Shown: positions 1 to 64,000, counted from the first letter of the stretch. The stretch is 64,000 bases of DNA from Synergistales bacterium (GCA_963666205.1 OY762654.1:2464001-2528000); one strand, 5' to 3'. A program made the numbers and translations. The notes: generated from the letters alone by a model not told the origin.

Positions 1-539
1 ATTTTGCCACTTTTGCAGGATGGATCCTTCCCCCGGACAAACCACTTCTTCTGGTGACACTCGATGAGTATCAGGCCTATGAAGCCCTTATCTGGCTTCG
101 AAGAGTAGGTCTTGACAATGTCGTAGGCTATCTTGAGGGAGGCATGTTCCAGTGGGTGACCTCCGGACTGGATACTTCTCATGTACAGCAGATCTCGGCC
201 AGGAAGCTCTATGAACTGACCCTGGGTAATATGCCCATCAATATTGTGGATGTAAGGGCGGATAAAGAATTTAATGCCCATCATATTGGGGGATCTGTAA
301 ACATTGCAGTCCAGGATCTTAGAACGAGATATACCGAGCTTGATGCCAATCTGCCCACCGTCACGATCTGCGGAAGCGGACATAGATCGAGCCTTGGCTC
401 CAGTATCCTTAAACAGAGAGGTTTCAGGGACGTTCTGAATGTAGCAGGAGGTATGACCGGATTTACGGCTGCGGGGTTTGCACCTGAGTGTCCTATGTGC
501 AGAATGCCCCATGGTCCTCAATTTCTGGGAAAAGACTAA
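1..539 (+). CDS. Rhodanese-domain protein, probably the C-terminal part of an MBL-fold hydrolase/rhodanese fusion (5' truncated by the window edge)
   Basis: Frame is open from base 3 (FATFAGWILPPDKPLLLV...). Rhodanese motifs DVR..EF..HI.GS.NI, C.SG.RS, and V.NV.GG. Confidence 0.85.
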   Translation, partial: FATFAGWILPPDKPLLLVTLDEYQAYEALIWLRRVGLDNVVGYLEGGMFQWVTSGLDTSHVQQISARKLYELTLGNMPINIVDVRADKEFNAHHIGGSVNIAVQDLRTRYTELDANLPTVTICGSGHRSSLGSSILKQRGFRDVLNVAGGMTGFTAAGFAPECPMCRMPHGPQFLGKD

Positions 540-553
540 GGTTAAAAGCGATC

Positions 554-688
554 TCACCGCAAAGGGACCATGGAAAGAACAAGATATTTGTTTGTCAGAA
601 CATACGGAACAAACATGAAAACAGTAAAATATACTGATCAGAAGATTTTGAGGATGTTTATGGAGTTCCTTGTGTCTTTGCGGGTAAA
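554..688. repeat. Imperfect inverted repeat pair (CCGCAAAG-type) bracketing the intergenic region
   Basis: TCACCGCAAAG at 554-564 and CCTTGTGTCTTTGCGGGTAAA at 668-688. Related to the motif at 5481-5505. Confidence 0.5.
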
Positions 689-749
689 TGTGTCTGGTTC
701 GTTTTTTCTTGAGGTAAAGACAATCTGAAATTGGCATGGGGGTGAGAAT

Positions 750-1256
750 GTGGCTTTCCTTTTTGAGGCCAGGTGGTCTCCATACCTGGTCGGTGTCGGG
801 ATAGGAGTGCTCTGCTGGCTGACATTTCTGCTTTCGGATAAACCTCTGGGATGCTCAACCGCATTTGCACGTACAAGCGGAATGCTTGAAAGCCTTGTTA
901 GTGGTAAGGAAGCGCTGGGAAGACCCTACTTCAGGGAATTTATTCCTGTTGTAGACTGGGAATGGATGCTTGTGGTCGGTATTGTAATTGGAGCCTTTCT
1001 TTCATCCACAATGTCGGGAGTTTTTTCTCCCGGTCTGGTTCCATCCCTCTGGGGCAGTACCTTTGGTTCCATGGCATTTCCCCGACTTGTAGTTGCTTTT
1101 AATGGTGGAATACTCATGGGTTTCGGTGCAAGATGGGCCGGAGGATGCACCAGCGGGCATGGGATAAGCGGGACCCTCCAGCTTGCTGTAAGTGGCTGGA
1201 TAGCGGTAGCCTCTTTCTTTGTCAGCGGTGTGATCACTGCTTTTTTCATCTACTAG
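750..1256 (+). CDS. YeeE/YedE family sulfur-compound (thiosulfate) transporter subunit
   Basis: WSPY..G, LG.S, and GARWAGGCTSGHGISG motifs; hydrophobic. Confidence 0.9.
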   Translation: MAFLFEARWSPYLVGVGIGVLCWLTFLLSDKPLGCSTAFARTSGMLESLVSGKEALGRPYFREFIPVVDWEWMLVVGIVIGAFLSSTMSGVFSPGLVPSLWGSTFGSMAFPRLVVAFNGGILMGFGARWAGGCTSGHGISGTLQLAVSGWIAVASFFVSGVITAFFIY

Positions 1257-1268
1257 GGAGGTGGCGAA

Positions 1269-1826
1269 ATGTTGACTCATCTCCATTCCAAAAGAAAACT
1301 TCAACTTGGGATAGGGCTAACTACAGGTATTTTCTTTGGTTTTCTCCTCCAGAAGGGAGGAGTAACCAGTTACGATGTTATCCTTGGTCAATTGCTTCTT
1401 AAGGATTTTACTGTTCTGAAGGTAATGCTCACGGCTGTTCTCGTTGGTAGTCTGGGAGTCCATTTTCTGGTTTCAGGGGGAATGGCCAATCTTCATCCCA
1501 AGACAGGTTCGGTAGGACAGACAGTGATAGGGGGTCTTATCTTCGGAGTGGGTTTTGCGACCTTGGGCTATTGTCCTGGTACCCTGGCTGGAGCGATTGG
1601 ACAGGGTTCTCTGGATGCACTGTTCGGAGGATTGCCAGGGATCCTTGCGGGAGCATGGTTCTTTGCGATATGTTATCCCACAGTAAGGGATAAGATCTAT
1701 CCCATGGGCAACTTCGGTAATGTAACTTTTCCCGAACTATTAAAACAGGACAGGTGGAAGATAGTGGCCCTTTTAGCTCTGGCTATTGCATTTGTTCTCT
1801 TTGCTATTGAGCTTGCAGGTTTTTAG
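1269..1826 (+). CDS. YeeE/YedE family sulfur-compound transporter subunit
   Basis: GI.FGF.LQKG and GGLIFGVGFA..GYCPGT motifs. Confidence 0.9.
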   Translation: MLTHLHSKRKLQLGIGLTTGIFFGFLLQKGGVTSYDVILGQLLLKDFTVLKVMLTAVLVGSLGVHFLVSGGMANLHPKTGSVGQTVIGGLIFGVGFATLGYCPGTLAGAIGQGSLDALFGGLPGILAGAWFFAICYPTVRDKIYPMGNFGNVTFPELLKQDRWKIVALLALAIAFVLFAIELAGF

Positions 1827-1853
1827 GATGGCCAACGATAGAAAGGGCGAATA

Positions 1854-2213
1854 ATGATATATCTGATAATCAACAGACTGGCCTTCGTGATAGGACTTAT
1901 GGGTGTCATCATAATCCTGTGGGGAGTTACGAATGTCTTTTTTCTTGCTGTAAAGACTGAATACCGGGGATTAAGGCAGCATTTTGTGAGGAAACACAGG
2001 GATGTTCTGAGACATTCCCTTGGAGTATACCTTCTTCTGGGATTGGAGTTCCTTGTCGCTGCAGATATTGTAAGGACAATGATACATCCTACTTTTCATG
2101 AGATAGCTGTCCTTGGTGCCATCGTTCTTATTCGTACTGTAATAGGTTTTACCCTCGATAGGGAGATGAATGCAATTCATAGTAATCACAATAATACCAT
2201 CAGGAAGCTTTAG
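1854..2213 (+). CDS. DUF1622 family membrane protein
   Basis: LG.YLLLGLEFLVAADI..T and LG.IV.IRT...F.L.RE motifs. Confidence 0.85.
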   Translation: MIYLIINRLAFVIGLMGVIIILWGVTNVFFLAVKTEYRGLRQHFVRKHRDVLRHSLGVYLLLGLEFLVAADIVRTMIHPTFHEIAVLGAIVLIRTVIGFTLDREMNAIHSNHNNTIRKL

Positions 2214-2234
2214 ACAGGTCCCCTTGATCTCAAC

Positions 2235-4028
2235 ATGTTATTACTTACAAAGGATATATTATTAACCTTTTCAGTTCTTTCCCTGACGATCATTCTTTTC
2301 ATAAGTGAAAAGCTGAGGGTGGATATTGTTGCCATCCTCATAATGATATTGCTGCCGTGGTTGGGACTTATATCCCCGTCAGAGGCCTTTTCCGGTTTTT
2401 CCAGTAATGCTGTAATATCCATGATTGCCGTCATGATAATGGGTTCCGGTATGGATCATACCGGAATGATGAACCTGCTTGCCTCAAGGATAATAGAACT
2501 TGCTGGAGATCAGGAAAAACGGCTTATGGTTATCATTTCTTCCATGGTGGGACTGATCTCTGCATTCATGCAGAATGTGGGTTCCATAGCACTTTTCCTT
2601 CCTGCGGTCCTGAAAATATGTCGTAAGAAAGGAATATCTCCCTCCAATATCATGATGCCCCTTGGTTTTTCTGCTATTCTTGGGGGTACTCTCACCATGG
2701 TTGGTTCCGGACCTCTTATTATCCTTAATGATCTACTGAAGGGTGGAGGGGTGAAAACCTTCGGGCTTTTCAGTGTAACCCCTGTGGGGCTATCTCTTCT
2801 TGTTGCAGGAATACTATATTTTGCCATTTTAGGAAAAGTCATTCTTCCTTCCTCTCATGAAAAGATTGAAGAGGATTTATCTCAACAGAGCATGATCCGT
2901 ATGTGGAATCTTCCGGATACTCTCTATGTATGCAGAATACCTGCAGGGAGTTCTTTGGTCGGGATGACCAGGGAGGGTCTGGATCTCTGGAATAAATACA
3001 ATCTACACCTGATTTGCATCATTTCGGGGGAAGAAAGTATCTCTGCTCCATGGAGATACACCTCCTTTACGGAAGGTATGAAACTGCATCTTCTCGGAAA
3101 AGAAGAAAATGTGCTGCAGTTTGCAGAGGATAAGGGCCTGATCTTTTCAGGACGGGAAGAAGATTGGTCCCGTTTTGGAGTTGATTCAGGATTTGCGGAA
3201 CTTGTCCTGTTGCCAAAGGCTTCTCTCAAAGGTAAAACTATCCGGGAGATCGCTTTTCGGAAGAACCTGGGTGTGGAACCCATACTCCTTGTCAGGGCAG
3301 AGGGCACCATTTTAGATCATTTCCCGGACAGTCCCCTTAAAGCGGGAGATACACTTATCATTAATGGTCCCTGGAAGAACATAGGGGAGATTAGGAAGGG
3401 TGGGGATTTTGTCTGCCTTACCCCCGTTCAGGAGGAATCAAGGAGAAAAAAGATCATTCCTGCCCTGGTCTGTTTCACCACTGCAATTATCCTTGCCCTT
3501 ACCGGTTTCAGGCTTTCCCTTGCTCTTATGACTGGAGCAGCTGGAATGATCCTTTCCGGTGTGATAAAGATAGATGAGGCCTATGAAGCCATAGACTGGC
3601 GCACTGTATTCCTTCTGGCCGGACTCATCCCCCTTGGCATTGCTATGGAAAAGACCGGAGCAGCATCCTGGTTGGCATCAATGGTCATGAGTATTATCGG
3701 AGATGCTGGACACCCTTTAGCGATCCTTACCGCTGCAGGTATCCTGGCGACCCTTTTTTCTCTTTTTATGTCCAATGTTGCTGCTACAGTTCTTCTGGTT
3801 CCCCTTGTTCTTATAATCGGGGAGGAAACCGGGATTGATCCACGGGGACTTGCCATTCTTGTCGGGATATGTGCATCGAACTCCTTTGTGCTTCCCACCC
3901 ATCAGGTCAATGCCATGCTTATGTCCGTTGGGAGATACCGCAATGCCGATTATCTTAAGGCCGGCGGACTTATGACAGTAATCTTTCTTCTTCTTTCGGT
4001 ATTTCTGGTATACCTTCTTTTCCTGTAG
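2235..4028 (+). CDS. SLC13/DASS family permease with TrkA-C domains
   Basis: Two hydrophobic halves around soluble RCK_C repeats; motifs AFSGFSS.AV, SAFMQN, LGGTLT.VGS, FMSN.AA, PTHQVN. Confidence 0.88.
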   Translation: MLLLTKDILLTFSVLSLTIILFISEKLRVDIVAILIMILLPWLGLISPSEAFSGFSSNAVISMIAVMIMGSGMDHTGMMNLLASRIIELAGDQEKRLMVIISSMVGLISAFMQNVGSIALFLPAVLKICRKKGISPSNIMMPLGFSAILGGTLTMVGSGPLIILNDLLKGGGVKTFGLFSVTPVGLSLLVAGILYFAILGKVILPSSHEKIEEDLSQQSMIRMWNLPDTLYVCRIPAGSSLVGMTREGLDLWNKYNLHLICIISGEESISAPWRYTSFTEGMKLHLLGKEENVLQFAEDKGLIFSGREEDWSRFGVDSGFAELVLLPKASLKGKTIREIAFRKNLGVEPILLVRAEGTILDHFPDSPLKAGDTLIINGPWKNIGEIRKGGDFVCLTPVQEESRRKKIIPALVCFTTAIILALTGFRLSLALMTGAAGMILSGVIKIDEAYEAIDWRTVFLLAGLIPLGIAMEKTGAASWLASMVMSIIGDAGHPLAILTAAGILATLFSLFMSNVAATVLLVPLVLIIGEETGIDPRGLAILVGICASNSFVLPTHQVNAMLMSVGRYRNADYLKAGGLMTVIFLLLSVFLVYLLFL

Positions 4029-4308
4029 GTCTGTTACAATACCTCAAAAAGCGAAGATAAGATAATGTTTACCAACAAAGCCGTAATAAATACAAAGCAA
4101 CCTGTAACCCTTGAGTTTATTTACTTTAGCTGCAATGTTTGTTCACGTTGAATAAATTGATTTTAATTAAATAAGAAAATAATATAGGATTCTCCTCGAC
4201 GTATCAAATGAGATTTGAAGTGGTTTTCGTAAGTTATTCTGATGTGTTTAAGCTAATAGAATGTTTTATTATTTCGTAGATGATGAGGTTTTGGAATTTG
4301 TTCTTTTG

Positions 4309-4338
4309 ATCCAAAATCTAAAATCCAAAATCTAAAAT
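4309..4338. repeat. Heptamer tandem repeat (ATCCAAA/ATCTAAA), about 4 units
   Basis: ATCCAAAATCTAAAATCCAAAATCTAAAAT read directly; a complementary TTTTGGA lies at 4289-4295. Confidence 0.7.
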
Positions 4339-4355
4339 ATAGAGGGTGTATTTCT

Positions 4356-5474
4356 ATGGATTGGGAGAAGACCATACTTCCTGAAGTCAGAACCTATGAA
4401 CCAGCGCAATATGTATATTCCGGAGAGGGGGCAGTTCCTGAAATTGACTGTTCTCTTGGAACAAATCCCCTGGGTGCCAACGAACTTATCATGCATAAAT
4501 GGAACTCCGGTTTTTTCCTGGATCCTTCATTATATCCCGGAGACCAGAGCGGAGTAGTTGATGCCCTTGTTTCATTCTGGGATGGAGTGGTGAAGAAGGA
4601 AGATATCTTTTTCGGGACCGGTTCTATAGGGGTGATCTTTTCCCTTGCAAGGATCCTCATAAGTCCTGGGACGAAGATGCTGGGGATAGCTCCCCAGTTC
4701 TCCGACGGTGCTTTCTATTTTACTTTTTCCGGGGCGAGGATCACCAATGTCGAACTTAAAGCACCCGAATACCTGCTCAATGTAGAAGACCTTACAAAGG
4801 CCATGAGTGACGAGATTTCCCTGGTCTATCTCGATAGACCTCACAATCCTACCGGTCAGGTCATGAGCCTGGAAGATGTCGATTATCTTGCTGCAGAATG
4901 TGAAGGAAGGGGAGCGCTACTGTTAGTAGATGAAGCATATGGTGGTTTTATTCCCGAGGAAGATTCTGCCCTTAACCTTTTAAGAAAGAATATTGTCTGT
5001 ATTCGTTCATTTTCCAAAGCATGGGGTCTGGCAGGACTCAGGGTGGGATATACTGTTATCAGGGATGAGCGCCTTCAGAAGTATTACAGGAAAGTATCCC
5101 CCCCTTTTTCCATCCCGGTCTCTGCCATGGAACTGATACCGCTGATCCTTAAAGACAGGGATTATTTGAGATATCTCAGAACAACCATATCCGAACTGAA
5201 AGAGGAAACTATCAATACGGTGCTTTCAGGTTCAGGGTTTTCGGTAGCGCCTACATGCTCTACTGTTCCAATAATGATAGTGACCCATGAAAACACAGAT
5301 CTGGACCTGTATGACTTCCTTCTGAATAAGGGCGGGATAAAAACAGAACCAGGCTGGGGTTTTGAAAACCTGGGTAATAATTCAGTGAGGCTGAGGGTGC
5401 CAGGACCGGAGAATATGGAAGCCTTCAAAAAATGCTGGGCCAAGGTCTGCAGGGAACTGGAAAAAAGATCCTGA
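4356..5474 (+). CDS. PLP-dependent class I/II aminotransferase (histidinol-phosphate aminotransferase-like)
   Basis: P.NPTG, VDEAY, and RSFSKAWGLAGLRVGY (PLP lysine) motifs. Confidence 0.85.
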   Translation: MDWEKTILPEVRTYEPAQYVYSGEGAVPEIDCSLGTNPLGANELIMHKWNSGFFLDPSLYPGDQSGVVDALVSFWDGVVKKEDIFFGTGSIGVIFSLARILISPGTKMLGIAPQFSDGAFYFTFSGARITNVELKAPEYLLNVEDLTKAMSDEISLVYLDRPHNPTGQVMSLEDVDYLAAECEGRGALLLVDEAYGGFIPEEDSALNLLRKNIVCIRSFSKAWGLAGLRVGYTVIRDERLQKYYRKVSPPFSIPVSAMELIPLILKDRDYLRYLRTTISELKEETINTVLSGSGFSVAPTCSTVPIMIVTHENTDLDLYDFLLNKGGIKTEPGWGFENLGNNSVRLRVPGPENMEAFKKCWAKVCRELEKRS

Positions 5475-5524
5475 AAACCATTTCACCGCAAAGACGCAAA
5501 GGAACCCGTTACCATTTTGTAAAA

Positions 5525-5562
5525 TCTACTGTGCAAAATAAGACTCTATTTTGCACAGTAGA
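5525..5562. repeat. Perfect 16-bp inverted repeat between convergent genes (bidirectional terminator or element remnant)
   Basis: TCTACTGTGCAAAATA-agactc-TATTTTGCACAGTAGA. Confidence 0.75.
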
Positions 5563-5775
5563 ACATAAAATAAATAAAATGTTTCATTGAGGTTCAACAA
5601 CATTTCCTGGTTTCAAGGTTTTATTCGTGAGAAATGTAGCCTCATTTTTCATAGCCGACAAAGTGGCCTGTTTCTTGATCTTCTAGACCCGCGCAGCGTC
5701 CGCCCGTCCCCGGTTTATTCAGTGGTTTTTGGCGGATTTTCATTCTTTGCAATCTTGCCGTGAATAAACGTTGGT

Positions 5776-7647
5776 TTATGCGAAAAGGGTCTTTTTTGCC
5801 GCCTTTTTACGATCGTTATCGTTCAGTATAGCTTTTCTTACCCTGATCGATTTCGGAGTCACCTCTACAAGCTCGTCCGGGGCGATCCATTCCATAGCTT
5901 TTTCAAGGGTAAGGGTTCTTGGCACATCGAGTTTAATTCCCATATCCTTTGTGGAAGCACGATGGTTGGTCATCTGTTTTCTCTTGGTGGGGTTACATGC
6001 CATGTCTACAGGTCTGGAGTTTTCCCCGACGATCATCCCTTCATATACCTTGTCCATAGGTTTGATGAACAGAGTGCTTCTCTGTTGCAGATTGTCAAGT
6101 TGATATCCGGTTGCATCTCCTGTTTCGATGCTTACAAGTGAACCTCTGTTCCTTGAGTTTATCTCTCCCGCCCAGGGACCGTAACCGTTAAAACATGAAG
6201 ACATGATGCCCAGTCCCCTTGTATCTGTGAGGAATTCTCCCCTGTAGCCTATGAGTCCCCTGGTAGGGATCCGGAACTCGAGACGGAGAAGGCCTGTCTG
6301 GAGATTCAGCATGTTCACCATACGGGCTTTTCTCCTGGAAAGTTTCTCAAATACAATTCCCTGGAATTCATCTGGAACGTCTATGGTAAGTTCTTCCATG
6401 GGTTCAAGAAGTTTCCCGTCAACCGTGTCAGTTATAACTTCTGGTCTGGAAACACAGAATTCCATTCCCTCCCTGCGCATTTCTTCGATAAGAATGGCAA
6501 GGTGAAGTTCACCTCTGCCTGATACTTTAACTCCATCTGGCCTGCCAAGATCCTCCATGTGCAGAGCGACATTGGTCTGCATTTCTCTTTCTATCCTTGC
6601 CTTTATCTGGCGCAGGGTTATGGCTTGTCCATCCTGTCCTGAGAAGGGCCCGTTGTTTACCAGGAAGAACATGGAAACGGTAGGTTCTTCTATAGAGAGA
6701 GGTTGCATGGCCGGATCCTCCAGGAGTGGAGAAGCGAAGGTATCTCCGATGTTGATATCCTTAGGTCCTGCTACCCAGACGATGTCTCCGGCATGAACCT
6801 TGTCCACTTCTGCCCTGTCCAACCCTCGTGTAACCCATAACTGGGACACTTTTTCAGGGGTCTGGCCTGTTATCTCCCATTCGCCTTCCTGGTTCAGAGG
6901 GCTTTTCCATCGGGTAGAGATCCTGTTAAACTCCTGGCCGGCTTCCAAAGTGCCCTGGAGTATTTTGCCGCAGCCTATCCGACCGGTATATTCATTCCAT
7001 GCCAGGGTCGTGACCTGCATGAGAAAAGGAGCATCCTGCCTGGCTTCCGGTGCAGGTACGTGTTCGATTATCATGTCAAACAAGTCGTCCATTCCTTCCC
7101 ATTTCTGGGTTTCAAGATCCCTTACAGCCCAACCCTGGAGTCCTGAACCATAAATAACGGGGAAATCAGCCTGTTCATCACTGGCACCCAGCTCTATGAA
7201 GAGATCAAAGGTCTTGTTGAGGGCGTCTGCCGGGTCGGCATTGGGTCTGTCCGCCTTGTTTATGAATACCAGTGGTTTAAGGCCCATTTTCAGCGCATGC
7301 ATAAGGACATACCTGGTCTGGGGCATGGGACCTTCATTTGCATCTACAAGAAGAAACACTGAATCGACAGTTGATAGGACTCTTTCCACCTCTCCTGAAA
7401 AGTCAGCATGTCCAGGAGTGTCTATGAGATTTATAAGGTATCCCTTCCATTCAACCGTACAGTGTTTGGATCTTATGGTGATACCCCTTTCTTTTTCCAG
7501 TTCATTATTGTCCATGACCCTTTCTTCGATCTTTGCATTCTCCCTGAAGACATGGGCAGCCCTGAAGATGGAATCGATAAGGGTGGTCTTTCCATGGTCT
7601 ATATGGGCTATTATGGCCAGGTTTCTGATCTTGTTTACCTCATGCAT
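5776..7647 (-). CDS. typA: Translational GTPase TypA/BipA
   Basis: AIIAHIDHGKTTL, EKERGITI, DTPGHADFSGEVER, GRGELHL..LIE.MRREG.E, and ELVEVTPKSIR motifs. Confidence 0.97.
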   Translation of the reverse strand: MHEVNKIRNLAIIAHIDHGKTTLIDSIFRAAHVFRENAKIEERVMDNNELEKERGITIRSKHCTVEWKGYLINLIDTPGHADFSGEVERVLSTVDSVFLLVDANEGPMPQTRYVLMHALKMGLKPLVFINKADRPNADPADALNKTFDLFIELGASDEQADFPVIYGSGLQGWAVRDLETQKWEGMDDLFDMIIEHVPAPEARQDAPFLMQVTTLAWNEYTGRIGCGKILQGTLEAGQEFNRISTRWKSPLNQEGEWEITGQTPEKVSQLWVTRGLDRAEVDKVHAGDIVWVAGPKDINIGDTFASPLLEDPAMQPLSIEEPTVSMFFLVNNGPFSGQDGQAITLRQIKARIEREMQTNVALHMEDLGRPDGVKVSGRGELHLAILIEEMRREGMEFCVSRPEVITDTVDGKLLEPMEELTIDVPDEFQGIVFEKLSRRKARMVNMLNLQTGLLRLEFRIPTRGLIGYRGEFLTDTRGLGIMSSCFNGYGPWAGEINSRNRGSLVSIETGDATGYQLDNLQQRSTLFIKPMDKVYEGMIVGENSRPVDMACNPTKRKQMTNHRASTKDMGIKLDVPRTLTLEKAMEWIAPDELVEVTPKSIRVRKAILNDNDRKKAAKKTLFA

Positions 7648-7916
7648 TTATGAGACAGCTCCCTTGATTTTATCTTTCTGAATAAAATTATGTATTATAA
7701 AGCACATAGGCTAGGAATAATACACTCAAGATACAATAAATACAAGTTTTTTAGACTATTTTCAAAACCCTGAAGAGGTGTTTCCAAAGATCTGAAAAAT
7801 TAACTGAAAACAAAAAACATAAACAGAAATTCCTCTTTCATTTGCTTATTCATTAAGGTAATATAATAAACGATGAGTTATTCTGATAATCAGACTCAGA
7901 AAGGGAGTGATCTAAT

Positions 7917-8636
7917 TTGACTGAAAAGAAAGCTGGTTGCACAGTTCCATCCGCAAAAGTCGCTAAAAGTGATTCAGAAAAACTTCCTGTTCAGACTGAT
8001 ATAGTTAAGGAGGAAAAGGGTATGACAGTTATGGTTGGTAAAAAGGCCCCGGATTTCACTGCTCCTGCGTTTCATAAAGGAGAATTCAAGACAGTAACAC
8101 TTTCAGACTACCTCGGCAAATGGGTAGCGCTCTGTTTTTACCCCGGAGACTTCACTTTTGTCTGAGCCACTGAAGTTTCGGCAGTTGCCGATCAATATCC
8201 CAAGTTCCAGGAACTTGGTACAGAAGTTATTTCCATGAGCGTCGACAGCCAGTTCGTCCACAAGATCTGGAATGATGTGGAACTTTCCAGGATGGTTGAG
8301 GGTGGAGTACCCTTTGCTATGGCTTCCGACAGCGGCGGCAGCATTGGAAGAGTTTATGGAGTTTACAGTGAAGAAGCGGGAGTGGATGTGAGGGGAAGGT
8401 TCCTTATAGATCCTGACGGGGTGATACAGGCCATGGAAGTCCTGACGCCTCCTGTTGGAAGGAACGTGAGTGAAACCCTCCGCCAGATTCAGGCCTACCA
8501 GCTTGTAAGGGAATCCGAAGGATCCAAGGCTACTCCCTCAGGCTGGAAACCGGGCGGCAAGGTGCTCAATCCCAACATAGACCTTGTGGGTAATGTGTGG
8601 AAAGAGTGGAATCCCAAAGACGTTTACGGAAAATAA
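7917..8636 (+). CDS. prxU: Selenocysteine-containing peroxiredoxin PrxU (AhpC-type); in-frame UGA at 8163-8165 read as Sec
   Basis: ORFs 7917-8165 and 8235-8636 share a frame and join as [18 protein letters not shown]...SMSVDS. The UGA is at the peroxidatic Cys position and is followed by a hairpin. Confidence 0.92.
8172..8193 (+). promoter_or_regulatory. Candidate bacterial SECIS hairpin
   Basis: Stem TCGGC (8178-8182)/GCCGA (8187-8191) with loop AGTT, starting 13 nt after the UGA. Confidence 0.6.
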
Positions 8637-8652
8637 TATAAATTGCACATTA

Positions 8653-8684
8653 AAAGGGGATCTCACCAGGACGAGATCCCCTTT
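8653..8684 (+). terminator. Rho-independent terminator after prxU
   Basis: AAAGGGGATCTC-accaggac-GAGATCCCCTTT followed by T-rich sequence. Confidence 0.8.
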
Positions 8685-8713
8685 CGTTTATCTTCAATAA
8701 AGAGGCGATCTTA

Positions 8714-10510
8714 ATGAAAAGAAATTCTCTTGTTTTTATGATGATCTTCTTTCTCTTTATCCAGATATTTCTGGTATTTTCTTTTTCCGAAAGATCTGAT
8801 GCAGATAATGCTTCTGGATCGGATATTTCTATAGAACACCTGAAAAATATTGACCTGTCCGAGAAGGATGGAACAGAGATCTGTTCATTTGTTTTCTCCT
8901 TGTTAAGGAGTGATGCTGCTGAAATTCTTCCCGAAAGCCTATCCATTGACAGGGTCCCCAGGATGGTCTGCATCTCTGTGTCTGATGGGGAAAAGCCCTT
9001 CACCGTTTTCCCCGGGGCGGGACACGGAATTGTAGATGCTCTGAATGTCGCAATTTCAAAGGTCCCTGATCCTGTAAGGCTAAAAGCCAGGTTTATTGTT
9101 TTTGATGTTATAAATCGGGTAACCAGGGTTAATAAACCTCCTGATGCTGGGGAAATTGTTCTTCAGCCTGGGATAGAGGGTCTTATTACGGATAAGGGAT
9201 GTTTTCTGCCTTCCCAGCTTTTATATGGTGGAATTATAGATAGCAGGGGGAGGGTAAATACGGGGAACCTTTTCTCAACCTTTAATGGATGGAAGATCCC
9301 CCTGTCTATCGAGGCGGCTAAAGAGAATTCAGGGTCCACTCGTTTCTGGATATTTACCCCAACTTCATTTTTCTCTGATGGAAAAACTGTTCTTCCTCTT
9401 TTCCGGGGCCATGGAATTTTTACCGATCTTACGGAAGAATTGCTTCTTGAAAGAATAAACCTGGGGGTAGGATATCTTGAACGATCAGTTAATCCAACCG
9501 GAGCCTTTGATTACAGTTACCAGTCCGATAAAGGAAAAGTCAACAGCGGGTACAATATTCTCAGACATTGCGGAACCCTTTATTCCATGCTGGAAGTATA
9601 TGAAATATCTCGTGATGACGGAATTCTTGGAAAGGCAAGATCGGCCATAGAATATCTTTTGAAACAGATAAGAGAAGATCGAACAGGAGGAATCAGGGTT
9701 GCCCTGGTGGAGGAGGGAGGATCCGTAAAGCTGGGTGGAAATGCTCTGGCCATAATAGCCCTTGCAAAATACACTGAAGTTACAGGAGATCAAGTATATC
9801 TTCCTCTTCTGAGAAGACTGGGGAAATGGATGCAGGTCATCCAGGAACCGGAAGGTAAATTTGGTATACACAAGATGGCCTATCCCTCTGGCAAGGTTTC
9901 CTCTTTTGTTTCATCATATTATCCAGGAGAGGCTATCCTCTCTCTTGTAAGGCTTTATTCTCTGGATAAAGATCCACTCTGGCTGGATATTGCTGAAGGG
10001 GCAGCGAAGTACCTGATCACCATCAGGGATGGAAGGCGGACCGACTCTCAACTTCCTCATGACCACTGGCTCCTTTATGGTTTGAACGAGCTTTACCGTT
10101 ATCGCAAGAACCCCCTTTATGTCAGACATTCCTTAAGAATAGCCGATGCGATTATATCGAAGCAGAACAGCGGAAACAGGTTTCCGGATTGGGAGGGAGG
10201 ATATTACAGTCCTCCGGGTTCGACTCCGACCGCGACCAGAACCGAGGGTTTATGTGCTGCGTATAGACTGGTGCAATATACTGGAAAGACTGAAAAAGAG
10301 GCAGAATATCTTTCTGCTATCCAAAAGGGAGTAACCTTTCAGCTCAATACCCAGATTGGAGAAGAGAATGCATGGTATTTCCCTGATCCTATGCGTTCTC
10401 TCGGTGGTTTCAGGAAAAGCCTTACTGATGGGGAGATCAGAATAGACTATGTTCAGCATAATCTGTCCGCACTGATGGGATTGCTCCGGATCCAAAGGGA
10501 AGGAAAGTAG
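8714..10510 (+). CDS. Secreted hypothetical protein with a possible AMMECR1-like N-terminal region and an alpha/alpha-toroid-like C-terminal domain
   Basis: N-terminal signal/TM segment; PG.EGL....FLP motif; YNILRH.GT.YSM, KLGGNAL, YYPGEA, HDHWL, RIDYVQHN motifs. Paralogous to 11675-12886. Confidence 0.6.
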   Translation: MKRNSLVFMMIFFLFIQIFLVFSFSERSDADNASGSDISIEHLKNIDLSEKDGTEICSFVFSLLRSDAAEILPESLSIDRVPRMVCISVSDGEKPFTVFPGAGHGIVDALNVAISKVPDPVRLKARFIVFDVINRVTRVNKPPDAGEIVLQPGIEGLITDKGCFLPSQLLYGGIIDSRGRVNTGNLFSTFNGWKIPLSIEAAKENSGSTRFWIFTPTSFFSDGKTVLPLFRGHGIFTDLTEELLLERINLGVGYLERSVNPTGAFDYSYQSDKGKVNSGYNILRHCGTLYSMLEVYEISRDDGILGKARSAIEYLLKQIREDRTGGIRVALVEEGGSVKLGGNALAIIALAKYTEVTGDQVYLPLLRRLGKWMQVIQEPEGKFGIHKMAYPSGKVSSFVSSYYPGEAILSLVRLYSLDKDPLWLDIAEGAAKYLITIRDGRRTDSQLPHDHWLLYGLNELYRYRKNPLYVRHSLRIADAIISKQNSGNRFPDWEGGYYSPPGSTPTATRTEGLCAAYRLVQYTGKTEKEAEYLSAIQKGVTFQLNTQIGEENAWYFPDPMRSLGGFRKSLTDGEIRIDYVQHNLSALMGLLRIQREGK

Positions 10511-10515
10511 TTTTC

Positions 10516-11646
10516 ATGCTGACATGGAGACGTTCAGTTCTCTTCTGGGGATTATTGTTATTCACAGTCTGTTTTCCTGGGTCAGCCCTTGGTTCGGGGA
10601 CAAGAATACTTTTTCTTGGTGATCTCAGCTTTGGGGAAAACTACGGTACCATCAGGGGAGTCGATACAATAAGCGGAAACATGCGTTACACCTATCCACT
10701 TGAGAAATTCCGGTCCATTCTTGCAGATGCATTTATTGCTATTGCTAACCTGGAGACACCAGTAACAGATGACCTTTCCCAACCTGTAGTGAATAAAACA
10801 TATCTTCACTGGACTCATCCGGTCAAGGCACCTGAGGCCCTGGTCAAACATAATATTAAAGTAGCATCTCTCGCAAATAACCATAGTCTGGATTATGGCT
10901 ATCCAGGCCTTGAAGATACCTTGGAATATCTGGATTCCCGGGGTATATCCCGAATGGGTGCAGGAATGGACCAGAAGGCTGCCCAGAGTCCTTTCCATTT
11001 TAAGATGGAGATAGATGGAGACTCTCTGGACTGCTTTGTAATAGCAGCTTTTGAGCATCATAAGAGTTATGAGAAATACAATTTTTATGCAGAAGAGGGA
11101 AAACCGGGTGTCTATGTTTTGGATCCTTTCCTGATATCACTTCAGATCAGGAATATCAGGTCAGAATATCCTGATGCTTTCATCATCCTTTTTCCCCACT
11201 GGGGCAATAACTACTCCTGGAGATCCAGAAAACAGCAGGAAATAGCTCATAAACTCATAGAAGAAGGTGCAGATATTATCCTGGGGCATGGTGCTCATAT
11301 GATGCAGGAGATAGAATACTACAACGATAAATGGATAGTGTATAGTCTGGGGAATTTCATGTTCAATTCTCAGGGCAGGTATGGGAAATACAATGTTGAT
11401 CCAATAAGCCTGATAGCTCAGCTTGAATTCATAAATTCTGAAAATGAGGGAAATATACAACTGAAACTCTATCCAATAATTACTGATAACAGAATAACCC
11501 GATACCAGGGCTATTTTGTCGACAATCCCACTTTTAAGAAAGTGGTCAGGACCCTCGTGGAAAAGGATGATTCAGGAAGTCTCCAGGAAAAGCTTATTCT
11601 GGATCACGATCGTTTTGGACATTATATCGGACTGACAGTAAGATGA
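10516..11646 (+). CDS. CapA/PgsA family (PGA_cap) metallophosphatase-fold protein, secreted
   Basis: GD, NLETP, SLANNH.LDYG, PHWG, GADIILGHGAH, YSLGNF motifs; signal peptide. Confidence 0.9.
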   Translation: MLTWRRSVLFWGLLLFTVCFPGSALGSGTRILFLGDLSFGENYGTIRGVDTISGNMRYTYPLEKFRSILADAFIAIANLETPVTDDLSQPVVNKTYLHWTHPVKAPEALVKHNIKVASLANNHSLDYGYPGLEDTLEYLDSRGISRMGAGMDQKAAQSPFHFKMEIDGDSLDCFVIAAFEHHKSYEKYNFYAEEGKPGVYVLDPFLISLQIRNIRSEYPDAFIILFPHWGNNYSWRSRKQQEIAHKLIEEGADIILGHGAHMMQEIEYYNDKWIVYSLGNFMFNSQGRYGKYNVDPISLIAQLEFINSENEGNIQLKLYPIITDNRITRYQGYFVDNPTFKKVVRTLVEKDDSGSLQEKLILDHDRFGHYIGLTVR

Positions 11647-11674
11647 CTCTTTTCCGGAAATATGGAGGTTTATC

Positions 11675-12886
11675 ATGAAAATATGGAATAGATCAGTTTC
11701 GAACAAGAAATATCTGTTATTCCTTATCTTCTTCTGCCTGTATTTTCTTCATTTCCAGACTGCGGAGGGGACTGAAAAAATCATTCAGCTGGACAGGCGC
11801 ATCCTTGATAAGTCTCTTCAAATAGGAACAGATTTCATGATCAGTCATCAGAAAAATGAGGGCAATTTCAATTATGAGTATGACTGGATCAATAAAACCT
11901 TCACCAAGGGTGACAGTGAAGTCAGGCAGGCAGGTGCTGCCTGGGGGCTCGCTCTTATATATTCCGAAACAGGGCAGGATAAAGTTTTGAAGGCTCTTGA
12001 AAAGGCTCTTTTCTTTTTTGAAGATAATTCGAGAGTTACCCTGAATGGGGAGAGGTATATCAGTTATCCTGGAGCATCTGAAGGCAGTACAGGGACGGTA
12101 GCACTCTGTGCGCTTGCTCATATAGAGCTTTTGAGTTCCCTGGAAGAAGGAATTCTTGAAAAAGAAAGAATGGATCGCTACCGCACCGTCCTGGATGGGT
12201 ATCTTGCATTTCTTGTGAAAGCAAGGGATAACAACGGTCTATGGCATAGAAGTTATTCTACGCTTACGGGCAAACCCTACGGTCCTTCTTCCCCCTATTT
12301 TGATGGGGAAAGTCTTCTTGCCCTGACCAAGGCTGTTAAATATCTTGGGATGAAGGAACTTGTCCCTGTAATCATAAGTTCTGCAGAGTCAGGATATGTT
12401 CTAAACGTCAGGGAGGCGCTTGAGAAGAACCCGGATTCAAATACAACAAAGGGTTATTTCCAGTGGGCATCAATGTCATATTATGAATTGGCTGAACTTG
12501 GTCTTGATAATTCAGACTCCTACGGAGAGCGGCTTATGGAGTTGAGTGACTGGATGATCGATGTGCATAAGACATTGAGGCGAACCAGGAATACTGCCTA
12601 TGCTTACGAGGGTATTATACATGCCTACCAATGGGCCAGGGTCAAAGGCTATTCTTTAAAAGCAGAAAAATACCGTGATACCATTGAGAAGGGATTGGGG
12701 AAACTCTCAACATGGCAGGTAGGCAGTCCAGTGGCTAACTCATTCATAAGAAAACATCCCACTGCCGATCCTCTCGCTATTGGTGGTGTTCAGAACCACG
12801 GGAGCGAATCTCCCCTGCGGATCGATGTTACTCAACACCAGATGCACGCTGTTATTCTTGCCAGGCGTTATGTTTTCGATAAATGA
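11675..12886 (+). CDS. Secreted hypothetical alpha/alpha-toroid-like protein, paralog of the 8714-10510 C-terminal domain
   Basis: G.F.Y.Y, YF.GE.LL.L, EG...AY, GG......RID.TQH motifs shared with 8714-10510; signal peptide. Confidence 0.6.
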   Translation: MKIWNRSVSNKKYLLFLIFFCLYFLHFQTAEGTEKIIQLDRRILDKSLQIGTDFMISHQKNEGNFNYEYDWINKTFTKGDSEVRQAGAAWGLALIYSETGQDKVLKALEKALFFFEDNSRVTLNGERYISYPGASEGSTGTVALCALAHIELLSSLEEGILEKERMDRYRTVLDGYLAFLVKARDNNGLWHRSYSTLTGKPYGPSSPYFDGESLLALTKAVKYLGMKELVPVIISSAESGYVLNVREALEKNPDSNTTKGYFQWASMSYYELAELGLDNSDSYGERLMELSDWMIDVHKTLRRTRNTAYAYEGIIHAYQWARVKGYSLKAEKYRDTIEKGLGKLSTWQVGSPVANSFIRKHPTADPLAIGGVQNHGSESPLRIDVTQHQMHAVILARRYVFDK

Positions 12887-12926
12887 TCTTGTGTTGGTGC
12901 GTTTTACATAAAGGAGCGATATTAAA

Positions 12927-13859
12927 TTGGGCGATATAAGGGTAGGGACATGTTCCTGGACAGATAGGTCTCTCATTGCCAGCGGGTGGTATCCGGAGAA
13001 TGCCAGGGATGCGTCAGGGAGACTGAAATATTATTCATCCAGTTTCAATGCTGTAGAAGTGGACAGCACCTTTTACGCCATTCCTGATGAAAGCAGGACC
13101 TACAGCTGGATAGCCAGGACCCCTCCCGATTTCAAATTCAATATCAAGGCCTATGGTCTTTTTACCTTCCATTCCGTCAATTTTGCTACTCTCCCTTTGT
13201 GGGTCAGAAAAGAAATCCATATTCAGGATGAAAAAAAGATCAGGTTTTCTGATCTTCCCCGATCCATTCGATTTGAACTCTGGAAAAATTTTGAAAAAGT
13301 TATCCTTCCTCTCCATAAAACAGGAAAAATGGGTTACCTCCTTTTCCAACTTCCTCCCTGGGCTGCATACTCAGAAAGAATGATCCGGTACATGAGAAGA
13401 GTTGCAGAAGTTGCCTCCGATTTCAGGATCGCAGTAGAAATAAGAAATTCATCCTGGTTAGCAGACGGGAACAGAGAACAATTTCTCGACCTGCTCAGGG
13501 AATTCAATATTGCCTACGTCGTGGTTGATGAACCGGAACTTGACTGGACGGTCAGGCCCGAACTCTATATTACTGCGACCTGGGGTTCTGTGGTCAGATT
13601 TCATGGAAGGAACAGCGAAGCATGGTCCCGAAAAGGGGCTGCAGTTCAGGAAAGATTTAAATATCTTTATAATGAGTCGGAACTTATACCCTGGAAAAAT
13701 TCGGTGCTGGATATTTCTTCCCAGGTAGGTACCGTTTATGCAATGTTCAACAACTGTTTCAGGAATTATGCTGTAACTAATGCCACTCAGTTGAAGGGAC
13801 TCCTCGGGTTTGATATTCCTCTGTTAAAAGGTCATCAGAAAGATCTGGGATTAAAGTAA
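12927..13859 (+). CDS. DUF72 domain protein
   Basis: IRVGTCSW, L..Y...F..VEVDSTFY..P, LFQ.PP, AVE.R..SW, VRFHGRN, Y.Y...EL..W, FNN motifs. Confidence 0.92.
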   Translation: MGDIRVGTCSWTDRSLIASGWYPENARDASGRLKYYSSSFNAVEVDSTFYAIPDESRTYSWIARTPPDFKFNIKAYGLFTFHSVNFATLPLWVRKEIHIQDEKKIRFSDLPRSIRFELWKNFEKVILPLHKTGKMGYLLFQLPPWAAYSERMIRYMRRVAEVASDFRIAVEIRNSSWLADGNREQFLDLLREFNIAYVVVDEPELDWTVRPELYITATWGSVVRFHGRNSEAWSRKGAAVQERFKYLYNESELIPWKNSVLDISSQVGTVYAMFNNCFRNYAVTNATQLKGLLGFDIPLLKGHQKDLGLK

Positions 13860-13980
13860 GAAAAGCTTTCCCTAATGCCTGTTTTCGAGTATAATGAAGT
13901 TCTGATATCATTATATCAAGGTGAATAGCTAAAGAGATGAGTATCTTTTCTTTTTCTTAACGTATGAAAGAGGGGAGATT

Positions 13981-15477
13981 ATGTTAAGAAAAATATTGGG
14001 GTTCTTTCTGTTAGGGTGTATATTGCTTATCTTTTCCAGTTGTAGCCTTTATGCTGGAGAATACCTGCTTATGTTGAGAGATGGTCCGGATCAGATAGAA
14101 CTTCTATCTCCCTCTTCGATTGAGAATGATCTGGATCGAGTTTTAGAGGAATCAGGAGTTATAGGTTTTCTGAAAAGAAGATTTTATTCTCGGGTTGGCC
14201 TGCTTCATGTGAGCATAAAAGAGGAAGATGCCATAAAACTGAATTCCTGTGAAGGGTTCCTGATCATTCCAGCTGAACGGAAACTTTATCCTTCGATCAT
14301 TAGCAGTGAGAGCGATAAGAAACTGGATCTTTCAGCGATACCGTGGCATGTTGAAATATCCCTTCCCCTCTCTGAATTTGCCCATGATGCTGACGCCGAC
14401 TTTGCTGATGTCAGGGTCTTTGTACTCGATACAGGTGTTCAGAAGGATCATCCCCTGCTGAAGGATCAACTCGATATGGTTTTTGCACGCCACTTTTTTG
14501 AAGTTTATTCCGGCGATGAACTTGTCAGTATTGAATCAGATGAGGATGTTTCTGATTCTGATGGACACGGTACGTTTGTAAGTGGTGTCGTGGCTGGCAG
14601 CTCTACAGGTGTATCACCTGAAACCCTGGTTGTTCCCGTCAAGGCGAGTAACCAGGAGGGATCCATGACCCTCCTGGCCCTTGCTGCTGCAGTAGATTAC
14701 ATCCTTGATCTGAAGGATGGGGTCATGGCATCTAAAGGTCTGATAGTCAACCTCAGTTTCAATTCCGGACCGGGAGAAGATAAAACCCTTGAGGCATTCT
14801 TTGACAGTATCCTTCTTTCACTCGCAAGATCTGAAGTTCTTTTCATATGTTCTGCCGGTAATGGTACTGTAGGGGTAGGTACTGATGTGGATTCTATCCC
14901 AGTCTATCCTACGTACAACGAGTCTGAAAATTTTCTCAGTGTCGCTTCCGTTCATGAAACCGGATTCCTTGACCTGTTTTCAAATTATGGGAAAAGAACT
15001 GTTGAGATAGCAGCTCCAGGGTCCAGCATAGTAACAACCAATAAAGATCTTGGAACTTCCGTTGTAAGCGGTACGTCTTTTGCGAGTCCCTTTGCTGCAG
15101 GGATAGCTTCGATCATCTGGTCCCTCGATCCATCCCTCGAATACTGGCAGGTCAGGAATCTACTTATCCATGCCGTACGGGGGAAAGATATAGATGAAAA
15201 TTTCATCGATGAATACGCAGGTACCTCTCCAGAGTTCCTTTTTCTTCTTCCTTCTGTATTATCGCAGTCTGATTATGGAACTCTTCCCTTGAGCGTAATT
15301 TCAGGAAAGGCCCTTTATCCATCCATAATCGCCAATGGAGATAGTCCTTCACAACCTTCTGAACCAGACCCTGAGATTCCGGGGGGGGGAGGCTGCAATG
15401 CCTTTTCCCTGACTTGGTTTGTATTAATGTTTTTCCCTTTCCTGATATGTCTCCTGGGGAGAAAGGGTGGGATCTAG
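13981..15477 (+). CDS. S8 family subtilisin-like serine peptidase with a Synergist-CTERM-type sorting signal
   Basis: Catalytic triad motifs VLDTG, GHGT.VSG, SGTSFASP; signal peptide; C-terminal PGGGGCNA + TM + RK. Confidence 0.9.
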   Translation: MLRKILGFFLLGCILLIFSSCSLYAGEYLLMLRDGPDQIELLSPSSIENDLDRVLEESGVIGFLKRRFYSRVGLLHVSIKEEDAIKLNSCEGFLIIPAERKLYPSIISSESDKKLDLSAIPWHVEISLPLSEFAHDADADFADVRVFVLDTGVQKDHPLLKDQLDMVFARHFFEVYSGDELVSIESDEDVSDSDGHGTFVSGVVAGSSTGVSPETLVVPVKASNQEGSMTLLALAAAVDYILDLKDGVMASKGLIVNLSFNSGPGEDKTLEAFFDSILLSLARSEVLFICSAGNGTVGVGTDVDSIPVYPTYNESENFLSVASVHETGFLDLFSNYGKRTVEIAAPGSSIVTTNKDLGTSVVSGTSFASPFAAGIASIIWSLDPSLEYWQVRNLLIHAVRGKDIDENFIDEYAGTSPEFLFLLPSVLSQSDYGTLPLSVISGKALYPSIIANGDSPSQPSEPDPEIPGGGGCNAFSLTWFVLMFFPFLICLLGRKGGI

Positions 15478-15536
15478 GACTCTTTTCCTGCTTATCTACA
15501 TGGTCATGAGGGTATGAACCGAGGCAGGAAAACTTT

Positions 15537-16277
15537 TTATCTGAATTCGACCTGATTGTGCTTCTTAAAGGGGTTTGTCCTCAGGGCAAAGGAGTAGAGA
15601 TAGGGATATTCTTCTTTCAGATGTTTCATGTATTCCAGCCATTCAATGCAGAGCAGGCCATATGCCCTTTCAGCGTCACCTCGAAGGTGTTCCAGGTCCT
15701 CGTCAGGAGTTGTGTCTATAGTTTCTCGGGCAGTAAGTTCCATAGAGAAGTGATAAATGGACCAAAGCATGTCTGTGAGAGCTTCATGTTCTTTAAGGGC
15801 AGGATTTGCAAGCATACCGATAATGTAATCCCTGTGATCATTCAGAAAATCTTTCAGTTCTCCCAGGTTACTTCTGTTACATGCCAGGCAGACCTCCCTC
15901 GAAGATATATTTCTCCGTACGCTGGCAAAATTATTTTTATCCCACGAATCATCTACGGCTACAAGGTCCTGGATCTCTCCTCTTGACATGTCGAAAATGG
16001 CCATTTTTCTCAGGAGCTCATTTCCTATTTCGTGGAAAAATGTGCCCAGAGCCAGGTATGTTTTCTGAGTCTGTTCCTGTTTTGTCCGCATTTCAAGGAT
16101 CTGGTTTAAAAAGAGGGTTAGAAAAAGGACTGATATGGGGGCGAAGGCAAGGTTGTTGATCAGCAGTTTAAAGATAAAACGGGGTTCATCGAATATAAAA
16201 AAATGGATAAGATAGAGCACTATGGATACAAACAGTAATATGATCGTGAATTGGGCCTTCCAGCTTATTTTCTGCAA
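15537..16277 (-). CDS. Hypothetical membrane protein (two N-terminal TM helices)
   Basis: 246-aa ORF with RBS GAGG; hydrophobic N-terminus; C-terminal EWL.YM.HLK..YPYLYS...RTNPF. Confidence 0.75.
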   Translation of the reverse strand: MQKISWKAQFTIILLFVSIVLYLIHFFIFDEPRFIFKLLINNLAFAPISVLFLTLFLNQILEMRTKQEQTQKTYLALGTFFHEIGNELLRKMAIFDMSRGEIQDLVAVDDSWDKNNFASVRRNISSREVCLACNRSNLGELKDFLNDHRDYIIGMLANPALKEHEALTDMLWSIYHFSMELTARETIDTTPDEDLEHLRGDAERAYGLLCIEWLEYMKHLKEEYPYLYSFALRTNPFKKHNQVEFR

Positions 16278-16306
16278 TTCAAACTTCCTCTCATTTTAAG
16301 CTCTGA

Positions 16307-16468
16307 TCAAAGGGTTCCCTGTTTCTCATCCTTTCCACCGGTTTCCCTCTTATCCAGGAAGGAATTCATGCATTTTCCACACCCGTGACACCCCTTTGAA
16401 CAGGACTTCCCATTATAGGCAAGAAAAAGACATAACCCAAGGGGTACCAGAAAAATGAAATATTTCAT
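16307..16468 (-). CDS. Small Cys-rich membrane protein (53 aa), resembling FeoB-associated Cys-rich peptides; not in the ORF track
   Basis: MKYFIFLVPLGLCLFLAYNGKSCSKGCHGCGKCMNSFLDKRETGGKDEKQGTL; AAAGGA upstream; fills the gap between two co-oriented genes. Confidence 0.65.
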   Translation of the reverse strand: MKYFIFLVPLGLCLFLAYNGKSCSKGCHGCGKCMNSFLDKRETGGKDEKQGTL

Positions 16469-16500
16469 AACATTTTTTTTCCTTTCATTATTTCATCTCG

Positions 16501-16962
16501 TCAGTTTATCTGTTTCTTTATTTTTTCAATTCTTTTCCGGTTAACTCCAAAGTCGGAATATCCAAGTCTTGCTGCTGACCTGTAACGTAGGAGTCCCATT
16601 TGGGTATCGAAATATAATTCCACGTCGTCAATAAAGCCGAATACGGAGCTCCGGCACTCCATCCTTATGTAATCTGTCCTTCTTTCCACGATGGAGCATC
16701 CCTTCAGGGTTTTGAGAAATGACGGAAGTTCTTTCCAGGAACTATCAGTAATTGGAAAGGGTTCCAGGTAATGGGAATCTTTCTCGTCAGTGCAGATGCA
16801 GTTTGGGCTTTCCTTACATGGCGCGAGTCTTCCCTGGTTCAGCCCAAAACTGAAACCCTCAGGCAGAGATGTTATATTTCTGCCGCTTACAGAGTAGATC
16901 CTTCCTGCAATGAAAAGGACCAGTAAAAGAATTAAAAGTGCTATCAGAATATTTTTCAACAT
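16501..16962 (-). CDS. DUF1499 domain protein
   Basis: L.PC..SPNC, S.VFGFIDDVE, RSAARLGYSDFGVNRKRIE motifs. Start chosen after AAGGAG. Confidence 0.9.
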   Translation of the reverse strand: MLKNILIALLILLLVLFIAGRIYSVSGRNITSLPEGFSFGLNQGRLAPCKESPNCICTDEKDSHYLEPFPITDSSWKELPSFLKTLKGCSIVERRTDYIRMECRSSVFGFIDDVELYFDTQMGLLRYRSAARLGYSDFGVNRKRIEKIKKQIN

Positions 16963-17103
16963 ATTCATTCTCCTTAGAGTCACTTGATTATAACGCAGTT
17001 TTATTGTAGAACTTTAACATGACACAGGAGAAATGAGAACCCTGAAATATCTGTTCTCTGAACTCTGTACTGAAAAATGCTTAAACTGAAGGAGGTATCT
17101 GAT

Positions 17104-17880
17104 TTGAATATTTTCACGGTTTTAATCCTTGTTTTATTCCTTTATATGACTGCTTTTTTTATAGTTGCAATGATCAGAAAGGATAATTCTCTGGCTGATA
17201 TAGCCTGGGGCGGGGGTTTTGTGGTCCTTACCATCCTATCCTTTTTTTTCTCTCCCGGAGAAGCAGAGGCAAGGCAGGTCCTTGTAACAGGTCTTGTAAC
17301 AGTCTGGGGAGGGCGTCTGGCACTTCATATTTTACTTAGGAACAGAGGTAAGGGGGAGGATTACCGCTATGCCAAATGGCGCAAGGATTGGGGGAAATCT
17401 TTTGTTCTGAGAAGTTTTCTCCAGGTCTTCATGCTCCAGGGGAGTCTTCTCCTGATTATCGTTTTTTCTCCGGTCTATATTAATCTCAATCCATCACGGG
17501 GTCTTACCTGGTTTGACGGATTAGGACTTCTTGTATGGACTTCCGGTTTTTTCTTTGAAGCTGTTGGAGATTACCAGCTTGGCAAGTTCACGGGGGATCA
17601 GGGCAACAAGGGAAAGGTTATGGATAAGGGTCTCTGGGCTTACACGAGGCATCCGAATTACTTTGGTGAATCGGCCATGTGGTGGGGTATATTCTTCATG
17701 GCTCTCTCCATAGAGGGAGGCTGGATAACTATCGTAAGCCCCATAACAATAACTTTTCTTCTTCTCAAGGTTTCAGGTATACCGATGTTGGAAAAAAAAC
17801 TCATAGAGAATCAAAGGGGATACATTGATTACATGAACAGGACAAGTCCCTTCTTCCCTTGGTTCCCGGGGAAAAAATAA
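17104..17880 (+). CDS. DUF1295 family membrane protein (steroid 5-alpha-reductase-like)
   Basis: D.AWG, WG.RL..H, ED.RY, FE.VGD.QL, GLWAYTRHPNYFGE motifs. TTG start after GGAGGT. Confidence 0.9.
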   Translation: MNIFTVLILVLFLYMTAFFIVAMIRKDNSLADIAWGGGFVVLTILSFFFSPGEAEARQVLVTGLVTVWGGRLALHILLRNRGKGEDYRYAKWRKDWGKSFVLRSFLQVFMLQGSLLLIIVFSPVYINLNPSRGLTWFDGLGLLVWTSGFFFEAVGDYQLGKFTGDQGNKGKVMDKGLWAYTRHPNYFGESAMWWGIFFMALSIEGGWITIVSPITITFLLLKVSGIPMLEKKLIENQRGYIDYMNRTSPFFPWFPGKK

Positions 17881-18917
17881 TGAACCTTTTAACTTCCATT
17901 GCGGAGAGAGGATTTGTACCAGACAGACTTATCAGGTCCGGGATAAGGTGCAGACTGAGAAAAATACTTCAGGATCATGAAATGTTAAACACTGATCATC
18001 CCGATCAGATTGAATCTTTCCTGGATGAAATGGAGAAGGAGTCCATTGCTCCTTCTCCAGAAAAGGCAAATCATCAGCACTACGATCTTCCTCCAGAATT
18101 TTTCAGTTCTTTTCTTGGACAAAGGATGAAATACAGCTGCTGCTTCTGGGGATCCGGAGCCCGAAACCTCAACAGGGCAGAGGATGCTATGCTCGAGCTT
18201 ACATGTAGGAGGGCCGGGATAATAAACGGACAGTCCCTGCTTGATCTGGGGTGCGGATGGGGATCCCTTTCCTTTTATATGGCTGAAAAGTATCCTGATT
18301 CCACGATACTGGCAGTTTCAAATTCAAGGGAACAGGTAGAGTTTGTTCTTCAGGAAACTGCACAAAGGGGTCTGAAAAATCTTGATGCAGTTATTGGAGA
18401 AGTTTCTTCATTCCACCCGAATGAAAGGTTTGATAAAATTATTTCAATAGAGATGTTTGAACACATGAGGAACTGGAAAACCCTTTTTAAGAGGATTGCC
18501 TCCTGGCTTAACCCGAATGGCTTGTTTTTCTGCCATTTTTTTTGTAATTGCAGATATCCCTATTTTTTCAGATCAGAGGAGAAGTCTGAGTGGATGGGGC
18601 ATTATTTTTTCACAGGAGGAATGATGCCGAGTTTTTTCCTTCCGACTTTTTTTCAGGAGGACCTCCATGTTATAAAAAGCTGGAAGGTTAGCGGAAACGA
18701 TTATTCAAAGACCCTTGAAGTCTGGCTCAGGAATCTGGATGATAATAAAGATGTAACCAGATCGATCCTGGAAGGTTACTACGGAAAAAATAGAGTGGAT
18801 CTATGGTTTCAGAGGTGGAGAATATTTCTGCTTGCATGCAGTGAACTTTTTTCTTATAACGAAGGTCAGGAGTGGTATGTTGCCCATTATTTAATGGAAC
18901 ATGCCAGAGAAAGTTAA
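17880..18917 (+). CDS. Class I SAM-dependent methyltransferase, cyclopropane-fatty-acyl-phospholipid synthase-like
   Basis: AN.QHYD.P.EFF, MKYSCC, LDLGCGWGSL, SIEMFEHM.N, FFTGG.MPS motifs. Confidence 0.9.
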   Translation: MNLLTSIAERGFVPDRLIRSGIRCRLRKILQDHEMLNTDHPDQIESFLDEMEKESIAPSPEKANHQHYDLPPEFFSSFLGQRMKYSCCFWGSGARNLNRAEDAMLELTCRRAGIINGQSLLDLGCGWGSLSFYMAEKYPDSTILAVSNSREQVEFVLQETAQRGLKNLDAVIGEVSSFHPNERFDKIISIEMFEHMRNWKTLFKRIASWLNPNGLFFCHFFCNCRYPYFFRSEEKSEWMGHYFFTGGMMPSFFLPTFFQEDLHVIKSWKVSGNDYSKTLEVWLRNLDDNKDVTRSILEGYYGKNRVDLWFQRWRIFLLACSELFSYNEGQEWYVAHYLMEHARES

Positions 18918-18932
18918 CTTTGAGGAGGGCCT

Positions 18933-20720
18933 ATGGGAAAAATAACCCATGTTGACGGAATTCATTTGCGATATGCTTTTCAAGCTGGTACCAGATGTCT
19001 GGGATCAAGCAGAGAGCATCTTAATCTGATCAATGTTTTCCCGGTCCCTGATGGGGATACTGGAACCAATATGTTTTCCACCATGAGTTATATATCCAGC
19101 CATGCTATTTTTTCAAGGTCTTTTTCAAGGACTTTTATTTCTATAGCAGAGACTGCTCTTCTTGGAGCAAGGGGAAATTCAGGGCTCATACTGGCACAAT
19201 ATCTTTATGGCCTGAGCCAGGTCTTTGACGGACATGAAAGGATATCTACAAAGGATTTCGGTCAGGGTGTCATGTTAGCTTTCCCATTCGCCTTACAGGC
19301 TCTTTCAAAACCGGAAGAGGGAACTATCATAACTGTTCTACGGGAATGGAGCCAGGCAGTAGATGAATTAAGCAGGGTTTCCCAGGATTTCATGGATGTT
19401 CTGGATCTTTCCCTTGAAACTGCCCGTCGTTCTTTGTCCCAGACCACAGAAAAACTTAAACCCCTTAAAGATGCAGGAGTTGTAGATGCCGGAGCTCTGG
19501 GTTTTGTCCGTTTTATTCAGGGGATCCTGGAATCAGGTAAAGATCGAACTACTATCTGTTATCCTTCAGATGACGGAACAATATCCCGTAATTACCTGAA
19601 ACATTCCAGCCATGATGAGTCTACTTCCTTCAGATACTGTACGGAAATATTTCTTGAAGGGATTGAAGATCTTCCTGTAGAAAAAATAAGGGAAGATCTT
19701 TCCAGGAAGGGAGATTCTCTTGTTATAAGCGGGGCAGATAAACGTCTGAGAATACATATCCATACAAATGAGCCTTCTGAAATAGCAGTTTCGCTCAAAA
19801 AATGGGGTGATCTGACCCATCAGAAGGTGGATGATATGTACAGACAGCAGAAATCTCTCTTGATCAATAATTCCCGCAATAAAGTAGCACTTCTTACCGA
19901 TTCTGCCTGCGATCTTCCACAGGAGATCCTGGATAGTTATAACATTCATGTTATACCCATGAAACTGACCATAGGTAAGGATGAATATCTGGATAAACTG
20001 ACAATAAAACCGGAACAGGTTTACAGACGGATGAATTCATCCGATGTTTTTCCTGTAAGCTCCATGCCCAGTCAAGGAGAATTTATGGAGATCTATTCGA
20101 AACTACTTGAGATTTACGATTCAGTGATAGCCATCCACCTTTCAGATAAACTGAGTGGAACCTTCAATGCCAGTTATCAGGCTGCATCAGGTCTTGGTAT
20201 GCTTCAAAGGGTCAGTGTCATAAATTCTAGAAATCTATGTGTTTCCCTTGGCCTGATAGTCCTTGAGGCTGCTTCAGCTCTTGGAAATGGTTGCGACCAC
20301 CGAGAAGTTGTCCGCATTGTAAATACCTCACTCGAGAGGGCTTTTATATATGTCAGCCTGGCAGATCTGAAGTACATGGTCCGGGGAGGAAGAATAAGCC
20401 CCATGAAGGGACATATTGCCCGTTTTCTCAACCTGAAACCAGTCATATCGGTCGATAAAGAGGGTAAGGGTATACATTGCGGCAAGGTCTGCGGAAGAAA
20501 TGCTAATCTCTCCAGAATAAGAGATCTATTCATGAGGCATTGGGTAGAGGGCAAAGTATCTCGCTATGCAGTTGTTCATGCAGGTGCAGAGGCGGAAGCA
20601 GCGGAATTCGCAGAAAAATTGTTTGAACTTACAGGAAAAAGAGTAGAGTACATAATGGAGATATCCCCGGTTATAGGTATCAACTCGGGACCAGGCTCAT
20701 TGGCTGTCGGAGGGGTTTAA
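18933..20720 (+). CDS. DAK2 (FakA-like)-DegV (FakB-like) fusion protein
   Basis: LN.INVFPVPDGDTGTN, GARGNSG.I, VVDAG, then TDS.CDLP, SDKLSGT, GGRIS, LKP.I motifs. Confidence 0.9.
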   Translation: MGKITHVDGIHLRYAFQAGTRCLGSSREHLNLINVFPVPDGDTGTNMFSTMSYISSHAIFSRSFSRTFISIAETALLGARGNSGLILAQYLYGLSQVFDGHERISTKDFGQGVMLAFPFALQALSKPEEGTIITVLREWSQAVDELSRVSQDFMDVLDLSLETARRSLSQTTEKLKPLKDAGVVDAGALGFVRFIQGILESGKDRTTICYPSDDGTISRNYLKHSSHDESTSFRYCTEIFLEGIEDLPVEKIREDLSRKGDSLVISGADKRLRIHIHTNEPSEIAVSLKKWGDLTHQKVDDMYRQQKSLLINNSRNKVALLTDSACDLPQEILDSYNIHVIPMKLTIGKDEYLDKLTIKPEQVYRRMNSSDVFPVSSMPSQGEFMEIYSKLLEIYDSVIAIHLSDKLSGTFNASYQAASGLGMLQRVSVINSRNLCVSLGLIVLEAASALGNGCDHREVVRIVNTSLERAFIYVSLADLKYMVRGGRISPMKGHIARFLNLKPVISVDKEGKGIHCGKVCGRNANLSRIRDLFMRHWVEGKVSRYAVVHAGAEAEAAEFAEKLFELTGKRVEYIMEISPVIGINSGPGSLAVGGV

Positions 20721-20888
20721 ACTGATCCTGGTAGTATCTGTCATTGAATGAATCCACACCCGGGAGGGGAATTTCAAGTATTAAGCAGTATGGCGGCGTA
20801 ATACCTGTACAGGCACTGTTTTCCAAGGCCAGTAGTCTATAAATGCCTCTGACCTCAAATATATAGCACTATATACCGAGGGGGTATC

Positions 20889-20917
20889 TTGACACAAATG
20901 TTCTTATGAACTAATAT
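20889..20917 (+). promoter_or_regulatory. Sigma70-type promoter for the candidate ncRNA
   Basis: TTGACA (20889-20894), 17-nt spacer, TAATAT (20912-20917). Confidence 0.7.
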
Positions 20918-20920
20918 ATA

Positions 20921-21325
20921 GATGCCAGGACAAAGAAGGCGAAAGTTCAGTGGAAGTAGTTCTTGGCATTGCCGGGTTATCTGGATTTTTTGCAGTAGAT
21001 CCAATGTACCAGATGTACGGCACAAAGAAACGAAAAGTTGTAAGTTTTACGAGTAGATTGTAGGGTAATCAGGTTAGTGTAAGTGAAGGAGTTGTTAGTT
21101 TGGAGCAACACTTTTCAAACCAGATAACCCGGCCTATTTGCAAAGGAGGGAACCGGAAAATAGGAATAAGATCAGTTCCCGTTACCGAAAAACCGAATAT
21201 GGACATATTGACAGGGTGACGAACCCTGGGAGAGCTGCATAAGGCTCAGAGCAGTCCGTGAGTTAGCCGGGCTTGTCTCAGAAAAACAGATCAGGGAGGG
21301 CGGTTTTTACCGTCCTCCCTTTTAT
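20921..21325 (+). ncRNA. Candidate large structured non-coding RNA (~400 nt), family not recognised
   Basis: Own promoter and terminator; perfect 14-bp long-range helix 20971-20984/21120-21133; 5' helix; possible pseudoknot; several hairpins; no ORF of 60 aa or more in the track. Confidence 0.6.
21293..21324 (+). terminator. Rho-independent terminator (U-tail on + strand; may also serve the convergent usp gene)
   Basis: AGGGAGGGCGGT-tttt-ACCGTCCTCCCT-TTTATT. Confidence 0.85.
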
Positions 21326-21771
21326 TATTTCTTTTCAGGCTGATATACAAGAACTGAGCAGGGAGAATGCCTTACCACTTTTGCTGCTACGCTTCCTATG
21401 AAGAACTGTGACAGATCAGATAATCCCCTGTTTCCTATCAGAATGATCTGATAATTCTCCTTCTCAGCCCTGATTATGATCTCTTCACAGGGTATTCCAT
21501 ATGTTATTATGAAATTGTATGGAGTGGTCAGACCTTCCAAATCCTTAACAGATTCTTCAACAAGAGCAGCAAATTTTTTTCGAAGATCTTCCTCTGTGAG
21601 GGGTGCGGTTTTTCCCTCAGCATCCCATCCATCAACCCTATGTGTCTTTTTCCCCCAGACATGGATAAAATCAAGATGGTCTATATCATTTCGTTCAGCG
21701 TATTTAAATGAATATTTAACCAGAGCTTTACTTGTTTGACTGTAGTCTACTGCAACCAGAGCCTTTTTCAC
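21325..21771 (-). CDS. Universal stress protein (UspA family)
   Basis: KK.LVAVD.S, G.P.EEI, IGNRGLS, F.IGSVA.KVVRHSPCSVLV motifs. Confidence 0.93.
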   Translation of the reverse strand: MKKALVAVDYSQTSKALVKYSFKYAERNDIDHLDFIHVWGKKTHRVDGWDAEGKTAPLTEEDLRKKFAALVEESVKDLEGLTTPYNFIITYGIPCEEIIIRAEKENYQIILIGNRGLSDLSQFFIGSVAAKVVRHSPCSVLVYQPEKK

Positions 21772-22000
21772 AAATATTACCTCCCTCTTTACACTCTACC
21801 TGATTATTATACGACAGTTTATCCAATTCCATTTAAAACTTATTCTTCATGGAAAATAGAAGGTGTTTTTTTGTCTTAAATTCCTCATGACGCCAGACTA
21901 ACGTGGTAATATAGTGTAAAATACATTATAAATAAAGAATTTATTCAAGGGGATTATTTCAGGAACCTTTTCCCAAGCCTTATATGAGAGGTGAATCGAC

Positions 22001-22336
22001 ATGGATAAGATGGATAGAAATGAATTTGAACAGTATTCATTATTACGTAAAAAACTGGAGCTACGTTGTGAGCAGTTATGTCATGTTTATGTAGAGCAAT
22101 ATTATAATCTCGAGAAGGATGACAGGCAGATATTTATTACTAATCTTGAAATTGGGAAAAGCGGACGCATTCTTATCCAGTATGTTGATGGGGATATGGA
22201 GGAAAAACTTTATCTTCCTCCCGAATATCTATGGAGAACCGATGAAGAGGTAAGGGTATTAATGTCCATTGACAAGGAGAAAAAGGAGGTATCTCTCAGA
22301 GAGCATCGAGAAGAGCATCGCAAAAAAGATGATTAA
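22001..22336 (+). CDS. Hypothetical protein
   Basis: 111-aa ORF with strong RBS (GAGGTGA); no recognisable motif. Confidence 0.65.
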   Translation: MDKMDRNEFEQYSLLRKKLELRCEQLCHVYVEQYYNLEKDDRQIFITNLEIGKSGRILIQYVDGDMEEKLYLPPEYLWRTDEEVRVLMSIDKEKKEVSLREHREEHRKKDD

Positions 22337-22384
22337 CAGGTGCTTCCTGCTATAGTCGATCCGGTATTTTTCTGGAGGAATAGA

Positions 22385-22830
22385 ATGAAAAAAACCAATG
22401 CTGTCAGGTTGGTTGAAAAGCTGGGGATGAATGTTGATGTTTCTGTGTATCCGGTGGGTGATTCGGATCTCAGCGCTGTTAGTGTAGCGGGTAGATCAGG
22501 CATAGCAGGTTAGCGTATTTTTAATACCCTCGTTGTCAGTATTGATAAAGGAGTAATACTTCTTCCCTGTATTCCTGGAGACAGGGAACTGGATCTCAAG
22601 GCCTTTGCCGGGGCAAACGGCAACAAGAATGTGTAAATGGTTCATATGAAAGAGATCCAGGCTCTCACAGGTTGCATTCGTGGAAGAGTTTCACCCCTTG
22701 GTACCAAAAAGGATTACACTTTGTTATAGATCAAAGCATAATGGATCAACCTTCTATAATATGTTGGTGCAGGTAAAAGGGGACTTAAGATGCTTATCGC
22801 TCCTGAGGATCTTCTAAAGGCTTCAATGTG
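22385..22830 (+). pseudogene. ybaK: Degraded Cys-tRNA(Pro) deacylase YbaK/EbsC
   Basis: MKKTNAVR..., IF.TLVV, IPGDRELDLKA, TG.IRG.VSPLG.KK, and VGAGKRGL...APEDL in a shifted frame. In-frame stops TAG 22511 and TAA 22634, plus frameshifts. Confidence 0.88.
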
Positions 22831-22893
22831 AAGGCTTTGTTCGATCGTGTCCAAAAAATAAACTTTTCAATTCGGGTTAGAAAGGGTAAGGGG

Positions 22894-23307
22894 ATGAAAA
22901 ACAATCTGTTTCTTCTTGGAGTTTGCTGCCTGATCTTTTCAGTTACCCGTTGTCACGCAGGTTCTGCTATTCTTGAGGGTGATTTCAGAGAAGTCTTTGT
23001 GAATGAAGAAAATTCATGGTATCTTGATATGGGAAAATTAAAGCCTCTTGTCCTCCCTGAAGGAGAAAATGGATGGGAGGTTTATTTAAAACGTGATTAC
23101 AAAACTGGAGCTGTAACAGAGGTTTATCAGGTTCTCTTCAAGAAAAATCCCCCCTCTTTCAAGCTGCTTGATTCCTATGTGTTTGATATTGATGGAGATC
23201 TAGTGGATCAGTGAAGTATCCAGTCGGATTGGGTCCAGTGGAGACCTGTTGAAAAGGATTCTGTTGAAGAACATGTTTTCCGGATATTGATGGACCTGGA
23301 TCTTTGA
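22894..23307 (+). CDS. Secreted hypothetical protein interrupted by an in-frame TGA at 23212-23214 (pseudogene or readthrough)
   Basis: Signal peptide MKNNLFLLGVCCLIF...; the frame continues for 30 plausible codons after the TGA (SIQSDWVQWRPVEKDSVEEHVFRILMDLDL). Confidence 0.5.
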
Positions 23308-23454
23308 TCTCTTTTGTGTTTTTGGTTATTATCCGTGGCTCCTGGCTTTATCGTGTATATGAACTGATCTTTTATAGCAAAAATGTCCATAAAAATTAAT
23401 GGTTATAAAATTGTTCCCAATCTACATATCTTTCTTTCTGAGAGGCGATCTCCC

Positions 23455-24366
23455 TTGGCTGAAGCAATGATTATAGATGGGCATGCCCTTGCCTTTAGAG
23501 CGTTTTTTGGTTGTTCCTTTCCCCCTTCTTCTCCTTCGGGAGTACCGGTGAATGCCCTTTACGGCTTCGGTTCAATCCTCGTCAGTTTTCTTGAAAGATG
23601 GGATCCCGACATGGTAAGTTTCGTCTTTGACAGCCCGGGACCAAAGTTCCGCAATGAAATGTATTCTGAATATAAGGCCAACAGGCCGAAGGCCCCGGAG
23701 GATTTTATTGTCCAGTTACCTCTTATTATTGATTTTATAAAATGTCTGGGGTTCCCCGTCCTTTCCATAGGGGGGATAGAGGCAGATGATGTCATAGCAT
23801 CCCTTGCCATAAGTCTTTCAAATGATGGGAACAGGGTAAGGATAATGTCCCCGGATAAGGATTTCTGCCAGATCCTTGATGAAGGAGATATCGTTCTTAC
23901 GAGGCCTCCTGCGGGGAAATACTGTGATTACAGAGATGTCGATGCCCCTTCTTTCAGGAGTGAATTCGGTTTTGCCCCTCCATTGATGGTGGACTACCTT
24001 GCTCTTCTGGGGGATCGTGCTGACAATGTTCCCGGAGTAAGGGGAATAGGAAAGAAAGGTGCTCTGAAACTTGTACAGGATCATGGGGGTATTGAGCAGA
24101 TATATGAAAACCTTTCGAGCCTTACCCTTCCGGTAAGAACCAGACTGGAACAGGGTCGTGATTCAGCCTTCCTGTCCAGGGACCTGATCCGGTTGAAAAC
24201 AGGAGTGGATATTCAGGAAAGGCCCTGCACACCATGTAATTGCGACAGAGACAGGCTCAAAGAATTCTGCTCCGAAAATAATGTCTACAGGTTATATGAA
24301 AGATGTGTAAATTCTTCCATGAAACATTCCATTGAGAAAATAGAAGAGGAAGTCCTCTATATCTAG
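23455..24366 (+). CDS. Stand-alone 5'-3' exonuclease/flap endonuclease (PolA N-terminal-like)
   Basis: IIDGH..AFRAFF, FD.....FR...Y.EYKANR, EADDVIA, DKD..Q, LLGD.ADNVPGV.GIG.K.A motifs; no polymerase domain. Confidence 0.9.
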   Translation: MAEAMIIDGHALAFRAFFGCSFPPSSPSGVPVNALYGFGSILVSFLERWDPDMVSFVFDSPGPKFRNEMYSEYKANRPKAPEDFIVQLPLIIDFIKCLGFPVLSIGGIEADDVIASLAISLSNDGNRVRIMSPDKDFCQILDEGDIVLTRPPAGKYCDYRDVDAPSFRSEFGFAPPLMVDYLALLGDRADNVPGVRGIGKKGALKLVQDHGGIEQIYENLSSLTLPVRTRLEQGRDSAFLSRDLIRLKTGVDIQERPCTPCNCDRDRLKEFCSENNVYRLYERCVNSSMKHSIEKIEEEVLYI

Positions 24367-24500
24367 CTTTATTCTGTATATTCATAAACCCTCTGTTTCC
24401 TGGTATATCTTCAGAAAAAGAGTATTTAAGGGATTTTTTTATAGTGTTATGATTGAAGATCCTGAAGATCATATAAGCTTAAGCCATTAGATTTTACGGG

Positions 24501-25877
24501 GTGTATGAAATGGATAAAACTGAAAGAATGGGGAACAGGCCGATACCTGAGTTGCTTTTACACTTCGCAGCTCCTGCAATTACCGGGCTGATCGTAAATG
24601 CTCTCTACAATATAGTGGACAGGATCTTTATCGGTCATGCCGTGGGGCCCGCCGGAATCGCTGCCATTACAGTTTCCTTTCCTTTCATGATGGCTGTTAT
24701 AGCCTATGGGATACTTGTAGGAGTGGGTTCTTCCTCCCTTATCTCAATTTTTCTTGGTGAAAAGAATATAGAAAAAGCCGAATCCGTTCTGGGTAACGGT
24801 GTCCTGCTGATACTGGCAGGGGGTTTACTCTGTGCCCTTGCAGGGGCCTTTTCCCTTGATGCTGTTCTGAAACTCAGTGGAGCCAGCGAATATATCCTGC
24901 CTTACGGTAGAACATACCTCGGTATAATACTTTTTGGTATTCCCTTTTCGAGCATCAGTTTCGGTTTTAATTATTTCATTCGGGCAGAGGGCAGACCCGA
25001 TCATGCCATGTTCACCCTTATCATAGGAGCTGTCCTTAATATAATCCTTGATTGGCTTTTTATCATAGTCTTTTCCATGGGAATAGCAGGTGCTGCCTTT
25101 GCAACGGTTCTTGCCCAGGTAGCTGCTTCATGCTGGGTATTCTCATTTTACTTTGGTCACAAGGGTAACCTCCATATTCGCCTGATGGCACTTTTCCCCC
25201 GAAAAGAGATCATGAAGAAGATCCTGATAATAGGAGCATCTCCATTTCTCATGGAAATGACCTTTACTGTGATCCTTATCCTTTTCAACAGGGTGATCTA
25301 TGCGTATGGAGGAGATATTGCTATATCTGCAGTCGGAATATTCTTCAGCCTTGATTCCCTGCTTTTTCTACCTGTCCTTGGAATAGGAGAAGGCCTTCAA
25401 CCCCTGGTAGGCTATAACTATGGTGCCAGGGTCTACTCCAGGGTCATCCATGCTGTTAAACTGGCCATGATGAGTGCTGTCGGGTTTTTCCTGATAAGTT
25501 TCACAATTATCATGTTGTTTCCCTATCCCCTGGTCCATCTCTTCAATACGACAAGCGAGGAGCTGATCGACCTCACCATCAGGGGTATGCGTCTTGGCTA
25601 TATGGGGCTTCCAGTGGCAGGAGTGACCATTATAACAAGTTTCACTCTGCAGGCTTTAGGAAAGGCAAGGGAAAGTCTGATCCTTAACATTTTCAGGCAG
25701 GTCATTTTTTTTATTCCCTGTCTGATAATACTTCCGAAATATGTCGGGCTGGATGGAGTATGGCTGTCTCTCCCCGTTTCAGATGTTCTAGGAGGAATTC
25801 TGGCAGGAATAATTATCAAACAGGAGATAGGGTCAATGAGAAAGAAAGAGAGGGCTTTATTTTCCAGAGTGACATAA
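24501..25877 (+). CDS. MATE family efflux transporter (MepA-like)
   Basis: NALYNIVDRIFIG, IRAEG, NIILD.LFI..F.MGI.GAA.AT, QPLVGYNYGA motifs. Confidence 0.93.
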   Translation: MYEMDKTERMGNRPIPELLLHFAAPAITGLIVNALYNIVDRIFIGHAVGPAGIAAITVSFPFMMAVIAYGILVGVGSSSLISIFLGEKNIEKAESVLGNGVLLILAGGLLCALAGAFSLDAVLKLSGASEYILPYGRTYLGIILFGIPFSSISFGFNYFIRAEGRPDHAMFTLIIGAVLNIILDWLFIIVFSMGIAGAAFATVLAQVAASCWVFSFYFGHKGNLHIRLMALFPRKEIMKKILIIGASPFLMEMTFTVILILFNRVIYAYGGDIAISAVGIFFSLDSLLFLPVLGIGEGLQPLVGYNYGARVYSRVIHAVKLAMMSAVGFFLISFTIIMLFPYPLVHLFNTTSEELIDLTIRGMRLGYMGLPVAGVTIITSFTLQALGKARESLILNIFRQVIFFIPCLIILPKYVGLDGVWLSLPVSDVLGGILAGIIIKQEIGSMRKKERALFSRVT

Positions 25878-25894
25878 CAGTTTTTATGCAGAAG

Positions 25895-26077
25895 TCAAAG
25901 AATTTCAAAGGAGATCGCTTTTACAGGACATGTCCTTATGCACCTTCCGCAACCCAGGCATTTCCTGTAATCTTCAATAATCTCTCTTTCAGAGAAAGTA
26001 AAACATCCGGCAGGACATACTTCGGCACAGGTCCTGCAGCCGGTACATTTATCAGTATCCAGAATAGGGATAGCCAA
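25895..26077 (-). CDS. 2[4Fe-4S] ferredoxin
   Basis: CTGCRTCAEVCP and CLGCGRCIRTCP motifs. TTG start assumed at 26077 (track start 26107). Confidence 0.88.
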   Translation of the reverse strand: MAIPILDTDKCTGCRTCAEVCPAGCFTFSEREIIEDYRKCLGCGRCIRTCPVKAISFEIL

Positions 26078-26139
26078 GGTTTGATCACCAGCCTTTCCAG
26101 GTGCCAAGGATAAAGGCTCTGCTTCCTTTGGTCAATATC

Positions 26140-27153
26140 TCAGCTATCCTTTAAATTTACGATTATTCTCCCTGATGATCTGCCTTCAAGCATCTGAAAG
26201 ATATATTTCTCAAGTTCATCAAGATATATTTCCCTGACCCTCTGCAGGAGTTCACAGGGTTTCCATGTCGTTGAAAGCTTCTGCCATATACTTGTCTTAA
26301 GTTCCAGTGGACTTTCTGCCGAGGCTATTCCCAGAAGGCTCACTCCCCTGATTATGAAAGGGTATACGGTCAGTCCACTCAGTGATGCACCAGCCACATT
26401 CCCGCAAGTGGTAACTACTCCTCCATATTTTGTTGATTTCAGGGCAGAAACCAGCACTGGTCCCCCAACTGTATCAATTACACCTGCCCATCTTGAAGAA
26501 AGTAGGCCCTTTTCAATATTGTCTACCAGATCCTCTGGAGTAAGTATCCTGTTTATTCCTATTCTTTCAAGAAAAGCTGTGTCTTTCCCCCCAGGAATCA
26601 GGGCAACGACCTGATAACCTTCTTTTTTTAGAATAACAGCGGCGTGGCTCCCCACACCGCCAGTCGTTCCTGTTACCAGGATTTCCCCATCATCGGGTCG
26701 TATCCCGCTATCCATAAGCTTTTTGACAGAAAGAGCCCCTGCGAATCCAGCTGTTCCTATGGCCATAGCCTCCCATGGTGTAATCAGACCCGGAAGCCTG
26801 AGAGCCCAACTGGAGGGAATACTGATATATTGTCCGAATCCTCCAGGAGTGTTCATACCCAGATCATATCCCGTTACCATAACCATGTCTCCTGGAGAAA
26901 AAGCATCATCTATGCTTTTTATAACTTCTCCGGAAGCATCTACACCGGGAGTATGAGGATACCTCCTGGTGATACCTTTATTACCTGTTGCCGAAAGGGC
27001 ATCTTTATAATTCAGTGATGAGTAATGGACCCTGATCAGAAGATCTCCCGGAGGAAGATCTTCTGTTGTCCTGTAACCGGTAGATCTTTGGAATGAACCA
27101 TCGGACATCTCCGTCACTACGAAGGCTTTATATGTTATATTCAGGGTAATCAA
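26140..27153 (-). CDS. YhdH/YhfP family oxidoreductase (acryloyl-CoA reductase AcuI-like, MDR family)
   Basis: YSSLNYKDAL, YP..PG.D..G, AMAIGTAGF, VTG.TGGVGS, TV.PFI.RGVSLLGI motifs. Confidence 0.9.
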   Translation of the reverse strand: MITLNITYKAFVVTEMSDGSFQRSTGYRTTEDLPPGDLLIRVHYSSLNYKDALSATGNKGITRRYPHTPGVDASGEVIKSIDDAFSPGDMVMVTGYDLGMNTPGGFGQYISIPSSWALRLPGLITPWEAMAIGTAGFAGALSVKKLMDSGIRPDDGEILVTGTTGGVGSHAAVILKKEGYQVVALIPGGKDTAFLERIGINRILTPEDLVDNIEKGLLSSRWAGVIDTVGGPVLVSALKSTKYGGVVTTCGNVAGASLSGLTVYPFIIRGVSLLGIASAESPLELKTSIWQKLSTTWKPCELLQRVREIYLDELEKYIFQMLEGRSSGRIIVNLKDS

Positions 27154-27213
27154 CCTCCTATTTTAAATGATGTGTTAAAGTAATATCTGAATTTTACAGG
27201 GGAGGTCATTAAA

Positions 27214-27948
27214 ATGCCAGGTCTGATTGGAGAAGAGTTCATTAAAAGAACATGTTATGAATATCTGGAAGAATCTGACCAGTTCAAGGGTATCCCCCAG
27301 CCCCCCCTTGAGCTTAAAGGAGATCCGTCAAGAGAAAGGATATATCTTCCTCCCCCCGGAGATCTGAATACTGATGGAATTGACCTGAGAAGAGCCATTG
27401 AGGGGCGGATAAGCCTTCGTAGTTTCCGGAATATTCCTGTGTCACTTGAGGATCTGTCCTTACTCCTATGGTTTACCCAGGGGGTAAGGGAAAAACATCC
27501 CGAAGCAACTCTCAGAAACGTTCCCTCTGCAGGAGCGAGACATCCTCTGGAAACATACATGGTTATCAACAACGCAGAGGGACTCTCTCCCGGGCTTTAC
27601 AGGTTTCTTGCCATTGAGCATGAACTGGAAATTCTAGACCTGTCATCCCGGATAAAAAATGACATCTACATTGCCTGTCTTAAACAGGACTTTGTAAGGA
27701 AGTGTGCTGTACATTTCATCTGGGTTGCCCATATATATAGATCAGCATGGAGATATGATGAGAGGGCGTACAGATATGTTTTCCTCGATGCCGGTCACAC
27801 ATGCCAGAACCTTTATCTCGCTTCAGGTCTTGTCGGATGCGGTACTTGCGCGGTAGCAGCTTTTCATGACCAGTCCGTCTGTGATCTTCTGGGCATAGAC
27901 GGAAGAAGCCTTTTCCCGGTCTATATGGCCTCTGTGGGTAAAAAATAA
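27214..27948 (+). CDS. SagB/ThcOx-family nitroreductase-fold dehydrogenase
   Basis: R.S.R.F, PSAGARHPLE.Y, RY.ERAYRY..LDAGH..QNL.L motifs. Confidence 0.9.
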   Translation: MPGLIGEEFIKRTCYEYLEESDQFKGIPQPPLELKGDPSRERIYLPPPGDLNTDGIDLRRAIEGRISLRSFRNIPVSLEDLSLLLWFTQGVREKHPEATLRNVPSAGARHPLETYMVINNAEGLSPGLYRFLAIEHELEILDLSSRIKNDIYIACLKQDFVRKCAVHFIWVAHIYRSAWRYDERAYRYVFLDAGHTCQNLYLASGLVGCGTCAVAAFHDQSVCDLLGIDGRSLFPVYMASVGKK

Positions 27949-27971
27949 GGGAGGGGAAAATCCCCTCCCTT
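27947..27971. terminator. Bidirectional terminator between convergent genes
   Basis: AAGGGAGGGGA-aaa-TCCCCTCCCTT. Confidence 0.8.
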
Positions 27972-27989
27972 ATTCAGGGTCCCTATCTG

Positions 27990-28433
27990 TTATTCCTTTT
28001 TAGGTGGCTGGAATACCAGTACAGTACAGGGCGAATGTCTTACCACTTTTGCCGCCACGCTTCCGATAAAGAAACGTTCCAGGTCGCTGAGTCCTCTATG
28101 TCCTATCAGTATGGTGTCATAGTGTCCGTTTTCAGCAAAATTTATTATTTCTTCATATGGAGTTCCTGTTCTAACTGTGATCTCATAGGGAGTTTTGACT
28201 GTATCAGAAGCCTTTAATTCATCTTCTATGATCTTCGCATAATTTTCTTCCACCGCACTTTCTTTGGGAAGTTCGAATGAATATGGCATTCCTGAAGGAT
28301 CGAAGTAGGGCTTTTCTACTACATGGATGAATTCAAGCTGATCAAGGCCTTCCTTCCGGGCATACTGGAAGGCATACCTTATCAGAGCTCTGCTTACGTC
28401 ACTGGCGTCAATAGCAACAAGAGCCTTTTTCAT
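27990..28433 (-). CDS. Universal stress protein (UspA family), paralog of 21325-21771
   Basis: MKKALVAID.S, G.PYEEI, GHRGLSDL, FFIGSVAAKVVRHSPC motifs. Confidence 0.93.
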   Translation of the reverse strand: MKKALVAIDASDVSRALIRYAFQYARKEGLDQLEFIHVVEKPYFDPSGMPYSFELPKESAVEENYAKIIEDELKASDTVKTPYEITVRTGTPYEEIINFAENGHYDTILIGHRGLSDLERFFIGSVAAKVVRHSPCTVLVFQPPKKE

Positions 28434-28602
28434 GATTCTCTACCTCCTTTCGACCCATATTAGCTAACATTATACCACGGTAACTCGATAAATAAAGAGA
28501 TAGGCCTCTGGCACTGAAAGAGCTATCAGGAACTGGTGTTAATAAAATCTTCACCTTATAATTAATAAACTATCTTTTCTATTTTGAGGGGAATAAACAG
28601 TT

Positions 28603-28947
28603 ATGGGGAAAAAATTGATCTTTTCAGCCATTCTCATCATTGTAATTATGGGTCTTTTTTTTGAAAAAGAAATTGATAAACTTTTTCATACTGGCCCTTC
28701 AACTCCAGCTGGAGTTGAAGGGAAGGTTGGGAATACGTATAACATACCTGAAGATCCCGGCTGGATGGATGTTCTTGACCTCCTAAAAAGCGAGACCGTC
28801 AAAGAAAACGAAAATGGTTCTTTTGCCAGGGACCCTCTTGTTTATATCAGTGCTTTCTGGAAGGAGATAGTAAATGCGCCTTCGGATTCTTCCTTTTTTA
28901 CAAGGATAATTAAATTCCTGCTTGCTGTAAAAAATGCATCACAGTGA
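28603..28947 (+). CDS. Hypothetical protein with N-terminal TM/signal segment
   Basis: 114-aa ORF, RBS GAGGGG, directly upstream of buk. Confidence 0.6.
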   Translation: MGKKLIFSAILIIVIMGLFFEKEIDKLFHTGPSTPAGVEGKVGNTYNIPEDPGWMDVLDLLKSETVKENENGSFARDPLVYISAFWKEIVNAPSDSSFFTRIIKFLLAVKNASQ

Positions 28948-28971
28948 AGATAAAGGGGAGGATGAACCTTC

Positions 28972-30036
28972 ATGTTCAGTATATTGATCATCAATACTGG
29001 TTCTACATCCACAAAACTGGCCTTCTTTAAGGGGAGTACCTGTTTATGCAGGGAGGATATATCCCATTCTGCAGTAGATATTTCTTCCTTTCCTGATATT
29101 TTCGATCAATACGAATACCGTATGAGAGCTGTCAGGGATTTTCTTACACGAAATAATATCGTTCTCTCGGAGATATCAGCCATTGCTGCCAGGGGCGGCC
29201 ATACCATACCCATTGAAGGAGGGGTTTACAGAATAACTCCCAAGATGCTTTCCCAGATATCAAGTGGCAGTTTCGGGAGACATCCCTGTGATCTCAGCAG
29301 TGCCATAGCATTTGAACTTGCTGAAGGTAATAATATTATTCCCCTTGTTGTAGATCCTCCGGTTACAGATGAATTCCATTCCTTAGCCAGATTATCAGGT
29401 CTTCCTTCCATCAGCAGGAGAAGCCGGTTCCATGCACTTAATCTCAAAGCTGTTGCCAGGAAGGTCGCATATGAACTTGGAAAAGACCTTTCAGAAGTTA
29501 ACCTTATAGGTGTACATATGGGAGGGGGTATCTCTGTCTGTGCATGTAGAAAGGGAAGAATGGTCGACTGCAACAATGCTTTGGATGGGGATGGGCCCTA
29601 TTCTCCAGAACGTTCAGGAGGTCTTCCGGTATGGGATCTTGTAGAGCTCTGTTTTTCAGGAAGATCAAGTCGTGAAGGATTGCGCAGGATGCTGGTCGGA
29701 GAGGGCGGTTTAGTGGCATATCTTGGAAGCAAGGATGTAAAACAGATAGAAGAGATGATACTCAGGGGAGACGGGAGAGCAAAAACAGTTCTTGAGGGAA
29801 TGGCTTACCAGGTTGCTAAAGAAGTGGGAGCCATGGCCACAGTACTTGAAGGTAAGGTAGATGCTGTTTATATTACTGGTGGAATAGCCCGGTCGACTAT
29901 GGTGAAGGATTGGATCCTGAACAGAATTTCTTTTATTGCTCCTTTTTTTACCTTTCCCGGTGAATTTGAAATGGAAGCTCTGGCTTCGGGAGCTATAAGG
30001 ATATTGGAAGGAAAGGAAAGGATCAGGGAACTTTAG
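28972..30036 (+). CDS. buk: Butyrate (branched-chain carboxylic acid) kinase
   Basis: IN.GSTSTK, ARGG, VDP...DE, FHALN.KA, HMGGG.SV, GP.SPERSG, PGE.EMEALA motifs. Confidence 0.93.
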   Translation: MFSILIINTGSTSTKLAFFKGSTCLCREDISHSAVDISSFPDIFDQYEYRMRAVRDFLTRNNIVLSEISAIAARGGHTIPIEGGVYRITPKMLSQISSGSFGRHPCDLSSAIAFELAEGNNIIPLVVDPPVTDEFHSLARLSGLPSISRRSRFHALNLKAVARKVAYELGKDLSEVNLIGVHMGGGISVCACRKGRMVDCNNALDGDGPYSPERSGGLPVWDLVELCFSGRSSREGLRRMLVGEGGLVAYLGSKDVKQIEEMILRGDGRAKTVLEGMAYQVAKEVGAMATVLEGKVDAVYITGGIARSTMVKDWILNRISFIAPFFTFPGEFEMEALASGAIRILEGKERIREL

Positions 30037-30146
30037 CTATTATTCAGAAATCCTGCTGAAGAATAGCCATATATCAGGAGGTGTATATAATGGGTGGTTC
30101 AACTACTGGACATAGACCAGATTGTACCAATTCTCCAGAAGGAACA

Positions 30147-31946
30147 ATGAAGACCTTTGATCAACAGGATTTGCTACCCTGTCTTCCCGTTCCAGAACTG
30201 AAAGATACCTGTGGTAAATTTCTTGATTGGATGGCTCCTTTACTTAGTGAGGATGAATGGAAAGAAACACTCCAGGCAGTATCCGATTTCACTCTTGAAG
30301 ATGGAGATGGAGAGAAATTACAAAAGAAACTTTCAGAATGGTCTTGCGGAGAGGAAATATGTAACTGGCTGGAACCTTTCTGGTACAGCCATTATCTGAA
30401 GGACAGACTGCCCATAGTAATAAACAGCAATGTCTTTTTCATGCTCCTGGATAAAGCACCATCAGCTTCTTTAACCCAGTCGGAAAGAGCTGCAGATATT
30501 GTCGATGCAGTGTTAAGATTTCAGGAGATGATTGTTGCTGAAAACCTGCCATGTGATCGCGAGAAAGATTGCCCCCTTTGTATGAGCCAGTTTTCAAGAA
30601 TATTTTCAACAGCAAGAGTTCCGGAGGTGGGTCAGGATCGATTAAGAACTCCATGTTGTTCCGAGGGCCCTACACCTTACAGGGCTGATAATATTATCAT
30701 TATTCGCCAGGGCCATATTTTCACTTTGAAAGTTATGGACGAATCTGGATATGTAAAGTCTCCGAAATTGATAAGGAGAACCCTGGACAGGATTCTTTCT
30801 TCCCATCTGGCCCCCTTGTCTGATGGAGAATGCGTTGGAGCGCTTACCTCCATGAACAGGGATGAATGGGCTGAAGTCAGGGTGAAGCTTATTGAATCTG
30901 ACAGTTCAAATTTATCTCTTCTCAGGGAGATAGAAGATGCTCTCTGTGTGATCTGTTTTGATGATATTGTTCCGGCCTCCAGAGGAGAAGCCTCCAGGAT
31001 AATGCTTCACGGTGATGCCAGGAACAGGTGGTACGATAAATCAATTGAGTTCATAGTTTGTAGAGATGGAACTGCAGCAATTAATTATGAACATTCCTCC
31101 ATAGATGGTTCTTCAGTAGTCAGCCTTACAGGTTTTATATATGAACATAAAACTGTAGCAGGTAAAGAAAATGAAAGACCTGATGGGATTCTTGATTACA
31201 AAGAATTAAAATTTGTTCTTTCTCCGGAGATAAAAGCCGCCATTAAGAAAGCTTGTATTGATTTCGATGCCTTTGCAAAGGACACCTCTGTCAGGGTCCT
31301 TGATTTTATGCATTTTGGAAAGGATCGCATCAAGACTTTCAAGTTAAGCCCTGATGGTTTTGTTCAGATGGGTATTCAGCTTGCTTCATATAAGCTGTGG
31401 GGGAAACCATGTACTTCATATGAGCCTGTTGCGACCAGGCGTTTCCTTCATGGAAGAACCGAGGCAATGCGTCCTGTTACCAGGGAGTCGGTAGAATTTA
31501 CATTTAAAATGATGGATCCAGCTCTATCCGACGAAGAGAAGGCAGATGCATTGCGGGCTGCAGTTAAAAAACATGTATCAAGGATGAAGGAATGCAAGGA
31601 GGGCAGAGGAGTGGATCGGCATCTTCTAGGTCTTAAGAATATGTATTACCTTTTTGGTAAAGAACTTGGAATATCAGGATTGCCTTCACTTTTCAGATCT
31701 CCGGGATACATCAGGCTATGCCACAATACTGTATCTACAAGTACGAGTGGTCATGCCGGGCTTTCCCTATGCGGGTTTGGACCGGTAGTGAATGATGGTT
31801 TCGGAGTAAGATACCTTACCAAACCGGATCAGTTGAACATCAATCTTTCCAGCCGGGCAGTGATGGAAGAAAAACTTGATAAGTTTACTGCTTATCTTGA
31901 AGAGTCATATCTTGAAATGGCTGATCTGATGGAGCGGATAAAATAA
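30147..31946 (+). CDS. Choline/carnitine O-acyltransferase family protein
   Basis: LP.LPVPEL..T, NWL..FW...YL..R.P...NSN, PLCMSQF..IF.T.R.P, NRWYDK, EHS..DG (catalytic His), SPDGFVQ, YE...TR.F.HGRTE, G.GVDRHL.GL, STS, GFGPV..DG.G motifs. Confidence 0.93.
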   Translation: MKTFDQQDLLPCLPVPELKDTCGKFLDWMAPLLSEDEWKETLQAVSDFTLEDGDGEKLQKKLSEWSCGEEICNWLEPFWYSHYLKDRLPIVINSNVFFMLLDKAPSASLTQSERAADIVDAVLRFQEMIVAENLPCDREKDCPLCMSQFSRIFSTARVPEVGQDRLRTPCCSEGPTPYRADNIIIIRQGHIFTLKVMDESGYVKSPKLIRRTLDRILSSHLAPLSDGECVGALTSMNRDEWAEVRVKLIESDSSNLSLLREIEDALCVICFDDIVPASRGEASRIMLHGDARNRWYDKSIEFIVCRDGTAAINYEHSSIDGSSVVSLTGFIYEHKTVAGKENERPDGILDYKELKFVLSPEIKAAIKKACIDFDAFAKDTSVRVLDFMHFGKDRIKTFKLSPDGFVQMGIQLASYKLWGKPCTSYEPVATRRFLHGRTEAMRPVTRESVEFTFKMMDPALSDEEKADALRAAVKKHVSRMKECKEGRGVDRHLLGLKNMYYLFGKELGISGLPSLFRSPGYIRLCHNTVSTSTSGHAGLSLCGFGPVVNDGFGVRYLTKPDQLNINLSSRAVMEEKLDKFTAYLEESYLEMADLMERIK

Positions 31947-31948
31947 AA

Positions 31949-31978
31949 TCCAGTCTTTCCTGATCCGGGAAGATTGGA
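31949..31978. terminator. Hairpin between convergent genes
   Basis: TCCAGTCTTTCC-tgatcc-GGGAAGATTGGA (with G-U pairs). Confidence 0.55.
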
Positions 31979-31995
31979 GGAAAGCCCCGGGCCCT

Positions 31996-32661
31996 TTATT
32001 TGATAAGGCCCGGGATCTCAAGCTTTTTCTCCAGCATTCCCAGGAGTTTTGATGCTATGGTGACCAGCATCAGGTAGATAAACCCTATCACCAGAAAGAC
32101 GAAGGTGAATCTGAAGTATCTGGAAGCAACTATCTTGCCTGCTCCCGTCAGTTCTATGCAGGTAAGCATATAGGCGAGGGAAGAGTACTTGATCAGGTAG
32201 ATGATCTCGTTTGAAATACCTGGAACAGCCCTTCTCATGGCCTGGGGCAGTATTATGTTAATTATCGCCTGACGCCTTGTCATGCCCAGGGCAAGAGCTG
32301 CTCTCATCTGACCGTATTTTACAGATTGGATAGCTCCTCTGATATATTCAGAATTGTAGGCACCATTACAGATCACAAACCCGATAACAGCTGCGCAGAA
32401 AGGGCTGAAGGATATGCCTATGGAAGGCAGTCCGAAATAGATTATGAACAGTAACATAAGGAGAGGACAGCCCTTAAAGATGATCACGTACACTCTGCAG
32501 AGAAAAGAGATATACCTGTTTCCGTATACTCTTCCTGTGGCAATAAGTATCCCTGTAACGAACCCGAAGGGAATGGAGCATATTATCAGCTTCAGCGTAA
32601 CTACAAGGCCTTCCAGCAGAGGGGGGAGGAGAACATCCTTAAGAAAAGGCATATCCATCAT
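31996..32661 (-). CDS. Polar amino-acid ABC transporter permease
   Basis: [22 protein letters not shown] and ILPQA motifs. Confidence 0.93.
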
Positions 32662-33446
32662 TCTTCATCACCCAGTTTATACAGCTCACTCAGCCTGGAG
32701 AGGAATTGTTTCGTCCGCTCAAATCTGGGGTTGTTAACGAGCTTTTGGGGAGGGCCGCTCTCGAGGATCCTTCCCTTTTCCATGAATATGATCTCATTAG
32801 CCACGGAATATGCGAATCCTATCTCATGGGTAACCACAAGCATGGTCATTCCCCTGAGTGCCAGTTTTTTCATTACTTCAAGCACTTCACCTGTCAGTTC
32901 CGGATCCAGAGCTGAAGTAGGTTCGTCAAAGAGCATTACATCCGGATCCATAGCTAGTGCTCTGGCTATGGATACCCTCTGTGCCTGCCCTCCCGATAGT
33001 TCTGCAGGGTAAAGCCCTGCTTGAGCTTCCATACCGACCTGCCTGAGCTCCTCCATTGCTTTTTCAGTGGCCTCTTTCTTCTTCATTCCCCTGACTTTGA
33101 TCAGAGAGATTTCCACGTTCTTTATCGCGGTCAGATGATCGAAGAGATTGAAGTTCTGGAAAACCATGCCCATCTTCTGGCGGTAAATGTTGATGTTCTT
33201 CCCTGAATGGGTCACTTCCTCTCCATGCAGCCACACCCGTCCCCTGTCGGGAAGGGTAAGCTGATTGATACAGCGTAGGAGAGTGCTTTTGCCGGTTCCG
33301 CTTGGGCCTATAAAAACCTTTGTCTGCCCCTTCTGGACTTCGAAGGTAACGCCTTTAAGAACTTCTGTATCTCCATAGGATTTATGTATATCTTCAACTT
33401 TCAGGATCAAATTGTCTTCTGTTTTCATGGGGTCATCTTTCTCCAT
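32658..33446 (-). CDS. Polar amino-acid ABC transporter ATP-binding protein (GlnQ-like)
   Basis: [37 protein letters not shown] motifs. Confidence 0.95.
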
Positions 33447-34110
33447 TTCCGAATCCTGGTATACGTACTTTCTGCTCCAGGAGGTGAATTATTTTCATTC
33501 CTCCATAATTCAGAAGTATAAATATCACTGCACAGGTCAGGTATAGAGGCATGGGTTTATAGGTTCTTGAAACCACAAGGTTGCCCCTGGTAAGTATTTC
33601 CATAACACCTATGGCATAGGTTACGGCAGAATCTGTAAGAAGAATGGGATATTCGTTAGACCAGCCTGGGAGGGCTATCCTCAACGCCTGGGGGAGGATT
33701 ATGTTCATGATGGCTTTGGCTTTACTCATTCCCAGGGACCGGGCAGCAAGCATCTGTCCTTCACCCAGGGATTGTATGGCTCCCCTGAAAACCTGGGACT
33801 GGTAGGCCGAACTGCGAAGTCCAAGGGCGAGCACCGCGATCATAAAGGCTGAAACATTCAACCCCAGAAGGGGAAAGAGGCCAAAATAAAAAAGGAACAG
33901 AAGGACCAGGTTAGGCAGTCCCCTGAAGAACCAGACATAAAGTGATATAGACCCAGATATCCACCTGTTTCCGTATACTTGTCCCACCGCAAGAGAGAGA
34001 CCTATCACCAGACCCAGGAATAGAGCCTCAAGTACCAGACCCATGGTTACTGCCAATCCCTGAAGAATAAAAGGGAGAGCCTTTATCACCACTGTAATGT
34101 TTTCAGACAT
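33433..34110 (-). CDS. Polar amino-acid ABC transporter permease
   Basis: FRG.P.LV.LF, AY....FRGAIQS...GQ..AA.SLGM, ILPQALR motifs. Confidence 0.93.
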
Positions 34111-34130
34111 GAAATTCCACCTTGTCAAAC

Positions 34131-34166
34131 AAAAGCAGGGGATAGGTTGAAACTTCCTTCCCCTGC
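34131..34166 (-). terminator. Intra-operon hairpin/terminator after the substrate-binding protein gene
   Basis: GCAGGGGA...TCCCCTGC stem, followed by TTTT on the minus strand. Confidence 0.55.
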
Positions 34167-34209
34167 CAGGATTCTAATAGTAGGTTATTGTTTAGAATTG
34201 TTCAAGTTG

Positions 34210-34968
34210 TTACATGTCGTATTTTTCTTTAAGTTCCAGCCATTTCGGAGATTTCATGAGCATTGAAAGCCCATCGTTGACCATCTTCTGAAGTTCCGTA
34301 TCTTCTTTTCTCATTGCAACGGCATAGTCCTCTCCGGTGCTTATGGTGCCTATGATCTTCATGTCCTTTCCTTCTATGGCCTTTTCGATCATGATATCAT
34401 CGAACATAACCGATTCCACCCGCCCATTTTCAAGATCCTTGATGGAAAGAGGGAAATTGTCGTAAAGTTTCAGATCATCTTTTGAGAGAAATCCTCCCTT
34501 TACAAGATTATCTTCAAGCCACATAGCTGCTGTAGTTCCCCTCTGGGTACCTACCTTGTTTTTTCCGGCAAGGGCCGTGATCATATTAAGATCCGAATCT
34601 CTTCTTACACATATAGCCTGATTTACTACCCAGTAAATATCAGAGAAAGCTACTACCTTTCTTCTTTCTTCGGAGGCTGTCATTCCTGAATAGATAAGGT
34701 CTATCTTTTTAGCCAGAAGAGCTGGTATGATCCCATCCCATGCTACAGGCTTAACTTCAACTTCAAAACCCATTTTTTCAGCTATCCATTGAACAGATTC
34801 CACGTCAAAGCCAGTGGGTTTCCCGTCTTCACCGATGAATGAGTATGGGGGATAGTCACCATCAATACCGACGACATACTTTTCCGCTGCAATAGCTGAA
34901 CCCGCAAAGACCATACCTGCCATAACCAAAGAACAGAGCGCTAGAAACAATACCTTTTTCCCTTTCAT
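34210..34968 (-). CDS. Polar amino-acid ABC transporter substrate-binding protein
   Basis: Signal peptide; YPPY, GFDV, WDGIIPAL..KKID, MT..EER..VV.FS, G.QRGTT motifs. Confidence 0.93.
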   Translation of the reverse strand: MKGKKVLFLALCSLVMAGMVFAGSAIAAEKYVVGIDGDYPPYSFIGEDGKPTGFDVESVQWIAEKMGFEVEVKPVAWDGIIPALLAKKIDLIYSGMTASEERRKVVAFSDIYWVVNQAICVRRDSDLNMITALAGKNKVGTQRGTTAAMWLEDNLVKGGFLSKDDLKLYDNFPLSIKDLENGRVESVMFDDIMIEKAIEGKDMKIIGTISTGEDYAVAMRKEDTELQKMVNDGLSMLMKSPKWLELKEKYDM

Positions 34969-35279
34969 GATAACCTCCTGTTATTGTATTGGTATTTCTA
35001 CTGGAAAAGTAAGGAGCCCGGAGAGACTCCTTTTAACATCAGGGTAATGATATAACCAGGAAAATTGAGTCTATTCATCATGCTAAACTGATAGAATAGA
35101 ACCGAGGCAAGATTATATCGAGAAAACAGGACGGTGTCAACAGCAGAACATAATAGTCAGATTTCTTTTTTTGGAACCAGTTCTTTCTGCCCAGGATATA
35201 GGAATTCTGCTAAAATCTGATCTGGCCATAAGCATATTCTGTCTTGATTCTCTAGTCGCATTAAAGGAAAATAATTCTT

Positions 35280-36152
35280 ATGATGAAAAAATGCTTTATC
35301 CTGATAATGTTGATATCAAGCATTAATCTTATATGCTCAGCGAGTACTCTTGATGCTTATCCACCAGTGAATATGGAAAGGATCAATACCATCCCGGATC
35401 TTTTACAGACCCATTGGAAGGGACACTTTGACCTTGGAGGTTTTTTTCATTGCGGACCGGTTGCTGCTTCCAATTCTTTTGCCTGGTTCTATCTGATCGG
35501 ATACAGGAATATTTTGCCCGGAGTTTCTGATGTTAATAGCGAACAGATAGCACTGGCTAAAAAACTCGGATCCTACCTGTATATGAACACAGAGTTCAGT
35601 AAAGGCGGGACGACTGCTGAAGGTCTAGTAATGGGGATTGAAAAATATATTTCAGAATGCGGTTACAGGAATTCGACTGTAACTTATGCAGGATGGGATA
35701 CTTTTCACACGAAATATTCAGATCCAGTCCGGATTCCTGATATGACTTTTATCAAGAATGGTTTTGAAAATGCCGGTTCTGTTCTTCTGAATATAGGCTG
35801 GTATGTTTATGATCCAAAGGCAGAAACTTATAACCGGAAAAGTGGCCATTGGGTTACTCTTGCTGGATATGGCATGGATATTTCCGGTCATGTCTGTCCG
35901 GACATCCTGGTAATTCATGATCCTGCGCCATGGGCTGGAAAAGATTTCCAGAATCATTATGTCAGATTTGAAACTATTGATAAAGGAGTACTTGAAGGGC
36001 CTTTTAAGGGACTTCCTGTCGATGGAGGAGGGTTTCTCATTGCCCGTCAGGGTCTTCCAAAGCCAACAGAAAGAGTTATTGGTATTATAGAGGGAGCAGT
36101 TGTCATAAAGATGGAAATACAGTTCCCTTTTTTGAAAAACAGGATAAATTAG
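35280..36152 (+). CDS. Secreted hypothetical protein, possibly a papain-fold (C39-like) cysteine peptidase
   Basis: Signal peptide; CGPVAASN (Cys), GHWVTL.GY (His), IHDP (Asp) in papain-like order. Confidence 0.6.
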   Translation: MMKKCFILIMLISSINLICSASTLDAYPPVNMERINTIPDLLQTHWKGHFDLGGFFHCGPVAASNSFAWFYLIGYRNILPGVSDVNSEQIALAKKLGSYLYMNTEFSKGGTTAEGLVMGIEKYISECGYRNSTVTYAGWDTFHTKYSDPVRIPDMTFIKNGFENAGSVLLNIGWYVYDPKAETYNRKSGHWVTLAGYGMDISGHVCPDILVIHDPAPWAGKDFQNHYVRFETIDKGVLEGPFKGLPVDGGGFLIARQGLPKPTERVIGIIEGAVVIKMEIQFPFLKNRIN

Positions 36153-36204
36153 TTGACCAAGGATATATAATAGTCGAGCTTATAGAAGTTTTTCGAGGTG
36201 TCTG

Positions 36205-37245
36205 ATGGATAGATTTCGTGTTCTTGTTTTTCTTATTGCCATAATAGCCCTTGTTGCTGCAGGAGTTGTCCTTAAGGCTGCCAAGGGGGTAATTCTCCCC
36301 CTGATATTTGCCTGGCTTCTTTCCTACCTTTTTACCCCTATTGTACGTTTCATGGAGAAAAAGAAGGTTCCCACCTTTCTCACTATCATCGTTATACTGG
36401 CCCTTTTTCTTGGATTCTGTACTTTAGGTGTTTTCTTTATGAACACAAGGATCCTTGCTTTTGCTTCTGCCTATCCCCGTTATTACGACAGCCTCATATC
36501 TCTGGCCCAGTCCCTGACAGCCAATCTTGATATACCGGCAGAATTCTGGAGCGGTATAAACTGGGGACAGAGAATAGGAGCGTATCTTCTGAGCCTTTCC
36601 GGTTCACTGGTTTCCCTGCTTTCCAACCTTGTTCTGGTGATCATATTCATGGTGTTTATTCTTTCCGGTGCTCCCTATTACAAATATAAGGTTAGAAAGG
36701 CTTTTTCAGAAACCAATACCAATATGGTCATTAACATAATCGAAACCATATCAACTGATATAAGCCGCTATCTGACACTTCAGTTCTTCATAAGTGCCGT
36801 TACCGGTTTTCTTTTCTGGGTTGTTCTTGAGATCGCTGGAGTGGACTTCGCCATAACCTGGGGAGTATTTACATTTGTTCTGAACTTTATTCCTACCATT
36901 GGCTCGATCATAGCAACCATTCCCCCCATACTTCTGGCAGTTGTACAGTTTTATCCCAGCCCCGTTCCCGCTGTTGTCATAACTGTCCTGCTTGTTGCTA
37001 TTCAGCAGGTCATGGGAAACGTATTATCTCCAAAGATCATGGGAGATGAACTGAATCTCAGCCCGGTAGTGATTCTTGTTTCTCTCCTTTTCTGGGGATG
37101 GCTGTGGGGAATAGTAGGAGCGCTTCTTTCCGTTCCAATGCTTTCTGTAATAAAGATAGTCTGTGAAAATATACCTCCTCTTCACCCCATAAGTGTGATG
37201 ATGGGTTCAGGGAAGGCCTATCGCAGAGAATTTAAGAACAAGTAG
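36205..37245 (+). CDS. AI-2E (UPF0118/PerM) family transporter
   Basis: LNFIP.IGS, GN.L.PKIMG..LNLSP.V.L.SL.FWG.LWG.VGA.L.VP motifs. Confidence 0.92.
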   Translation: MDRFRVLVFLIAIIALVAAGVVLKAAKGVILPLIFAWLLSYLFTPIVRFMEKKKVPTFLTIIVILALFLGFCTLGVFFMNTRILAFASAYPRYYDSLISLAQSLTANLDIPAEFWSGINWGQRIGAYLLSLSGSLVSLLSNLVLVIIFMVFILSGAPYYKYKVRKAFSETNTNMVINIIETISTDISRYLTLQFFISAVTGFLFWVVLEIAGVDFAITWGVFTFVLNFIPTIGSIIATIPPILLAVVQFYPSPVPAVVITVLLVAIQQVMGNVLSPKIMGDELNLSPVVILVSLLFWGWLWGIVGALLSVPMLSVIKIVCENIPPLHPISVMMGSGKAYRREFKNK

Positions 37246-37251
37246 ATCCTT

Positions 37252-37785
37252 TCAGTCAAGAAGCCCGAGATATCGGGCTTCTTCTTTTTCTAGAAAAATT
37301 TCAAGGTCATCATCCAGAAAATGAACTACAAGAGCTGTATTCCCCGCCCAATCATTTATTTCTCTTTCCATATAACGTTTGCCGGAGGGGGATTCTCTTA
37401 TCAACCATCCTGCCTGCCTTGCATAACTTTCACTTACCCTGTTTCCCAGTACAGGAGAAAATCTTCTGAAGGAGAATCCTGTAAGTTTAAGCATTGAGTA
37501 GGAAACTCTGCTGTAAAGCAAGCCTGCTTTCCCATATTCATTGACTGAAAAAGCGTTATAGCTCCCTTCGTCAGAAGGTTCCTTTATCTCGTTGATGACC
37601 TCGTTCCTTGTCATTCCGAAAAAAACCCGTGGAAGGTCTTCCCATTTATTCTGGAACAGAAGATAGGATCGGAATTCTTTTACAGGAAAATCTGTTTTTT
37701 TCTTAAAAAAGGCAAAAGCATATACAGTCTGAGCCGAAATTGTGATCAGAGTAGTTATCAGCAACCATGAAAGGATCTTCTTCAT
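37252..37785 (-). CDS. Secreted hypothetical protein
   Basis: Start at MKKILSWLL after GGAGG, with a signal peptide. The track start at 37992 is probably too long. Confidence 0.65.
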   Translation of the reverse strand: MKKILSWLLITTLITISAQTVYAFAFFKKKTDFPVKEFRSYLLFQNKWEDLPRVFFGMTRNEVINEIKEPSDEGSYNAFSVNEYGKAGLLYSRVSYSMLKLTGFSFRRFSPVLGNRVSESYARQAGWLIRESPSGKRYMEREINDWAGNTALVVHFLDDDLEIFLEKEEARYLGLLD

Positions 37786-38290
37786 CTTGAATTCCTCCCA
37801 AATTAGTTGTGCTGTTTTGCGTACCGGTTTTATATTAAAGCAGGTCAAGGGCAGATTTCTGTGAATAAAGTTATTATACTCCGGATCTGCAGGTAAACTC
37901 CAGAATGTACCTTTTACCCCGGATCGGAACGCCAGAGCAATGTCCTTCACATCTTCATTTGGCATCATGTGATTGTATAATACATAGAACACTTCCTGGG
38001 AATTACATTGTTGTCTTAAGCAATATTTACAGTTTCCTCGGCCTCCACATGTATGTTTCGGTGGACTTTGTAGAATCGATAATATTCAAGGGCGGATGTT
38101 ATGATTAGCAGGATTAAATAGAATCAGCCAGGTTAATTTCGTTTTTTCCCTGTTAAAGCCAGGTATCGGAAAGCAGTTCTTATCCAGATATTCTTTAGGT
38201 TTAAGTGTTTCTTTCGCTGGAGAATAGAATAATGTGTCTGGGTACAATTTATTTTAAAACGGATCTGAATATCCGAAGGGAGGAATTTGA

Positions 38291-39475
38291 GTGATCGATG
38301 TGAGAGAAAGAGCGAAAGCCCTTAACTCCGAACTTGTCAGTTGGAGACGGTATATCCACAAAAACCCCGAAATCCAGTTTGATACTCCTCAAACGGAGGC
38401 TTTCATTACAGAACGTCTTCTTGAAATGGGGATCGACGAGATCTGTAACGGGGTGGCGGGTCATGGCCTGACAGCAATTATCAGAGGTGGACAACCAGGA
38501 AAAGTCCTGGGAATAAGAGCTGATATAGACGCTCTAGACATGAAGGAAGACACCGGTCTTCCCTTTGCCTCCACAAATGGTTACATGCATGCATGCGGTC
38601 ATGATGCACATGCTGCCATGCTTTTAGGTGCAGCCAGGATCCTTTCAGAGTCCAAAAAAGATCTTCGGGGAACTGTCAAACTTATTTTCCAGCCCTTCGA
38701 AGAAGGCGGTAAAGGCGCTCTTGCAATGATCGATGAAGGAGTTCTTGAAAATCCTTCTGTCGATGCTATCATAGGGCTTCACACGGGAACTCTCTGGAAG
38801 GGCCTGGAATCCGGTCAGATCGGTTACCGTTTTGGAAGCTTAATGGCTGGTGCCGACTGGTTCGAGGTCACATTCAAGGGTAAGGGTGCTCATGGGGCAA
38901 CTCCTCATCTCTCAGTGGATCCCATCGCCATGGCCTGTCAGGCAGTTTCGGCCATTCAGATGATCGTCAGCCGCGAAATAAATCCACTTGATTCCGCCGT
39001 TGTGACAGTGGCCCAGATTTCAGGAGGAACAGCCCGGAATATTATATCTCCAACGTGTACTATAGGCGGTACACTGCGTTTTATGGATTTTGAGACACGT
39101 ACAATGTTACAAGAGCGGATAAAGACGATTTGTGAGGACGTGGCTCACTCTATGAGAGGTCATGCTGACGTAGAATTTTCTTATGGCCCGCCTCCTGTGA
39201 TCAATGATCGGGAGATGACCGAAAAGTTAAGACATGTTGCAGTCCATCTTCTGGGCGACGATGCGGTCAGAGAGATCTCCGAGCCTACAATGGGTGGAGA
39301 GGACATGGCCTTTTTCATGGAAAAGGTACCCGGTACTTTCTTCTTTCATCCATCCGGTTTTGGAGAGGGTAAAGATTTTCCCCATCACCACCCCAAGTTC
39401 GATATAAATGAAGAAGTTCTATGGATCGGGTCTGCAGTAATGGCGGATTTTGCCCTTACCTGGCAGGATAAATGA
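38291..39475 (+). CDS. M20D family amidohydrolase
   Basis: RRYIH.NPE, RADIDAL, MHACGHDAH, IFQP.EE, GKGAHGA.PH..VDPI, GGEDM, HHP.FD motifs. Confidence 0.94.
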   Translation: MIDVRERAKALNSELVSWRRYIHKNPEIQFDTPQTEAFITERLLEMGIDEICNGVAGHGLTAIIRGGQPGKVLGIRADIDALDMKEDTGLPFASTNGYMHACGHDAHAAMLLGAARILSESKKDLRGTVKLIFQPFEEGGKGALAMIDEGVLENPSVDAIIGLHTGTLWKGLESGQIGYRFGSLMAGADWFEVTFKGKGAHGATPHLSVDPIAMACQAVSAIQMIVSREINPLDSAVVTVAQISGGTARNIISPTCTIGGTLRFMDFETRTMLQERIKTICEDVAHSMRGHADVEFSYGPPPVINDREMTEKLRHVAVHLLGDDAVREISEPTMGGEDMAFFMEKVPGTFFFHPSGFGEGKDFPHHHPKFDINEEVLWIGSAVMADFALTWQDK

Positions 39476-39545
39476 TAAAGAGCCTCTATTATCCCTCAAG
39501 AAGAAAACAGCTGAACACCAACAATTTCCAGGAAGGAGTTTTGTT

Positions 39546-40472
39546 ATGGCGTTGCATATTGAAACACCCCTGATCCAATCCATACCTATAGGCAAGGTTT
39601 CTGGTAGAAAAGTATTTCTCAAGATGGATGCCCTGCAGCCGGCGGGATCATTCAAGCTCAGAGGGATCGGTCGACTCTGTGAGGAAAGGGCGCGGGAAGG
39701 GGCAAAACGCTTTATCGCTCCTTCTGGAGGAAATGCCGGTTACGCGGCCGCCTGGGCTGCCAGAGAACTTGGCCTTTCGGCACTTGTTGTTGTTCCTGAA
39801 ACAACCTCGGAAGAGGCAAAAAACGCCATCAGGGACCTGGGTGGGGAAGTTATGGTGCATGGTTCGAACTGGAATGATTCCAATGAACTGGCCCTCTCCA
39901 TGGTGGCGGAAGATGGACAATCCGCCTACATTCACCCTTATGAAGACCCAGTCATGTGGGACGGGCACGGGACTATCATCGACGAAGCCTTCCGTCAGGG
40001 GCCAAGGCCTGACGCCATTGTGCTTTCTGTAGGTGGAGGCGGCCTTCTTAGTGGAGTAGTTGCTGGAATGGACCGAAATGGATGGAAGGAAGTTCCGGTG
40101 ATAGCTTGTGAAACGGCTGGTGCCGACTGTTTTGCACAAGCTCTTGCAGCTGGTGATGTCGTTGAATTGAAAGGCATAACTTCAGTTGCAACTTCACTGG
40201 GAGCCAAGTCCGTTACGAAGCATGCCCTTGAATTGACTGAAAGCCATAACATACGTTCCTTTGTAGGTTCTGACCGGTCAGCGGTTTCAGCATGCCGTAA
40301 ATTTCTTGATGATCACCGAATACTTGTCGAACCAGCCTGCGGGGTTTCCCTTGCCGCAGTGTACGAAAACAGCCCTTTGCTGGGAGATGCTGAAAAGGTC
40401 CTGGTAATAGTATGTGGAGGTATCGGTATCAGCTCTGCAAAGCTTTCCAGCCTTGAGAAGGCCGTCGGTTAA
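39546..40472 (+). CDS. PLP-dependent L-serine/threonine dehydratase-like enzyme (fold type II, no regulatory domain)
   Basis: TPL, LK...LQP.GSFK.RG, SGGNAG, SVGGGGL, VEPACG, VCGG motifs. Start after AAGGAG. Confidence 0.88.
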   Translation: MALHIETPLIQSIPIGKVSGRKVFLKMDALQPAGSFKLRGIGRLCEERAREGAKRFIAPSGGNAGYAAAWAARELGLSALVVVPETTSEEAKNAIRDLGGEVMVHGSNWNDSNELALSMVAEDGQSAYIHPYEDPVMWDGHGTIIDEAFRQGPRPDAIVLSVGGGGLLSGVVAGMDRNGWKEVPVIACETAGADCFAQALAAGDVVELKGITSVATSLGAKSVTKHALELTESHNIRSFVGSDRSAVSACRKFLDDHRILVEPACGVSLAAVYENSPLLGDAEKVLVIVCGGIGISSAKLSSLEKAVG

Positions 40473-40553
40473 GAGGACTTCTCAAGACTTGTTCCTTGCG
40501 CATGATCCTTGGAAAAGGGTTGTTTTTGCGGACGCAGAACTTTTATATAGCTG

Positions 40554-40607
40554 AAACGATGGGCACCAATGTTTGAGAAAATTATCAAATGTGGTGTCCA
40601 TCGTTTT
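40554..40607 (+). terminator. Rho-independent terminator
   Basis: AAACGATGGGCACCA...TGGTGTCCATCGTTTT. Confidence 0.7.
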
Positions 40608-40875
40608 ATTAAATCAACTGTATTTTTTCTCTAATTTCATCTGTATCAGACCATTAAGATCAACCTCCAGATAATTCCATTCAAAGTGATCCCTGTGATG
40701 ATCCAGCATGGTTTACCTCCCTAGAGATAGTTTAAAGATTATTTAATTTAGTAGAAATATATTGGAATCGGGAGAATCTTGTATTTAAAGGGAGGGTCGT
40801 ATATGTATGCATAATACGCTTTTTATGTTCTTGACAAAGAGTGGGGGTTAAGTAGTATATTATATTTAGACAATT

Positions 40876-40891
40876 AACCAATCGATTGATG
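40876..40891. promoter_or_regulatory. Candidate TetR operator upstream of tetR
   Basis: AACCAATCGATTGATG, 14/16 match to the palindrome AATCAATCGATTGATT; downstream of TTGACA at 40831-40836. Confidence 0.7.
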
Positions 40892-40901
40892 AGGGATTTC
40901 A

Positions 40902-41516
40902 ATGAAGGAAGACTTAAGGCAAAATTTTATAGATGCAGCAGCCAGATTATTTGCTGAAGAAGGATTTGAAAAGGTGACCATAAGGAAAATCGCCTCTCTG
41001 GCTGGAGGCAATAGTGCCATGATATCCTACTATTTCGGAAATAAATCCGGTCTTTATCTCGAAGTCTTAAGATTTCTCTTTTCAGAATATGATAACAAAT
41101 TGAAAATCATTATTCAGGAAGATAAGGGATCTCTCGGTGAGTTAAAAAGTTTTCTTAAAGCTATTCATAGTCTTTACGAGGAATGCCCCTACTTTACTTC
41201 GATAATTTCTCATGAAAGCGGAAAACCGTCAGATGAATTTAAAAAAGCCCTTGTTGAACATGAAAACAGACATGGAGGAGATTACCTCTGCAATCTTTTA
41301 AGCTCAGGTATAGAATCGGGTGAAATCCGTTCAGATATTGATCCCAAATATATGGCTCGAATTGTAAGTCTTCTTGCAAACTACTTCAAAATAGCAATGG
41401 AACTCCTCGCTATAATGTGTCCACAATGTGATATCAGTACCGAAATTTATTTTGAGCATGTATCAAAAATAATATTTACTGGTCTTGCCAAAGAAAAAAT
41501 AGATAAAACCTCTTGA
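40902..41516 (+). CDS. TetR/AcrR family transcriptional regulator
   Basis: HTH region AA.LFA..GF..VTIR.IA..AG.N.A.I.YYF.NK..LY. Confidence 0.94.
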   Translation: MKEDLRQNFIDAAARLFAEEGFEKVTIRKIASLAGGNSAMISYYFGNKSGLYLEVLRFLFSEYDNKLKIIIQEDKGSLGELKSFLKAIHSLYEECPYFTSIISHESGKPSDEFKKALVEHENRHGGDYLCNLLSSGIESGEIRSDIDPKYMARIVSLLANYFKIAMELLAIMCPQCDISTEIYFEHVSKIIFTGLAKEKIDKTS

Positions 41517-41544
41517 AAAGGGTGTATATTTTTTTTCTTAATTC

Positions 41545-41560
41545 AATCAACCGATTGATT
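41545..41560. promoter_or_regulatory. Candidate TetR operator upstream of the dehydrogenase genes
   Basis: AATCAACCGATTGATT, 15/16 match to the same palindrome. Confidence 0.72.
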
Positions 41561-41623
41561 AATTTTATATAAAATTCAGTCATATGCATTTCGGCATGAT
41601 CGCTTTGGAAGGGAGGAAAGAAG

Positions 41624-42955
41624 ATGAAGGAAAGTTTATTTGAGGTTTTAAAAGCGGAGGGATTGACCCATCTGGAGATACATTATGACTGGAAGAATGA
41701 CAAGGTCCTTCTTTATTCAGCGAAGGAATGGGACAAGGATATCAGGTGGAGTGATTATAACAGGAAATTCACCCAATGGTCATTGCTTACAGAAAATGCC
41801 CTTTACTATAACGATAAACAGACTCGGGAACTATTTGATAAAAATGGTCTTACGGGACATCTCGACAAAGTCATAGAGCTTATGAGAAAGGGCAGGCATA
41901 TCCTTCTCGATTGTTATTACTGGGAAAAGGAGGATGTGCGTTTTATCAACAATATCCATAGCGACAGAAAAGGTCTTAACAACCGCAGGTCTTCCCTGGT
42001 AATGGGAGGAATAAGGCGTCACGAACCGGATGAGGATGAGATGGATGTTCTTGTAGATGGAATGAACCTTGGAAGAGGAATGACCTTCAAGAACGTGGCA
42101 GCCCAGCTTCCCATGGGAGGGTGCAAGATAACGGTGCAGATGAAACCTATTGATCTTGAGGATCTTGACCAGGTTGGATTCCTTGCCTATGCCAATGACA
42201 GGACAAGGAACACTGCAGGTCCTGACATGAGATTCCCCACTGAATTAGCAGATGCAGTAAACCGTCATTTCTCGCTCAACTTTGGAGGTGCTCCTCACGG
42301 TCCGTTGGGTGAAAGCGGAAAACCGACAGCCCATGGTACCTACATGGCAGTGAAGCAGGGAGCGAAATTCCTGTGGGGTTCTGAGTCTCTCAAGGGCAAG
42401 AAGATTGCAGTTCAGGGACTTGGAGCGGTGGGTTTCTATCTTGCGGAGGATTATCTCAAGGAGGGAGCGGAGCTCATCGTTTGCGACATGGACGAAAAGG
42501 CCATCAAGGCTCTGAAGGAAGCCCATCCTGAATCTTCAATCGAATCAGTAGACCCGAATGAAATTTATTTTGTGGATGCTGATATTTTCTCACCCTGTGC
42601 CATAGGCGGGATCCTAACGAAGGAACGGATAAAACAGATGAAGTTCAAGCTGATCATGGGTCCGGCAAACAACCAGTTGAAGGCTTCCAGCCAGGAAGAG
42701 GAATACGAGCTTGCCAGAGAGCTGGACAAGGCTGGGATTCTGTTCCAGGTTGCCTGGTGGCACAACGTAGGAGGCGTTATGTCGGGATACGAGGAGTACA
42801 CCAGGAGAGAAAAAGCATCCATGGATGAACTCCTCTCGAGAATCAAAATGATTTGTACAGAAGGAACGAAAAGAAATTTACACGGAGCAAAAGAACGTGG
42901 AATTACTCCTACAGAAATGGCATATAAAACGGTTGAGGACGAAATCTACTGTTAA
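41624..42955 (+). CDS. Glu/Leu/Phe/Val amino-acid dehydrogenase, copy 1
   Basis: GGIR, L.RGMT.K, GG.K, GPD, PTA.G, VQGLGAVG, FSPCA.GG, GPANNQL motifs. Confidence 0.92.
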   Translation: MKESLFEVLKAEGLTHLEIHYDWKNDKVLLYSAKEWDKDIRWSDYNRKFTQWSLLTENALYYNDKQTRELFDKNGLTGHLDKVIELMRKGRHILLDCYYWEKEDVRFINNIHSDRKGLNNRRSSLVMGGIRRHEPDEDEMDVLVDGMNLGRGMTFKNVAAQLPMGGCKITVQMKPIDLEDLDQVGFLAYANDRTRNTAGPDMRFPTELADAVNRHFSLNFGGAPHGPLGESGKPTAHGTYMAVKQGAKFLWGSESLKGKKIAVQGLGAVGFYLAEDYLKEGAELIVCDMDEKAIKALKEAHPESSIESVDPNEIYFVDADIFSPCAIGGILTKERIKQMKFKLIMGPANNQLKASSQEEEYELARELDKAGILFQVAWWHNVGGVMSGYEEYTRREKASMDELLSRIKMICTEGTKRNLHGAKERGITPTEMAYKTVEDEIYC

Positions 42956-43019
42956 GAATCAATTTATGCGTGACAGATCAACAGCTGTATTTATTTTTCA
43001 ATAATAGGGAGGAAAGAAG

Positions 43020-44351
43020 ATGAAGGAAAGTTTATTTGAGGTTTTAAAAGCGGAGGGATTGACCCATCTGGAGATACATTATGACTGGAAGAATGACAAG
43101 GTCCTTCTTTATTCAGCGAAGGAATGGGACAAGGATATCAGGTGGAGTGATTATAACAGGAAATTCACCCAATGGTCATTGCTTACAGAAAATGCCCTTT
43201 ACTATAACGATAAACAGACTCGGGAACTATTTGATAAAAATGGTCTTACGGGACATCTCGACAAAGTCATAGAGCTTATGAGAAAGGGCAGGCATATCCT
43301 TCTCGATTGTTATTACTGGGAAAAGGAGGATGTGCGTTTTATCAACAATATCCATAGCGACAGAAAAGGTCTTAACAACCGCAGGTCTTCCCTGGTAATG
43401 GGAGGAATAAGGCGTCACGAACCGGATGAGGATGAGATGGATGTTCTTGTAGATGGAATGAACCTTGGAAGAGGAATGACCTTCAAGAACGTGGCAGCCC
43501 AGCTTCCCATGGGAGGGTGCAAGATAACGGTGCAGATGAAACCTATTGATCTTGAGGATCTTGACCAGGTTGGATTCCTTGCCTATGCCAATGACAGGAC
43601 AAGGAACACTACAGGTCCGGATATGAGATTCCCCACAGAACTCGCAGATGTTATGAAAAAACACTTTTCCCTTCATATTACTGGAGGACCTGAAGGACCT
43701 CTTGGGCCTACAGGTACACCGACAGCCCATGGTACCTACATGGCAGTGAAGCAGGGAGCGAAATTCCTGTGGGGTTCTGAGTCTCTCAAGGGCAAGAAGA
43801 TTGCAGTTCAGGGACTTGGAGCGGTGGGTTTCTATCTTGCGGAGGATTATCTCAAGGAGGGAGCGGAGCTCATCGTTTGCGACATGGACGAAAAGGCCAT
43901 CAAGGCTCTGAAGGAAGCCCATCCTGAATCTTCAATCGAATCAGTAGACCCGAATGAAATTTATTTTGTGGATGCTGATATTTTCTCACCCTGTGCCATA
44001 GGCGGGATCCTAACGAAGGAACGGATAAAACAGATGAAGTTCAAGCTGATCATGGGTCCGGCAAACAACCAGTTGAAGGCTTCCAGCCAGGAAGAGGAAT
44101 ACGAGCTTGCCAGAGAGCTGGACAAGGCTGGGATTCTGTTCCAGGTTGCCTGGTGGCACAATATCGCGGGAGTAATGGCTGGTTATGAAGAATATGTTTA
44201 TCAGGAAGAGGCAAAAAGCGAAGTTCTGATGGAAAAAGTTGGAAAGCTATGTACGGCTCAGACTTGGGAAAATCTGAATAAAGCAAAAGAAAAGGGAATA
44301 ACACCTACAGAAATGGCTTATATGAGTGTGGAGAAAGAAATATACGGATAA
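43020..44351 (+). CDS. Glu/Leu/Phe/Val amino-acid dehydrogenase, copy 2
   Basis: Same motifs as copy 1; differs in only two blocks. Confidence 0.92.
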   Translation: MKESLFEVLKAEGLTHLEIHYDWKNDKVLLYSAKEWDKDIRWSDYNRKFTQWSLLTENALYYNDKQTRELFDKNGLTGHLDKVIELMRKGRHILLDCYYWEKEDVRFINNIHSDRKGLNNRRSSLVMGGIRRHEPDEDEMDVLVDGMNLGRGMTFKNVAAQLPMGGCKITVQMKPIDLEDLDQVGFLAYANDRTRNTTGPDMRFPTELADVMKKHFSLHITGGPEGPLGPTGTPTAHGTYMAVKQGAKFLWGSESLKGKKIAVQGLGAVGFYLAEDYLKEGAELIVCDMDEKAIKALKEAHPESSIESVDPNEIYFVDADIFSPCAIGGILTKERIKQMKFKLIMGPANNQLKASSQEEEYELARELDKAGILFQVAWWHNIAGVMAGYEEYVYQEEAKSEVLMEKVGKLCTAQTWENLNKAKEKGITPTEMAYMSVEKEIYG

Positions 44352-44358
44352 TAATTCA

Positions 44359-44392
44359 ATGTGCCCTGAAATATTCAGGGCACATGTTTTTT
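44359..44392 (+). terminator. Terminator/stabilising hairpin between the dehydrogenases and the transporter
   Basis: ATGTGCCCTGAA-ata-TTCAGGGCACAT-GTTTTTT. Confidence 0.75.
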
Positions 44393-44421
44393 AACACACT
44401 ACTTAAGGAGAGGTGATCGTA

Positions 44422-45726
44422 ATGGCCGCAACCAGAGAAAAGTTTGGATCAAATATGGGATTTATTTTGTCATCAATCGGATTTGCAGTAGGAGTGGGAA
44501 ATCTGTGGAGGTTTCCCTATCTTGTGGGGCAATATGGAGGAGGCGTATTCCTTGCCTTTTACCTGTTGATGGTTTTTGTTATAGGAATTCCTCTTTTTAC
44601 TCTTGAAATAGCATTGGGGAGTGCGTCACAGAAAAATCCAGTTGGAGCATATAAAACCCTCAAACCAGGAACTCCCTGGTGCATCAATGGTTATTTCAAC
44701 GTATTAGCCATGCAGCTTTTGCTTGGTTATACGATGCCTGTTGCTGGGTGGATCGTAGCATATATTTTCAAGACAGGGACAGGAGTATTTAAAGGAATGC
44801 CTCCAGAGAAGGTTGGAGAATATTTTGGTACTTTCATGTCCAATTCTCCTGAAGTGATTGGCTGGATGTCCATTATTGTCATTGCGGTAGTATTTATTAT
44901 TAGTCAGGGACTGAACAAGGGGCTTGAAAAGGCCAACAAGATCTTTATGCCGGCCCTCTTCATAATGTTGTTCATCCTTATATTCAGAGGTATGACCCTT
45001 CCAGGGGCATCTAAAGGACTTGTGTACTATCTTAAACCGGATATGAGCAAGTTTACCCTGGAGGCAGTCTATGCAGGAATAGGCCAGGCTTTCTTCTCTA
45101 TAGGAGTGGGTATGGCTGCAGGTGTAGTCTTTGGAAGTTATCTTAAAAAGGAAGACAAGAACCTTGTCAAACAGGGAATCATCATTGGGCTTTCTGATAC
45201 TGGTGCGGCATTCCTTGCAGGACTTATGATCTTTCCCGCTGTATTCGCATTCAATCTCGAACCTGCAGGAGGTCCGGGTCTGACGTTTGTTACCATGCCT
45301 AATGTTTTCAATCAGATGCCCATGGGAACCCTCTTTGGAGTAATCTTCTATTTCCTTTTCCTTCTTGCAGCTTTGAGTTCATGGCTAGGAGGAGCAGAGG
45401 CGGTTGCCGCTTTTTACATGGAGGAACTTGGGCTTACCAGAAAGAAAGCAGTGTTGCTTGTTGGGGTGATAATGTTTGGCATAGGTATTGCCGCAGCATA
45501 TTCCATGAAATTCTTCGGAATTGCAGATCAGATCCTGACCAATCTGCTTATCCTCGGAGGATTGATAATTTCAATCTTTGTTGGTTGGGTCTGGGGTGTA
45601 GAAAAGTTTGCAGAAGAAGCCCATATAACAAGTGAAGGGACAGTTAAACTCTGGAGTATTATGCTGAAATATGTCATTCCTGTAATAATAATCCTGTTAG
45701 CCCTTAATACTCATGGAATTATCTAG
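44422..45726 (+). CDS. Sodium-dependent amino-acid transporter (NSS/SNF family)
   Basis: RE.F.S..GFIL..IG.AVG.GNLWRFPY, G.EK, GQAFFS, GP.L.F...P motifs. Confidence 0.93.
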   Translation: MAATREKFGSNMGFILSSIGFAVGVGNLWRFPYLVGQYGGGVFLAFYLLMVFVIGIPLFTLEIALGSASQKNPVGAYKTLKPGTPWCINGYFNVLAMQLLLGYTMPVAGWIVAYIFKTGTGVFKGMPPEKVGEYFGTFMSNSPEVIGWMSIIVIAVVFIISQGLNKGLEKANKIFMPALFIMLFILIFRGMTLPGASKGLVYYLKPDMSKFTLEAVYAGIGQAFFSIGVGMAAGVVFGSYLKKEDKNLVKQGIIIGLSDTGAAFLAGLMIFPAVFAFNLEPAGGPGLTFVTMPNVFNQMPMGTLFGVIFYFLFLLAALSSWLGGAEAVAAFYMEELGLTRKKAVLLVGVIMFGIGIAAAYSMKFFGIADQILTNLLILGGLIISIFVGWVWGVEKFAEEAHITSEGTVKLWSIMLKYVIPVIIILLALNTHGII

Positions 45727-45772
45727 ATATATCAAACAGGTATTGAAAGCCAGAGTTTAAGAACATAGAACC

Positions 45773-45807
45773 AGGGAGGTAGGAGATCAAATGCTTACCT
45801 CCCTTTT
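45773..45807 (+). terminator. Rho-independent terminator after the NSS transporter
   Basis: AGGGAGGTAGG-agatcaaatg-CTTACCTCCCT-TTT. Confidence 0.75.
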
Positions 45808-45840
45808 ACTGGAAGAATTTCAACGGAGGTGGAGTAACAG

Positions 45841-47700
45841 TTGAGTAACCGAGCGATATTACTTGGAAATGAGGCGATCGCCCGCGGAATAGTGGAGGCG
45901 GGCTGTCTTGTTGCGACGGCCTATCCGGGGACGCCGTCATCGGAGATACTTCCAGCGGTTGCGAAGTTTGCAGATGAACTGGGTACGAAGACAGCAGTTG
46001 AATGGGGAGCCAACGAGAAGGTAGCCTTCGAGATGGCAGCATCTGCGTCTTTCACCGGGATAAGGACCTGTGCAGTGATGAAACAGGTAGGGCTCAACGT
46101 GGCAGCAGATCCATTCATGAGTGCCGCCCACTTTGACCTTAAGGGCGGAATGCTGCTTGTGGTGGCGGATGATCCCGGCCCCCACAGTTCCCAGACCGAA
46201 CAGGATACCCGTTTCTTTGCCATGTTTGCCAAGGTGCCCTGTTTCGACCCGTCAACGGCAGCAGAGGCGAAGGAGATGGTATTTGACGGGTTTGACCTCT
46301 CGGAGAAGCACAACATAATAACCATACTTCGCCCCAGTGTACGTGTTGACCATTGCCGGCAGGACGTGGAGCTCAAGGAAGTCATATCAGTTGATAATAA
46401 AATGAACTTCGAAAAGGACCCCTCCAGATGGGTCTGCCTACCCGCAAGGGTGAGGGTGAACCATCCCAGGCTGAACGCAAAGCTTGAAGCCATAAGGGAA
46501 GACTTTGAGAGTAGCTACAGTAAGTATAACTATGAAGTTCCCTCGAAGGGAAAGGCAGAACTTGGTATCATCGCGTCCGGAGTATCCTTCTCTATAGTAA
46601 TGGACATTCTCAAATCCTGGGGCAGGGAAGACATCTCCGTCCTCAAGATAGGCACCCCCCATCCATTGCCCCTCAGGATGGTGGATGAGTTCGTAAAAAG
46701 ACATGAAAACGTGGTTGTCATTGAGGAAACATATCCCGTAGTTGAAATGCAGATCCCCGACAGGACAAAGGTCAAGGGAAGATGGAACGGATATGTCCCG
46801 AAAGCAGGGGAACTTCTTCCAGAAGTAATCGAGGAGATAATCCTTAAATGTCTGGGAGAGAAAGCAGCAGCAGGGGGAGCGGATCCGGATCTCAAGGCAG
46901 CCCTAGAGGACCTGGCCATAACGCCCCGCAAGCCCATGCTCTGCCCCGGCTGTCCCCACAGGGCCAGTTTCTTCTCCATCCGCCAGGCCCTTCCCAAGGC
47001 GGTAAATCCCTCTGACATAGGCTGTTACACCCTTGGAGTTAACCAGAAGGGAGTAGACGCCGTAATGGACATGGGAGGATCTGTGACCATGGCATCCGGA
47101 TTCTACCTTGCCCATAAAGTGGCAGGTGAAGACCGTCCCATAGTGACCACCATAGGTGATTCCACCTTCTTCCACATGGGACTGCCCGGCCTGGCAAGTG
47201 CCGTCTACAATAAACATGCCTTTGTTCTGGCTATTCTCGACAACAGCATAACCGCCATGACGGGAGGCCAGTCCCATCCCGGAATAGGAGCCAAGCTCCG
47301 CAAGGGAGAAGAGGGACGGGTAGTGGAGATAGAGGGAGCCTGCAGAGGTTGTGGAGTTAAATATATAAAGGTTATCAAAGCCTACGACATAGAAGAAGGC
47401 AAGGAGACCGTAAAGGAAGCCTGGGAATATGCGAAGGAACATGAAGAGCCTGCAGTGGTGATATTCAAACACCCCTGCATGCTTCTGAGAAGACCCCAGG
47501 AGAAAATACAGGTTTATGTGGATCCGGAGAAATGCATAGGCTGTAAATTCTGCATCAACTTCTTCAACTGTCCCGGTCTTGTCTTCGATGAAGAGAAGAA
47601 GAAGGCTTACATAGATGAACGTTTCTGTGTGCAGTGCGGAGTATGTGAGAACGTATGTCCCCACGGGGCTATCCTCAAGGTAGAAGGGGAGGAGGCATAG
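45841..47700 (+). CDS. iorA: Indolepyruvate:ferredoxin oxidoreductase alpha subunit, copy 1
   Basis: GNEAIARG, YPGTPSSE, NEKVA.E, MK.VGLNVA.D, SSQ.EQD.R, CPGCPHR, DIGCY, IGDSTF.H, and two C-terminal 4Fe-4S motifs. Confidence 0.95.
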   Translation: MSNRAILLGNEAIARGIVEAGCLVATAYPGTPSSEILPAVAKFADELGTKTAVEWGANEKVAFEMAASASFTGIRTCAVMKQVGLNVAADPFMSAAHFDLKGGMLLVVADDPGPHSSQTEQDTRFFAMFAKVPCFDPSTAAEAKEMVFDGFDLSEKHNIITILRPSVRVDHCRQDVELKEVISVDNKMNFEKDPSRWVCLPARVRVNHPRLNAKLEAIREDFESSYSKYNYEVPSKGKAELGIIASGVSFSIVMDILKSWGREDISVLKIGTPHPLPLRMVDEFVKRHENVVVIEETYPVVEMQIPDRTKVKGRWNGYVPKAGELLPEVIEEIILKCLGEKAAAGGADPDLKAALEDLAITPRKPMLCPGCPHRASFFSIRQALPKAVNPSDIGCYTLGVNQKGVDAVMDMGGSVTMASGFYLAHKVAGEDRPIVTTIGDSTFFHMGLPGLASAVYNKHAFVLAILDNSITAMTGGQSHPGIGAKLRKGEEGRVVEIEGACRGCGVKYIKVIKAYDIEEGKETVKEAWEYAKEHEEPAVVIFKHPCMLLRRPQEKIQVYVDPEKCIGCKFCINFFNCPGLVFDEEKKKAYIDERFCVQCGVCENVCPHGAILKVEGEEA

Positions 47701-47703
47701 AAC

Positions 47704-48261
47704 ATGCAGTACGTAATAGTAGGGATCGGAGGGCAGGGTATCCTTTTTTCCAGCAAGGTCCTGGGCAAGGTGGCCCTTTCCAGAAACGAGAACGTGATGG
47801 GCAGTGAAGTACACGGCATGGCCCAGAGGGGCGGATCCGTCATAAGCCATTTCAAGGTGGGAGATTACAGAAGCCCCCTGGTCAAGAGCGGTGATGCAGA
47901 TGTGCTTCTTGCCTTCGACCAGAATGAGGCGGTAAGGAATCTTCATTTTCTGAAAGACGGAGGCAGTCTCGTGGTCAATATATTTGACGAAGAGGCCTTC
48001 AGGAACGAACATCTCTCCAGCTACCTGGAGAAGCACAGTATAAAGGTTCATACAATTATGGGTTATGAAATTCTCAAGGAACATATGGGAGGGAACTTTC
48101 TTTTCCTCAACGTTCTTATCCTGGGAGCTCTCTGCGGAGCAGAGCTGGGAGACATAACCATGGAAGATGTAAAAGGTGCAATAGAGCAGCTTGCACCGGC
48201 TAAATTCAAGGACGCCAACCTTAAAGTCGTAGATCTTGGATATCAGGCCCTTAAGAGTTAG
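47704..48261 (+). CDS. iorB: Indolepyruvate:ferredoxin oxidoreductase beta subunit, copy 1
   Basis: VG.GGQG and SEVHGMAQRGGSV motifs. Confidence 0.93.
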   Translation: MQYVIVGIGGQGILFSSKVLGKVALSRNENVMGSEVHGMAQRGGSVISHFKVGDYRSPLVKSGDADVLLAFDQNEAVRNLHFLKDGGSLVVNIFDEEAFRNEHLSSYLEKHSIKVHTIMGYEILKEHMGGNFLFLNVLILGALCGAELGDITMEDVKGAIEQLAPAKFKDANLKVVDLGYQALKS

Positions 48262-48277
48262 TCATAATGTAACTTTC

Positions 48278-48305
48278 AGGGGGAGCCCTTTGCGGCTCCC
48301 CCTTT
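48278..48305 (+). terminator. Terminator after iorB copy 1
   Basis: AGGGGGAGCC-ctttgc-GGCTCCCCCT-TT. Confidence 0.8.
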
Positions 48306-48620
48306 CCTATTGCATGAGTCGAAATATATAATCAAAAACGAAAAATATGCATAAATGAAAATCTTTAATCAGGCCTGAATCCATTATTCATAAATAATCA
48401 AGAACCAATCGAAGATAACTGGGAAATATGATAACTTTTGGATGGTTAGGGAAAATCTATTTGGCTTATTAAAAGTATATTTAATTCTGGATATGTTTAA
48501 CAATGTCTGTTCAACAAAGATGGTTTCTTCACCAATGGTTGATTCACTTCAAAAGGCCATAAAAAAAGAGGTTACCGAAATTGACTAACTAATCTTAATA
48601 ACCTCATTCATTCCTAGAAA

Positions 48621-48708
48621 TGGCGGAGGGCAGAGGATTCGAACCCCTGAGAGCTTGCACCCTAATTGATTTCAAGTCAACCGCCTTCGACCACTCGGCC
48701 AGCCCTCC
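48621..48708 (-). tRNA. tRNA-Ser (anticodon TGA)
   Basis: Minus strand GGAGGGCTGGCCGAGTGGTCGAAGGCGGTTGACT-TGA-AATCAA...GGTTCGAATCCTCTGCCCTCCGCCA; long variable arm; encoded CCA. Confidence 0.96.
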
Positions 48709-48830
48709 GTGCCGATATATTATATACACCCTTTCTGAAATAGCCAAGTCTTTTTTCCAAAAATAATTATTCCAACATGTATAATTATTATCAATAACAA
48801 GCTAATTTTCTCTCCAGGGAGGTTTTATGC

Positions 48831-49244
48831 ATGGATCTTGAAAAAATTGCAGAAAAATATCTTTGCTCCGGTGGTTCAGTAGCTGTTATAGGGGCTTCGA
48901 CAAAGAAAGAAAGAACTTCCTTCAGGATAGTTGAGTTTCTCAAAGAGCGTGGTGTGACTGTCTTTCCCGTTAACCCTTCTTATATGGGCCAGGAAATTGC
49001 AGGGTCTTCCTTTTTTGCTTCCATAAACGATATTGAGAAAGAACTGGATATTGTTGATATCGTTGTCTCACCCAAATTTCAGGGGGAAATTGAGGAGGAT
49101 CTTATAAACCTTGGTTATAAGCCGGTAGTCTGGTTCCAGCCTGGGGCAGAAAATACGGAATTGGAAAAATCTCTTTCGGGAAAGGGATTTACCGTTGTCA
49201 GGGATGCATGCATCATGGTTGTTCAGGATCTTTATTGTTCGTAG
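48831..49244 (+). CDS. CoA-binding protein (YccU-like)
   Basis: VAVIGAS....R.S, V.PVNP, DIVDI, VWFQPGA, VV.D.C motifs. Confidence 0.9.
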   Translation: MDLEKIAEKYLCSGGSVAVIGASTKKERTSFRIVEFLKERGVTVFPVNPSYMGQEIAGSSFFASINDIEKELDIVDIVVSPKFQGEIEEDLINLGYKPVVWFQPGAENTELEKSLSGKGFTVVRDACIMVVQDLYCS

Positions 49245-49248
49245 TTTA

Positions 49249-49290
49249 AAAAGAGTCAGAAAGAATTGAATTAAACATTCTGACTCTTTT
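49249..49290 (+). terminator. Terminator-like hairpin
   Basis: AAAAGAGTCAGAA...TTCTGACTCTTTT. Confidence 0.65.
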
Positions 49291-49354
49291 CTATTTGTCT
49301 TATCTATAGTATATAATCATAATCAGATCATCCGTTCGATTAGGAGGAGTTCCC

Positions 49355-49795
49355 TTGCCCCTTGAAGTAGTGATCTGCAGGCGTGTTCGTTACGGAGAAA
49401 CAGACCAGATGGGTGTAGCCTATTATGCCAATTACCTTACCTGGTTTGAGATCGGCCGGACTGAGTTCTGCCGGGAACTTGGAAGGCCCTATTCGTTCTG
49501 GGAAAAGGAAGGGATATTCCTTCCTGTAGTTGAAGCACACTGCAGATACAAACGCCCAGCCATGTATGATGACGAGATCCTTATCAGAACAGGTATAACC
49601 AGTCTAAAAAAATACAGTCTCCAGTTCCAGTGTCACATTGCGAAAAAGAATGACGGGAAGGTCCTTGCTGAAGGATGGACCCGTCATGGTATCGTTGATA
49701 GAGAAGGCAAGTTGATAAAGGGGGCCAATCTATTTATGGATTGGGTCAGAAGTGTGATCGAAAACGATAACGGAGGTGGAGTAACAGTTGAGTAA
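49355..49795 (+). CDS. Acyl-CoA thioesterase (YbgC/4-HBA-CoA thioesterase family)
   Basis: RVRY.ETDQMGV.YY.NY..WFE.GR.E and PVVE..C.Y..PA.YDD motifs; stop overlaps the iorA start. Confidence 0.92.
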   Translation: MPLEVVICRRVRYGETDQMGVAYYANYLTWFEIGRTEFCRELGRPYSFWEKEGIFLPVVEAHCRYKRPAMYDDEILIRTGITSLKKYSLQFQCHIAKKNDGKVLAEGWTRHGIVDREGKLIKGANLFMDWVRSVIENDNGGGVTVE

Positions 49796-51647
49796 CCGAG
49801 CGATATTACTTGGAAATGAGGCGATCGCCCGCGGAATAGTGGAGGCGGGCTGTCTTGTTGCGACGGCCTATCCGGGGACGCCGTCATCGGAGATACTTCC
49901 AGCGGTTGCGAAGTTTGCAGATGAACTGGGTACGAAGACAGCAGTTGAATGGGGAGCCAACGAGAAGGTAGCCTTCGAGATGGCAGCATCTGCGTCTTTC
50001 ACCGGGATAAGGACCTGTGCAGTGATGAAACAGGTAGGGCTCAACGTGGCAGCAGATCCATTCATGAGTGCCGCCCACTTTGACCTTAAGGGCGGAATGC
50101 TGCTTGTGGTGGCGGATGATCCCGGCCCCCACAGTTCCCAGACCGAACAGGATACCCGTTTCTTTGCCATGTTTGCCAAGGTGCCCTGTTTCGACCCGTC
50201 AACGGCAGCAGAGGCGAAGGAGATGGTATTTGACGGGTTTGACCTCTCGGAGAAGCACAACATAATAACCATACTTCGCCCCAGTGTACGTGTTGACCAT
50301 TGCCGGCAGGACGTGGAGCTCAAGGAAGTCATATCAGTTGATAATAAAATGAACTTCGAAAAGGACCCCTCCAGATGGGTCTGCCTACCCGCAAGGGTGA
50401 GGGTGAACCATCCCAGGCTGAACGCAAAGCTTGAAGCCATAAGGGAAGACTTTGAGAGTAGCTACAGTAAGTATAACTATGAAGTTCCCTCGAAGGGAAA
50501 GGCAGAACTTGGTATCATCGCGTCCGGAGTATCCTTCTCTATAGTAATGGACATTCTCAAATCCTGGGGCAGGGAAGACATCTCCGTCCTCAAGATAGGC
50601 ACCCCCCATCCATTGCCCCTCAGGATGGTGGATGAGTTCGTAAAAAGACATGAAAACGTGGTTGTCATTGAGGAAACATATCCCGTAGTTGAAATGCAGA
50701 TCCCCGACAGGACAAAGGTCAAGGGAAGATGGAACGGATATGTCCCGAAAGCAGGGGAACTTCTTCCAGAAGTAATCGAGGAGATAATCCTTAAATGTCT
50801 GGGAGAGAAAGCAGCAGCAGGGGGAGCGGATCCGGATCTCAAGGCAGCCCTAGAGGACCTGGCCATAACGCCCCGCAAGCCCATGCTCTGCCCCGGCTGT
50901 CCCCACAGGGCCAGTTTCTTCTCCATCCGCCAGGCCCTTCCCAAGGCGGTAAATCCCTCTGACATAGGCTGTTACACCCTTGGAGTTAACCAGAAGGGAG
51001 TAGACGCCGTAATGGACATGGGAGGATCTGTGACCATGGCATCCGGATTCTACCTTGCCCATAAAGTGGCAGGTGAAGACCGTCCCATAGTGACCACCAT
51101 AGGTGATTCCACCTTCTTCCACATGGGACTGCCCGGCCTGGCAAGTGCCGTCTACAATAAACATGCCTTTGTTCTGGCTATTCTCGACAACAGCATAACC
51201 GCCATGACGGGAGGCCAGTCCCATCCCGGAATAGGAGCCAAGCTCCGCAAGGGAGAAGAGGGACGGGTAGTGGAGATAGAGGGAGCCTGCAGAGGTTGTG
51301 GAGTTAAATATATAAAGGTTATCAAAGCCTACGACATAGAAGAAGGCAAGGAGACCGTAAAGGAAGCCTGGGAATATGCGAAGGAACATGAAGAGCCTGC
51401 AGTGGTGATATTCAAACACCCCTGCATGCTTCTGAGAAGACCCCAGGAGAAAATACAGGTTTATGTGGATCCGGAGAAATGCATAGGCTGTAAATTCTGC
51501 ATCAACTTCTTCAACTGTCCCGGTCTTGTCTTCGATGAAGAGAAGAAGAAGGCTTACATAGATGAACGTTTCTGTGTGCAGTGCGGAGTATGTGAGAACG
51601 TATGTCCCCACGGGGCTATCCTCAAGGTAGAAGGGGAGGAGGCATAG
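49788..51647 (+). CDS. iorA: Indolepyruvate:ferredoxin oxidoreductase alpha subunit, copy 2
   Basis: Translation identical to 45841-47700. Confidence 0.95.
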   Translation: MSNRAILLGNEAIARGIVEAGCLVATAYPGTPSSEILPAVAKFADELGTKTAVEWGANEKVAFEMAASASFTGIRTCAVMKQVGLNVAADPFMSAAHFDLKGGMLLVVADDPGPHSSQTEQDTRFFAMFAKVPCFDPSTAAEAKEMVFDGFDLSEKHNIITILRPSVRVDHCRQDVELKEVISVDNKMNFEKDPSRWVCLPARVRVNHPRLNAKLEAIREDFESSYSKYNYEVPSKGKAELGIIASGVSFSIVMDILKSWGREDISVLKIGTPHPLPLRMVDEFVKRHENVVVIEETYPVVEMQIPDRTKVKGRWNGYVPKAGELLPEVIEEIILKCLGEKAAAGGADPDLKAALEDLAITPRKPMLCPGCPHRASFFSIRQALPKAVNPSDIGCYTLGVNQKGVDAVMDMGGSVTMASGFYLAHKVAGEDRPIVTTIGDSTFFHMGLPGLASAVYNKHAFVLAILDNSITAMTGGQSHPGIGAKLRKGEEGRVVEIEGACRGCGVKYIKVIKAYDIEEGKETVKEAWEYAKEHEEPAVVIFKHPCMLLRRPQEKIQVYVDPEKCIGCKFCINFFNCPGLVFDEEKKKAYIDERFCVQCGVCENVCPHGAILKVEGEEA

Positions 51648-51650
51648 AAC

Positions 51651-52208
51651 ATGCAGTACGTAATAGTAGGGATCGGAGGGCAGGGTATCCTTTTTTCCAG
51701 CAAGGTCCTGGGCAAGGTGGCCCTTTCCAGAAACGAGAACGTGATGGGCAGTGAAGTACACGGCATGGCCCAGAGGGGCGGATCCGTCATAAGCCATTTC
51801 AAGGTGGGAGATTACAGAAGCCCCCTGGTCAAGAGCGGTGATGCAGATGTGCTTCTTGCCTTCGACCAGAATGAGGCGGTAAGGAATCTTCATTTTCTGA
51901 AAGACGGAGGCAGTCTCGTGGTCAATATATTTGACGAAGAGGCCTTCAGGAACGAACATCTCTCCAGCTACCTGGAGAAGCACAGTATAAAGGTTCATAC
52001 AATTATGGGTTATGAAATTCTCAAGGAACATATGGGAGGGAACTTTCTTTTCCTCAACGTTCTTATCCTGGGAGCTCTCTGCGGAGCAGAGCTGGGAGAC
52101 ATAACCATGGAAGATGTAAAAGGTGCAATAGAGCAGCTTGCACCGGCTAAATTCAAGGACGCCAACCTTAAAGTCGTAGATCTTGGATATCAGGCCCTTA
52201 AGAGTTAG
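51651..52208 (+). CDS. iorB: Indolepyruvate:ferredoxin oxidoreductase beta subunit, copy 2
   Basis: Translation identical to 47704-48261. Confidence 0.93.
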   Translation: MQYVIVGIGGQGILFSSKVLGKVALSRNENVMGSEVHGMAQRGGSVISHFKVGDYRSPLVKSGDADVLLAFDQNEAVRNLHFLKDGGSLVVNIFDEEAFRNEHLSSYLEKHSIKVHTIMGYEILKEHMGGNFLFLNVLILGALCGAELGDITMEDVKGAIEQLAPAKFKDANLKVVDLGYQALKS

Positions 52209-52734
52209 TCATAATGTAACTTTCAGGGGGAGCCGTAAAGGGCTCCCCCTTTCCTATTGCAGGAAAGCCTTTACCCTGGTCGAAACGTTACTAGTTCTTT
52301 CTATCATCACATCTATGGTTGGCGTCCTTCTTCTTTCAGCGCATTCTTCATGGTTGGAACCAGGTAATGAAAAGGCAGTTGCCAGGGAGGCAGAATATTT
52401 CTCCAGATGGGTGGACAATATTGTTTTAAAGGCCTGTCTGAACAAACGTTCTTTCCAATTCATTTATTTACCCTGTTCTACACCTGTTTCAAAGATCTAT
52501 GTAAAATGGCCTTATAACAACAGTATGGAAGTTTATGATTCAGAGGGAAAGTGTTATTTTACAGTGAGAGGAAGCAGTGTTACACAGGCTACATACAGTC
52601 CACAGTGGCACACCATCTCTCCAGGGTTTACCCTTAAGGCAGTGGTGTCTCCTTCAAAGACCGGGGCAGTCAAGTATGTAAGGATATCGCCATACTCTCT
52701 GGTCTCTGTGACTGATGATCCGCCCCTTTACTGA
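52183..52734 (+). CDS. Prepilin-type N-terminal cleavage/methylation domain protein (start uncertain)
   Basis: RKA|FTLVETLLVLSII is a class III signal peptide motif. Confidence 0.7.
   Translation: MDIRPLRVSHNVTFRGSRKGLPLSYCRKAFTLVETLLVLSIITSMVGVLLLSAHSSWLEPGNEKAVAREAEYFSRWVDNIVLKACLNKRSFQFIYLPCSTPVSKIYVKWPYNNSMEVYDSEGKCYFTVRGSSVTQATYSPQWHTISPGFTLKAVVSPSKTGAVKYVRISPYSLVSVTDDPPLY
52225..52252 (+). terminator. Terminator after iorB copy 2
   Basis: AGGGGGAGCC-gtaaag-GGCTCCCCCT-TT. Confidence 0.75.
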
Positions 52735-52845
52735 TTGCAGTTTTCAAATGTAAAGTGTATAACTTATAAAGTTTAATTCACAATTCTCTGATAAGATTAA
52801 TTAATGACGGATATATCTGCAGAGTTTCTGAAGGGAGTTTTATTA

Positions 52846-53367
52846 ATGGCAGCAACTGTTGCAAAGCCATGGTGGCGTGAGACTATAGAGACTGTTCTGT
52901 GGGCTCTGGTAATAGCTCTGATATTACGGACTTTTGTGATACAGGCATTCTGGATCCCAAGCAGATCCATGGTCCCAACCCTGCAGGTAAATGACAGGGT
53001 TCTGGTGGCCAAATTCTGGTACCATGTCCAGCCACCAGAAAGAGGGCAGATATTTGTTTTCAAGTATCCTGTTGATCCCAAGAGGGATTTTGTAAAACGG
53101 ATCATAGGTCTTCCTGGAGATACTCTCGCCATAAAGGATGGAATTGTTTATATCAACAATGAACCTATTCCGGAGGAGTATGTTAAATTCCATGATTCTT
53201 ATTCTATGGATCCAATTGATATTCCTGAAGACAGCTTTTTTGCGATGGGCGATAACCGGCCTAATTCGGCAGATAGCCGTTTCTGGGGATTTGTTCCGAA
53301 AAAAAATATTCGGGGTCCCGTATTTTTTCGATATTGGCCTTTGAACAGGATAGGTATGGTGGAATAG
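52846..53367 (+). CDS. lepB: Signal peptidase I
   Basis: IPS.SM.PTL, F.YP.DP..DFVKRIIGLPGD, MGDNR.NS.DSR.WG motifs. Confidence 0.95.
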   Translation: MAATVAKPWWRETIETVLWALVIALILRTFVIQAFWIPSRSMVPTLQVNDRVLVAKFWYHVQPPERGQIFVFKYPVDPKRDFVKRIIGLPGDTLAIKDGIVYINNEPIPEEYVKFHDSYSMDPIDIPEDSFFAMGDNRPNSADSRFWGFVPKKNIRGPVFFRYWPLNRIGMVE

Positions 53368-53368
53368 T

Positions 53369-54226
53369 TTGTCCAGAACTGTCTGGTACCCCGGCCATAT
53401 GGCTAAAGGTAAAAGAAAACTGGAAGAGCTGGCCGGTAAACTGGATCTGATCATTGAAGTTAGAGATGCAAGAGCTCCAGGGGTGACTTCCTCTCCTATG
53501 ATAGGACAGTTATCTCGGATAAAGCCCGTATGGTACATTCTCTCCAAAAGTGATCTTGCAGATGAGGATAGCACCCGAGAATGGATTTCTTTCCTGAGGA
53601 AGAAAAAACAGAAGGTGTGGGCCTGTGATCTTCTTAAAGGCAGGATCGATGTGGTCAAAAAAGCAATACTTGAAAAAAAACCATCTCACCGGGAGATACG
53701 ACTGGCAGTAGTTGGTATTCCTAATGTTGGGAAATCCATTTTCCTGAATCTTCTGGTAGGTAAAAAATCAGCACCGGTTGGAGGAATTCCCGGCATTACA
53801 AGGGGTGTTTCCTGGTATAAGGGACAGGGGTTTCTGGTTGTGGATTCTCCTGGTATTCTGGATCCGAAATCGGGTGATATGGTCCATAAGTGTCTGGCGT
53901 GGCTCGGGTCAAGTAAAGTTGACGTTATTGGGGGTTATGACCTTCTGGGCATGGAACTTCTGGATTATATAAAAATCAAAGGATTGTGGCCAATGATTGA
54001 ACGGTCATGGAATATCCCCTTTCAGCAGGAGGACACTCTGGTTTCCCTGGAAAGGGTGGGAAGAAGGCTGGGATGCCTTGTTTCAGGAGGAGAGGTTAAC
54101 CTTGAAATGGCTGGCAGACGCCTGATAGATTCTTTCAGTACGGGAAAACTCGGCAGGCTGACCCTGGAACTTCCAGGCGAAACCAATATCTGGGATGAAG
54201 AAGATCATGATAGCCGGAGTCGATGA
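53369..54226 (+). CDS. rbgA: Ribosome biogenesis GTPase RbgA/YlqF
   Basis: WYPGHMAK, EVRDARAP, K.DLAD, VGIPNVGKS, PGITR, D.PGIL motifs. Confidence 0.93.
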   Translation: MSRTVWYPGHMAKGKRKLEELAGKLDLIIEVRDARAPGVTSSPMIGQLSRIKPVWYILSKSDLADEDSTREWISFLRKKKQKVWACDLLKGRIDVVKKAILEKKPSHREIRLAVVGIPNVGKSIFLNLLVGKKSAPVGGIPGITRGVSWYKGQGFLVVDSPGILDPKSGDMVHKCLAWLGSSKVDVIGGYDLLGMELLDYIKIKGLWPMIERSWNIPFQQEDTLVSLERVGRRLGCLVSGGEVNLEMAGRRLIDSFSTGKLGRLTLELPGETNIWDEEDHDSRSR

Positions 54227-54770
54227 AGCAGGGCGAGGCCCTCTCGCCGGACCTGTTGTTGCTGCTGCCGTTGTTTTAACTGAAATACAGAAAAAAACCC
54301 TTCAGAATATGGGGTTGACTGATTCAAAAAAATTATCCCCGAAAAAAAGAGAGAAAATCATGGCAGCCATGCTTGATATGGGTGTTGTGTGGAGAGCACA
54401 GGCTGCTTCAAATTTCAGGATAGACAGGATGAATATCCTGCAGGCATCACTCTGGGCCATGGGAAAGGCTGTTGACGGCCTTCCCTGTATTTTTTCCAGG
54501 GTGATCGTTGATGGAACTTTTGAAATTCCGCATCTCCCTTTTGCTCAGGAGGCTCTTCCCAGGGCAGATCTTCTGGTCCCGGAAGTGGCTGCTGCCTCTG
54601 TCTTTGCAAAGGTATTAAGGGATCGTGTCATGGTGGTTCTTGACAGGTTGTATCCCGGGTACGGTTTTGCCAAACACAAGGGATATCCTACTAAAGATCA
54701 TACGGAAGCCCTTGCAAGACTGGGAGTTTCCTCTGTGCACAGGTTATCCTTTTCCTGGAAAAAACAGTAA
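54195..54770 (+). CDS. rnhB: Ribonuclease HII
   Basis: GVDEAGRGPLAGPVVAAAV, DSKKLS, AAAS..AKV.RD, KHKGYPT motifs. Confidence 0.96.
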   Translation: MKKIMIAGVDEAGRGPLAGPVVAAAVVLTEIQKKTLQNMGLTDSKKLSPKKREKIMAAMLDMGVVWRAQAASNFRIDRMNILQASLWAMGKAVDGLPCIFSRVIVDGTFEIPHLPFAQEALPRADLLVPEVAAASVFAKVLRDRVMVVLDRLYPGYGFAKHKGYPTKDHTEALARLGVSSVHRLSFSWKKQ

Positions 54771-54887
54771 AAGACTTTAGAACTGTTTCAAGAAGAAGTT
54801 TTAAGAGGACTCGGAATTTAACAGGTTCCTCTCCCCATTTTTCTGTTCAAAAGGGTAAATGAATTCTTTTCATCGAGGTGGATTCGC

Positions 54888-55256
54888 ATGGCCGATCATC
54901 TTTTACTTGGTAAGTGGGGAGAAGATCTTGCCGAAAAGAAGTTAAAGGAACAGGGGTGGAAGATCCTCGGGAGAAATATTTCCTTTAAAGGCGGAGAACT
55001 TGACATCGTAGCGAGAGATAAGAAGGAACTCGTGATTGTGGAAGTGCGGACCCGTACCTTTGGGAAAATAATGCCTCCCGAGTGTTCTGTGGGCCCGGAT
55101 AAATTGAGAAAACTTGTCCGGACCGGTCAGTATTATGTCCTCAAGAACAAATGGGAAGGGCCATGGAGAATTGATCTTATAGCGATCACGGTAGAAGAAA
55201 ATGAAAATGTGAGGATCGAACATTTCCCCGACATTACATACGGAGGTGCCTACTGA
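54888..55256 (+). CDS. YraN family (UPF0102) protein
   Basis: G..GE..A...L...G..IL.RN, GELDIVA, VEV.TR motifs. Confidence 0.92.
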   Translation: MADHLLLGKWGEDLAEKKLKEQGWKILGRNISFKGGELDIVARDKKELVIVEVRTRTFGKIMPPECSVGPDKLRKLVRTGQYYVLKNKWEGPWRIDLIAITVEENENVRIEHFPDITYGGAY

Positions 55257-56758
55257 TGAACGCTGTTCTAGGGGTAACGTTAAAAGGCGTTGATGCCATA
55301 AAGGTTGAAGTTGAGGTTGAAATAACAGGCGGTCTATTTGCAATTTCAATAGTTGGCCTTCCGGATGCTGCAGTTAGGGAATCAAAGGAGAGGGTTCGTG
55401 CTGCACTGAGAACCATGGGTATCCCCATTCGTGGAAGAGTTGCTGTTAATCTGGCTCCTGCCGACCTTCCCAAGGAAGGTGCCCTTCTAGACCTTCCAAT
55501 TGCAGTAGGGATGGCAAAAAGCACAGGGGCCCTCAGTTTTTCAAGACCCTCTGTCTTTATGGGAGAACTTGCCCTTGACGGAAGGTTGCGTGCAGTCAGG
55601 GGAGCGGTTCCTGCAGCCATAATGGCAAGAGAAAAGGGACTGGACCTTTTCATTCCTGAAGGCAATGCCCATGAAGTGTCGCTGGTACATGGAGTGAATG
55701 CCTTTAAAGTTCCGGACCTGAGGTCTCTTATCGATTATTTTCGTGGTGATGTAGAACTTCAGAGAGTCAAGAATGACTTTAAGGCTGAGAAACAGAAAAA
55801 AATAGAACCGGATTTTTCTGATATCAAGGGTCAGGCTGCTGCAAAGAGAGCTCTTGAAATCGCAGCAGCGGGTCATCATAACGTTCTGCTTATCGGTTCG
55901 CCCGGAAGTGGGAAAACCCTTCTTGCCCGGGCTCTTCGAGGCATATTGCCACCCCTGTCAGATGAAGAACTGATGGAAGTAATGTTAGTCAGGAGTACGG
56001 TTGGTATCAGATGCAGTAAAGGAAGGGAGCGCCCCTTTCGACCCATCCACCATACCGCCAGTGCAGTGGCTATTTGTGGTGGAGGTACAAATCTGAGGCC
56101 TGGCGAGATCAGTCTTGCTCATAGAGGAGTTCTTTTCCTGGATGAGTTCACAGAGTTCAGAAGAGACCTTCTTGAATCGTTGAGACAACCCCTTGAAGAT
56201 GGAGAGATAGTGGTAAGCCGCTCTGCAGGTTCTGTGACCTACCCTGCACAGGTCCTCCTGGCAGTAGCCTGTAATCCCTGTCCGTGTGGATGGTTTGGAG
56301 ATCCGGTGGAACAGTGCAGATGTTCCTCCAATGAGATAGAGAGGTATCAGAAAAAACTCTCGGGTCCGATCCTTGACCGTATTGATCTATATGTTCCCGT
56401 GCCCAGACTTACTCCTGAAGAACTATTGAGCCTTGAAGGGAAATGTGGAGAAAACAGTGAGACTATAAGGGAAAGGGTATGCAGGGCAAGGTCCCTTCAG
56501 TTAGAAAGGTGGTCCGATATCGGATCAGGCTCAAATTCTGAACTTCCGGAAAAGATCCTGAGGACCCGCCTCGGTCTTTCACGGGATGCAAGGTCTTTTC
56601 TTGGAAGTGTAGCTGGTACACTGAAGCTCTCAGGAAGAGGTATCAGTAGAGTTCTCAAAGTGTCCCGTACCATCGCTGATCTGGATAGTGCTGTGGAAAT
56701 CTCAACAGCCCATATATCCGAAGCCCTGGCTTACAGGCAGACTGGATTTCTTTCATGA
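55256..56758 (+). CDS. comM: YifB family Mg-chelatase-like AAA ATPase (ComM)
   Basis: VGLPD.AV.ES.ERV, NLAPAD..K.G, GELALDG, GSPGSGKT, PGEISLAHRGVLFLDE, NPCPCG motifs. Confidence 0.93.
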   Translation: MNAVLGVTLKGVDAIKVEVEVEITGGLFAISIVGLPDAAVRESKERVRAALRTMGIPIRGRVAVNLAPADLPKEGALLDLPIAVGMAKSTGALSFSRPSVFMGELALDGRLRAVRGAVPAAIMAREKGLDLFIPEGNAHEVSLVHGVNAFKVPDLRSLIDYFRGDVELQRVKNDFKAEKQKKIEPDFSDIKGQAAAKRALEIAAAGHHNVLLIGSPGSGKTLLARALRGILPPLSDEELMEVMLVRSTVGIRCSKGRERPFRPIHHTASAVAICGGGTNLRPGEISLAHRGVLFLDEFTEFRRDLLESLRQPLEDGEIVVSRSAGSVTYPAQVLLAVACNPCPCGWFGDPVEQCRCSSNEIERYQKKLSGPILDRIDLYVPVPRLTPEELLSLEGKCGENSETIRERVCRARSLQLERWSDIGSGSNSELPEKILRTRLGLSRDARSFLGSVAGTLKLSGRGISRVLKVSRTIADLDSAVEISTAHISEALAYRQTGFLS

Positions 56759-57861
56759 AAAGAGAAGGACTTGCACTTTTACTTCTCAATGCATGTGAAA
56801 GTCTGGATAAGAGGATTCTGGATATCCTGGAAAATGAAGAGGTAAGTCTTGACAGTTTCTGGGAAGAAGGACCTGATCTGTGGAAAAAGCTTCCATTAAG
56901 TGACAATATCAGATCTAAACTGATTCAATTAAAGAATGATGGCTGGGTTGAAGCAGAATGCGAAAGATGCGGCCTCCTTGGTATAAAGGTGTTAACTATC
57001 CTTGATGATCTTTATCCTGAAAGGCTCAGGGAAACTCCATGGGCTCCATTGATCCTTTATGTAAAGGGACAGTGGCCTCTCTCGGGTTCCTTTGTTGGTG
57101 TTGTGGGAACCCGGAGATGTTCTTCATATGCATTTCGAGTAGCCCATTCCCTTGGAGCAGAACTTGCTCGCTCTGGTGTGATCCCCGTTAGCGGGGGAGC
57201 AAAGGGAATAGATGGCGCAGTACATTCAGGCGCTATTGATTCCAATGGTCCTACTGTCGCGATCCTTGGAACAGGGGTGGATAAAGTATATCCGAGAGGG
57301 CATGAAAGACTATTTGATAATATAACCGGGGAAGGTTGCTTATTGAGTGAATATCCCCTTGGTACAGGTCCTTCCAACTGGAGGTTCCCAAAAAGAAACA
57401 GGATCATTTCTGCCATTTCTGAAAAACTTGTAGTAGTAGAGGCGCCTGTAAAAAGTGGTGCCATGATCACGGCCAGATATGCCATGGAACTCGGTCGTGA
57501 AGTCTGGGCAGTACCTGGTCGTATTGATGAGAATGTAGCCAGGGGATCCAATGGATTGATCTATGATGGAGCTTATCCCCTTGTTGAAATAAAATATTTC
57601 ATGGATTCATTATCCGGGGGGCAGCTTGACTTTTTTCCTGAGGGCAATTCTGGCATGAACATAACCGGTATGAGCGATGATCAGGTTCGAATAATCTATC
57701 TGCTACGTGAAAAAGGAGAGCGCACAGTTGACAACATCGTATCTGAATGTAAAATGAGCGCCGCTGAGGTTTTAAATTCTCTGGGGCTTCTGCTTGCGAG
57801 GGGGGATGTTTATCCTTCCGGTCCCGGGAGATGGAGTGCCTCATTAAAAAATAAATTTTAA
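56755..57861 (+). CDS. dprA: DNA-protecting protein DprA
   Basis: VVGTR, VSG.A.GIDG..H, FP.RNRII, VVEA...SG..ITA, GR.V.AVPG motifs. Confidence 0.95.
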   Translation: MKREGLALLLLNACESLDKRILDILENEEVSLDSFWEEGPDLWKKLPLSDNIRSKLIQLKNDGWVEAECERCGLLGIKVLTILDDLYPERLRETPWAPLILYVKGQWPLSGSFVGVVGTRRCSSYAFRVAHSLGAELARSGVIPVSGGAKGIDGAVHSGAIDSNGPTVAILGTGVDKVYPRGHERLFDNITGEGCLLSEYPLGTGPSNWRFPKRNRIISAISEKLVVVEAPVKSGAMITARYAMELGREVWAVPGRIDENVARGSNGLIYDGAYPLVEIKYFMDSLSGGQLDFFPEGNSGMNITGMSDDQVRIIYLLREKGERTVDNIVSECKMSAAEVLNSLGLLLARGDVYPSGPGRWSASLKNKF

Positions 57862-57889
57862 ATCCTTATTAATGAGAGGAATAGTAATC

Positions 57890-58162
57890 ATGGTGCCAAG
57901 GATAATGCATGATCTTGAAAGACAGTATCTTACCCTTGATGCGCAGGGTATCATATACACGGCTCTTCTGGAAGAAGAGATCTCACAGGAAGTTGCCGAA
58001 ATAGTGATCAACGAGGCTGTTAATATTGGACAATTGAAGCACGCGAAGGTAGACGGAGACCTTATGAGAGATCTTATATTTCTTATAGAGGCTGAAAAAA
58101 GTGGAGGGAACAGTGATTTTTTCCCCAACCAGGGTTCCGGAATGAATAGACCTGTTTGTTAG
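57890..58162 (+). CDS. Small protein between dprA and topA (Smg/DUF494-like)
   Basis: ER..L...AQG motif and position after dprA. Confidence 0.55.
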   Translation: MVPRIMHDLERQYLTLDAQGIIYTALLEEEISQEVAEIVINEAVNIGQLKHAKVDGDLMRDLIFLIEAEKSGGNSDFFPNQGSGMNRPVC

Positions 58163-58173
58163 GGAGGATCCAG

Positions 58174-60342
58174 ATGGCAAAGACTACTGTGAAGAAAACA
58201 AAATCCACCAGTAAGAGCGCAAAAGGTAAAACTCTTGTGGTGGTGGAGTCGCCAACCAAAGCCCATACTCTTTCGAAAATCCTTGGATCCCGTTATATGG
58301 TCAAGGCCAGTATCGGCCACATACGTGATCTGCCTAAAAGCCGTATGGCTATAGATATAGATAATGATTTTCAACCAGAATATATCATTGTAAAAGGTAA
58401 GGCAAAATTGAAAAACGAACTTGTTAAAGCTGCTTCGGAATGTGAGAAGGTACTTCTCGCATCTGACCCTGACAGGGAGGGAGAGGCTATTGCCTGGCAT
58501 CTTGCGGATATTCTTGGAGTAGGGACGGAATCTTCCTCCAGGATAAGGATATACGAGATCACATCCAAGGCTGTAAAGGAAGCTGTTAACAATCCGGAAC
58601 CAATAGATATGAATAAGGTTAATGCACAACAGGCAAGGCGTATCCTGGACAGACTGGTAGGTTATACCCTGAGTCCTCTCCTATGGAAAAAGATCAGGTA
58701 CGGGCTTTCTGCGGGAAGAGTACAGTCAGTAGCACTAACCCTTATTTGTGACAGGGAAAAGGAGATCCAGGCTTTTATTCCCAGAGAATATTGGGTTGTC
58801 ACCGTTAATGCTTCAAGTGAAGATGGACGTGTGTACTCCCTAAAGGTCGAAAGTCTTGAAGGAAAATCTCTTCTGAAAGATGGTAAACCCTTTCTCGTTT
58901 CTAATGCAGAAGAAGCCGAAAAGATAGCACTGGAGATCTCCAGAAATGAAGTAATAGTTACTGGTTTCAATACTAAAACCAGTAACAGAAACGCCCTTCC
59001 TCCCTTTAAGACCAGTACCCTTCAACAGGAGGCAGCAAGAAGACTTTCCTTTTCCCCAAGGCGGACCATGAGGATAGCCCAGTCTCTTTTCGAAGGAGTT
59101 GCAGTACCAGGAAGGGGAACAACCGGGCTTATTACCTATATGAGAACTGACAGCCTCAGGCTTGCTCCTGAAGCCCTATCAATGGCCAGAAATTTTATTT
59201 CCAGCAGTTTTTCAGAAAAATATCTGCCGGAGAAACCTAACTTCTTTTCCTCAAAGGGAAGATCCCAGGATGCTCATGAAGCCATAAGACCTACTGATGT
59301 TACCCTTACTCCCGAATTTCTTGAGGATGTTCTTAACAAAGACCAGCACAAACTTTACTCGATAATATGGAAAAGATATCTCGCTTCGCAGATGGCACCT
59401 GCAGTGGTAGCCAGCAGTAGTCTTGATGCTGAAAGCGGGCCCTATGGTCTTCGTCAGACGGGAGCAAGTCTTATCTTTGATGGCTGGAGTGCTGTATGGC
59501 CTCTGGATCTCAAAGATGAAAGTCTCCCGATCGCTGAGACGGGGGAAAATCTGACTGTAGATTCTGTGGAAAAGGATCAGCGTTTCACTAAACCTCCTGT
59601 TCGCTATTCCGAAGCAAGATTGATAAAAACTCTGGAAGATAAGGGTGTTGGCCGTCCCTCCACCTATGCCACGATCGTTGAGACCCTTTATGACAGGGAC
59701 TATGTGGAAAAAGATGAAAATAAAAGGCTTATGCCAACTCCTCTGGGTATGACAGTTGATGGATTTCTTCTCAAGTATTTCAATGAGCAGAGCTCCTCTG
59801 CTATTGTAGATGTCAGCTTTACGGCCAGGATGGAAGAGAACCTTGATGATATTGAAGACAACAACAGGCAGTGGCTTGGTGTTATCTCTGACTTCTGGAA
59901 CGACTTCAGTAAAACAATGGATGTTGCTGAAAAGGCGGAGCGGGTTGCTCTGCCCCCCCCTGAGCCTATAGGTGAAGATTGCCCTGAGTGTGGAGAACCT
60001 CTGGTAAAGAAAAGAGGTAGATTTGGTGAATTCATTGCATGTTCGGGATACCCGAAGTGCAGATTCAGCAGGCCAATCCTGGACAAGATCGGTGTCAAGT
60101 GCCCCAAGTGCGGAGATACTGAGGGTGGCGAGGTAATAAAACGCAGAAGTAAAAAAGGCAAAAGAAGGACATTTTACGGATGCTCCCGCTATCCTGAGTG
60201 TGATTTCGTTTCCTGGGATGCTCCAACAGGGGATAATTGTCCTGAATGTGGTGGACCTATGTTCAAAAAACCTGGGAAAAAACATCCGATATGCCCGGAA
60301 TGTGGATCTGAAAAGGTGAAAAATACCGATAATGAAAAGTAA
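58174..60342 (+). CDS. topA: DNA topoisomerase I
   Basis: VVESPTKA, DPDREGEAIAWH, SAGRVQS, ITYMRTDS, AHEAIRPT, GRPSTYA motifs; C-terminal Zn ribbons. Confidence 0.97.
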   Translation: MAKTTVKKTKSTSKSAKGKTLVVVESPTKAHTLSKILGSRYMVKASIGHIRDLPKSRMAIDIDNDFQPEYIIVKGKAKLKNELVKAASECEKVLLASDPDREGEAIAWHLADILGVGTESSSRIRIYEITSKAVKEAVNNPEPIDMNKVNAQQARRILDRLVGYTLSPLLWKKIRYGLSAGRVQSVALTLICDREKEIQAFIPREYWVVTVNASSEDGRVYSLKVESLEGKSLLKDGKPFLVSNAEEAEKIALEISRNEVIVTGFNTKTSNRNALPPFKTSTLQQEAARRLSFSPRRTMRIAQSLFEGVAVPGRGTTGLITYMRTDSLRLAPEALSMARNFISSSFSEKYLPEKPNFFSSKGRSQDAHEAIRPTDVTLTPEFLEDVLNKDQHKLYSIIWKRYLASQMAPAVVASSSLDAESGPYGLRQTGASLIFDGWSAVWPLDLKDESLPIAETGENLTVDSVEKDQRFTKPPVRYSEARLIKTLEDKGVGRPSTYATIVETLYDRDYVEKDENKRLMPTPLGMTVDGFLLKYFNEQSSSAIVDVSFTARMEENLDDIEDNNRQWLGVISDFWNDFSKTMDVAEKAERVALPPPEPIGEDCPECGEPLVKKRGRFGEFIACSGYPKCRFSRPILDKIGVKCPKCGDTEGGEVIKRRSKKGKRRTFYGCSRYPECDFVSWDAPTGDNCPECGGPMFKKPGKKHPICPECGSEKVKNTDNEK

Positions 60343-61660
60343 TATTTACCCCCAAACCGTAACAGTAGTAGGTGGAGGTCTGGCTGGAAGCGAGGCAGCA
60401 TGGCAACTGGCAACCAAAGGTATACGTGTTCTTCTTTATGAAATGAGACCGCTGTCTTTCACTCCGGCCCACCAGACCGGGAAATTTGCAGAACTTGTTT
60501 GCAGTAACTCTCTGGGTGCTGATGCCTTGACGAGTCCCGGAGGGATACTCAAGGCAGAAATGAGGAAGATGAATAGTCTGATAATGGATTGTGCCGATCA
60601 TTCCTCCGTTCCTGCGGGGAATGCCCTGGCAGTAGATAGAGAGATCTTTGCTGATCTTGTTACAGAAAAGATCTCTACTCATCCTTTGATCACTGTCGAA
60701 AGGAAAAACTGTATTTCCATCCCTGAGGGACCATCAATAATCGCTACGGGTCCCCTTACCAGCCCTGAATTTTCAAAAGAACTAAGTTCTTTAACAGGAG
60801 GAGAATATCTTTATTTTTTCGATGCGGTAGCTCCGGTTATTCTGCTCGAATCTGTTGATATGGACAAGGCTTTCTGGGGAGGAAGATATGGAAGGGGAAA
60901 TGATTACCTAAATTGTCCGATGAACGAAGATGAATATGATGCATTTCAGGAAGCTCTCATATCTGCAGAGGTAGCCCCGAGACATGAGTTTGAACGGGAT
61001 CTTCGTTATTTCGAGGGATGTCTTCCCATTGAGATCATAGCCTCGAGAGGTAAGGATACACTGCGTTTCGGACCTCTGAAACCTGTTGGACTTCCGGACC
61101 CATCTACAGGTAAAGAAGCTTTTGCTGTTGTTCAGCTAAGACAGGACAACAGGGAAGGAACTCTTTATAACATGGTGGGATTTCAGACAAACCTCAAATG
61201 GGGAGAACAGGAGAAAGTTTTAAGAATGATCCCTGCCCTTGCTCATGCTGAATTTGCCCGTCTTGGAGTGATGCACAGAAACATATATGTAAATGCTCCC
61301 ATTGTTCTGGATCAATATCTCAGGCTTAAGGCCCGGAATGATGTTTTTCTTGCAGGCCAGATAACAGGTGTGGAAGGTTACATGGAAAGTTCTGCCATGG
61401 GACTTGTTGCTGGTCTTAATATGACTGCATTCCTTATGGATAGGGAGATGCTCAGCTGGCCCCGTGAAACTGCTATTGGTTCCCTTCTGAATTATCTCTC
61501 TGATGCGGACCCTGAATCTTTCAGACCCATGAACGTTAACCTTGGAATCCTTCCCAAACTTGAGATGAAGATCCGGAAACGCCCGGAAAGATGCCAGGCT
61601 GTTGCCGAAAGGGCTTGCGGAGCCCTGGATCGTTTCATCGCTTCACTAGAGCAAAATTAA
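60332..61660 (+). CDS. trmFO: Methylenetetrahydrofolate-tRNA-(uracil-54) methyltransferase TrmFO
   Basis: GGGLAGSEAAWQ, AELVCSNS, FEGCLP.E, GFQTNLK..EQ, GQITGVEGY motifs. Confidence 0.96.
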   Translation: MKSNIYPQTVTVVGGGLAGSEAAWQLATKGIRVLLYEMRPLSFTPAHQTGKFAELVCSNSLGADALTSPGGILKAEMRKMNSLIMDCADHSSVPAGNALAVDREIFADLVTEKISTHPLITVERKNCISIPEGPSIIATGPLTSPEFSKELSSLTGGEYLYFFDAVAPVILLESVDMDKAFWGGRYGRGNDYLNCPMNEDEYDAFQEALISAEVAPRHEFERDLRYFEGCLPIEIIASRGKDTLRFGPLKPVGLPDPSTGKEAFAVVQLRQDNREGTLYNMVGFQTNLKWGEQEKVLRMIPALAHAEFARLGVMHRNIYVNAPIVLDQYLRLKARNDVFLAGQITGVEGYMESSAMGLVAGLNMTAFLMDREMLSWPRETAIGSLLNYLSDADPESFRPMNVNLGILPKLEMKIRKRPERCQAVAERACGALDRFIASLEQN

Positions 61661-61774
61661 CTCTATTGTTATCCTTCCTGTTTTCTTCCTCGAATAGTTT
61701 ATGTTCAAAATTCTGGCAAAACTTTATTATTCGACAGTTTCGAATAGTAGTGAGAATCTAGAAAATAGTGTAAA

Positions 61775-62671
61775 ATGATGTCTATGGAAGAAAAATTATC
61801 AGCAAAGGTGGATTCTTTCCTTAATCATCTAAGAGTTGGGATGAAATCCTCAGAACATACCGTTACGAACTATGCTGTGGATCTTTCCCAGTTTATGGAT
61901 TATCTGGATAATGAAGGTGTTAAGGAACCTGATGAAATAACCAGGCAGCATATTCGTTCCTTTATAAGAGATATTCTGGGTTTCGGTTACGCCAGAACCT
62001 CCGCTGCAAGGAAACTGTCAGCGATCAAGGGATGGCTCGTTTACCTGATGGACAGGGGAGAGATCGGATCTGATCCATCAATGGGGATCAGGGGGCCCAA
62101 GTTGCCATCTGTCCTTCCCAGGGCTCTTCCCAGGGAAGATGTTTCCATGATGCTTGAAAAGGGTGTCGAAGGTGAAAATTTCCATAGAGACAGAGCAGTA
62201 CTCGAACTTTTATATGGTAGCGGTTTAAGAATTGCAGAGGTCGCCTCGATACGTTGGGGTGATCTCGATGTTGTTGAGAGGTGGATCCGGATAAAGGGCA
62301 AGGGTAACAAGGAAAGAATAGTGCCCTTGGGATCTTATTCTATAAAGGCTCTTGAAGAATGGAAGCAATGTCCTTCCGAACCAGGAGAATTTCTTTTTCC
62401 AGGAAGGAATGGAGGACATATAACAGTAAGAACGATTTCCCGCATAGTGAAAAAAGCTGCAATGAGAGTGGGTTTATCCGGAGTTACCCCACACATGCTC
62501 AGACACAGTTTTGCTACCCATATGCTTGAGGGAGGGGCCTCCCTGAGGGTTCTTCAGGAACTATTGGGTCACGAAAGTCTTGCTACGACCCAGAGGTATC
62601 TTACTGTAACAGCAGAACATCTTAAGAAAAGTTACCTTGAAGCCCATCCACGGGCTGGAGGAGAGGATTGA
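61775..62671 (+). CDS. xerC: Tyrosine recombinase XerC/CodV
   Basis: [34 protein letters not shown] motifs; topA-trmFO-xerC-hslVU context. Confidence 0.9.
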
Positions 62672-62672
62672 T

Positions 62673-63203
62673 TTGTTCAAAGGCACTACCATTTTGTGTG
62701 TGAGGAAAGGAAATCAGGTAGCCATGGCCGGTGATGGCCAGGTTACCTTGGGAGAACAGATTATAAAAGCCGGAGCTCGTAAGGTCAGACGCCTTTACGA
62801 CGGGAATGTCCTGGCAGGGTTCGCCGGAAGTACGGCTGATGCCATGACCCTTATGGAAAGATTTGAAAAAAGACTTGACGAATACAGCGGCAACCTTATG
62901 AGAGCTGCGGTTGAAATGGTTAAGGATTGGAGGATGGATCGTGCCCTGAGGAGACTTGAAGCCATGATGCTTGTCGCTGATGGAGAACAGACCCTTCTTC
63001 TTTCAGGTGCAGGTGATATTCTGGAACCTGAGAATAATGTTGCTGCTATAGGTTCTGGAGCAGGGTTTGCCCTGTCTTCTGCCAGGGCATTTATGGAAGG
63101 AAGCGACTGGGCTGCTGAAAGGATAGCCAGGAGGTCCATAGAGCTTGCTTCCGAGATCTGTATTTATACGGATAATGTTGTAACAGTGGAGGTGTTGGGC
63201 TGA
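62673..63203 (+). CDS. hslV: ATP-dependent protease subunit HslV (ClpQ)
   Basis: [45 protein letters not shown] motifs. Confidence 0.96.
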
Positions 63204-64000
63204 TGTCTATAATGACTGAAATGGGCCTTACTCCATCAAGCATCGTTGAATTTCTGGATCGATACATTGTAGGCCAGGATAAGGCCAAGAGAGCTGTTGC
63301 CATTGCATTGAGGAACCGCATTCGGAGAAGAATGCTTCCTGAGGAAATGGCTAGAGAAATTGCGCCTAAGAATATTCTGATGGTAGGGCCTACCGGGGTC
63401 GGAAAAACAGAGATCGCCAGAAGACTTGCAGAACTTGTAAAGGCTCCATTTGTGAAGGTAGAGGCTACCAAGTTTACCGAAGTGGGTTATGTGGGTAGAG
63501 ATGTCGAATCCATTATCCGGGATCTCACTGAAGCCTCCATTCAGATGGTCAAGAAGCATAAAATGGAAGAAGTCCAGGTTCAGGCTGCTGAATTGGCTGA
63601 ACAGAGGTTAGTCGATTTTCTCCTTCCACAACCCAAAAAGAGATCGATGGTCCCTGATTTTATGAAGGTTTTTACCGGGGGGGAACAGGAGAAGGTGAAA
63701 GAGGAAGAAGAACCAGGAGTGGAAGAGGAAGACAGAATCAGAGAATCCACGAGGAACAAGCTTTTTGCCATGTTACGGGCTGGGAAATTTGATGATAGAG
63801 AAGTGGAGATAGAGGTCCAGGAGAGTTCTCAGATGGGCATTCCCATACTTGGGGGAGCTGGCCTTGATTCGATGGGCATCGATATTGGTGAGATGCTGGG
63901 AGGAATGCTTCCCAAAAAGACAAAGAGAAGAAGAATGAAAGTTTCTCAGGCAAGACGGGTTATTCAGTCCGAAGAAGCAGAGAAACTCATCGATATGGAA
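63203..64000 (+). CDS. hslU: ATP-dependent protease ATPase subunit HslU (ClpY), 3' truncated by the window edge
   Basis: Translated by hand: LTPSSIVEFLDRYIVGQDKAKRAVAIALRNR, PKNILMVGPTGVGKTEIARR, KVEATKFTEVGYVGRDVES. Confidence 0.96.
   Translation, partial: MSIMTEMGLTPSSIVEFLDRYIVGQDKAKRAVAIALRNRIRRRMLPEEMAREIAPKNILMVGPTGVGKTEIARRLAELVKAPFVKVEATKFTEVGYVGRDVESIIRDLTEASIQMVKKHKMEEVQVQAAELAEQRLVDFLLPQPKKRSMVPDFMKVFTGGEQEKVKEEEEPGVEEEDRIRESTRNKLFAMLRAGKFDDREVEIEVQESSQMGIPILGGAGLDSMGIDIGEMLGGMLPKKTKRRRMKVSQARRVIQSEEAEKLIDME

Follow-up and report, generated by a model that had tools for sequence, protein, structure and literature searches.

A candidate family of structured noncoding RNA with its own promoter and terminator in two lineages of Synergistales

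Introduction

Structured bacterial RNAs of several hundred nucleotides without a known function are rare, and OLE, the raiA motif, ROOL, GOLLD and HEARO have led to unexpected biology. Complex-folded bacterial RNAs of such size are, to our knowledge, few; most complex-folded bacterial RNAs with a known job are ribozymes or ribonucleoprotein cores. OLE, the raiA motif, ROOL and GOLLD are independent units of several hundred nucleotides with many covarying helices and conserved unpaired nucleotides, and they combine the lack of a coding signal with a narrow taxonomic range and a function that was unknown at discovery. Other large RNAs have an assigned role, such as 6S RNA and mycobacterial Ms1, which are stable and sequester RNA polymerase, and the CsrB/RsmZ family (RF00018), which carries GGA-containing sites for the protein CsrA.

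Here we describe an RNA predicted from a gene-free gap in a Synergistales genome, within a window of 64,000 nucleotides (the whole stretch of DNA that was analysed). This gap RNA shares the listed features of OLE, the raiA motif, ROOL and GOLLD but matches none of their Rfam 15 models, is smaller than OLE, ROOL and GOLLD, comes from Synergistales rather than from Firmicutes or phages, and has no conserved partner gene such as oapA. Like 6S RNA and Ms1, the gap RNA has its own promoter and, in the family of the window (f1), a long closing helix, termed P2, and it would be stable and probably processed. Unlike in 6S RNA, however, the interior of P2 is not predicted to form a rod with a central bubble, P2 is absent from a second lineage (genus g24), and the Rfam 6S model gives no match in the gap. 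Several purine-rich blocks with GGA and a weak full-length covariance-model alignment recall CsrB/RsmZ, but the score is far below the cut-off for that family, the GGA sites are few and mainly lie in stems, and CsrA was not found in two of the five RNA-bearing genomes.

Results

A separate transcription unit between two genes

The gap (20721-21324) has the layout of a separate unit, in which a TTGACA-17-TAATAT promoter is followed by about 400 nucleotides and a strong terminator. Its borders and signals are as follows.

18933-20720, + strand: fused fatty-acid-kinase gene (Dak2, FakA middle domain and DegV), upstream of the gap
20889-20917, + strand: sigma-70-type promoter, −35 TTGACA (20889-20894), 17-nt spacer, −10 TAATAT (20912-20917), 10 of 12 consensus matches
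21293-21330, + strand: intrinsic terminator, 12-bp stem (21293-21320) with 8 G-C pairs, then a T-rich tail
21325-21771, − strand: universal-stress-protein gene usp, convergent, downstream of the gap

Transcription is predicted to start near 20924. The region holds 5 promoter-like sites compared with 2.7 +/- 1.8 in shuffled sequences; the −35 element TTGACA is unchanged across five aligned f1 sequences, and the −10 element reads TATCAT in the other genera. The terminator also adjoins the stop codon of the convergent usp gene. All homologues described below end in a G+C-rich hairpin and a T run that differ in sequence in each, and a promoter-like site and a terminator were found for each of the nine distinct sequences. 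The 408-nt stretch folds with −128 kcal/mol compared with −103.7 +/- 5.6 in dinucleotide shuffles (z = −4.34; 0 of 100 shuffles as low) and is single-copy in the 2.95-Mb genome. The near-consensus promoter into a gene-free gap and the terminator with a + strand U-tail that the first-pass annotation had reported are thus both present, and every element that it named sits where it had been placed.

No match to a described RNA family

Scanning the 64-kb window with the 4227 models of Rfam 15 at gathering thresholds gave a single match, a tRNA at 48624-48708, and none in the gap. Relaxing the threshold to E <= 10 over 20700-21400 gave nine matches, all far under threshold and most of them on the terminator; the best by E-value was CsrB (RF00018), which was aligned over its full model span with 18.1 bits (E 0.0074; cut-off 71). 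Six homologous loci gave no match at E up to 0.1, and ARAGORN found no tmRNA or tRNA gene in 20000-22000. Identities as RNase P, tmRNA or 6S RNA were rejected for the gap RNA, and the housekeeping RNAs sit elsewhere in the genome: RNase P RNA (RF00010) at C1:40229-40575 with 308 bits, tmRNA (RF00023) at C1:2723201-2723551 with 197.9 bits, the large SRP RNA with 88 bits, and a 6S-like candidate (RF00013) at C1:505656-505832 with 36.5 bits, under its cut-off of 46.4. In the gap the 6S model stayed without a match even when E values up to 10 were admitted. These results agree with the first-pass annotation, which had found no signature motifs of RNase P, tmRNA, T-box or group I/II introns.

Full-text searching of the literature on Synergistales gave no description of the gap RNA. 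The sole Synergistetes noncoding RNA survey found in this search, as far as the retrieved parts of the article go, is that of Stav et al. 2019 (PMC6429828), which covered the genome of Thermovirga lienii and reported an SLH motif unrelated to the gap RNA; the retrieved parts of Brewer et al. 2021 (PMC8632094) add no Synergistetes genome. Since there is no Rfam match in any lineage and no description was found in the literature, we file the gap RNA as what appears, from its sequence, to be a new family of the kind called orphan structured bacterial ncRNA, absent from Rfam.

Homologues in two lineages of the order

DNA BLAST against 40 relatives returned one copy only, in the same-genus genome G001 at 95% identity, so covariance models were needed to reach further relatives. 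Three models of 168-192 positions were used, R1 covering the domain of the 14-bp helix and R2 and R3 the 3' half or core. Across 151 genomes of the order, R1 matched all four other f1 genomes at full length and none of 146 genomes in nine other families. In family f3, R2 (15-31 bits) and R3 (97-120 bits) matched all three genomes of genus g24, and they found no true copy in the other 104 f3 genomes or in a 151-genome sample of the phylum. Together with one metagenome contig, this gives a total of nine distinct sequences in four genus-level groups (the window, four other f1 genomes, the metagenome contig and three g24 genomes). As far as detected by these sequence searches, the family thus appears to be limited to two Synergistales lineages.

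The metagenome copy came from an exact-motif scan of metagenome contigs, in which all three stretches found match R1; two are the copies of G002 and G004, and the third is a new variant (L033). The same motif in species-representative genomes gave nine stretches, four of which are true Synergistales copies and five are chance matches. The latter, in Pseudomonas, two Rheinheimera and MAGs labelled Altiarchaeales and Methanosarcinales, were rejected as apparent coding sequence without a model match or a second arm. Scanning genome contigs for a motif joining blocks D and E (defined below) gave 70 stretches with strong model matches at two loci only, the known copies of G001 and G003, and weak ones of 10.7-12.9 bits at L073 and L084. 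This collection is not a complete census, because the three g24 genomes fit the pattern yet were not returned. In viral contigs the same pattern gave six stretches and no model match. Model hits of 18-21 bits in G050, G169 and G070 are weak and fall within genes that read as mazG-like, gntR-like and gatB; they were counted as false, and weak hits in G069 and G007 from an earlier model were not reproduced by R3.

Differences in the closest pair are unevenly distributed. The window and G001 differ at 22 positions over 20889-21335, of which 6 fall in 20889-21169 and about 15 in the 3' third, all of these in loops or linkers or pair-preserving. Per base, differences are more frequent in the spacer 5' of the promoter than in the 5' two-thirds of the RNA. 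None of 116 predicted pairs is broken by the 22 differences, and the six pairs altered on one side are still paired.

A conserved 3' core

A 3' core is common to all nine sequences and consists of hairpin P3, the block E strand, and hairpins P4, P5 and P6, followed by the terminator.

21143-21186, + strand: P3 hairpin, in which GGGAAC (21148-21153) pairs with GTTCCC (21175-21180); loop with an AAAUAG motif
21143-21150, + strand: block D, AAGGAGGG, the purine-rich 5' strand of P3, present in 9 of 9 sequences
21191-21199, + strand: block E, AACCGAATA in the window; consensus AAYTGAATA(G)
21212-21228, + strand: P4 hairpin, CAGGGT / ACCCTG, 97.9% of cells paired
21232-21247, + strand: P5 hairpin, GAGCT / GGCTC, loop GCATAA, double changes in 4 of 5 pairs
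21249-21279, + strand: P6 compound hairpin, two helices, double changes in 6 of 8 pairs

P3 to P6 form in 9 of 9 sequences when each is folded singly. The 5' strand of P3 reads AAGGAGGG or AAGGGAAGGGGG across the sequences, and its loop reads AAAUAG or AAAUAAG, with AUA kept in all nine. P4 has the general form CAGGGN/NCCCUG, in which the fifth pair is G-C in six sequences and A-U in two, and the sixth is A-U, G-C or U-A. P5 and P6 vary in sequence among the nine. Block E, in its fuller form (A)ACAAYUGAAUAG, is the most conserved strand outside the core hairpins; it is not inviolable, because the copy in the window departs from the consensus at two positions. Thermodynamic prediction gives a moderate unpaired probability for block E (0.19-0.90) and a mostly paired block D (0.17-0.32).

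In an alignment of eight core sequences, 88.1% of cells pair, compared with 30.5-57.7% in slid controls, in which the 3' partners are displaced by 1-3 columns. Double changes occur in 12 of 24 pairs (28 cells), compared with 2-8 pairs (3-12 cells) in the slid controls, and the covariation score of 0.44 was reached by none of 500 shuffles. The alignment was fitted to the structure of the model, which biases these counts towards it, and the eight sequences are few and related; given that there are only nine distinct sequences in four genus-level groups, the covariation represents few independent events. The core covariation is thus good but not decisive support for the fold. The core helices contain 22 G.U cells compared with a single A.C cell, indicating that the fold is that of the + strand RNA.

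Two of the hairpins listed in the first-pass annotation, CAGGGT/ACCCTG and GAGC/GCTC, recur across the family as P4 and P5. Its GGGAAC/GTTCCC pairing is also conserved, but as the plain hairpin P3: the proposed pseudoknot is not conserved, because the CCTATTT/AAATAGG stem that it needs occurs in the genus of the window only. The TGAG/CTCA hairpin is present in the window but likewise goes no further than that genus. As for the central proposal, an undescribed structured noncoding RNA with its own promoter and terminator, four results bear it out: the Rfam scan gave no family at threshold; the housekeeping RNAs sit at other places in the genome; the homologues in f1, in one metagenome contig and in g24 keep the fold by compensatory changes beyond those of the slid controls and shuffles; and the substitutions lack codon periodicity (see below).

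A lineage-specific 5' domain

Upstream of the core, family f1 carries a 5' domain that consists of block A (AAAGUUCAGUGG family-wide) and P2.

20942-20953, + strand: block A, AAAGTTCAGTGG, conservation limited to f1; its complementarity to block E gives candidate helix P1
20971-20984, + strand: P2 5' arm, GCCGGGTTATCTGG, 14-bp long-range helix
20985-21119, + strand: P2 interior, variable sequence, 135-173 nt between the arms
21086-21096, + strand: block C, (A)AGGAGTTGTT, conserved block in the P2 interior
21120-21133, + strand: P2 3' arm, CCAGATAACCCGGC, 14-bp long-range helix

P2 is the longest inverted repeat in the gap, and its arms extend to 17 nt with 94% complementarity. By our own estimate, the number of perfect 14-bp inverted repeats within 200 nt that chance would produce in 600 nt is about 5e-4. 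Among five sequences none of the 14 pairs is broken; one U-A pair is replaced by C-G and two pairs by G.U. The 14-bp helix of the first-pass annotation is therefore present and conserved within the family of the window, to which P2 is specific. Block C is written family-wide in f1 as (C)AAGGAGUUGUU. Genus g24 has another 5' domain, of about 110 nt, that lacks P2 and block A, and block C is missing in its f1 form. The previously noted 5' helix at 20922-20930/20961-20969 with its GAAA tetraloop can form in the window, but its conservation does not reach beyond the genus.

Two further pairings were considered but not accepted. Helix P1 (GUUCAGU with AYUGAAU), an RNAalifold proposal, has a mismatch at its middle in two of six f1 sequences, and g24 lacks the 5' strand of this helix. 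For a pairing of block E with the strand joining P2 and P3, the registers differ between genera. Separately, the genome contains 31 near matches to the 14-mer arm at up to two mismatches compared with about 19 expected (uniform composition, own calculation), a difference that is not meaningful.

Coding potential of the gap

No open reading frame longer than 56 amino acids is present in the gap. The first-pass annotation had offered a short frame as an alternative or dual function.

21100-21219, + strand: 39-aa TTG open reading frame, judged to be no gene

The frame after the TTG differs in length among the copies, with 39 aa in the window, 22 aa in G003 and 6 aa in both G002 and G004, and 5 of its 6 differences from G001 alter the residue. 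A 44-aa ATG frame at 20922-21056 has CTG in place of its start codon in G001. Five close pairs of sequences show no three-base periodicity of substitutions (chi-square 0.19-3.48, 2 df). With a frame length that is not kept, mostly non-silent changes and no codon periodicity, the suggested coding function was dropped, and the gap RNA appears to code for no protein.

Contigs from RNA libraries

Among 24 listed public sequencing runs, 20 contain half or more of the sampled words. Nine of these, from five studies, are recorded as RNA and contain 60-80% of the words. Contigs were examined for 4 of the 24 runs: one of DNA, and three of RNA that each come from a different study (X8, X15 and X17).

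20939-21294, + strand: span covered by RNA-run contigs, X8 20939-21294, X17 20940-21236 and X15 20971-21287, with 0 differences

Such contigs give no certain level, start, end or strand, and DNA can occur in RNA libraries. The X8 contig ends in sequencing adapter on either side. On the + strand, position 20939 directly adjoins the read-2 adapter, indicating a + strand RNA if the library is a standard stranded one, and at the other end the adapter may start after 21287, which is the end of the X15 contig. The 5' end is thus common to two studies and the 3' end to two studies, and the coincident ends weakly suggest a processed form some 350 nt long, spanning about 20939-21287 on the + strand. 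The contigs of the DNA run continue past both ends of the RNA span. The X8 library also includes the copy of a relative, because it contains a variant contig with 12 differences over 21155-21292.

Two side observations concern the same runs. The flanks of the RNA have no contig cover in X15 and X17 and lower-depth contigs only in X8; we count neither this nor the depth figures as evidence. The habitats behind the word matches at 100% identity are very different, an odd pattern that carry-over between libraries could explain.

Neighbouring genes

The order fakA/degV, RNA and convergent usp is found in the genus of the window (g1), in G003 (genus g3) and in the metagenome variant L033. Genus g2 has a co-oriented gene for a 111-aa protein 3' of the RNA, with its own promoter-like site after the terminator, and in two g24 genomes the RNA follows a DUF72 gene and faces a convergent DsbD-type membrane-protein gene. 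The DUF72 gene also occurs 7 kb upstream in the genome of the window and 1.1 kb upstream in G002, and is missing from the RNA-bearing genome G052. The 111-aa protein, 72% identical between genera, occurs in 34 of the 151 genomes of the order (f1, f5, f6 and f9) and was not found in g24. An nhmmer search with a six-sequence profile at seven loci of other families beside the 111-aa gene gave no copy, and no hit of R3 fell within 1.5 kb of the DUF72 genes at 26 loci of other families. Neighbours thus differ between lineages, indicating that no neighbour tracks the RNA. There is no conserved co-oriented downstream gene, as the next gene is convergent in g1, g3 and g24 and belongs to three unrelated kinds, consistent with the earlier view that a cis riboswitch is unlikely.

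Discussion

That the gap holds a real family of structured noncoding RNA is, in our judgement, highly probable. For its nature as a whole we lean, with modest confidence, towards a free-standing structured RNA of a new family that would act in trans as a stable, protein-bound molecule. It would be transcribed from its own near-consensus promoter, starting near 20924, to the intrinsic terminator at 21293-21320, and its accumulating form is probably about 350 nt long, from about 20939 to 21287. The RNA consists of two parts, a lineage-specific 5' domain and the conserved 3' core of P3, the AAYUGAAUA(G) strand, P4, P5 and P6. Acting in trans, it may be bound by, or provide a scaffold for, one or more proteins, which would recognize those core elements that do not vary in sequence, namely block D, the P3 loop, block E and the P4 stem, while P5, P6 and the 5' domain would give shape. 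Such a mode of working is likened to that of 6S, Y, OLE or raiA-type RNAs rather than to pairing with mRNA. As a mechanism, protein binding or ribonucleoprotein formation is a tentative proposal by analogy, and one that we would hold a little more likely wrong than right. It is also conceivable, though somewhat unlikely, that the invariant core (AAGGAGGG hairpin, AAYUGAAUAG strand and CAGGG/CCCUG stem) forms a binding pocket or catalytic centre, making the RNA a ribonucleoprotein, a ligand sensor in trans or a new ribozyme with the 5' domains as add-ons.

Several other explanations were weighed against this reading. Given its own promoter, a Rho-independent terminator, a varying genomic context and, beyond the core hairpins, a short stretch that is strongly conserved in all nine sequences, the RNA could be a base-pairing sRNA that uses block E (AAYUGAAUAG) or the purine-rich AAGGAGG blocks as mRNA seeds, with hairpins that only stabilize it. 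However, its size of 300-450 nt and its four or more covarying helices far exceed what is typical of seed-type sRNAs, the predicted accessibility of block E is inconsistent between sequences (0.19-0.90), and the window carries two changes in that very block. A base-pairing sRNA is quite unlikely, and protein binding is favoured over it because the invariant blocks stand among shape-only helices and the stable product is probably trimmed. The same purine-rich blocks, AAGGAG in block C and AAGGAGGG in block D, could instead serve as a decoy for CsrA in the manner of CsrB/RsmZ, or for the 30S subunit. Block D is present in 9 of 9 sequences, the genome of the window encodes CsrA, and CsrB is the best sub-threshold Rfam match over the whole model (18.1 bits, E 0.0074), but 18 bits compare with a cut-off of 71, and about 10 GGA in 349 nt (hand count) compare with about 8 expected from composition. 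The decoy loses further ground in that searches for CsrA succeeded in just 3 of 5 RNA-bearing genomes, with no match in G052 (one contig, 99% complete) or G004 (96%). Moreover, block D is for the most part paired in the predictions, and the conserved GGA blocks largely lie in stems; we consider the decoy improbable. An aptamer-like core, with helices around conserved unpaired strands and a terminator directly after it in 9 of 9 sequences, would also suit a cis sensor that controls its own terminator, with read-through acting by antisense on convergent genes or directly on the co-oriented next gene of g2. However, the downstream genes are unrelated and mostly convergent (usp in g1 and g3, the 111-aa gene in g2, a DsbD-type gene in g24), which weakens the sensor. 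The g2 gene moreover has its own promoter-like site after the terminator, and no consistent alternative pairing between core and terminator was found by eye, leaving a low probability for regulation in cis.

The two remaining explanations dispense with the RNA as the functional product. For a small protein, AAGGAG lies 8 nt (21092-21099) before the TTG at 21100-21219, and the AAGGAG-spacer-TTG layout is kept in f1; the 44-aa ATG frame at 20922-21056 would be another candidate. The TTG frame nevertheless shrinks from 39 aa to 6 aa (G004 and G002) or 22 aa (G003), 5 of 6 differences from G001 alter the residue, substitutions show no three-base periodicity, the ATG of the longer frame is CTG in G001, and g24 lacks block C in its f1 form, making a small-protein gene very improbable. 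The 14-bp inverted repeats could also be recombinase or regulator sites in DNA, part of an invertible switch or an operator. The arms are nearly invariant across three genera, and the single double change in P2, which keeps the arms alike, would fit a DNA inverted repeat equally well. On the other hand, two positions vary to G.U, a mismatch in DNA, the contigs of four runs contain no joints or inverted forms, and g24 lacks the repeat yet keeps the rest of an element that is single-copy; a DNA element is thus extremely unlikely.

The gap RNA comes from Synergistales, a group with almost no recorded RNA biology. Its reach is limited because the family is small and narrowly distributed. Since its members include cultured organisms with complete genomes, Northern blots, deletion and pull-downs are feasible, and a covariance model of the family could enter RNA family databases, so that such gaps would no longer be annotated as empty.

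Occurrence of the RNA stretch in public sequencing libraries

Near-identical words of window 20880-21330, the stretch holding the candidate RNA, are present in both RNA and DNA libraries among public runs, with library labels comprising marine sediment, microbial mat, wastewater, activated sludge and rhizosphere. Comparison of contigs from three of the RNA libraries (three runs) with the window gave 100% identity. Finding the same strain across such unlike habitats is odd, and could reflect either an organism with a wide distribution or sequence carried over from one library into another.

Other RNA gene matches

Window 48624-48708, minus strand: tRNA with a long variable arm (Rfam, 55.2 bits)
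Contig C1 of the same genome, 505656-505832, outside the window, minus strand: 6S-like match (Rfam 6S model)

The tRNA is the sole Rfam match within the window. The 6S model aligned full-length to the C1 segment but, at 36.5 bits, fell short of its 46.4-bit cut-off; the segment is probably this genome's divergent 6S RNA.

Genes neighboring the candidate RNA

Window about 12924-13865, plus strand: DUF72 gene match (counterpart in the same-genus relative G001, C7:561099-562037)
Window 17859-20720, plus strand: cyclopropane-fatty-acid-synthase-like gene, then a 595-aa fusion gene
Window 22001-22336, plus strand: 111-aa protein gene
Window 22828-23214, plus strand: 128-aa ORF
Locus L028 (genome G002), 2853-3614, plus strand: 253-aa ORF

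In the window's genome, and likewise in G001, the DUF72 gene match crosses a single TAA stop, while its Pfam-domain match (window 12990-13796) is free of stops; the TAA most likely results from an alignment extending beyond the gene end. A Pfam search of the 253-aa and 128-aa ORFs returned no match.

Upstream of the RNA, the 595-aa single gene joins the ATP-binding part of a fatty-acid kinase (Dak2 plus FakA middle domain) to a DegV domain, the latter being a FakB-like fatty-acid-binding domain, and this fusion is conserved throughout the window's own family, f1. Downstream, the 111-aa gene, for which searches of Pfam and NCBIfam gave no match, lies shortly 3' of the RNA in every f1 genome. 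Among 151 genomes from the order, 34 encode its protein, and these belong to families f1, f5, f6 and f9. Its identity between genera is 72%, compared with only 47-49% for the FakA/DegV proteins of the same genera. The conservation of this small protein is unusually high.
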